Made by a program: the position numbers and the translations under genes
The notes under the pieces: generated by a model
The model's database searches: none
Told to the model about the DNA's origin: nothing
What the model saw: only the letters and a program-made list of their open reading frames with translations
In this document: in pieces, positions 1 to 21,608 of the stretch
How the letters are laid out: each line of letters starts with the position of its first letter
Numbering within the stretch: position 1 is the first letter of the stretch
Assembly: GCA_044220955.1 (NCBI GenBank)
Contig: JBGAQA010000105.1
Location: forward strand, 1 to 21,608
Direction of reading: 5' to 3'
DNA length: 21,608 nucleotides
Origin: Sandaracinaceae bacterium
GTDB lineage: Bacteria > Myxococcota_A > Polyangia > Polyangiales > Sandaracinaceae

Positions 1-290
1 GGGCCCACCCGGGGGAGCGCCGAAGCCACCGCCTGGCGGGGGTCCACCGGGGGGAGCGCCGAAGCCACCGCCCGGTGGGGGCCCGGCTGGCGGAGCGCCG
101 AATCCACCCTGGGAGGGGGGCGGCGTCGCCGGCGCCGAACCGAAGCCACTGCTCGGCGGGGGCGCGCCGAATCCGCCGCCCTGGGGAGGTCCGCCCGGGG
201 GCGCGCCGAATCCGCCGCCTGGGGGAGGCCCCGGGGGCGCGCCGAACCCGCCCTGGGAGGGCGGCGGATCACCGAAGCCACCCCCTGGCG
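1..290 (-). repeat. Coding degenerate tandem repeat, about 8 GFG-containing units of roughly 27-42 nt
   Basis: Recurring ccgaag/ccgaat/ccgaac cores on the + strand near 20, 59, 98, 140, 167, 206, 242 and 272. Confidence 0.8.
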
Positions 291-654
291 GCGGTCCCAT
301 GGGCGGTGCGCCCATCGGAGGCGCCGCAGCAGGCGCGCCGAACGCCCCGGGGGGCGGACCGGCCGGTGGACCGCCAGGCGGCGTCATCGGCCCCAGCATC
401 GTCTGCTGGAACGCGAGGTTGGGCTTCGGTGGCTCGGCGGCCTGCGGCGGCGGCATCCCCGGAGGCGCGCCGGGCGGGGGACCACCCGGTGCCCCGGGCG
501 GCGCGCCCGGCTTCCCGGCACCGACGCCCGTCATCATCATGGTGCCCTTGAACTTCGACGCGGCCGCCTTCGGCTTGAGCGGCGACTGACAGGCCACGCA
601 CTGCGTCGCGGTGTCGGTGTTCGGCTTCCCGCAGTTCGGACAGAAGACGGTCAC
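1..654 (-). CDS. Zinc-ribbon domain protein with Pro/Gly-rich GFG repeats (3' end runs off the window)
   Basis: GTG start at 654 with GGAGG upstream. Reads MTVFCPNCGKPNTDTATQCVACQSPLKPK (CxxC...CxxC), then KGTMMM and QQTMLG motifs and PPPGGGFGAPP repeats. Open to position 1; absent from the ORF track because no stop falls in the window. Confidence 0.85.
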   Translation of the reverse strand, partial: MTVFCPNCGKPNTDTATQCVACQSPLKPKAAASKFKGTMMMTGVGAGKPGAPPGAPGGPPPGAPPGMPPPQAAEPPKPNLAFQQTMLGPMTPPGGPPAGPPPGAFGAPAAAPPMGAPPMGPPPGGGFGDPPPSQGGFGAPPGPPPGGGFGAPPGGPPQGGGFGAPPPSSGFGSAPATPPPSQGGFGAPPAGPPPGGGFGAPPGGPPPGGGFGAPPGGP

Positions 655-810
655 TGGCGCCTCCGACCCTCCGCGCGCTCTCACGCGCGAGGGCATTCTC
701 GATCGTTCGATCACTCGCCCGCGCGCGACCCCCACAGGCCTCGTTCGAGCGCGGCGACATTAGCGAGAAGATCCCTTCCTGGGAAGGGCTTTTCGCGCGC
801 CACGTCGCGC

Positions 811-839
811 TTGACACGCTCGAACGTCGAGCCTAGCGT
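811..839 (+). promoter_or_regulatory. Sigma70-type promoter of the nuo operon
   Basis: TTGACA (811-816), 17-nt spacer, TAGCGT (834-839), about 130 nt upstream of nuoE. Confidence 0.7.
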
Positions 840-971
840 CCGCCCCGCCCGTCACCCCCGGGCGTGCTGCGCGCGTGTGCGCTCCCCTCGTCGCGTGGCT
901 TGTTTCAAGGGCTCGAACGTCGCCGTCACGGCGCGACGCGCGAGCGAGGGAGCAGCCGAAGGCGTGACCGC

Positions 972-1550
972 ATGGCTCTCTCGCTGAGCACGGATCAGGA
1001 AAAGAAGATCGACGAGATCATCGCTCGCTACCCCACCAAGCGCGCCGCCTGCATCCCCGTGCTCCACGTCTGCCAGGCGGAGGTCGGCTGGGTCTCGCCG
1101 GAGGTGATCGCGTGGGTCGCGCAGCGCCTCTCGCTCGCAACGAGCGAGGTCCAGGGCGTCGTCACGTTCTACACGATGTACCACCAGGCCCCGGTCAAGA
1201 AGCACGTGCTCTGGGTGTGCCGGACGCTCTCGTGCGACCTGCGTGGCGGCAAGGCCATCCAGGAGCACGTCGAGAAGCGCTTCGGCTGCCATGCCGGCGG
1301 CGACAGCAAGAACGGCCAGTGGACCCTGAAGAAGGCCGAGTGCCTCGCCGGGTGCGGCTACGCGCCGATGGTGCAGATCGACGATCGCTTCTTCGAGAAC
1401 CTCACGCCGGAGAGCCTCGATCGCATCCTCGATGCCTACGAGAAGGGCACACCCCCCGCGCAGCTCGAGACCGCGTTCGAGAAGAACCCCGCGCCGGCTC
1501 CCGCGCCACCCACCCCGTCGACGCCTCCGTCGGCCCCGCAGGCTTCCTGA
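972..1550 (+). CDS. nuoE: NADH-quinone oxidoreductase subunit E
   Basis: GVVTFYTMY; 2Fe-2S ligands CRTLSC and CLAGCGYAP; Pro-rich tail. ATG 972 chosen as the start. Confidence 0.95.
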   Translation: MALSLSTDQEKKIDEIIARYPTKRAACIPVLHVCQAEVGWVSPEVIAWVAQRLSLATSEVQGVVTFYTMYHQAPVKKHVLWVCRTLSCDLRGGKAIQEHVEKRFGCHAGGDSKNGQWTLKKAECLAGCGYAPMVQIDDRFFENLTPESLDRILDAYEKGTPPAQLETAFEKNPAPAPAPPTPSTPPSAPQAS

Positions 1551-1551
1551 G

Positions 1552-2946
<1,395 letters not shown>

Positions 2947-2948
2947 AC

Positions 2949-3619
2949 ATGGAGACCTCGGCCGCGGCCATGACCACCGATCTCAGCACGTCAGGCCAAG
3001 TGCTCTTCGTGCTCGCCGCGATCGTCGCGCTCGTGTCGGCCATCGCGACGGTCTCGCAGCGCTCACCGCTACGTGCCGCGATGGGCCTGCTCCTGCACAT
3101 CGTCTCGCTGGCGGGGCTCTACCTCTCGCTCCACGCGCACCTGCTCGCTGCGATCCAGATGCTCGTGTACGCGGGCGCCGTCGTCGTCCTGTTCGTCTTC
3201 GTCATCATGCTCATCGGCCCTGGCGCGCTCTCCTCGCGGCCCGACGAGCGGGGCGTGTCGGTGAAGATCGTGGGCGTCGCCACCATCGCGATCATCTCCG
3301 GCGCGATCGCCGCGCAGGTCGGCGCGACGGATCTGGGGCACGTGCTGATCCCCTCGTGCGCGCAGGGTGCGCAGGGCTGTGTCGAGTTCGGCGGGGTCGA
3401 CGCCCTCTCGCAGGCCATCTTCGTGGACGCGGCCGTCCCCTTCGAGCTCGTCTCGATCCTCTTGCTCGTCGCCGTCATCGTGGCGATCGCGGTCGCGCCG
3501 TGCATCGCGGTGAGAAGGGGGTGGGCGGCGAGCCGAGCGAGGACGCGAGCGCGCCGAAGAAGCTCCCCATCCGGCCGCGTACGGCCGATCCCCTCCCCGA
3601 AGAAACCGCAGCGGAGTGA
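2949..3619 (+). CDS. nuoJ: NADH-quinone oxidoreductase subunit J; apparent frameshift near 3497 (as written it reads on in frame into nuoK)
   Basis: QMLVYAGAVVVLFVFVIML and PFELVSILLLVAVI motifs; GGAGG at 2935-2939. A natural-looking tail (AVHRGEKG...EETAAE*) lies in the -1 frame and ends at 3619. Confidence 0.85.
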
Positions 3620-3629
3620 GGACACGACG

Positions 3630-3938
3630 ATGCTGATCGGTCTCGGTACCTACCTCGCGCTCGCCGCCGTCCTGTTCGGGATCGGCGCGGCGGGCTTCCT
3701 CACCCGGCGCAACCTGCTGCTCCAGCTCATGTCGATCGAGATCATGCTGAACTCGGTCAACCTGACGCTGGTCGCGTTCAACCGCTGGACGCCCGAGAGC
3801 CACGCCGGCCAGGTGTTCGCGTTCTTCGTGATCGCGGTCGCCGCGGCCGAGGCCGCGGTCGGCCTCGCCATCCTCATCAGCCTCTATCGCTTGAAGAAGT
3901 CGGTCGACAGCGATCGCGCCGACCTTCTCAGGAACTGA
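3630..3938 (+). CDS. nuoK: NADH-quinone oxidoreductase subunit K
   Basis: RRNLL, MSIEIMLNSVNL and GQVFAFFVIAVAAAEAAVGLA motifs; own GAGGA ribosome-binding site before ATG 3630. Confidence 0.95.
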   Translation: MLIGLGTYLALAAVLFGIGAAGFLTRRNLLLQLMSIEIMLNSVNLTLVAFNRWTPESHAGQVFAFFVIAVAAAEAAVGLAILISLYRLKKSVDSDRADLLRN

Positions 3939-3941
3939 TCG

Positions 3942-6689
3942 ATGGACTTGCTCACAGAGAACGTCGACCTCTCGGGCTTCGCGGGCAACTCGCTCGCGTG
4001 GATCGTCCTCTTGCCGCTGCTCGCGGCGCTCATCAACGGCAGCTTCGGCGGCCGCGCGGACAAGTGGGTCGTCACCCTCGTCTCCGTCGGCTCCGTGTTC
4101 ACGTCGTTCCTGATCGCGCTCTACGCGTTCGGCACGCTGCTGCGCGCATCGGGCACCGAGGGCGACGAGGGGCGCATCGTCCAGACGGTCTATCAGTGGT
4201 TCGCGCTGGCCATCCCCGCGGGGGACGGGGCCGTCTACAACGTTCCGATCCAGGTCCGCTTCGTCATGGATCACCTCTCCGGGATCATGACGATCATGGT
4301 CACGGGGATCGCGTCGCTCATCCACGTGTACTCGACGAGCTACATGGGTGAGGACGCGGGCTACCCGCGGTTCATGACGTACCTGAACCTGTTCACCGCC
4401 TCGATGCTCATCCTCGTGCTCGGCTCGAACGTCCCCTTGATGTTCGTCGGCTGGGAGGGCGTCGGCCTCTGCTCGTACCTGCTGATCGGCTTCTGGTGGC
4501 AGAACCCGGCGTACGCGGCGGCGGGACGCAAGGCGTTCGTCGTCAACCGCATCGGCGACTTCGGCGTGCTCATCGGCACGTTCATGCTCGTCTCGATCGC
4601 CCACAGCTTCGAGTTCGACCAGATCAACGCGGCGGCGGCCGAGATCGCGACGATGCCCTTCGTGATGGGCGGCGTGCCCTGGGGCATCCACGTCGGCACG
4701 CTCGCGGCGCTGATGCTCTTCCTCGGGTGCACCGGCAAGAGCGCGCAGCTGCCGCTCTTCGTCTGGCTGCCGGACGCGATGGCCGGCCCCACGCCGGTGT
4801 CCGCGCTCATCCACGCGGCCACGATGGTCACGGCGGGCGTCTATCTCTGCTGCCGCTTCTCGCCGATCTTCATCCACAGCACGACGGCGATGAGCGTGAT
4901 CGCGCTGGTCGGCGCGGCGACGGCCTTCGTCGCGGCCTCGATCGGCCTCGTGCAGAACCAGATGAAGAAGATCCTGGCCTACTCCACGGTCAGCCAGCTG
5001 GGCTTCATGTTCGCCGCGGTCGGCACGGGCGCGTTCGCCGCCGGCATCTTCCACGTCTTCACGCACGCGTTCTTCAAGGCCTGCCTCTTCCTCGGGGCGG
5101 GCTCGGTGATGCACGCGATCCACGCGCACGGCGACGCGGACATCCGCTACCTCGGCGGGCTCAAGAAGTACATGCCGCGGACGCGGATGACGTTCCTGCT
5201 CGCGTGCTGCGCGATCGCCGGCGTGCCGCTCTTCTCGGGCTTCTTCTCGAAGGACGAGATCCTGCTCGGCGCGCTCGAGTCCGCCGGACATCTGCCCGAG
5301 TGGGTCAGCTACACGGTGTTCGCGCTCCTCGTGATCACCGCGGGCATGACCGCCTTCTACATGTTCCGGCTCTACTTCCGGACGTTCGAGGGTGAGTTCA
5401 AGGGCGGGCATGCGCCGGCGGCCGAGGGCGACGCGCACGAGGGCGACGAGCCCCACGAGGACCCGCACGAGTCCGACGACGCCATCACCACGCCGCTGGT
5501 CATCCTCGCGGTCGGAGCCGTGCTCGTCGGCTTCCTCGGCCTGCCGCACTGGATCGTGGGCGAGCGCTTCTCGTGGTGGTCGCACTGGATGAGCGGCGAG
5601 GCGGAGCACTGGGGCCCGGTCGCGACGTGGGCCCGCTACGCGGTCGACGGAGAAGCTCACGAGGCGGCGGGCCTCGGCCCGATCGCGATGGTGCTCGGCA
5701 CCCTCGCCGGCCTCGGCGGCATCGGCCTCGCGTACCAGTGGTACTACGTCGGTGACGGCTCGGTCCCGGGTGCGCTGATGCAGCAGTGGCCGCGCCTGCA
5801 CGCGTTCCTGATGGACAAGTGGCGCGTCGACGAGCTCTACGAGACTGTCTTCCTCGGTCCGTTCAAGTGGCTCGCCGTCGTGACGGCGAACATCGATCGC
5901 ATCCTCGTCGACGGCTTGCTGACGGTGGTCCCGGGGTGGATCGCCAAGGGCCTGGGGATGATCGCGACGCGCGTCTCGACCGGCGCCATCTACGCGTACA
6001 CGACGCTCTTCGTGGTCGGCACCGCCGGCGTGATCTGGTGGTTCACCTACCCGCACACGACCGTGGTGGGCCAGGTGGACGAGGCGACCGTGGCGTGGAC
6101 CGCCGAGCGCGGCACCGGCTACACGTACCGCTGGGACTTCGACTCGGACGGAGTGCCCGACACCGAGTGGTCGGACTCACCGGCGGCCTCGCACACGTAT
6201 GGTGACGCCGACGGCTACGTCGGCCTGGTCGCGCAGGTCGAGGACGAGGAAGGCACGACCGTCAGCGAGGTCGAGATCACGCCGGGCACGCGCGTGGTCC
6301 CGCTGGAGGAGGCGGGCTTCCGACTCGCCGTCATCTCGACCGACGACGAGGCCGCCGCGGTGACCGCGCCGACGGTGCGCCTCGAGGGCTCGCACGTCGT
6401 GCTCGACACGGGCAGCGCCGACGCGCTCGTCGGCGCCGAGCGCTCGACGCCCGAGGATCACGTGTTCGAGCTGGACGCCGGCGACGTGGCGCGGATGAGC
6501 GGCGCCATCGTGCGCATCGGCGCGCGCGCGTGCGCGACGGTCGAGACCCAGAGCGCGTTCGGCAACCACTCCCACACCCGCGAGTGCGTGACCGTGCGTG
6601 TGCCCCACACGGAGATGGAGCCGATGGCCAGCGCCGACGCCGATCATCGCGTCTTCGACGCCTCTTCCCAGCCGGGAGGCTCGCGATGA
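3942..6689 (+). CDS. nuoL: NADH-quinone oxidoreductase subunit L with a ~210-aa C-terminal soluble extension
   Basis: FVGWEGVGLCSYLLIGFW, GKSAQLPLFVWLPDAMAGPTPVSALIHAATMV, KKILAYSTVSQLG and HAFFKACLF motifs. Confidence 0.97.
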   Translation: MDLLTENVDLSGFAGNSLAWIVLLPLLAALINGSFGGRADKWVVTLVSVGSVFTSFLIALYAFGTLLRASGTEGDEGRIVQTVYQWFALAIPAGDGAVYNVPIQVRFVMDHLSGIMTIMVTGIASLIHVYSTSYMGEDAGYPRFMTYLNLFTASMLILVLGSNVPLMFVGWEGVGLCSYLLIGFWWQNPAYAAAGRKAFVVNRIGDFGVLIGTFMLVSIAHSFEFDQINAAAAEIATMPFVMGGVPWGIHVGTLAALMLFLGCTGKSAQLPLFVWLPDAMAGPTPVSALIHAATMVTAGVYLCCRFSPIFIHSTTAMSVIALVGAATAFVAASIGLVQNQMKKILAYSTVSQLGFMFAAVGTGAFAAGIFHVFTHAFFKACLFLGAGSVMHAIHAHGDADIRYLGGLKKYMPRTRMTFLLACCAIAGVPLFSGFFSKDEILLGALESAGHLPEWVSYTVFALLVITAGMTAFYMFRLYFRTFEGEFKGGHAPAAEGDAHEGDEPHEDPHESDDAITTPLVILAVGAVLVGFLGLPHWIVGERFSWWSHWMSGEAEHWGPVATWARYAVDGEAHEAAGLGPIAMVLGTLAGLGGIGLAYQWYYVGDGSVPGALMQQWPRLHAFLMDKWRVDELYETVFLGPFKWLAVVTANIDRILVDGLLTVVPGWIAKGLGMIATRVSTGAIYAYTTLFVVGTAGVIWWFTYPHTTVVGQVDEATVAWTAERGTGYTYRWDFDSDGVPDTEWSDSPAASHTYGDADGYVGLVAQVEDEEGTTVSEVEITPGTRVVPLEEAGFRLAVISTDDEAAAVTAPTVRLEGSHVVLDTGSADALVGAERSTPEDHVFELDAGDVARMSGAIVRIGARACATVETQSAFGNHSHTRECVTVRVPHTEMEPMASADADHRVFDASSQPGGSR

Positions 6690-8503
6690 GCGCCCCCACG
6701 ACCACGGACGTCCCCGTCCAGCTGCCCGCGTCGCCGGAGCCGACCGCGATCGAGCGATACCGCGCCTACGTCGTCGCCGGCGTCGTCGGCGCCGCGTTCC
6801 TGCTCTTCGCCGACTACGTTCCGGCCCCCGAGCACGGGCTGCTCTCGATGCTGCTGGCCGTGCCCTTCCTCGGTGCGATCGGTGTGCTCTTCATCCCGCG
6901 CCAGTGGGTGAACGAGATCCGCAACTTCTCGATGTTCGTGATGTGCCTCGAGCTGGTGCTCTCGGGCTGGTTGCGACAGGGTGACTACACGGGCTCGACG
7001 ATGCAGTTCGCCGAGAGCGCCGAGTGGGTGCCCTCGCTCGGCATCGGGTGGCGACTCGGAGTCGACGGCATCTCGTACTGGCTCGTGCTGCTGACCACGG
7101 CGCTGACGCCCATCTCGCTCTTCGTGTCCTACAACGCGGTGAGCACGAAGGTGAAGGAGTACGCGTTCTCCTTCCTGCTGCTCGAGGTGGGGATGCTCGG
7201 AGCGTTCGTCACGCTCGACCTCTTCCTCTTCTACGTGTTCTGGGAGCTGATGCTGGTGCCGATGTACCTCATCATCGGCATCTGGGGCGGCAAGGAGCGC
7301 ATCTACGCGGCGCTCAAGTTCTTCATCTACACCTTCGTCGGCAGCCTGCTGATGCTGATCGCGATCCTGTACGTGGTCGCGCAGTACCACGAGCTCACCG
7401 GGCTCTGGTCGTTCGCCTGGACGGATCTCGCGAACCTGCAGCTCCCGCCCGGCGAGCAGATCTGGCTCTTCGTCGCGTTCGCCCTCGCGTTCGCGATCAA
7501 GGTGCCGATGTTCCCGCTGCACACGTGGCTGCCCGACGCCCACGTGCAGGCCCCGACCGGTGGCTCGGTGATCCTGGCGGCCGTGCTCCTCAAGCTCGGC
7601 GGCTACGGGTTCCTCCGCTTCGCCATGCCGCTCTTCCCGTTCGCGTCGCACTTCCTCGGGCCCTCGATCGCCGTGTTCGCGGTGGTCGGCATCCTCTACG
7701 GCGCGGTCTGCGCGTGGGTGCAGCGCGACGTGAAGAAGCTCGTCGCGTACAGCTCGGTGAGCCACCTCGGCTTCGTGATGCTGGGCATCCTCTCGGTCAC
7801 GCAGACGGGCATCTCGGGCGCCATCCTTCAGATGGTCAGCCACGGCATCTCCACCGGCGCGCTCTTCATCCTCGTCGGCGTCATCTACGACCGCCGCCAC
7901 ACGCGCGACCTCGCCGACTTCGGCGGGCTCGCGAAGGTGATGCCCGCCTACACGGTGATCTTCGTGATCGTGACGATGAGCTCGGTGGGCCTGCCCGGCA
8001 CCAACGGCTTCGTCGGGGAGTTCATGATCCTCTCGGGCTCGTTCGTCTCGAGCGAGCTGGGGAACTTCGAGGCCCGCTTCGTCTTCTTCGCCGCGATGGG
8101 CGTGATCCTCGCGGCCGTCTACATGCTGCACGCAGTGCTCAAGATGTTCTGGGGGCCGGTGGACAAGAAGGAGAACGAGGGGCTCGCGGATCTCACGCAC
8201 CGGGAGCGCATCGCGCTCGCGCCGCTCGTGGTCGCGATCTTCTGGATCGGGTTCTTCCCGAACACCCTGCTCGAGACGATGCGTCCGAGCGTCGAGCACC
8301 TCGTCTCGACGTACGTGACCGAGTACACGAGCGACCAGCACGCCGAGGGGATGGCGCTGCGGCACGCGACCGAGGAGGCGGCGCCCCCGGCGCAGGACGC
8401 GCCGGCACCCGAGGGCGCGGCCGCCGTGCTCGACGGCGCCGATGCGCGGCGCGCCGCGGCCGCTGCCGACGTCCTGGCGCTCGCCCGGGGAGGCTCGCGA
8501 TGA
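6686..8503 (+). CDS. nuoM: NADH-quinone oxidoreductase subunit M
   Basis: FYVFWELMLVPMY, AIKVPMFPLHTWLPDAHVQAP and KKLVAYSSVSHLG motifs; ATGA overlap with nuoL and GGAGG upstream. Confidence 0.96.
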   Translation: MSAPTTTDVPVQLPASPEPTAIERYRAYVVAGVVGAAFLLFADYVPAPEHGLLSMLLAVPFLGAIGVLFIPRQWVNEIRNFSMFVMCLELVLSGWLRQGDYTGSTMQFAESAEWVPSLGIGWRLGVDGISYWLVLLTTALTPISLFVSYNAVSTKVKEYAFSFLLLEVGMLGAFVTLDLFLFYVFWELMLVPMYLIIGIWGGKERIYAALKFFIYTFVGSLLMLIAILYVVAQYHELTGLWSFAWTDLANLQLPPGEQIWLFVAFALAFAIKVPMFPLHTWLPDAHVQAPTGGSVILAAVLLKLGGYGFLRFAMPLFPFASHFLGPSIAVFAVVGILYGAVCAWVQRDVKKLVAYSSVSHLGFVMLGILSVTQTGISGAILQMVSHGISTGALFILVGVIYDRRHTRDLADFGGLAKVMPAYTVIFVIVTMSSVGLPGTNGFVGEFMILSGSFVSSELGNFEARFVFFAAMGVILAAVYMLHAVLKMFWGPVDKKENEGLADLTHRERIALAPLVVAIFWIGFFPNTLLETMRPSVEHLVSTYVTEYTSDQHAEGMALRHATEEAAPPAQDAPAPEGAAAVLDGADARRAAAAADVLALARGGSR

Positions 8504-8532
8504 ACAACTGCCTAAAGGCTGGTGGGCGATGA
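8500..8532 (+). CDS. Micro-ORF MNNCLKAGGR* coupled at both ends (cassette copy 1)
   Basis: ATG 8500 overlaps the nuoM TGA; TGA 8530-8532 overlaps the nuoN ATG 8529; GGAGG at 8489-8493; near-identical to 15527-15556. Translation is inferred, not shown. Confidence 0.65.
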   Translation: MNNCLKAGGR

Positions 8533-10034
8533 TCTCCGACTACCTCGGCGCCCTCGCGTCTCTCGCGCCGCTGCTCTGGGTGGCCGGAGCGGGCCTGGTG
8601 ATGATGCTCGTCGACGCGCTCGTGAAGGAGCGCGCGCACCTCGGGCTGATGACCTTCTTCATCCTGCTCGTCGGCTGCGGGCTCTCGCTCGCGCTCTGGG
8701 ACGACCCCCCGTCCGAGCAGCTCACGCTGGGCGGCTACCTCGCGCTCGACCGGCTCGCGCTCTTCATCGACGTCACCGTCTGCGGCGGCGGCGCGCTCGC
8801 GGCGCTCCTGGCCGGCGGCTACCTCAACGAGCACGGCCTCGAGCGTGGCGAGTTCTACCTCGTGCTGCTCTTCTCGGTGTTCGGCGCGATGGTCCTCGGC
8901 CGGGCCTCGGACCTGCTGACGCTCTTCGTCGCGCTCGAGACGCTCTCGCTCGGCGTGTACGGCCTGGTCGCGTTCCGGCGCCACAGCCCGCGCGCCGCGG
9001 AGGGCGCGATGAAGTACTTCCTTCTCGGCTCGTTCGCCTCGGCGATCCTGCTCTTCGGCTCGGCGCTGCTCTACGGCGCGACGGGGGCGACGAGCTTCGA
9101 GGCCATCGGCGCCTCGCTCGAGGGCGGTGACGCAGACCTGCGTCTGACGATCCTGGGCATGGCGCTGATCCTGATCGGCCTCGCTTTCAAGGTCAGCGCG
9201 GTGCCCTTCCACCAGTGGACGCCGGACGCCTACGAGGGCGCGGTCACGCCGGCGACCAGCTTCATGGCCGTGGTGGTCAAGTCGGCGGTGTTCGCGATCA
9301 TCATCCGCGTCTTCGTCGTGCTCTTCGGCACCGAGACGTTCACGACGACGGGCTCGGGCTGGCTCCCGGCGGTCGCGGGCCTGGCGGCCGTCACGATGGT
9401 CGTCGGCAACGTCGCCGCGCTCTCGCAGAAGAACGTGAAGCGGATGCTCGCGTACTCCTCGATCGCCCACGGCGGCTTCATCCTGATCGGCGTGGTCGCC
9501 GCGGGTCTCGCGCGCGGCACGAGCCAGGAGGCCGCCGCCCAGGCCCTCTCGTCGGTGCTCTACTACCTGCTCGCGTACACCGCATCGAACATCCTGGCCT
9601 TCGGCGCGCTCATCTGGGCGGGCAGCAAGGGCAAGGAGGCCGTCACGTACGACGACCTCGCAGGGCTCGGGCGCCGCCACCCCGTCGTGGCCCTGCCCTT
9701 CACCCTCGGCATCCTCTCGCTGATGGGCTTCCCCCCGACGGCCGGCTTCTTCGCGAAGTACGCCATCCTGGCGGCGGCCGTCTCGCAGGGTGGCGGGATG
9801 ATCTGGCTCGCCATCCTCGGCGTGCTCTCGAGCGCCGTGGGCGCGTACTACTACCTGCGCGTCCTGGTGTACCTCTTCATGAAGCAGCCGGAGAACGGCG
9901 CGGCGGTCGCGGTGCCGATGCGCTCGTTCTACGTGGTGAGCGCGCTCGTGCTCTCGAGCTACTTCGTGATCCGCATGGGCCTGGCCCCGACGCACTACCT
10001 CGAGCTCGCGCTCGCGGCCGCACAGCTCTCCTGA
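8529..10034 (+). CDS. nuoN: NADH-quinone oxidoreductase subunit N
   Basis: EGAMKYFLLGSFAS, FKVSAVPFHQWTPDAYEGA, KRMLAYSSIAHGG and GFPPTAGFFAK motifs. Confidence 0.96.
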   Translation: MISDYLGALASLAPLLWVAGAGLVMMLVDALVKERAHLGLMTFFILLVGCGLSLALWDDPPSEQLTLGGYLALDRLALFIDVTVCGGGALAALLAGGYLNEHGLERGEFYLVLLFSVFGAMVLGRASDLLTLFVALETLSLGVYGLVAFRRHSPRAAEGAMKYFLLGSFASAILLFGSALLYGATGATSFEAIGASLEGGDADLRLTILGMALILIGLAFKVSAVPFHQWTPDAYEGAVTPATSFMAVVVKSAVFAIIIRVFVVLFGTETFTTTGSGWLPAVAGLAAVTMVVGNVAALSQKNVKRMLAYSSIAHGGFILIGVVAAGLARGTSQEAAAQALSSVLYYLLAYTASNILAFGALIWAGSKGKEAVTYDDLAGLGRRHPVVALPFTLGILSLMGFPPTAGFFAKYAILAAAVSQGGGMIWLAILGVLSSAVGAYYYLRVLVYLFMKQPENGAAVAVPMRSFYVVSALVLSSYFVIRMGLAPTHYLELALAAAQLS

Positions 10035-10040
10035 GGGGCG

Positions 10041-10898
10041 ATGCGGCGCGCTGCGGCGCTAACTTGCGTCTGTCTCGCAGCGTCGATCGCGGCCTGCGGC
10101 GGCGAGTCGGCCCCGCCCACGAGCGGGGAGCCGGAGCGCGCGCCCCCGTCGTCGAGCGCCTCCGCGTCGTCGACCGAGCTGACCTTCGGCGTCGTCGAGG
10201 GCGTCGTCCGGCTCGCCGAGGGCGAGGAGCCGCCCGGCTACGACGACTCGCCCTTCGACGGCCCGAGCGCCGGGCAGCTGCCCTCGGAGTGCGCCCCGGC
10301 CCACCGCAGCGACCGGCGTCCGTTGATCCTGGACGACGCGCGCGGGGTCGCGAACGTCGCGGTCGGCGCGATGGGCGATCCCAGCCGCTGGCCGCGCTCG
10401 GACACGCCGGCCATCCGCGAGATCCACATCGCGGACTGTCGTCTCGGGCCGCTGACGCTCACGGGGACGGTCGGCGACCGCGTCCGCATCACGAACGAGA
10501 TGACCTATCCGTTCATGCCCGACATCGGCGCCGGCTACCTCCAGGCGGTGATCCCCGACAGTCCGATGGAGGTCCCGCTGATCCAGGCCGGCGTCCGCGA
10601 GGTCCACTGCGGCTTCTCGGCTCCGTGCGGCCGCGCGCAGCTCGTCGTGTTCCACAACCCGGTGCACACGGTCACGACCGAGGGCGGGCACTTCCGGCTC
10701 GAGCGTGCGCCCGCCGACCAGGAGCTTACGCTCACCGCGTACCACCCGCTGCTGGCCGCCCCCGCGACCGCGACCGCGACCGTCGCCCCTGGGCAGACGG
10801 TGCACGTCGAGATCGTCGTCCACGCGCCCGCTGCGCCTACTCCCGGCGCGCCGCCCGCGACGGCTGCGCCGCCCGAGGCGCCCGCCGTCACCCCGTAG
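10041..10898 (+). CDS. Putative lipoprotein with carboxypeptidase-regulatory-like / cupredoxin-like beta domains
   Basis: Signal peptide with lipobox IAAC; GVVEGVVRL and VFHNPVHTVTTEGGHFRLERAP segments; 6 nt after nuoN, so probably co-transcribed. Confidence 0.7.
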   Translation: MRRAAALTCVCLAASIAACGGESAPPTSGEPERAPPSSSASASSTELTFGVVEGVVRLAEGEEPPGYDDSPFDGPSAGQLPSECAPAHRSDRRPLILDDARGVANVAVGAMGDPSRWPRSDTPAIREIHIADCRLGPLTLTGTVGDRVRITNEMTYPFMPDIGAGYLQAVIPDSPMEVPLIQAGVREVHCGFSAPCGRAQLVVFHNPVHTVTTEGGHFRLERAPADQELTLTAYHPLLAAPATATATVAPGQTVHVEIVVHAPAAPTPGAPPATAAPPEAPAVTP

Positions 10899-11811
10899 CG
10901 CGCTTCGGTACCGGCACGCGATCGCCGTCTCGCACGGCGACCACGTCGCCGCCCGGCCAGGCCTCGAGCGCCTCCGCGACGAAGGGCTTGGTCGACCCGT
11001 AGCGCTGCGAGAAGTGCGTCAGGACCAGGCGCCGTACGCCCGCCTCGCGCGCGATCGTCCCCGCCTGCCCAGCCGTGAGGTGCCCGTGCGAGCGCGCCTC
11101 GCGCTCCTCCTCGGAGAGGTACGTCGACTCGCAGATCAGCAGGTCGACGTCCCGCGCGAGCGCGATCGTGCTCTCGCACATGCGTGTGTCCATCACGACG
11201 GCGAAGCTCTGGCCGCGCTTGAACAGGCTCACGTCGTCGAGGTGCACGGTCTTGCCGTCCGCCACGATCTCGCCGTTCCGGATGAGCTCCTTGATCGCCG
11301 GGCCGCGCACGCCCGCCTCCTCGAGCTTCTCGGGCAGCATCGTGCGGCCGTCCTTCTCGCGGAAGCGATAGCCGTACGTCTCGACGCCGTGGTCGAGCCG
11401 CTTGACGCTCACCTCGAGCTTGCCGGTGGTCAGGATCGTCCCCTCGCCGCGGATCGGGCGCGGCGCGATGCGCCCGACGTCGTGGTAGATCGAGGCGTGC
11501 CGCAGGCGCTCGTAGAAGAGCTGCCCCGAGGCGGGATAGTGCACCTCCACCTCGTGGGGCACGCGGTCGAGGCTGATGCGCTGGTGCAGCCCGGCGAGGC
11601 CCAGGCAGTGGTCGCCGTGGAAGTGCGTGATGAAGATGCGCGTGATCTGCGTGACGGTGACGTCCGCGTAGATCATCTGGCGCTGGGTGCCCTCGCCCGG
11701 GTCGAAGAGGAAGCCCTCGTCGTCCCAGCGCACGAGGTAGCCGTTGTGGTTCCGGAACCGCGTCGGAACCTGGCTGGACGTGCCGAGGACGATGAGCTCG
11801 CGAGCGGACAT
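10888..11811 (-). CDS. rnz: Ribonuclease Z
   Basis: LGTSSQVPT, FDPGEGTQRQ, THFHGDH, exosite GVRGP, ICESTY, HLTA and LTHFSQRY motifs; 11-nt convergent overlap with the lipoprotein gene. Confidence 0.93.
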   Translation of the reverse strand: MSARELIVLGTSSQVPTRFRNHNGYLVRWDDEGFLFDPGEGTQRQMIYADVTVTQITRIFITHFHGDHCLGLAGLHQRISLDRVPHEVEVHYPASGQLFYERLRHASIYHDVGRIAPRPIRGEGTILTTGKLEVSVKRLDHGVETYGYRFREKDGRTMLPEKLEEAGVRGPAIKELIRNGEIVADGKTVHLDDVSLFKRGQSFAVVMDTRMCESTIALARDVDLLICESTYLSEEEREARSHGHLTAGQAGTIAREAGVRRLVLTHFSQRYGSTKPFVAEALEAWPGGDVVAVRDGDRVPVPKRATG

Positions 11812-11867
11812 GGGGACGGGGCCCCCTCGTGACAGACCGATCGGGCGGGCGCAAGGGCCGGGGGCGC

Positions 11868-11895
11868 TTGACGGCGCCTCAAGCCCACGTACGGT
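11868..11895 (+). promoter_or_regulatory. Candidate sigma70 promoter of the BI-1 family gene
   Basis: TTGACG (11868-11873), 16-nt spacer, TACGGT (11890-11895). Confidence 0.45.
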
Positions 11896-11920
11896 GCAGG
11901 CACACCCCGAGGAGCCCGCG

Positions 11921-12634
11921 ATGCAATACCAGCCCCAGTACTCCGGCGTCGGCAGCGCAGCCCAGTCCTCCGTCGAGGACCGCGCGGGCTTCCTCGTGCG
12001 CACGTACCTGCACCTCGTCGGCGCGATCTTCGCGTTCGTGTTCCTCGAGGCGGCCTACTTCGTGACGCCGATCGCCGGCATCTTCTTCCAGGTGCTCTGG
12101 CAGTTCGGGAACCTCGGCTGGCTCGTGGTGATGGGCGCCTTCATCGGCGTCAGCTGGCTCGCGGACCGCTGGGCGCGCGGCGGGTCGAGCCAGCTCATGC
12201 AGTACGCGGGGCTCGGGATCTACGTCGTCGCGGAGTCGGTGATCTTCATGCCGATCCTCTACCTGGCGTCGCTGATGGATCCGACGGCCATCCCGACGGC
12301 CGGCCTCGTGACGCTGGTGCTCTTCGGCGGCCTCACGGGCATCGTGTTCCTCACGCGGCGGGACTTCTCGTGGCTGCGCGGCGTCCTCGGCGTCGCGGCC
12401 ATCGGATCGCTCGCGACCATCGTCTGCGCGATGATCTTCGGCTTCTCGCTCGGCGTGTGGTTCTCGGGCGCGATGGTCATCGTCGCCGGGGGCTACATCC
12501 TGTTCTACACGTCGAACGTGCTGCTCCACTACCGGACCGACCAGCACGTCGCGGCGGCGCTCGCCCTGTTCTCGTCGGTCGCGCTGCTCTTCTGGTACGT
12601 GCTGCGCATCTTCCTGAGCAGCAGCCGGCGCTGA
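11921..12634 (+). CDS. Bax inhibitor-1/YccA family membrane protein
   Basis: RAGFLVRTYLHL, TRRDFSWL, ILFYTSNV and AALALFSSVALLFWYVLRI; about 7 hydrophobic segments; GAGGAG upstream. Confidence 0.85.
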   Translation: MQYQPQYSGVGSAAQSSVEDRAGFLVRTYLHLVGAIFAFVFLEAAYFVTPIAGIFFQVLWQFGNLGWLVVMGAFIGVSWLADRWARGGSSQLMQYAGLGIYVVAESVIFMPILYLASLMDPTAIPTAGLVTLVLFGGLTGIVFLTRRDFSWLRGVLGVAAIGSLATIVCAMIFGFSLGVWFSGAMVIVAGGYILFYTSNVLLHYRTDQHVAAALALFSSVALLFWYVLRIFLSSSRR

Positions 12635-12804
12635 TCTTCCGAGGGCCGATACCGGCCCTCCCCAGACCGGCAGAGCCGGATCTGGGGCCCCTCCCTGGTT
12701 CCGCTCGCCTCGCTCGCGAGCGACACGGCCTCCCGCACGCGCGGACCGGATCATCGCCGCGGCTGCCCTCGCGTCGCGCACCGCTCTGCCCGGGCGGCCG
12801 CGAT

Positions 12805-12832
12805 TTGCGGCTCCCGAGGCCCGTGGTATAGC
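12805..12832 (+). promoter_or_regulatory. rpsB promoter with extended -10
   Basis: TTGCGG (12805-12810), 16-nt spacer, TG-g-TATAGC (12824-12832), followed by a GC-rich discriminator, as in known rpsB promoters. Confidence 0.6.
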
Positions 12833-12884
12833 CCGCGCCGCTCCGGATTCCCGGGGCCGGTTCCGGTCATCCGGGGCCGAAATC

Positions 12885-12995
12885 CCGCACATCGTCGGAA
12901 ACGGGGGTCGACCCCGTGGACACGAGAGGGCCCGGTGCTCGAAGCCTTTCGGCCGAGAGTTGCCCCTCGAGACGGTGGAGGAAACAACCGGAGGA
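12885..12995 (+). promoter_or_regulatory. rpsB 5' leader, t44/S2-autoregulatory-like structured RNA
   Basis: CACATCGTC...GACGGTG closing stem followed by GAGGAAACAACC; internal hairpins acgggg-gtcga-ccccgt and gagagggc...gcccctc; internal CCGGTGC. Confidence 0.6.
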
Positions 12996-12999
12996 CAGC

Positions 13000-13950
13000 A
13001 TGACCGACGCAGCCACGACCGAAGACTACGCTTCCGATCTCCCGCTCTCGCTCAAGTCCCTCATCGATGCCGGCGTCCACTTCGGACATCAGACCCGTCG
13101 CTGGGACCCCAAGATGCGCCCGTTCATCTTCGGCGCGCGCAACGGGATCCACATCATCGATCTCGACCAGACGGCGCTGCTCTTCAAGCGCGCGTACGAC
13201 TTCCTCGTCGAGTCGGTCGGCCGCGGCGGGCACGTGCTCTTCGTCGGCACCAAGCGCCAGGCCGTGGACACCGTCCGCGAAGAGGCGACGCGCTGCGGTC
13301 AGTTCTTCGTCACGGGCCGCTGGCTCGGCGGCACGCTCACGAACTTCCGCACCGTGAAGGGCGCCATCGACCGCCTCCGCGAGCTCGACCGCATGTTCGA
13401 GGACGGCACGGCCGAGAACTTCGTCAAGAAGGAGCAGATGAAGCTCAAGCGCGAGCAGGAGCGCCTCGAGAAGTTCATCGGCGGCATCAAGATGATGAAC
13501 GCGCTGCCGACGGCGGTGTTCGTGATCGACCCGCACCACGAGCACATCGCGGTGAACGAGGCGAACAAGCTCGGCATCCCGATCGTCGCGATCACCGACA
13601 CGAACTGCAACCCGGACCTCATCGACTACGTCGTGCCGGGCAACGACGACGCGATCCGGTCGATCAAGCTCTTCACGGGCAAGATCGCCGACGCGTGCGT
13701 CGAGGGCCAGCAGCGCCGTCGCGAGACCCAGCAGGGCCGCGGCGACGCCAACGCGCGCGCGCAGGGCGGCGAGGGCGGCGAGGGCCGCGGTGACCGCAAG
13801 GTCGAGGTCGAGTTCCAGCGCGCCCGTCGTGGCGGCGGTGGCGGCGGCCCGCGCGGCGGCGGCGGTCGCGGCCCGCGCGGCGGCGGCGGCGCTCCCGAGG
13901 GCGGCGCGGGCGGCGGCGAGGCCGGCGGCGGCGAGAGCCCGAGCAACTGA
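13000..13950 (+). CDS. rpsB: 30S ribosomal protein S2 with Gly/Arg-rich tail
   Basis: [25 protein letters not shown] and [22 protein letters not shown] motifs; GGAGG at 12990-12994. Confidence 0.98.
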
Positions 13951-13976
13951 GCCCCGAGAGAACCAGGAGAAGTACG

Positions 13977-14657
13977 ATGGCGAACGTCACCGCAGCACAG
14001 GTCAAGTCTCTCCGTGATCGCACGGGCGCCGGCATGAACGACTGCCGTCAGGCGCTCATCGAGGCCGAGGGCGCCGAGGACAAGGCCGTCGAGATCATCC
14101 AGAAGAAGGGCCTCGCGAAGGCCGCCAAGAAGGCCGGCGCGATCGCGGCCGAGGGCCGCATCGTCAGCTACATCCACTCCAACCAGCGCATCGGCGTCCT
14201 CGCCGAGGTCAACTGCCAGACGGACTTCACGGCGCGCAGCGAGGAGTTCGTGAAGTTCTGCGACGAGGTCGCGCTGCAGATCGCGTCGAGCTCGCCGCTC
14301 TACGTGAAGCGCGACGAGGTCCCGCAGGCCGAGAAGGACAAGCAGGTCGAGATCTTCCGCGGCCAGATGGCCGAGGAAGAGGCCAAGACCGGCAAGAAGC
14401 GCCCGGAGGCGGCGGTCGCGAAGATCCTCGAGGGCAAGCTCGACAAGTGGCTGTCCGAGGTGTGCCTGAACGAGCAGGAGCTCGTCACGCGCGAGGACAA
14501 GACCACCGTCGGCGCGGCGGCGGACGGGCTCACCGCCAAGATCGGCGAGAAGATCGGCGTGCGCCGGTTCCATCGCTTCGAGCTGGGCGAGGGCATCGAG
14601 AAGAAGACCGTCGACTTCGCGGCCGAGGTCGCGGCCCAGGTCGCCGCTTCCAATTGA
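13977..14657 (+). CDS. tsf: Elongation factor Ts (short type)
   Basis: VKSLRDRTGAGMNDC, AEG, EVNCQTDF and IGEKIGVRRF motifs; AGGAG upstream; follows rpsB. Confidence 0.97.
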   Translation: MANVTAAQVKSLRDRTGAGMNDCRQALIEAEGAEDKAVEIIQKKGLAKAAKKAGAIAAEGRIVSYIHSNQRIGVLAEVNCQTDFTARSEEFVKFCDEVALQIASSSPLYVKRDEVPQAEKDKQVEIFRGQMAEEEAKTGKKRPEAAVAKILEGKLDKWLSEVCLNEQELVTREDKTTVGAAADGLTAKIGEKIGVRRFHRFELGEGIEKKTVDFAAEVAAQVAASN

Positions 14658-14745
14658 CGACCGGAGTGCCCGCCACGGAGGGCCCGGACGGAAGCGCGCG
14701 GGCGCGCGCGGACGGAAGGGACCGGAGGGGCGAGCCGAGCGCTGG

Positions 14746-14782
14746 AAGGGCCCGCGGACGAACATCCGCGGGCCTTTTCGTT
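14746..14782 (+). terminator. Intrinsic terminator after tsf
   Basis: aagGGCCCGCGGA-cgaaca-TCCGCGGGCC followed by ttttcgtt. Confidence 0.8.
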
Positions 14783-14798
14783 GTATAGAGCCTCCCGG

Positions 14799-15530
14799 AT
14801 GGCCGAGACGCTCAAGCACAAGCGGGTGATGCTCAAGCTCTCCGGCGAGGCGCTCGCCGGAGCCGACGGCGCCTTCGGGATCGATCCCGCGACGCTGCTC
14901 GTGCTGGCCACCGAGGTGGCCGAGGCGCACGCGCTCGGCGCGGAGTGCGGCGTCGTGATCGGCGGCGGCAACATCTTCCGCGGCCTCAAGGGCCACGGGC
15001 AGGGGATGGATCGCTCGACGGCCGACTACATGGGCATGCTCGCGACGGTGATCAACGCGCTCGCGCTGCAGGACACGCTCGAGCGGCTGAAGGTCGACAC
15101 GCGCGTGGTCTCTGCGCTCGACATCCGACAGGTCGCCGAGCCCTACATCCGCCGGCGCGCCGTGCGGCACCTCGAGAAGGGCCGCGTGGTCATCTTCGCC
15201 GCGGGCACGGGAAACCCGTTCTTCTCGACGGACACCGCGGCCGCGCTCCGCTCGATGGAGATCGGCGCGTCGCTCCTCTGCAAGGCGACCAACGTCGAGG
15301 GCGTCTACGACAAGGACCCCAAGAAGCACCCCGACGCGGTGATGTACCGGCGGCTCGACTACGATCGGTGCCTCAGCGACCGCATCGGCGTGATGGACTC
15401 GACCGCCATCACGCTCTGTCGCGAGAACAGGCTCCCCATCCGCGTGTTCGCGCTGCTCAAGCGCGGCAACATCAAGCGCGTGCTGCTCGGCGAGGACGTC
15501 GGGACGCTGGTGTCCGAGGAGAAATCATGA
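14799..15530 (+). CDS. pyrH: Uridylate kinase
   Basis: [40 protein letters not shown] and VMDSTA motifs. Confidence 0.97.
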
Positions 15531-15556
15531 ATTGCCTGAAGGCTGGTGGGCCATGA
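15527..15556 (+). CDS. Micro-[12 protein letters not shown] coupled at both ends (cassette copy 2)
   Basis: ATG 15527 overlaps the pyrH TGA; TGA 15554-15556 overlaps the frr ATG 15553; GAGGAG just upstream; near-identical to 8500-8532. Translation is inferred, not shown. Confidence 0.65.
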
Positions 15557-16110
15557 TCCAAGAAACGCTCGACGAGTTGAAGGGGAGCATCGGCAAGGCG
15601 CACGAGGCGCTCAAGCGCGAGCTCTCACGCCTGCGCACCGGGCGCGCGTCCCCCGAGCTGCTCGACTCGATCCGGGTCGACTACTACGGCACGTCGACGC
15701 CGGTGACGCAGATGGCGAGCGTCTCGGTGCCGGAGCCGCGCCTCCTGGTCATCAAGCCGTTCGACGCGGGGATGATCAAGCAGATCGAGCAGACGATCCT
15801 GCAGTCGCCGCTCGGGCTCACGCCGCAGAACGACGGCAAGATCATCCGGCTGCCGATGCCGCCGCTCACCGAGCAGCGGCGCAAGGAGCTCGCCAAGGTC
15901 GCCAAGGGCCACGGCGAGGACTGCAAGGTCGCGATCCGCAAGGCGCGCCACGAGTGCCGCGACATGCTGGCCGAGATCGAGAAGGACGGCGGGGCCAGCG
16001 CCGACGAGGTCGACCGCGCGAAGAAGGCGATGGAGGACATCGTGAAAGAGGGCACCGACCGGTCGGACGAGCTCGTCGCCCACAAGGAAAAGGACATCCT
16101 CTCGCTCTAG
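15553..16110 (+). CDS. frr: Ribosome recycling factor
   Basis: LRTGRASP, IRVDYYG, LGLTPQNDG and PPLTEQRRKEL motifs; canonical position after pyrH. Confidence 0.97.
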   Translation: MIQETLDELKGSIGKAHEALKRELSRLRTGRASPELLDSIRVDYYGTSTPVTQMASVSVPEPRLLVIKPFDAGMIKQIEQTILQSPLGLTPQNDGKIIRLPMPPLTEQRRKELAKVAKGHGEDCKVAIRKARHECRDMLAEIEKDGGASADEVDRAKKAMEDIVKEGTDRSDELVAHKEKDILSL

Positions 16111-16125
16111 TGTCCGGGGCTCGCG

Positions 16126-16215
16126 CCCCTCACCCAGCCCTCTCGCCGCGAGCGGGGAGAGGGCTTCGAGCTCGGTTCCCTCTCCCACCTCGTGGGAGAG
16201 GGCTAGGGTGAGGGC
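16126..16215. repeat. BoxC-like nested palindromic extragenic repeat
   Basis: Outer inverted repeat ccctcacccagccctctc / gagagggctagggtgaggg enclosing two hairpins, gccctctcgccgc...ggagagggc and ccctctcccac-ctc-gtgggagaggg. Confidence 0.7.
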
Positions 16216-16249
16216 GACGCGCCACCGATCGACCCAGGGACCGCCATCC

Positions 16250-17437
16250 ATGCTCGAGCACTTCTCCCGACGCGCAGAACCTTCGGAGCTCGAGCAGCGT
16301 CCGCTCGCGGGGCTGCGCGTGCTCGACGTCTCCCGCCTCTTGCCGGGTCCCTTCGCGGCCATGGCGCTCGCCGACCTCGGCGCGAAGGTCGACAAGATCG
16401 AGGACGCGGGCGGCGGCGACTACCTGCGCTTCATGCCGCCGCACGTCTCGACCGGGCAGAACGCCGTCTTCGAGATGCTGAACCGCGGCAAGCGCAGCGT
16501 CGTGCTCGATCTCAAGAAGGAGCCGGCGCGGGCCGCGTTCCGCAAGCTGATCACGCGCTACGACGTCCTGATCGAGAGCTTCCGGCCGGGCGTGATGGCC
16601 AAGCTCGGGCTCGGTTACGAGTCGCTCGCCGCGCTCAACCCCGGGCTCGTGTACTGCGCGATCACCGGCTACGGCCAGACGGGGCCGCTCGCGATGCGCG
16701 CGGGACACGACATCGACTACCTCGCGCACGCGGGCGTGCTCGGGCTCACGGGCCCCGAGGACGGCGCGCCTCAGGTCGCCGGCGTGCAGATGGCCGACAT
16801 CGGTGGCGGCGCGGCGTATGCGCTGGTCGGGATCCTCGCGGCGCTCTCGGCGCGCGGCATCACCGGCAAGGGCCGCTTCGTCGATGTCTCGATGTGCGAG
16901 GGGTCGGCGAGCTTCGGCGCGTTCGGGCTGATGAGCGCTTGGGGCGGCATGTCCTTGCCCAAGGGCACGGGCCCGCTCTCGGGCGGGATCGCGCCGTTCC
17001 AGAACTACCTCACCAAGGACGGCCGCAGCGTCGCGCTCGGCGCGCTCGAGCCGAAGTTCTGGATCGCGTTCGCCACGGCGGTCGGGCTCGATCCGGACAT
17101 GACGGCGCTCGCGCCGGGCGAGCACCAGCCCGAGTGGAAGCGGAAGGTCGCGGCGATCTTCGCCGACAAGACGCTCGCCGAGTGGATCGCGTTCGCCGAG
17201 AAGGTGGACTGCTGTCTCGAGCCGGTCCTCACGCCCGAGGAGGTCGCGGAGCACCCGCACCACCGCGCGCGCGGCTTCGTCGCGGACGTGACGCTGCGCG
17301 ACGGCTCGACCCTGCCGCAGCTCAAGACGCCCACGGCGCACGCGATGGCGCAGGGCTTCGCCCCACGGCAGGGCGAGCACACCGCCGAGGTGCTGCGCGA
17401 GGCGGGCCTCAGCGACGCGGAGATCGCAGCGCTGTAG
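16250..17437 (+). CDS. CaiB/BaiF (family III) CoA-transferase, AMACR-like
   Basis: PLAGLRVLDVSRLLPGP, LNRGKRS, ESFRPGV, ITGYGQTGP, GHDIDY, AD and APRQGEHT motifs. Start position uncertain. Confidence 0.92.
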   Translation: MLEHFSRRAEPSELEQRPLAGLRVLDVSRLLPGPFAAMALADLGAKVDKIEDAGGGDYLRFMPPHVSTGQNAVFEMLNRGKRSVVLDLKKEPARAAFRKLITRYDVLIESFRPGVMAKLGLGYESLAALNPGLVYCAITGYGQTGPLAMRAGHDIDYLAHAGVLGLTGPEDGAPQVAGVQMADIGGGAAYALVGILAALSARGITGKGRFVDVSMCEGSASFGAFGLMSAWGGMSLPKGTGPLSGGIAPFQNYLTKDGRSVALGALEPKFWIAFATAVGLDPDMTALAPGEHQPEWKRKVAAIFADKTLAEWIAFAEKVDCCLEPVLTPEEVAEHPHHRARGFVADVTLRDGSTLPQLKTPTAHAMAQGFAPRQGEHTAEVLREAGLSDAEIAAL

Positions 17438-17469
17438 CGTGCGTGGGGTGGAGTGGGGCTCGGCGACTG

Positions 17470-17528
17470 CCGAACGGCGCTTGCCGAAACGCCGTTCTCC
17501 GAAACGCCGGCCTCCGACCCGCCGGCCT
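17470..17528. repeat. Short ~15-nt tandem repeat, 3-4 degenerate copies
   Basis: ccgaacggcgcttg / ccgaaacgccgttct / ccgaaacgccggcct / ccgacccgccggcct between convergent genes. Confidence 0.65.
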
Positions 17529-17799
17529 ACTGCGGTCCGTGATCGTCGGTCGGCGCCGCAGGTGCAGGAGCGACCTCGGCTCCGTACGCCTCGTCCGTCG
17601 TCGCGGCCGCCGCGTCGGGCGCGGGCGCCATCGCAGCACGCAGCATCACGAAGAGCGCGATCAACACGAAGAGAACCAGGCCGCTGATCGGCACCCACAT
17701 CGGCGTGTCCGCGGCCTCGTCGGTCACGGCCGGCATGGGCGGGTGAGGGTGCGACTCGTGGGCGCCCTGATCTTCGGTGGAGCTGTGCGAGGCGGACAT
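17527..17799 (-). CDS. Small single-pass membrane protein (90 aa)
   Basis: His/Pro-rich N-terminus, DTPMWVPISGLVLFVLIALFVML hydrophobic segment, Ala/Pro/acidic tail. Confidence 0.7.
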   Translation of the reverse strand: MSASHSSTEDQGAHESHPHPPMPAVTDEAADTPMWVPISGLVLFVLIALFVMLRAAMAPAPDAAAATTDEAYGAEVAPAPAAPTDDHGPQ

Positions 17800-17868
17800 G
17801 AGGGCGCGAACATAGCGGCCGGTGCGGCTCGCGTCCACGGGCGGCGGCGTGGTATGGCGATCGCCGCC

Positions 17869-18432
17869 ATGGCCGAAGAAGACCGGGTCAAGTGGGACCA
17901 GAGGTGGGCCGCCGAGCGTGACCTCCCGCGCTCCGTGCCGACGTGGGTCGCGGAGCTGGACGGGGAGCTGGCGCGGACGGGTCGAGCGCTCGACGTCGCC
18001 GCGGGGGCCGGTCGGATGGCCGTCGCACTCGCACGCCGCGGGCTCGACGTCACGGCGGTGGACATCTCTCCCGTGGGTCTCGCGCTCGCGCGGGAAGCTG
18101 CGCGCGACGAGGGGCTCAAGCTCGCGACCGTCGTGCGCGACCTCGAGCGCGAGGGCCTGCCGCCGGGCTCGTTCGACCTCGTCTGCTGCTTCCACTACCG
18201 GCAGCCGGGCCTGTTCCCGGCGATCCGCGAGGCGCTCGCCCCCGGGGGCGTGGTCCTCGCCGAGGTCGCCACGGTCCGCAGCCTCGAGAAGCAGCCCTCG
18301 CGCACGGCGCGCTGGCTCGCCGAGACCAACGAGCTGCTGCGCTGCTGCGAGGGCCTCGAGATCGCGTACTACCGGGAGGGCTGGCTCGGCGACAAGCACG
18401 TCGCCCGCGTGGCCGCGCGCAAGCCCGCCTGA
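17869..18432 (+). CDS. Class I SAM-dependent methyltransferase, TehB-like
   Basis: DRVKWDQRW, ALDVAAGAGR, AVDIS, FDLV and ALAPGG motifs. Confidence 0.88.
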   Translation: MAEEDRVKWDQRWAAERDLPRSVPTWVAELDGELARTGRALDVAAGAGRMAVALARRGLDVTAVDISPVGLALAREAARDEGLKLATVVRDLEREGLPPGSFDLVCCFHYRQPGLFPAIREALAPGGVVLAEVATVRSLEKQPSRTARWLAETNELLRCCEGLEIAYYREGWLGDKHVARVAARKPA

Positions 18433-18445
18433 CGGTCCAGGGGCT

Positions 18446-18637
18446 TCAGCTCCCGAAGGGCCACCACTTCGACTTCGCAGCCGGCTGCGGCTCGCTCCCG
18501 CCGCCACCGACCGCGACGGCCTCGCGGCAGCTGCAGCGTTGGGCCTTGGGGACGTCGCCGAGCACCATCTCGATGTGGGCGCCGCACCCGGCGTAGGTCG
18601 GCTTGCTGCACTTCTCGCACGTCACGCGTCGGCACAT
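18446..18637 (-). CDS. Small Cys-rich protein (63 aa)
   Basis: MCRRVTCEKCSKPTYAGCGAHIE...RCSC; AGGAG upstream of the start. Confidence 0.8.
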   Translation of the reverse strand: MCRRVTCEKCSKPTYAGCGAHIEMVLGDVPKAQRCSCREAVAVGGGGSEPQPAAKSKWWPFGS

Positions 18638-18691
18638 GGTGTTCTGCTCCTGCCTTTCCTGCCTTGGTTGTCGCAGAGTACTGGGCGCGGG

Positions 18692-19114
18692 TCACGCAGC
18701 GGCGCGCGTGCTCGCCTCGTCGAGCGTCACGTCCACGATCGGCGCAGCGGCCATCGTCTTCTTCACCTTGCAGCCCGCCATCGCGCGCTGGATCGCGACG
18801 CGATGGTGCTCGGGGAACCCGGCCGGGAGCGTGAGCTCCAGCGTGATCCGGCTGGGCAGCTTCGTCGCCGGATCGGCCTCGGCGTGCTGCACGATCCGGA
18901 GCCCCTCGGTCGAGAGGCCGCGCGCGCGGCAGTAGCCGAGCGCGTAGATGCCCGCGCAGGTCGCGAGCGACGCGAGGAAGAGGTCGAAGGGCGCCGGGGC
19001 GCTCCCCTCGCCTCCGGCGCTGGCCGGCTGGTCCGTCCGGATCACGTGCTCTCCCACCGTCGCGTCCACGCGCAGCCCGCCCGGAAAGCTCACCACGATG
19101 TCGTCACCCGCCAT
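18692..19114 (-). CDS. OsmC family protein
   Basis: TDQPASAGGEGSAPAPFDLFLASLATC and second Cys in GCKVKK; GAGGTG 6 nt before ATG 19114. Confidence 0.88.
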   Translation of the reverse strand: MAGDDIVVSFPGGLRVDATVGEHVIRTDQPASAGGEGSAPAPFDLFLASLATCAGIYALGYCRARGLSTEGLRIVQHAEADPATKLPSRITLELTLPAGFPEHHRVAIQRAMAGCKVKKTMAAAPIVDVTLDEASTRAAA

Positions 19115-19178
19115 GTTCGTCACCTCTCGATGGGTGAGAGCCGGCCGCGTCGAGAAGGGTTCGCGTCCCGGCGCTTTT

Positions 19179-19988
19179 TCACCGGACCGGGACGGCCCGC
19201 GCGATCGCGGCCTGGATGCGCCGGGCAGCGGCCGGCGAGGGCGGCTCCTCGCCGCTCCGGTGGCAGAGGGCGACGGCCTCGCGCAGCGAGTCGCACGCCC
19301 TGCTGCACGACGCGCAGCTCGCCACGTGCGCCTCCATCGCCGCGCACGCCTCCGGGCCGACGTCGCCCTCGAGGTGCTGTGAGAGCACGCTCACGATGTC
19401 CGGGCACGCGGGATCCGAGGGCACGGAGGGCGCGCCCGGCGCGACCACCGGCGCGAGCGCTGCGCGGACGGAGGCGCGCGCGCGGTGCAAGCGGCTCTTC
19501 ACGGCCTCCACGCTCGTCCCGAGGATCTCCGCCGCCTCGGCCGCCGAGAGCCCCTCGACGTCACGCAGCACGATGACCTCGCGCGAGGTGTCGTCGAGCG
19601 CCGCGATCGCGCGCTCGAGCGCCGCGCCCACCTCGTGGCTCGCCGCGCCTTCCTCCGGGGTGCCGGCGGGCGAGGCGATCGGGGCCGCGCTCTCGTCGTC
19701 GAGCGCCACGATCGCCTCTGGCGCGTGCTTGGTGCGGCGCCGCTTCTTGATGCAGTAGCTGCGGGCGACCGTGTAGAGCCACGTCGAGAGCGCGGAGTCG
19801 CCGCGCAGGTCCCGCACGCCGCGGGCGGCGGCGAAGAGCGTGTCTTGCAGGACGTCCTCGGCGTCCGCCTCGTTGCGGCACATCTTCATCGCGAAGCGCA
19901 TCACCGTCGGCGCGTGGCGCGCGAGCAGCGTGGTGAGCGCGGCGTCGTCGCCCGCGCGGATGGCCTCGATCAGCTCGGCGTCGGTCAC
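19179..19988 (-). CDS. ECF sigma factor with fused C-terminal zf-HC2 (ZAS-like) domain
   Basis: Region 2 DAEDVLQDT and STWLYTVARS; region 4 LRDVEGLSAAEAA and VKSRLHRAR; then C...HLEGD...HVASCASC. Confidence 0.92.
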   Translation of the reverse strand: MTDAELIEAIRAGDDAALTTLLARHAPTVMRFAMKMCRNEADAEDVLQDTLFAAARGVRDLRGDSALSTWLYTVARSYCIKKRRRTKHAPEAIVALDDESAAPIASPAGTPEEGAASHEVGAALERAIAALDDTSREVIVLRDVEGLSAAEAAEILGTSVEAVKSRLHRARASVRAALAPVVAPGAPSVPSDPACPDIVSVLSQHLEGDVGPEACAAMEAHVASCASCSRACDSLREAVALCHRSGEEPPSPAAARRIQAAIARAVPVR

Positions 19989-20169
19989 GCCGCGGTTCTA
20001 CTCAACCCGCGCCCTGGGCGCGAGGCGCAGCAGAGGCTCTCGGCGGAGACCGCCCCGCGATCGACGACAGCAACGGGCGTGACCGGGCTGGTGCGCGGAC
20101 GACGGGACGTGCCTCGCGAGGCGAGCGGCTTCGCCGGTGCGTCGACGGGCCCGCCCAGGGCTCCTGAAA

Positions 20170-20409
20170 TCAGAGATTCTCGACGGAGCGCAGCATCTCG
20201 GGGATGTAGTGCGAGCGCGGCGAGATCAGCGTGTGCCGGCGGGCGCCTCCGCGGACGTGGATCATGTCGACCATCGGCGACTCGAGCGAGCCGGTCACGA
20301 GGTCGGCGTCGTCGAAGACCTCGACCCGCGGCTCCGGGTCCTGCGCGAAGGCCAGGGTCGGGCTGAGGGTGGTCAGAGCGAGCGCCAGGGCGAGCAGGGT
20401 GCGTGTCAT
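20170..20409 (-). CDS. Small secreted protein, CglF/GltF-like
   Basis: Signal peptide ending [18 protein letters not shown] and [19 protein letters not shown] resemble the CglF pattern as I recall it. Confidence 0.65.
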
Positions 20410-20525
20410 GCCCCTATCCGACGGGCAGGGTCGCGTTCCGATCTACGGCTTGTGTGCCCTCCGGAAACGCCCTAGGTTTCCGGCATCTAGGTGGACCCCT
20501 CGGGGCCGCCATGGAGGATGAAGCG

Positions 20526-20933
20526 ATGCGACGCAGGATGTTCCTGGGGAAGATCCACCGGGCCACCGTCACCCATGCCGACCTCGACTACGAGGGGAGC
20601 GTGACGATCGACGAGGACCTTCTCGATGCGGCCGGGATGCTGCACCACGAGGAGATCCACGTGCTGAACGTCACGCGCGGCTCGCGCCTGGTGACGTACA
20701 CGCTGCCCGGTCCGCGCGGCTCGGGCGTCATCTGCATCAACGGCGCCGCCGCGCACCTCAACAAGCCCGGCGACCTCGTCATCCTCGCGACCTACGGCGA
20801 CATGGACGACGACGAGGCGCGCCGGCACGTGCCGAAGGTCGTCTTCGTCGACGGCAAGAACCGCGTCGCGCAGGTCGACGCGGAGCGCGCGGGGCCCGAG
20901 ATGCCCCGGCGCGTCGAGCCCGCGCAGGCCTGA
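20526..20933 (+). CDS. panD: Aspartate 1-decarboxylase
   Basis: K9, H11, YEG-S cleavage site at G24/S25, TY and NGAAA motifs; numbering fits ATG 20526 with GGAGG upstream. Confidence 0.97.
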
Positions 20934-20953
20934 GCCGGGCTACCCTGGGCGCG

Positions 20954-21608
20954 ATGGGGGATCGCGCCGCCGTGCTCGTCCTGGTCGCGCTGAGCGCGGC
21001 GTGCGAGGCGCCCGCGCCCGTCGGGAGCGGCTGCGCGCGCAACACGGACTGCGTCGCGCCGCTCGCGTGCACGTACGGTCGCTGCCGCGCGCAGTGCATC
21101 GGCGCGCGCGACTGCGCTCCGGGGCTTCGCTGCATCGCGACGGCGGCCGGACCGGGTGTGTGCACGCTCGCGCCGGAGGAGCGCTGCACGCCGGGCCTGT
21201 GCGCGCCGCCGCTCGCGTGCGTCGAGGACCAGTGCCGGACGACGTGCGAGGTCGATACCGAGTGCCGGACGGGCGCGTGCACCGCGGGCTCGTGCGTGGA
21301 GCCGGTCGCGAGCGACGCCGACGCGTCCATCGACGCCGACACCGACGCCGGCGCCAGCATCCAGTGCGACACCAGCGGCTGGCCCGCCGACCAGGCGCTG
21401 CTCGACGGGCTCTTCGCGGCGGCGCTCCCGGGCCCCGCCGGGCTCCGCGCGCTCACGCCGGGGGATCTCGGCCCCTTCGCGACGCCGACCGACGCGGGCG
21501 CGCCGCTGCCGGGGCAGATCGCGATCGCAGCCCACGCGGACGGCGCCTCGGGGCGCGGGTGGGTCGCTTGGATCGAGGGCTCCGCGCTGACGCCGCGCTT
21601 CATCGAGG
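20954..21608 (+). CDS. Cys-rich lipoprotein (partial, runs off the window)
   Basis: MGDRAAVLVLVALSAAC lipobox; repeats such as CARNTDCVAPLACTYGRC and CEVDTECRTGACTAGSC; DADAS/DAG linker; no stop before the window end. Confidence 0.8.
   Translation, partial: MGDRAAVLVLVALSAACEAPAPVGSGCARNTDCVAPLACTYGRCRAQCIGARDCAPGLRCIATAAGPGVCTLAPEERCTPGLCAPPLACVEDQCRTTCEVDTECRTGACTAGSCVEPVASDADASIDADTDAGASIQCDTSGWPADQALLDGLFAAALPGPAGLRALTPGDLGPFATPTDAGAPLPGQIAIAAHADGASGRGWVAWIEGSALTPRFIE

What the first reader, a model, noticed from the sequence alone, without database searches (positions are those of the whole stretch)
8500..8532. Doubly coupled micro-ORF cassette (MNNCLKAGGR*) between nuoM and nuoN, repeated at pyrH/frr
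Seen: ATG AAC AAC TGC CTA AAG GCT GGT GGG CGA TGA. Its ATG overlaps the nuoM stop and its TGA overlaps the nuoN start (ATGA at both ends). 8506-8534 matches 15530-15558 at 26/29 nt in an unrelated operon, with the same geometry. Differences are two synonymous changes (AAC/AAT, CTA/CTG), the last codon, and a frame-preserving 3-nt indel. Deleting 8504-8532 restores GGAGGCTCGCG-ATGA-TCTCC, a normal coupled junction like nuoL/nuoM, so the GGAGG now serves the micro-ORF. The insert is 16/29 GC and uses codons rare in the flanking genes (CTA, GCT, GGT). Inference: a translational relay, in which ribosomes reinitiate, make a CLKAGG peptide and reinitiate again, gating the downstream gene; or a tiny insertion element targeting ATGA overlaps without breaking coupling. 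I know no named family for it.
Basis: partly seen in the sequence, partly recalled or inferred. Interest (0 to 1): 0.92.

Follow-up and report, generated by a model that had tools for sequence, protein, structure and literature searches.

The report
Tiny start-codon insertion cassette family
The two ten-codon mini-genes are copies of a very short DNA repeat that, in one group of myxobacteria, has been inserted exactly at the start codons of unrelated genes, and it brings its own ribosome-binding signal and start so the genes still work.

Summary
Micro-ORF A (8500-8532) and micro-ORF B (15527-15556) overlap a stop codon and a start codon through ATGA at both ends, and they match at 26 of 29 nt.

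They are not a conserved peptide. They belong to a nucleotide-level repeat family:
- The core is AATTGCCTGAAGGCYKGTCG.
- The unit is 26-32 nt.
- There are about 11 copies in this genome and more in same-genus genomes.
- An exact core motif was found in no other genus among 151 genomes of the order.

Every copy examined ends in the ATG or GTG of a real gene. Sister species have empty sites at nuoM/N, pyrH/frr and six other junctions.

The reading frame of the "peptide" differs between subfamilies (MNCLKAGGP versus MKLPEGLSS). Only the geometry is kept. Of 44 copies with an upstream start, 39 end on the gene's ATGA, 5 are in frame with the gene and 0 are in the harmful third frame.

Each unit carries an SD-like GRAGG 8-10 nt before the regenerated start. 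It therefore behaves like a natural, portable bicistronic junction that relays ribosomes.

How it spreads is unknown. Variable flank duplications (4-10 bp), tandem arrays and local clustering point to microhomology-based copying or to an unidentified enzyme. I found no description in print.

The parts
6686..8503 (+). nuoM (complex I chain M); its stop TGA 8501-8503 overlaps the micro-ORF start
   Evidence: Pfam Proton_antipo_M, E 8.7e-77; ORF list
8489..8493 (+). Native Shine-Dalgarno GGAGG of the original nuoN start. It now sits 6 nt before the micro-ORF ATG
   Evidence: Sequence. The same GGAGGCTCGCGATGA occurs at the nuoL/M junction 6675-6689. Relatives have GGAGGtgcgcgATGA at the empty site
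8500..8532 (+). Micro-ORF A (MNNCLKAGGR*); the unit is 29 nt from the old start to the new start
   Evidence: spanned by contigs of other runs
8504..8532 (+). Inserted 29 nt relative to empty sites. The junction is ambiguous over the repeated GCGATGA (8494-8503 and 8523-8532 share it)
   Evidence: Alignment of orthologous junctions: 8 of 10 empty, G000 and G024 occupied
8506..8519 (+). Conserved family core (AACTGCCTAAAGGC, here 2 changes from AATTGCCTGAAGGC). It contains the SD-like AAAGG at 8514-8518, 10 nt before the nuoN ATG
   Evidence: Family profile; duplex with the 16S 3' tail -11.0 kcal/mol
8529..10034 (+). nuoN, starting at the regenerated ATG(A)
   Evidence: Pfam Proton_antipo_M, E 2.1e-62
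14781..15530 (+). pyrH (UMP kinase family); its stop TGA 15528-15530 overlaps the micro-ORF B start
   Evidence: Pfam AA_kinase; ORF list
15527..15556 (+). Micro-ORF B (MNCLKAGGP*); a 26-nt unit. It holds the core ATTGCCTGAAGGC at 15531-15543 and the SD-like GAAGG at 15538-15542, 10 nt before the frr ATG
   Evidence: Empty site aacATGATC in 4 same-genus and 24 other loci. Duplex with the 16S tail -15.6 kcal/mol. Spanned by contigs of other runs
15553..16110 (+). frr (ribosome recycling factor), starting at the regenerated ATG(A)
   Evidence: Pfam RRF, E 7.4e-61

Best explanation
Both micro-ORFs are copies of a short interspersed DNA cassette that I found only in this genus of high-GC myxobacteria.

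Anatomy of a unit:
- It is about 22 nt of conserved sequence, (A)ATTGCCTGAAGGC-YKGTCG-N2-4, followed by a regenerated start (A/G)TGA.
- It lies directly behind a copy of the gene's original start codon.

Consequences of an insertion:
1. The old start, still served by the gene's old Shine-Dalgarno, opens an 8-10 codon frame.
2. The cassette supplies an SD-like GRAGG 8-10 nt before the new start.
3. The frame stops on the TGA of the new ATGA.

Ribosomes are thus handed on to the gene by termination-reinitiation, or they initiate de novo on the internal SD. The insertion is close to silent.

The peptide is a by-product. What selection keeps is the length class of the unit.

Shown here: the family, its insertion at start codons, empty sites in relatives, the frame bias, and flank duplications of variable length. 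Inferred: that the micro-ORF is translated and relays ribosomes.

The way the cassette copies itself is unknown. My best guess is microhomology-guided copying from an existing copy, by template switching or short-patch illegitimate recombination. The (A/G)TGA and the SD-to-start stretch would serve as microhomology, and selection would remove all insertions that break a gene. A dedicated but unidentified enzyme is nearly as likely.
For: Family:
- In G000, nhmmer and regular expressions find 11 copies.
- A motif without ATGA gave 9 hits in G000, and all 9 are followed by ATGA 3-6 nt later.
- All 11 downstream ORFs start at the unit's ATG and have Pfam domains: nuoN, frr, T2SSF, DEAD/DbpA, PEPCK, thiolase, ExbD, DctP, zf-HC2 anti-sigma, S8 and a PLP decarboxylase.
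- Exact ATTGCCTGAAGGC-type cores number 16 in G024, 9 in G021, 2 in G020, 2 in G022 and 1 in G023. By my reading of the contexts fetched, 27 of these 30 are followed by (A/G)TGA.
- 24 of 29 downstream ORFs in those genomes have Pfam hits, and none is a mobile-element protein.
- The exact core ATTGCCTGAAGGCNNGT occurs in 2 of 151 genomes sampled from the order (G000 2 copies, G024 11) with 0 control hits.

Insertion (occupied versus empty orthologous junctions):
- nuoM/N and pyrH/frr.
- gspE/F, rpsN/rpsH and thiolase.
- Three loci of sister genomes.
- The frr/CoA-transferase junction, occupied in G024 and empty in the window.

The element is nucleotide-level, not a peptide:
- The conserved block is contiguous.
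- Two reading frames are in use.

Frame constraint:
- The 44 curated copies have unit lengths 26 (28 copies), 29 (9), 32 (2), 27 (3) and 30 (2). None has length equal to 1 mod 3.
- Left-part and spacer lengths compensate: 5+9, 6+8 and 9+5 all give 26.
- Orthologous anti-sigma copies are 26 nt in G000 and 29 nt in G021.

Shine-Dalgarno:
- The 16S tail is canonical.
- The spacer from AGGC to the start is 8 nt in 23 copies, 9 nt in 19 and 5 nt in 5, of 47.

Copying mode:
- The flank repeat extends beyond (A/G)TGA by a mean of 1.79 nt, against 0.99±0.17 in shuffled pairings (9 of 5000 shuffles reach it).
- The extension is at least 3 nt in 11 of 39 copies, against 9% expected (0 of 5000 shuffles).
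- There are tandem arrays and a 36-nt inverted duplication that a metagenome variant of the same locus lacks.
- Two pairs of copies lie within 8 kb among the 11 G000 copies. I expect about 0.12 such pairs, by my own arithmetic.
- A and B share the spacer TGGTGGGC, which no other copy has.
Against: - No translation or expression data were obtained.
- The frame statistic counts orthologous copies separately, and most copies descend from a 26-nt form, so the independent events are fewer than 44.
- Copies for searches were collected with a filter that requires (A/G)TGA after the core. The unbiased sets are those.
- About 10 copies lack the upstream start, so the relay is dispensable once the internal SD works.
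- At gspE/F and thiolase the whole spacer differs from relatives, and gspF starts ATGG in the empty genomes. Not every case is a clean insertion into ATGA.
- Against a purely host-driven microhomology process: reported rates of short-patch illegitimate recombination are about 1e-12 to 1e-13 (discussion passage of bioRxiv 10.1101/2023.11.22.568220). That looks too low for the many copies of one genome (16 exact and further near-exact cores in G024).
- No copy was seen at ATGA sites that are only stop codons. Random ATGA use plus selection would not obviously exclude such sites.
Confidence: 0.8

Rival explanations
1. Regulatory relay peptide. The micro-ORF encodes a functional CLKAGG-type peptide, or a sensing leader, whose translation gates nuoN and frr.
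For: The doubly overlapping ATGA geometry is real. Unit lengths are constrained so that the frame ends on the gene's start. A and B differ mostly by changes that are synonymous in that frame.
Against: The largest subfamily reads the core in another frame (MKLPEGLSS*), and 5 copies are fused in frame to the gene. Conservation shows no codon periodicity. About 10 copies have lost the ATG. The target genes share no function. Sister species do without the cassette at the same junctions.
Confidence: 0.05
2. Shared cis-regulatory site. The conserved 20 nt over the ribosome-binding site is an operator for one trans-acting small RNA or RNA-binding protein. The cassette has been kept because it puts the genes into one translational regulon.
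For: A 20-nt block covering the SD is far better conserved than an SD needs to be. It always sits at the initiation region.
Against: The genes are functionally unrelated: complex I, frr, secretion, ribosomal proteins, kinases and transporters. Occupancy of a given junction differs between sister species. Older orthologous copies decay outside GRAGG and the start (rpsH in three species). No antisense copy outside initiation regions was found in G000. There is no Rfam family and no fold better than shuffles (z 0.41 to -0.47).
Confidence: 0.1
3. True transposable or retroposed micro-element moved by a dedicated enzyme encoded elsewhere. Candidates are a nuclease or recombinase recognising CATG/TCATGA, or a reverse transcriptase using target-primed synthesis. 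This rivals only the copying step of the best explanation.
For: Copy number differs strongly between species: 16 and 9 exact cores against 1-2. All copies sit at one kind of site. Variable target duplications resemble target-primed retroposition. TCATGA, common at unit ends, is a palindrome, and one locus carries the core inverted.
Against: No copy lies next to a transposase, reverse transcriptase or nuclease gene. There are no terminal inverted repeats or hairpin. Y1 transposase homologues occur in all 6 genomes regardless of copy number. The boundaries of the copied segment vary between copies.
Confidence: 0.4
4. Chance similarity or an assembly or binning artefact.
For: The genome is a fragmented metagenome assembly (301 contigs, 88% complete).
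Against: Contigs from other runs, including a different study, carry both cassettes unchanged. The family occurs in six genomes and in metagenome contigs. Control patterns give 0-1 hits.
Confidence: 0.01

Closest known systems
Translational coupling at overlapping stop/start codons (ATGA, TGATG) by termination-reinitiation (Huber et al. 2019, PMC6728339; abstract read)
   Same: Both ends of each micro-ORF are ATGA overlaps. An SD-like motif lies inside the upstream frame, ahead of the downstream start.
   Different: Here two overlaps are chained through an inserted 26-29 nt unit that is itself a repeated, apparently mobile sequence. Coupling was not measured.
Synthetic bicistronic design (BCD) translation-initiation elements (abstracts in the listing: PMC5995908, bioRxiv 10.1101/2023.02.09.527918; the original 2013 description is recalled, not seen)
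   Same: There is a short leader cistron, the gene's SD is embedded in that cistron, and the leader's stop overlaps the gene's start. It is portable in front of any gene.
   Different: This one is natural, only 8-10 codons long, and has spread within genomes. Any benefit such as unfolding of GC-rich mRNA is untested.
Small interspersed bacterial repeats: REP/BIME, MITEs, and the Rickettsia palindromic elements that insert in frame into genes (review PMC3184786 seen as a listing abstract; RPE recalled)
   Same: It is short, multi-copy and lineage-specific. It has presence/absence polymorphism between species and tandem clusters. Like RPEs, it survives by not destroying the gene it hits.
   Different: It has no palindrome or terminal inverted repeats and no fixed target duplication. 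Its core is only about 22 nt. It is strictly located at start codons and carries an SD and a start.
[quoted passage not shown]
   Same: Short (3 to about 100 bp) ectopic patches are integrated at microhomologies that may contain mismatches. The junctions are variable.
   Different: SPDIR products are described as highly variable in sequence and extremely rare. Here one sequence has been copied dozens of times to one kind of site.
   Same: DNA inserted into an overlapping junction leaves the old start to open a short bridging frame.
   Different: That case involves hairpin repeats and long spacers. This cassette has no hairpin and brings its own SD and start. I did not check that note.

Membership tests
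ATGA stop/start overlap coupling (termination-reinitiation) | The stop of the upstream frame overlaps the start of the downstream frame (ATGA or TGATG) | tested here: met
   nuoM TGA 8501-8503 with ATG 8500-8502; micro-ORF TGA 8530-8532 with nuoN ATG 8529-8531; the same at 15527-15530 and 15553-15556
ATGA stop/start overlap coupling (termination-reinitiation) | Translation of the downstream gene depends on translation of the upstream frame | not testable with these tools
   Needs reporters or ribosome profiling. The only indirect support is the absence of unit lengths equal to 1 mod 3 (0 of 44)
REP/BIME (RAYT-mobilised) elements | An imperfect palindrome that forms a stable hairpin | tested here: not met
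   RNA folds of both cassettes and a third copy are no better than shuffles (z 0.41 to -0.47). Variants of the GCCT..AGGC arms show no compensating changes (my reading)
REP/BIME (RAYT-mobilised) elements | Co-occurrence with a Y1 (RAYT) transposase that tracks the repeat | tested here: inconclusive
   PF01797 matches occur in all 6 genomes of the genus (1-8 each) without relation to cassette number
MITE | Terminal inverted repeats and a target duplication of fixed length | tested here: not met
   The ends share only (TC)ATGA. The flank repeat varies from 4 to 10 bp
Regulatory leader peptide / attenuator uORF | A conserved peptide or diagnostic codons, in one reading frame | tested here: not met
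   Two frames are in use, there are in-frame fusions, and conservation shows no codon periodicity
Bicistronic-design-like initiation element (works like, not a natural family) | A short leader ORF containing the SD of the gene, with its stop overlapping the gene's start | tested here: met
   GRAGG lies 8-10 nt before the start inside the micro-ORF, with ATGA overlap in 39 of 44 copies
SPDIR-type microindel | An ectopic patch of 3 to about 100 bp joined at microhomologies on both sides | tested here: inconclusive
   The size fits, and junction homology of 4-10 bp exceeds shuffled controls. However, repeated use of one donor sequence and the high copy number are not typical
Any Rfam RNA family | A match to a curated covariance model | tested here: not met
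   0 matches in the whole window at gathering scores and 0 at E<=1 for 8440-8600

The most novel reading that the evidence does not exclude
This is a new class of mobile DNA and the smallest self-contained one described, with a core of about 22 nt. It homes to start codons and makes itself invisible by rebuilding a ribosome-binding site, a start codon and two stop/start overlaps. In effect it is a natural, self-spreading 'bicistronic junction'. It would be moved either by an unrecognised enzyme that acts at (C)ATGA or by target-primed copying. Its bursts (dozens of copies in one species, one or two in others) would rewire translation initiation of housekeeping operons.
Probability: 0.35. Interest if true: 0.85.

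Novelty: new variant of a known kind. Interest (0 to 1): 0.62.

Why it matters
- It shows that DNA can be inserted into the most sensitive spot of a gene, the start codon, even inside complex I and ribosomal-protein operons. This works if the insert restores SD, start and reading-frame geometry.
- The family is a natural experiment on termination-reinitiation. Dozens of independent junctions carry one cassette, the length classes are constrained, and sister species with empty sites serve as controls.
- For annotation, it explains strings of 8-10 codon 'genes' between coupled genes. These should not be called as peptides.
- For engineering, the cassette is a ready-made portable coupler for very GC-rich hosts.
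- If its spread needs a dedicated activity, that activity would be new. If it does not, this is the first case I know of a sequence amplified by microhomology copying plus selection alone.

Tried and rejected
- Peptide conservation: rejected.
- RNA or DNA hairpin: the folds of five stretches are no better than shuffles.
- Rfam: nothing.
- A longer parent element sharing only one end: in G000 the left-half motif TGCCTRRAGGC occurs 12 times. Six are cassettes and six are unrelated coding matches, and no split ends were seen.
- A neighbouring mobile-element gene: none among 11 + 29 downstream ORFs or the 10 upstream ORF segments scanned.
- RAYT/Y1 transposase as the mover: present in all six genomes, uninformative.
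- Origin from the 5' end of the ABC1-kinase gene that follows a tandem array in G024: rejected, because its orthologues start ATGAGC without the motif.
- Derivation from the antisense of the 16S 3' end: only an SD-like resemblance.
Only records titled Sandaracinaceae, Polyangiales or Deltaproteobacteria held several or tandem copies.
- Metagenome scan: 46 hits, of which 17 are cassettes by GC >= 0.62 plus a following (A/G)TGA. The rest are chance matches.
- Population polymorphism: contigs of four runs showed no empty allele. Contigs drop rare variants, so this says little.
- Literature: five full-text searches found no description of such a cassette. Most subscription journals are not in that library.
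- Earlier scan notes by sequence: none.
Full report
**What is there**

The window is the whole 21,608-bp contig C6 of a 7.5-Mb, 72.5% GC metagenome-assembled genome. Its genes, by Pfam, run as follows:
- nuoF;
- a NuoJ+NuoK ORF;
- nuoL (3942-6689), nuoM (6686-8503) and nuoN (8529-10034);
- a Bax1-I protein;
- rpsB, tsf, pyrH (14781-15530) and frr (15553-16110);
- a family III CoA-transferase;
- panD.

Between nuoM and nuoN lies ATGAACAACTGCCTAAAGGCTGGTGGGCGATGA (8500-8532). Between pyrH and frr lies ATGAATTGCCTGAAGGCTGGTGGGCCATGA (15527-15556). In both, the first ATG overlaps the upstream stop and the last TGA overlaps the downstream start.

- The two stretches are 26 of 29 identical.
- The 29-nt insert has 16 G+C.
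- The left junction is identical to the nuoL/nuoM junction.

Contigs from other public runs, one of them from a different study, carry both cassettes unchanged.

**It is a repeat family, not a pair**

In G000:
- A third copy with the same geometry lies between a T2SSE and a T2SSF gene on contig C301.
- A profile of the first copies, plus regular expressions, found 11 copies in G000.
- A motif that does not include ATGA gave 9 hits, and all 9 are followed by ATGA 3-6 nt later.
- All 11 downstream ORFs begin at that ATG and are ordinary genes: nuoN, frr, T2SSF, a DEAD/DbpA helicase, PEPCK, thiolase, ExbD, DctP, a zf-HC2 anti-sigma factor, ribosomal protein S8 and a PLP decarboxylase.

In the other five genomes of the genus:
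- Exact WTTGCCTGRAGGC cores number 16 (G024), 9 (G021), 2 (G020), 2 (G022) and 1 (G023).
- By my reading of the contexts fetched, 27 of these 30 are followed by ATGA or GTGA.
- 24 of 29 downstream ORFs there have Pfam hits, such as coaD, purS, atpH, rplN, lgt, acrB and kinases. None is a mobile-element protein.

Outside the genus:
- The strict pattern found nothing in 26 genomes of 11 other genera of the family.
- The exact core ATTGCCTGAAGGCNNGT occurred in only 2 of 151 genomes sampled from the order (G000 and G024), with 0 control hits.
- In the scan of all species representatives, only records titled Sandaracinaceae, Polyangiales or Deltaproteobacteria held several or tandem copies.
- A metagenome scan with a pattern lacking ATGA gave 46 hits. 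Seventeen lie in contigs of GC >= 0.62 and are followed by (A/G)TGA.

**They are insertions**

| Junction | Occupied | Empty |
|---|---|---|
| nuoM/N | G000, G024 | G020, G021, G022, G023 and four genomes of other genera, as a plain ...GGAGGnnnnnnATGA... overlap |
| pyrH/frr | G000 only | 28 of the 29 loci aligned; the four same-genus empties read ...SD...aacATGATC |
| gspE/F | G000, G024 | four genomes |
| rpsN/rpsH | G000, G021, and decayed in G023 | G024, G020 |
| thiolase | G000 only | G020, G022, G023, G024 |
| three loci occupied in G024 or G021 | those genomes | relatives, as ATGA or GTGA starts; one is a clean CGATCATGA|GCAAG against CGATCATGA[26 nt]GTCGC |
| frr/CoA-transferase | G024 | the window |

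G029, which is flagged unpublished, contributes one empty pyrH/frr row and tally rows only.

**It is a nucleotide element; the peptide is incidental**
- Conservation is one contiguous block, AATTGCCTGAAGGC(C)(T)GTCG. It drops sharply on both sides and shows no 3-nt periodicity.
- The window copies read MNNCLKAGGR and MNCLKAGGP. The commonest form in G024, ATGAAATTGCCTGAAGGCCTGTCGTCATGA, reads MKLPEGLSS in another frame.
- About ten copies have lost the upstream ATG through point changes such as ATCA, GGGA and ACGA.

**The geometry is nevertheless constrained**

Among 44 curated copies with an upstream start, the distance from the old start to the new start is distributed as follows:

| Distance (nt) | Copies | Class |
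|---|---|---|
| 26 | 28 | ends on the gene's ATGA/GTGA |
| 29 | 9 | ends on the gene's ATGA/GTGA |
| 32 | 2 | ends on the gene's ATGA/GTGA |
| 27 | 3 | in frame with the gene |
| 30 | 2 | in frame with the gene |

So 39 frames end on the gene's start, 5 are in frame with the gene, and none is in the third frame.

- I dropped nine rows before this count as false positives. Eight had three core mismatches and no other likeness. In the ninth the GTG lay inside the upstream stop region. One of the nine had a length equal to 1 mod 3.
- Left-part and spacer lengths compensate: 5+9, 6+8 and 9+5 all give 26.
- The orthologous anti-sigma copies are 26 nt in G000 and 29 nt in G021.
- Caveats: orthologues are counted separately, and most copies descend from a 26-nt form.

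The simplest reading is that ribosomes do start at the old start codon. Insertions that would carry them across the gene's start in the wrong frame have therefore been lost.

**How a unit works (inferred)**

1. The old start keeps the gene's native SD (GGAGG at 8489-8493, 6 nt before ATG 8500).
2. The cassette holds GRAGG 8-10 nt before the new start. The spacer from AGGC to the start is 8 nt in 23 copies, 9 nt in 19 and 5 nt in 5, of 47.
3. The 16S 3' end of this genome is canonical.
4. Predicted duplexes with that tail are -15.6 kcal/mol for B and -11.0 for A. The native nuoL/M SD gives -10.8 and the main G024 form -6.6.
5. The stop on ATGA allows termination-reinitiation. Experiments on such overlaps found strict coupling in 13 of 14 gene pairs (PMC6728339, abstract).

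The arrangement is that of a synthetic bicistronic design: a short leader cistron contains the gene's SD and its stop overlaps the gene's start (abstracts). Nothing suggests regulation. There is no better-than-random RNA fold and no Rfam match.

**How it spreads (open)**

Evidence on the copying mode:
- There are no terminal inverted repeats, hairpin or neighbouring enzyme gene.
- Y1 transposase homologues are present in all six genomes regardless of copy number.
- The direct repeat flanking a unit always includes (A/G)TGA, but it extends by variable amounts to either side. Examples are GCGATGA at nuoN here, CCGATGA at the same site in G024, GCACATGA, and CATGAAGCA or CCATGAACAA reaching into the gene.
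- The mean extension is 1.79 nt, against 0.99±0.17 for shuffled pairings (9 of 5000 shuffles reach it). It is at least 3 nt in 11 of 39 copies, against 9% expected (0 of 5000).
- There are tandem arrays with identical or different units.
- One locus has a 36-nt inverted duplication that makes a palindrome. A metagenome variant of the same locus has the simple single unit.
- Copies cluster. The two window copies are 7 kb apart and two on C144 are 7.8 kb apart. I expect about 0.12 such pairs among 11 copies, by my own arithmetic. Pairs 1-12 kb apart also occur in G021 and G024.
- A and B share a spacer (TGGTGGGC) that no other copy has.

These features fit copying from a nearby unit through microhomology. 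This could be template switching, or the short-patch double illegitimate recombination described in Acinetobacter (bioRxiv 10.1101/2023.11.22.568220; abstract and introduction passages), followed by selection.

Three points argue the other way, for a dedicated activity:
- That paper gives a very low rate.
- Copy numbers differ strongly between species.
- No copy sits at an ATGA that is only a stop codon.

I put the two at roughly equal odds.

**Novelty**

Five full-text searches and Rfam found no description of such a cassette. The library lacks most subscription journals. The principle is the same but the element is different, and I did not check that note.

I file this as a new variant of small interspersed bacterial repeats. 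It has an unusual target (start codons) and an unusual payload (SD plus start).

Noticed in passing
window 2943-3938: One 331-codon ORF carries both the NuoJ (Oxidored_q3, residues 32-183) and NuoK (Oxidored_q2, residues 237-330) domains. This is either a fused nuoJK gene or two genes read in one frame.
   Followed up: no
window 16111-16250: The frr/CoA-transferase spacer holds two GC-rich inverted repeats built on CCCTCTC../GGGAGAGGGC. GGGAGAGGGC occurs 54 times in the genome on both strands, which suggests a REP-like hairpin family. In G024 the same spacer is replaced by 7 nt plus a start-codon cassette.
   Followed up: partly
G000:C221:6398-6420 (L202): The rpsH start is preceded by a decayed cassette and then carries a 9-nt tandem duplication ATGAGCAGC ATGAGCAGC (MSSMSS...) that relatives lack.
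   Followed up: partly
L221 604-679 (G024:C30): At the junction before an Hsp70-like gene, a cassette is followed by a 36-nt inverted duplication of the cassette core plus the gene's first 10 nt. This makes a near-perfect palindrome. The 62-nt bridge still ends on the gene's ATGA. A metagenome contig (L324) has the simple single cassette at the same locus.
   Followed up: yes
L227 (G024:C228), L235, L237, L005 (G021:C345): These are tandem chains of two to three cassettes. Some use GTGA instead of ATGA, and they give relays of two micro-ORFs. In one array the TGA inside CCTGAAGG serves as the stop of the upstream gene.
   Followed up: partly
G000:C148:1-140 and G000:C279:77350-77440: Two different 16S 3' ends with different downstream spacers occur in the assembly. 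This means either two rRNA operons or a contaminant contig.
   Followed up: no
window 15510-15530 versus L048-L051: In relatives pyrH ends at TAG or TGA 20-30 nt before frr. In this genome that stop is gone and pyrH reads on (..SEEKS*) to the ATGA of the cassette. A second change therefore accompanied or followed the insertion.
   Followed up: partly

Follow-up and report, generated by a model that had tools for sequence, protein, structure and literature searches.

The window analysed here, a 21,608-nucleotide stretch of DNA from a Sandaracinaceae bacterium (assembly GCA_044220955.1, contig JBGAQA010000105.1), carries pyrH followed by frr, with an insert of 26 bases between them (Table 1); the identities of these two genes and of nuoN were confirmed by family matches. 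The preliminary description of this DNA had read the 30 bases at 15527–15556 as an ATG on the pyrH stop, nine codons and a TGA on the frr start, and this is what the sequence holds: the ATG at 15527 overlaps the pyrH TGA (15528–15530), and the TGA (15554–15556) of the mini-ORF thus opened, MNCLKAGGP, overlaps the frr ATG at 15553. Deleting 15531–15556 yields GAGGAGAAATC-ATGA-TCCAA, the junction that had been reconstructed, and the short direct repeats that had been pointed out are in place, CATGA at both ends of the frr insert and GCGATGA around the other copy in the window, at nuoN.

Table 1. Features of the pyrH–frr junction and the second copy of the element, in window positions.
Feature	Position	Strand	Remarks
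Second copy, at nuoM/nuoN, mini-ORF MNNCLKAGGR*	8500..8532	+	29-nt insertion, core 8506–8525, GCGATGA duplicated
pyrH (UMP kinase), upstream host gene	14799..15530	+	TIGR02075
GAGGAG Shine-Dalgarno, 5 nt upstream of first ATG	15516..15521	+	−8.7 kcal/mol with the 16S tail of this genome
Duplicated target CATGA, left copy	15526..15530	+	
Relay mini-ORF	15527..15556	+	start on pyrH stop, stop on frr start; putatively translated
Conserved 20-nt core of the element, AATTGCCTGAAGGCTGGTGG	15530..15549	+	3 differences from the commonest form
Anti-SD-pairing stretch within the insert, ahead of frr ATG, AAGGCTGGTG	15539..15548	+	−12.2 kcal/mol with a bulge
Duplicated target CATGA, right copy, containing the frr start codon	15552..15556	+	
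frr (ribosome recycling factor), downstream host gene	15553..16110	+	TIGR00496

The GAGGAG ahead of the first ATG would be the original frr ribosome-binding site. The frr copy forms no stable RNA structure (fold z −0.54 to 0.34 against shuffles), and a known RNA family was rejected on 0 matches to Rfam in the window. Directly 3′ of the frr stop lies a 92-nt near-perfect hairpin (window 16125–16216, z −8.1), which with 58 BLAST lines across this genome represents a second, REP-like repeat family; at the same frr/next-gene junction the congener G004 has, in place of the hairpin, a copy of the 26-nt element after the frr stop. An 18-mer common to the two window copies occurs twice, against 0.00 expected from 100 shuffles, and the nuoL/nuoM ATGA overlap, which had been described as free of an insert, was indeed found so at 6686. 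Among the congeners compared (G001–G005), the nuoN junction is filled in G004 as it is here, each copy duplicating its own flank, and is without the element in G001, G002, G003 and G005. The nuoK start (window 3630) is empty here and filled in G004, and four junctions of this 21-kb region (nuoK, nuoN, frr and the gene after frr) are filled in one member of the genus or another. A low-GC3 tandem stretch (PAYGA..PAYGG) at the nuoM end in G003 (L289, G003:C441), just before nuoN, is loosely core-like; it belongs to no repeat family and was rejected as a member.

An assembly error as the origin of the insert can be ruled out, given that a contig from run X2, a run of another study, covers 15378–15958 with 0 differences; a second contig of that run covers 7988–9212, with the nuoN copy, without gaps. 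A contig from run X10 is also identical over the frr copy, and was not counted as a bridge because it has fewer than 31 letters left of the insert. This comparison took in 4 of the 22 listed runs, as contigs and leaving out the likely source run. An empty pyrH–frr allele was found neither in relatives nor among the contigs listed from the four runs, contigs being prone to drop rare variants; the four congeners with this locus have junctions that differ from the one here, and the empty allele is a reconstruction only. In the single RNA run, 0.05 of the words were present and none of the contigs listed covers the site. At the G005 locus (L341), 13 nt spanning the pyrH stop codon are duplicated in tandem.

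The insert is one copy of a very small mobile repeat, apparently undescribed, of one uncultured myxobacterial genus. We scanned the genome to which the window belongs (7.5 Mb, 72.5% GC, 88% complete) by mismatch and with a matrix trained on the sites found, which gave about 11 copies of a 20-nt core, AATTGCCTGAAGGCCTGTCG, each with a start-codon duplication of 3–10 bp, for a net length of 23–35 nt. In all 11, AGGC lies 8–9 nt from the ATG of a long frame. With an independent matrix, built from the copies of other genomes, 9 of the 10 best matches in this genome fall at long-frame starts, and above 7 bits a start is found at 15/269 matches against 0/328 in the reversed genome; the frr core is the third-best match, at 28.5 bits. 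Searching with the 20-mer at up to three mismatches returned 1, 1, 13, 29 and 1 matches in G001 to G005 respectively, and 0 in controls, and a strict pattern, which misses the diverged copies of the present genome, occurs in 5/5 congeners and 0/295 other genomes of the order. The 26 other genomes of the family gave five three-mismatch matches, in four genomes and none at a start (G046, for instance, had no match). In a species collection, 12 of 23 matches show the architecture, in records labelled Sandaracinaceae, Polyangiales or Deltaproteobacteria, while the 11 in other taxa miss it and were set aside as chance; of the metagenome matches, 15 of 25 were kept and 10 dropped by GC and context, since they lie in other taxa, low-GC or coding contexts and were likewise taken as chance. 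Five matches from unrelated bacteria (L102, L123, L135, L137 and L139) fall within a gene that reads CxxCxNCLKACR, which resembles the cysteine motifs of iron-sulfur proteins, and these too were taken as chance. A literature search, made mostly without subscription papers, returned no paper on this repeat. Its host genes include nuoN, nuoK, rpsH, rplN, atpH, purS, coaD, pfkA, gspD, gspF, pilB, a thiolase and a helicase. The sites appear clustered (19/54 within 10 kb against 6.1 ± 3.2), which is only suggestive because the uniform null ignores core-genome bias.

Site anatomy was tabulated for 61 sites (50 from other DNA and 11 from this genome, after five duplicate, inverted or contig-edge rows were dropped), and in 58 the core is followed by 0–3 letters and then a start codon. 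Since an ATG had partly guided the choice of copies in this genome, a fair count comes from the congener matches, unselected for ATG, of which 40/45 run up to the start codon of a frame at least 60 codons long; of the five exceptions, two together make up an inverted duplication where an Hsp70-like gene starts, one leads a tandem pair, one is a coding copy and another sits at a contig edge. Copies always lie in the sense of the host gene, GAAGGC in the core is strongly conserved, and the distance to the start is fixed. A small palindrome in the core, GCC-TGAA-GGC, could form a stem of 3–4 bp only and lacks compensatory changes. By crude gene calling, 1169 ATGA and 3226 GTGA in this genome lie outside every called frame, and start codons are therefore chosen or kept as sites; ATGA microhomology alone does not account for the avoidance of intergenic ATGA. 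The left RTGA doubles as the stop of the upstream gene in 24/46 sites. Host starts favour ATG over GTG (41/46 sites against 345/738 background overlaps) and have A at +5 more often (19/56 against 82/738). The suggestion that ATGATC is the preferred insertion target did not hold, as it occurs at 3/56 host starts and 16/738 background overlaps (p 0.14); the target is RTGA, mostly ATGA.

That the element arrives by insertion with a short target duplication at the start codon, as first proposed, is supported by orthologous empty junctions and by flank matching. Usable orthologues in this genome exist for 47 of the 51 host genes found in other DNA, and of their junctions here 4 are filled, 2 decayed and 41 below threshold, about four of these 41 ‘empty’ junctions looking like decayed copies by eye. 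Filled and empty junctions differ by the block only, with matching flanks, at atpF/atpH, L051, L053, L104, L208 and L211. The helicase copy of this genome is missing in five congeners, the difference from G004 being 29 nt with ATGACC repeated, and the thiolase copy is missing in 4/4. At the 37 sites left after tandem and orthologous ones were dropped, 65/124 letters beyond RTGA match between the two flanks and count as target-derived, compared with 45.0 ± 4.2 after permutation (0/10000 permutations reach 65); within offset classes, the values for the two sides were reached by 158 and 51 of 10000 permutations. Exact duplications at these sites span 3 to 10 bp and are centred on (R)TGA. The remaining letters at the junctions (TC, GCC, CCC) turn up again at unrelated sites and seem to come from the donor. 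At five sites the element is present in tandem units. One 27-nt copy lies in frame inside a CheA-like gene (L200 around 1500, G004:C80), where it adds KLPEGLSAE-type residues in a loop; it sits at a longer match to the left end of the element and is missing in the shorter G000 orthologue. In another G004 contig (L038 1450–1545, G004:C30) the element together with the opening 13 nt of an Hsp70-like gene forms a fold-back (inverted) duplication, which we regard as a strain event or an assembly artefact because metagenome contig L145 is single-copy at that site.

These distributions bear on whether the repeat could be the binding site of a regulator, protein or small RNA, that overlaps the ribosome-binding sites of a regulon. 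The fixed distance to the start, the strong conservation of GAAGGC and the many housekeeping hosts would suit such a site; against it, sharing is limited to 4 of the 47 orthologous junctions and a few that are decayed, and the copy numbers of the congeners span 1 to 29; moreover, a new site comes about when a block is inserted and not by base substitution, one copy lies within coding sequence, and 16S rRNA has no complement beyond ordinary SD pairing. We regard a regulator site as quite improbable. Altered anti-SD or rRNA pairing was also rejected, the 16S tail being ordinary and showing no consistent complement.

At 46 sites a left start is present, and the distance from it to the host start decides what is read. 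The relay frame that the insert had been said to form, a short frame ending in a TGA that overlaps the host start, is confirmed in the sequence at frr and recurs across the family in 40 of the 46; the other six give an in-frame extension and none uses the third frame. A distance of 26 (28 sites), 29 (8), 32 (2), 23 or 35 leads to the relay frame, one of 27 (4 sites) or 30 (2) to an in-frame fusion, and none is 1 modulo 3, these lengths not being independent because 26 is inherited, and only six other length classes were seen. All 40 relay ORFs are open and overlap the host start at −4, the first ATG reading 9–10 codons into the TGA on the host start (mostly at net lengths 26 or 29). They read the core as ..LPEG.. 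in 23/40 and as ..CLKA.. in 17/40, and a conserved peptide was rejected on account of these two frames. The core is never read in its TGA-bearing frame in the 40, against 0.55 internal stops expected, a number that leaves no power to detect selection against internal stops. The old SD remains ahead of the first ATG (median −7.15 kcal/mol), with a further, weak one contributed by the core (median −4.1, all copies); TGGTGG is found in only the two window copies of the 61, whose anti-SD pairing is −11 to −12 kcal/mol. Since translational coupling is established, ribosomes probably use the relay frame.

A more specific role had been proposed for the frr copy, namely that a GGP-stop relay directly before frr gauges recycling capacity and adjusts the synthesis of RRF, which might represent local co-option of the element. 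The geometry does permit reinitiation, Pro precedes the stop of the frr mini-ORF, and the two CATGA copies can pair with each other across the frr start in a weak hairpin (−10.3 kcal/mol). That hairpin, however, is no better than shuffles (z −0.54), and the pairing of the insert with the anti-SD means that frr need not depend on the relay. Comparison of pyrH–frr junctions, as the preliminary description had advised, drew on 30 loci from 40 matches and 29 relatives, and 29/29 lack the element before frr, including the four congeners with the locus. Neither the peptide nor its Pro is conserved, the codon before the relay stop being Pro in 11/40 and Ser in 20/40. In addition, a review (PMC12548453) reports four studies in which coupling was unaffected by depletion of RRF. 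The feedback reading thus fails because relatives lack the element, its hosts are unrelated, two peptide frames are used, ATGATC is not preferred and coupling reportedly withstands RRF depletion; we do not read the copy at frr as a device dedicated to sensing ribosome recycling, its site there is incidental, nothing points to a local effect on frr, and even a local co-option strikes us as highly improbable.

We also sought a source of mobility. Searches for reverse transcriptase, small GIY-YIG, Y1 transposase and DUF559 genes found no mobilising enzyme. Reverse transcriptase PF00078 is absent from the two highest-copy genomes, G003 and G004, and no short GIY-YIG frame exists in the six genus genomes, where all PF01541 matches lie in frames of at least 279 aa. 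Seven reverse transcriptase matches of identical score in G005 suggest an active multicopy retroelement in that genome. Y1 transposase genes are present in 6/6 genus genomes, and at the 12 of 21 Y1 loci scanned no copy adjoins, the best score being 10.7 bits at a non-start position. Neither Y1 transposases nor DUF559 genes track the element, and both were rejected as partners. A phage origin was rejected too, since neither of two patterns matched viral contigs (0 matches). Because the assemblies are 81–97% complete, an autonomous partner may be missing from them.

The last point, together with the target duplication, leaves room for the repeat to be a relic, whether scar or solo end, of some larger mobile element (transposon, integrative or GIY-YIG-carrying) that entered at start codons and on leaving kept behind 20 nt and a target duplication, as assemblies of such completeness can lose multicopy elements. 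Searches with the left and right halves in five congeners and this genome, however, returned whole copies or chance matches and no half at a mobile gene, none was present in viral contigs, and copying suits the tandem units and the unequal lengths of the duplications better than excision does. A scar therefore seems unlikely to us, if less so than a regulator site.

The reading that we consider likely is that of a MIRU-type selfish non-coding micro-element of one Sandaracinaceae genus, tolerated as translation passes through it and spread by copy-in. Ribosomes that end pyrH, or that start at the old SD, would translate the relay frame and then reinitiate at frr, with the SD-like GAAGG of the core as an aid; frr output would then change little, and the insert would be tolerated. 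Spread by copy-in from existing copies is the least certain part: a nicked or nascent 3′ end at the start region might switch template at ATGA microhomology, copy the core and return, possibly assisted by a trans-acting nuclease, and such copying and return would leave variable, patchwork junctions. We infer template-switch or strand-invasion copying from the variable duplication length, the mixed junction letters, the tandem units, the coding insertion at a left-end match and the G004 fold-back. A bolder form of this is conceivable and more doubtful, in which the 20-bp sequence is the whole replicator, with no dedicated enzyme, switching template on Shine-Dalgarno-plus-ATGA microhomology and of a length and frame invisible to translation. 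If true, hardly any selfish element of bacteria would be smaller, and the movement of MIRUs would have a model. To our knowledge, the route by which MIRU-type repeats reach start codons is not established. The polymorphism between species and some 60 junctions with empty partners make target choice, duplication length and frame constraint measurable here. For annotation, inserts of this type give rise to spurious uORFs and to N-terminal extensions of core genes (frr, rpsH, atpH), and they should not be taken for gene-specific regulation.

Among known systems, arrest leaders of the TnaC type are short ORFs that end in Pro-stop ahead of a gene. The frr mini-ORF resembles them in being short, in its Pro-stop and in lying ahead of a gene, but the peptide, frame and position of the element are unconserved and no host gene is linked to a peptide. 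With MITEs, as portrayed in PMC3184786, the element has in common that it is non-autonomous, without coding capacity and accompanied by a target duplication. It differs in that its core has no terminal inverted repeats (it begins AATT.. and ends ..GTCG, and pairing is confined to the palindromic CATG of the target), in having no long stem-loop (z −0.54), in being far shorter and in that no cognate transposase was found in these incomplete genomes by half-site searches or, at family level, among Y1 transposases. REP/RAYT repeats and the Ssn NTS/SRM hairpins are likewise dispersed repeats of 20–65 nt with a small palindrome (PMC3184786 and PMC11893778), whereas the present element is strictly oriented at start codons and has a target duplication. 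Unlike the Ssn system as outlined in PMC11893778, no small single-domain GIY-YIG gene is flanked by the element and, unlike REP/RAYT, no Y1 transposase adjoins it at the 12 loci scanned.

The element and MIRUs have tandem arrays in common, those of MIRUs being the MIRU-VNTR. MIRUs are described as mobile repeats that insert at start codons and whose own ORF is coupled at −4 (PMC12548453), with a length of 40–100 bp, 40–50 copies per genome and tetranucleotide repeats at filled sites (PMC3184786). Both are dispersed repeats at start codons within operons, those of the present element lying between co-oriented genes, and both have a small ORF at −4 to the host gene. In each case filled sites carry short direct repeats, orthologous sites occur empty, and host expression would stay nearly intact. 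By the same accounts, the Sandaracinaceae element is much smaller, at 23–35 nt net with a 20-nt core against about 40–100 bp and about half the size of the shortest MIRU, and occurs in 1 to about 30 copies compared with 40–50. Moreover, its host is a Sandaracinaceae genus and not a mycobacterial one, its duplication varies from 3 to 10 bp, and it uses two relay frames as well as in-frame fusions. With length and host outside MIRU membership, and with the likeness drawn from architecture and not from sequence comparison, the repeat is best described as a putative new, very small element of the MIRU kind.
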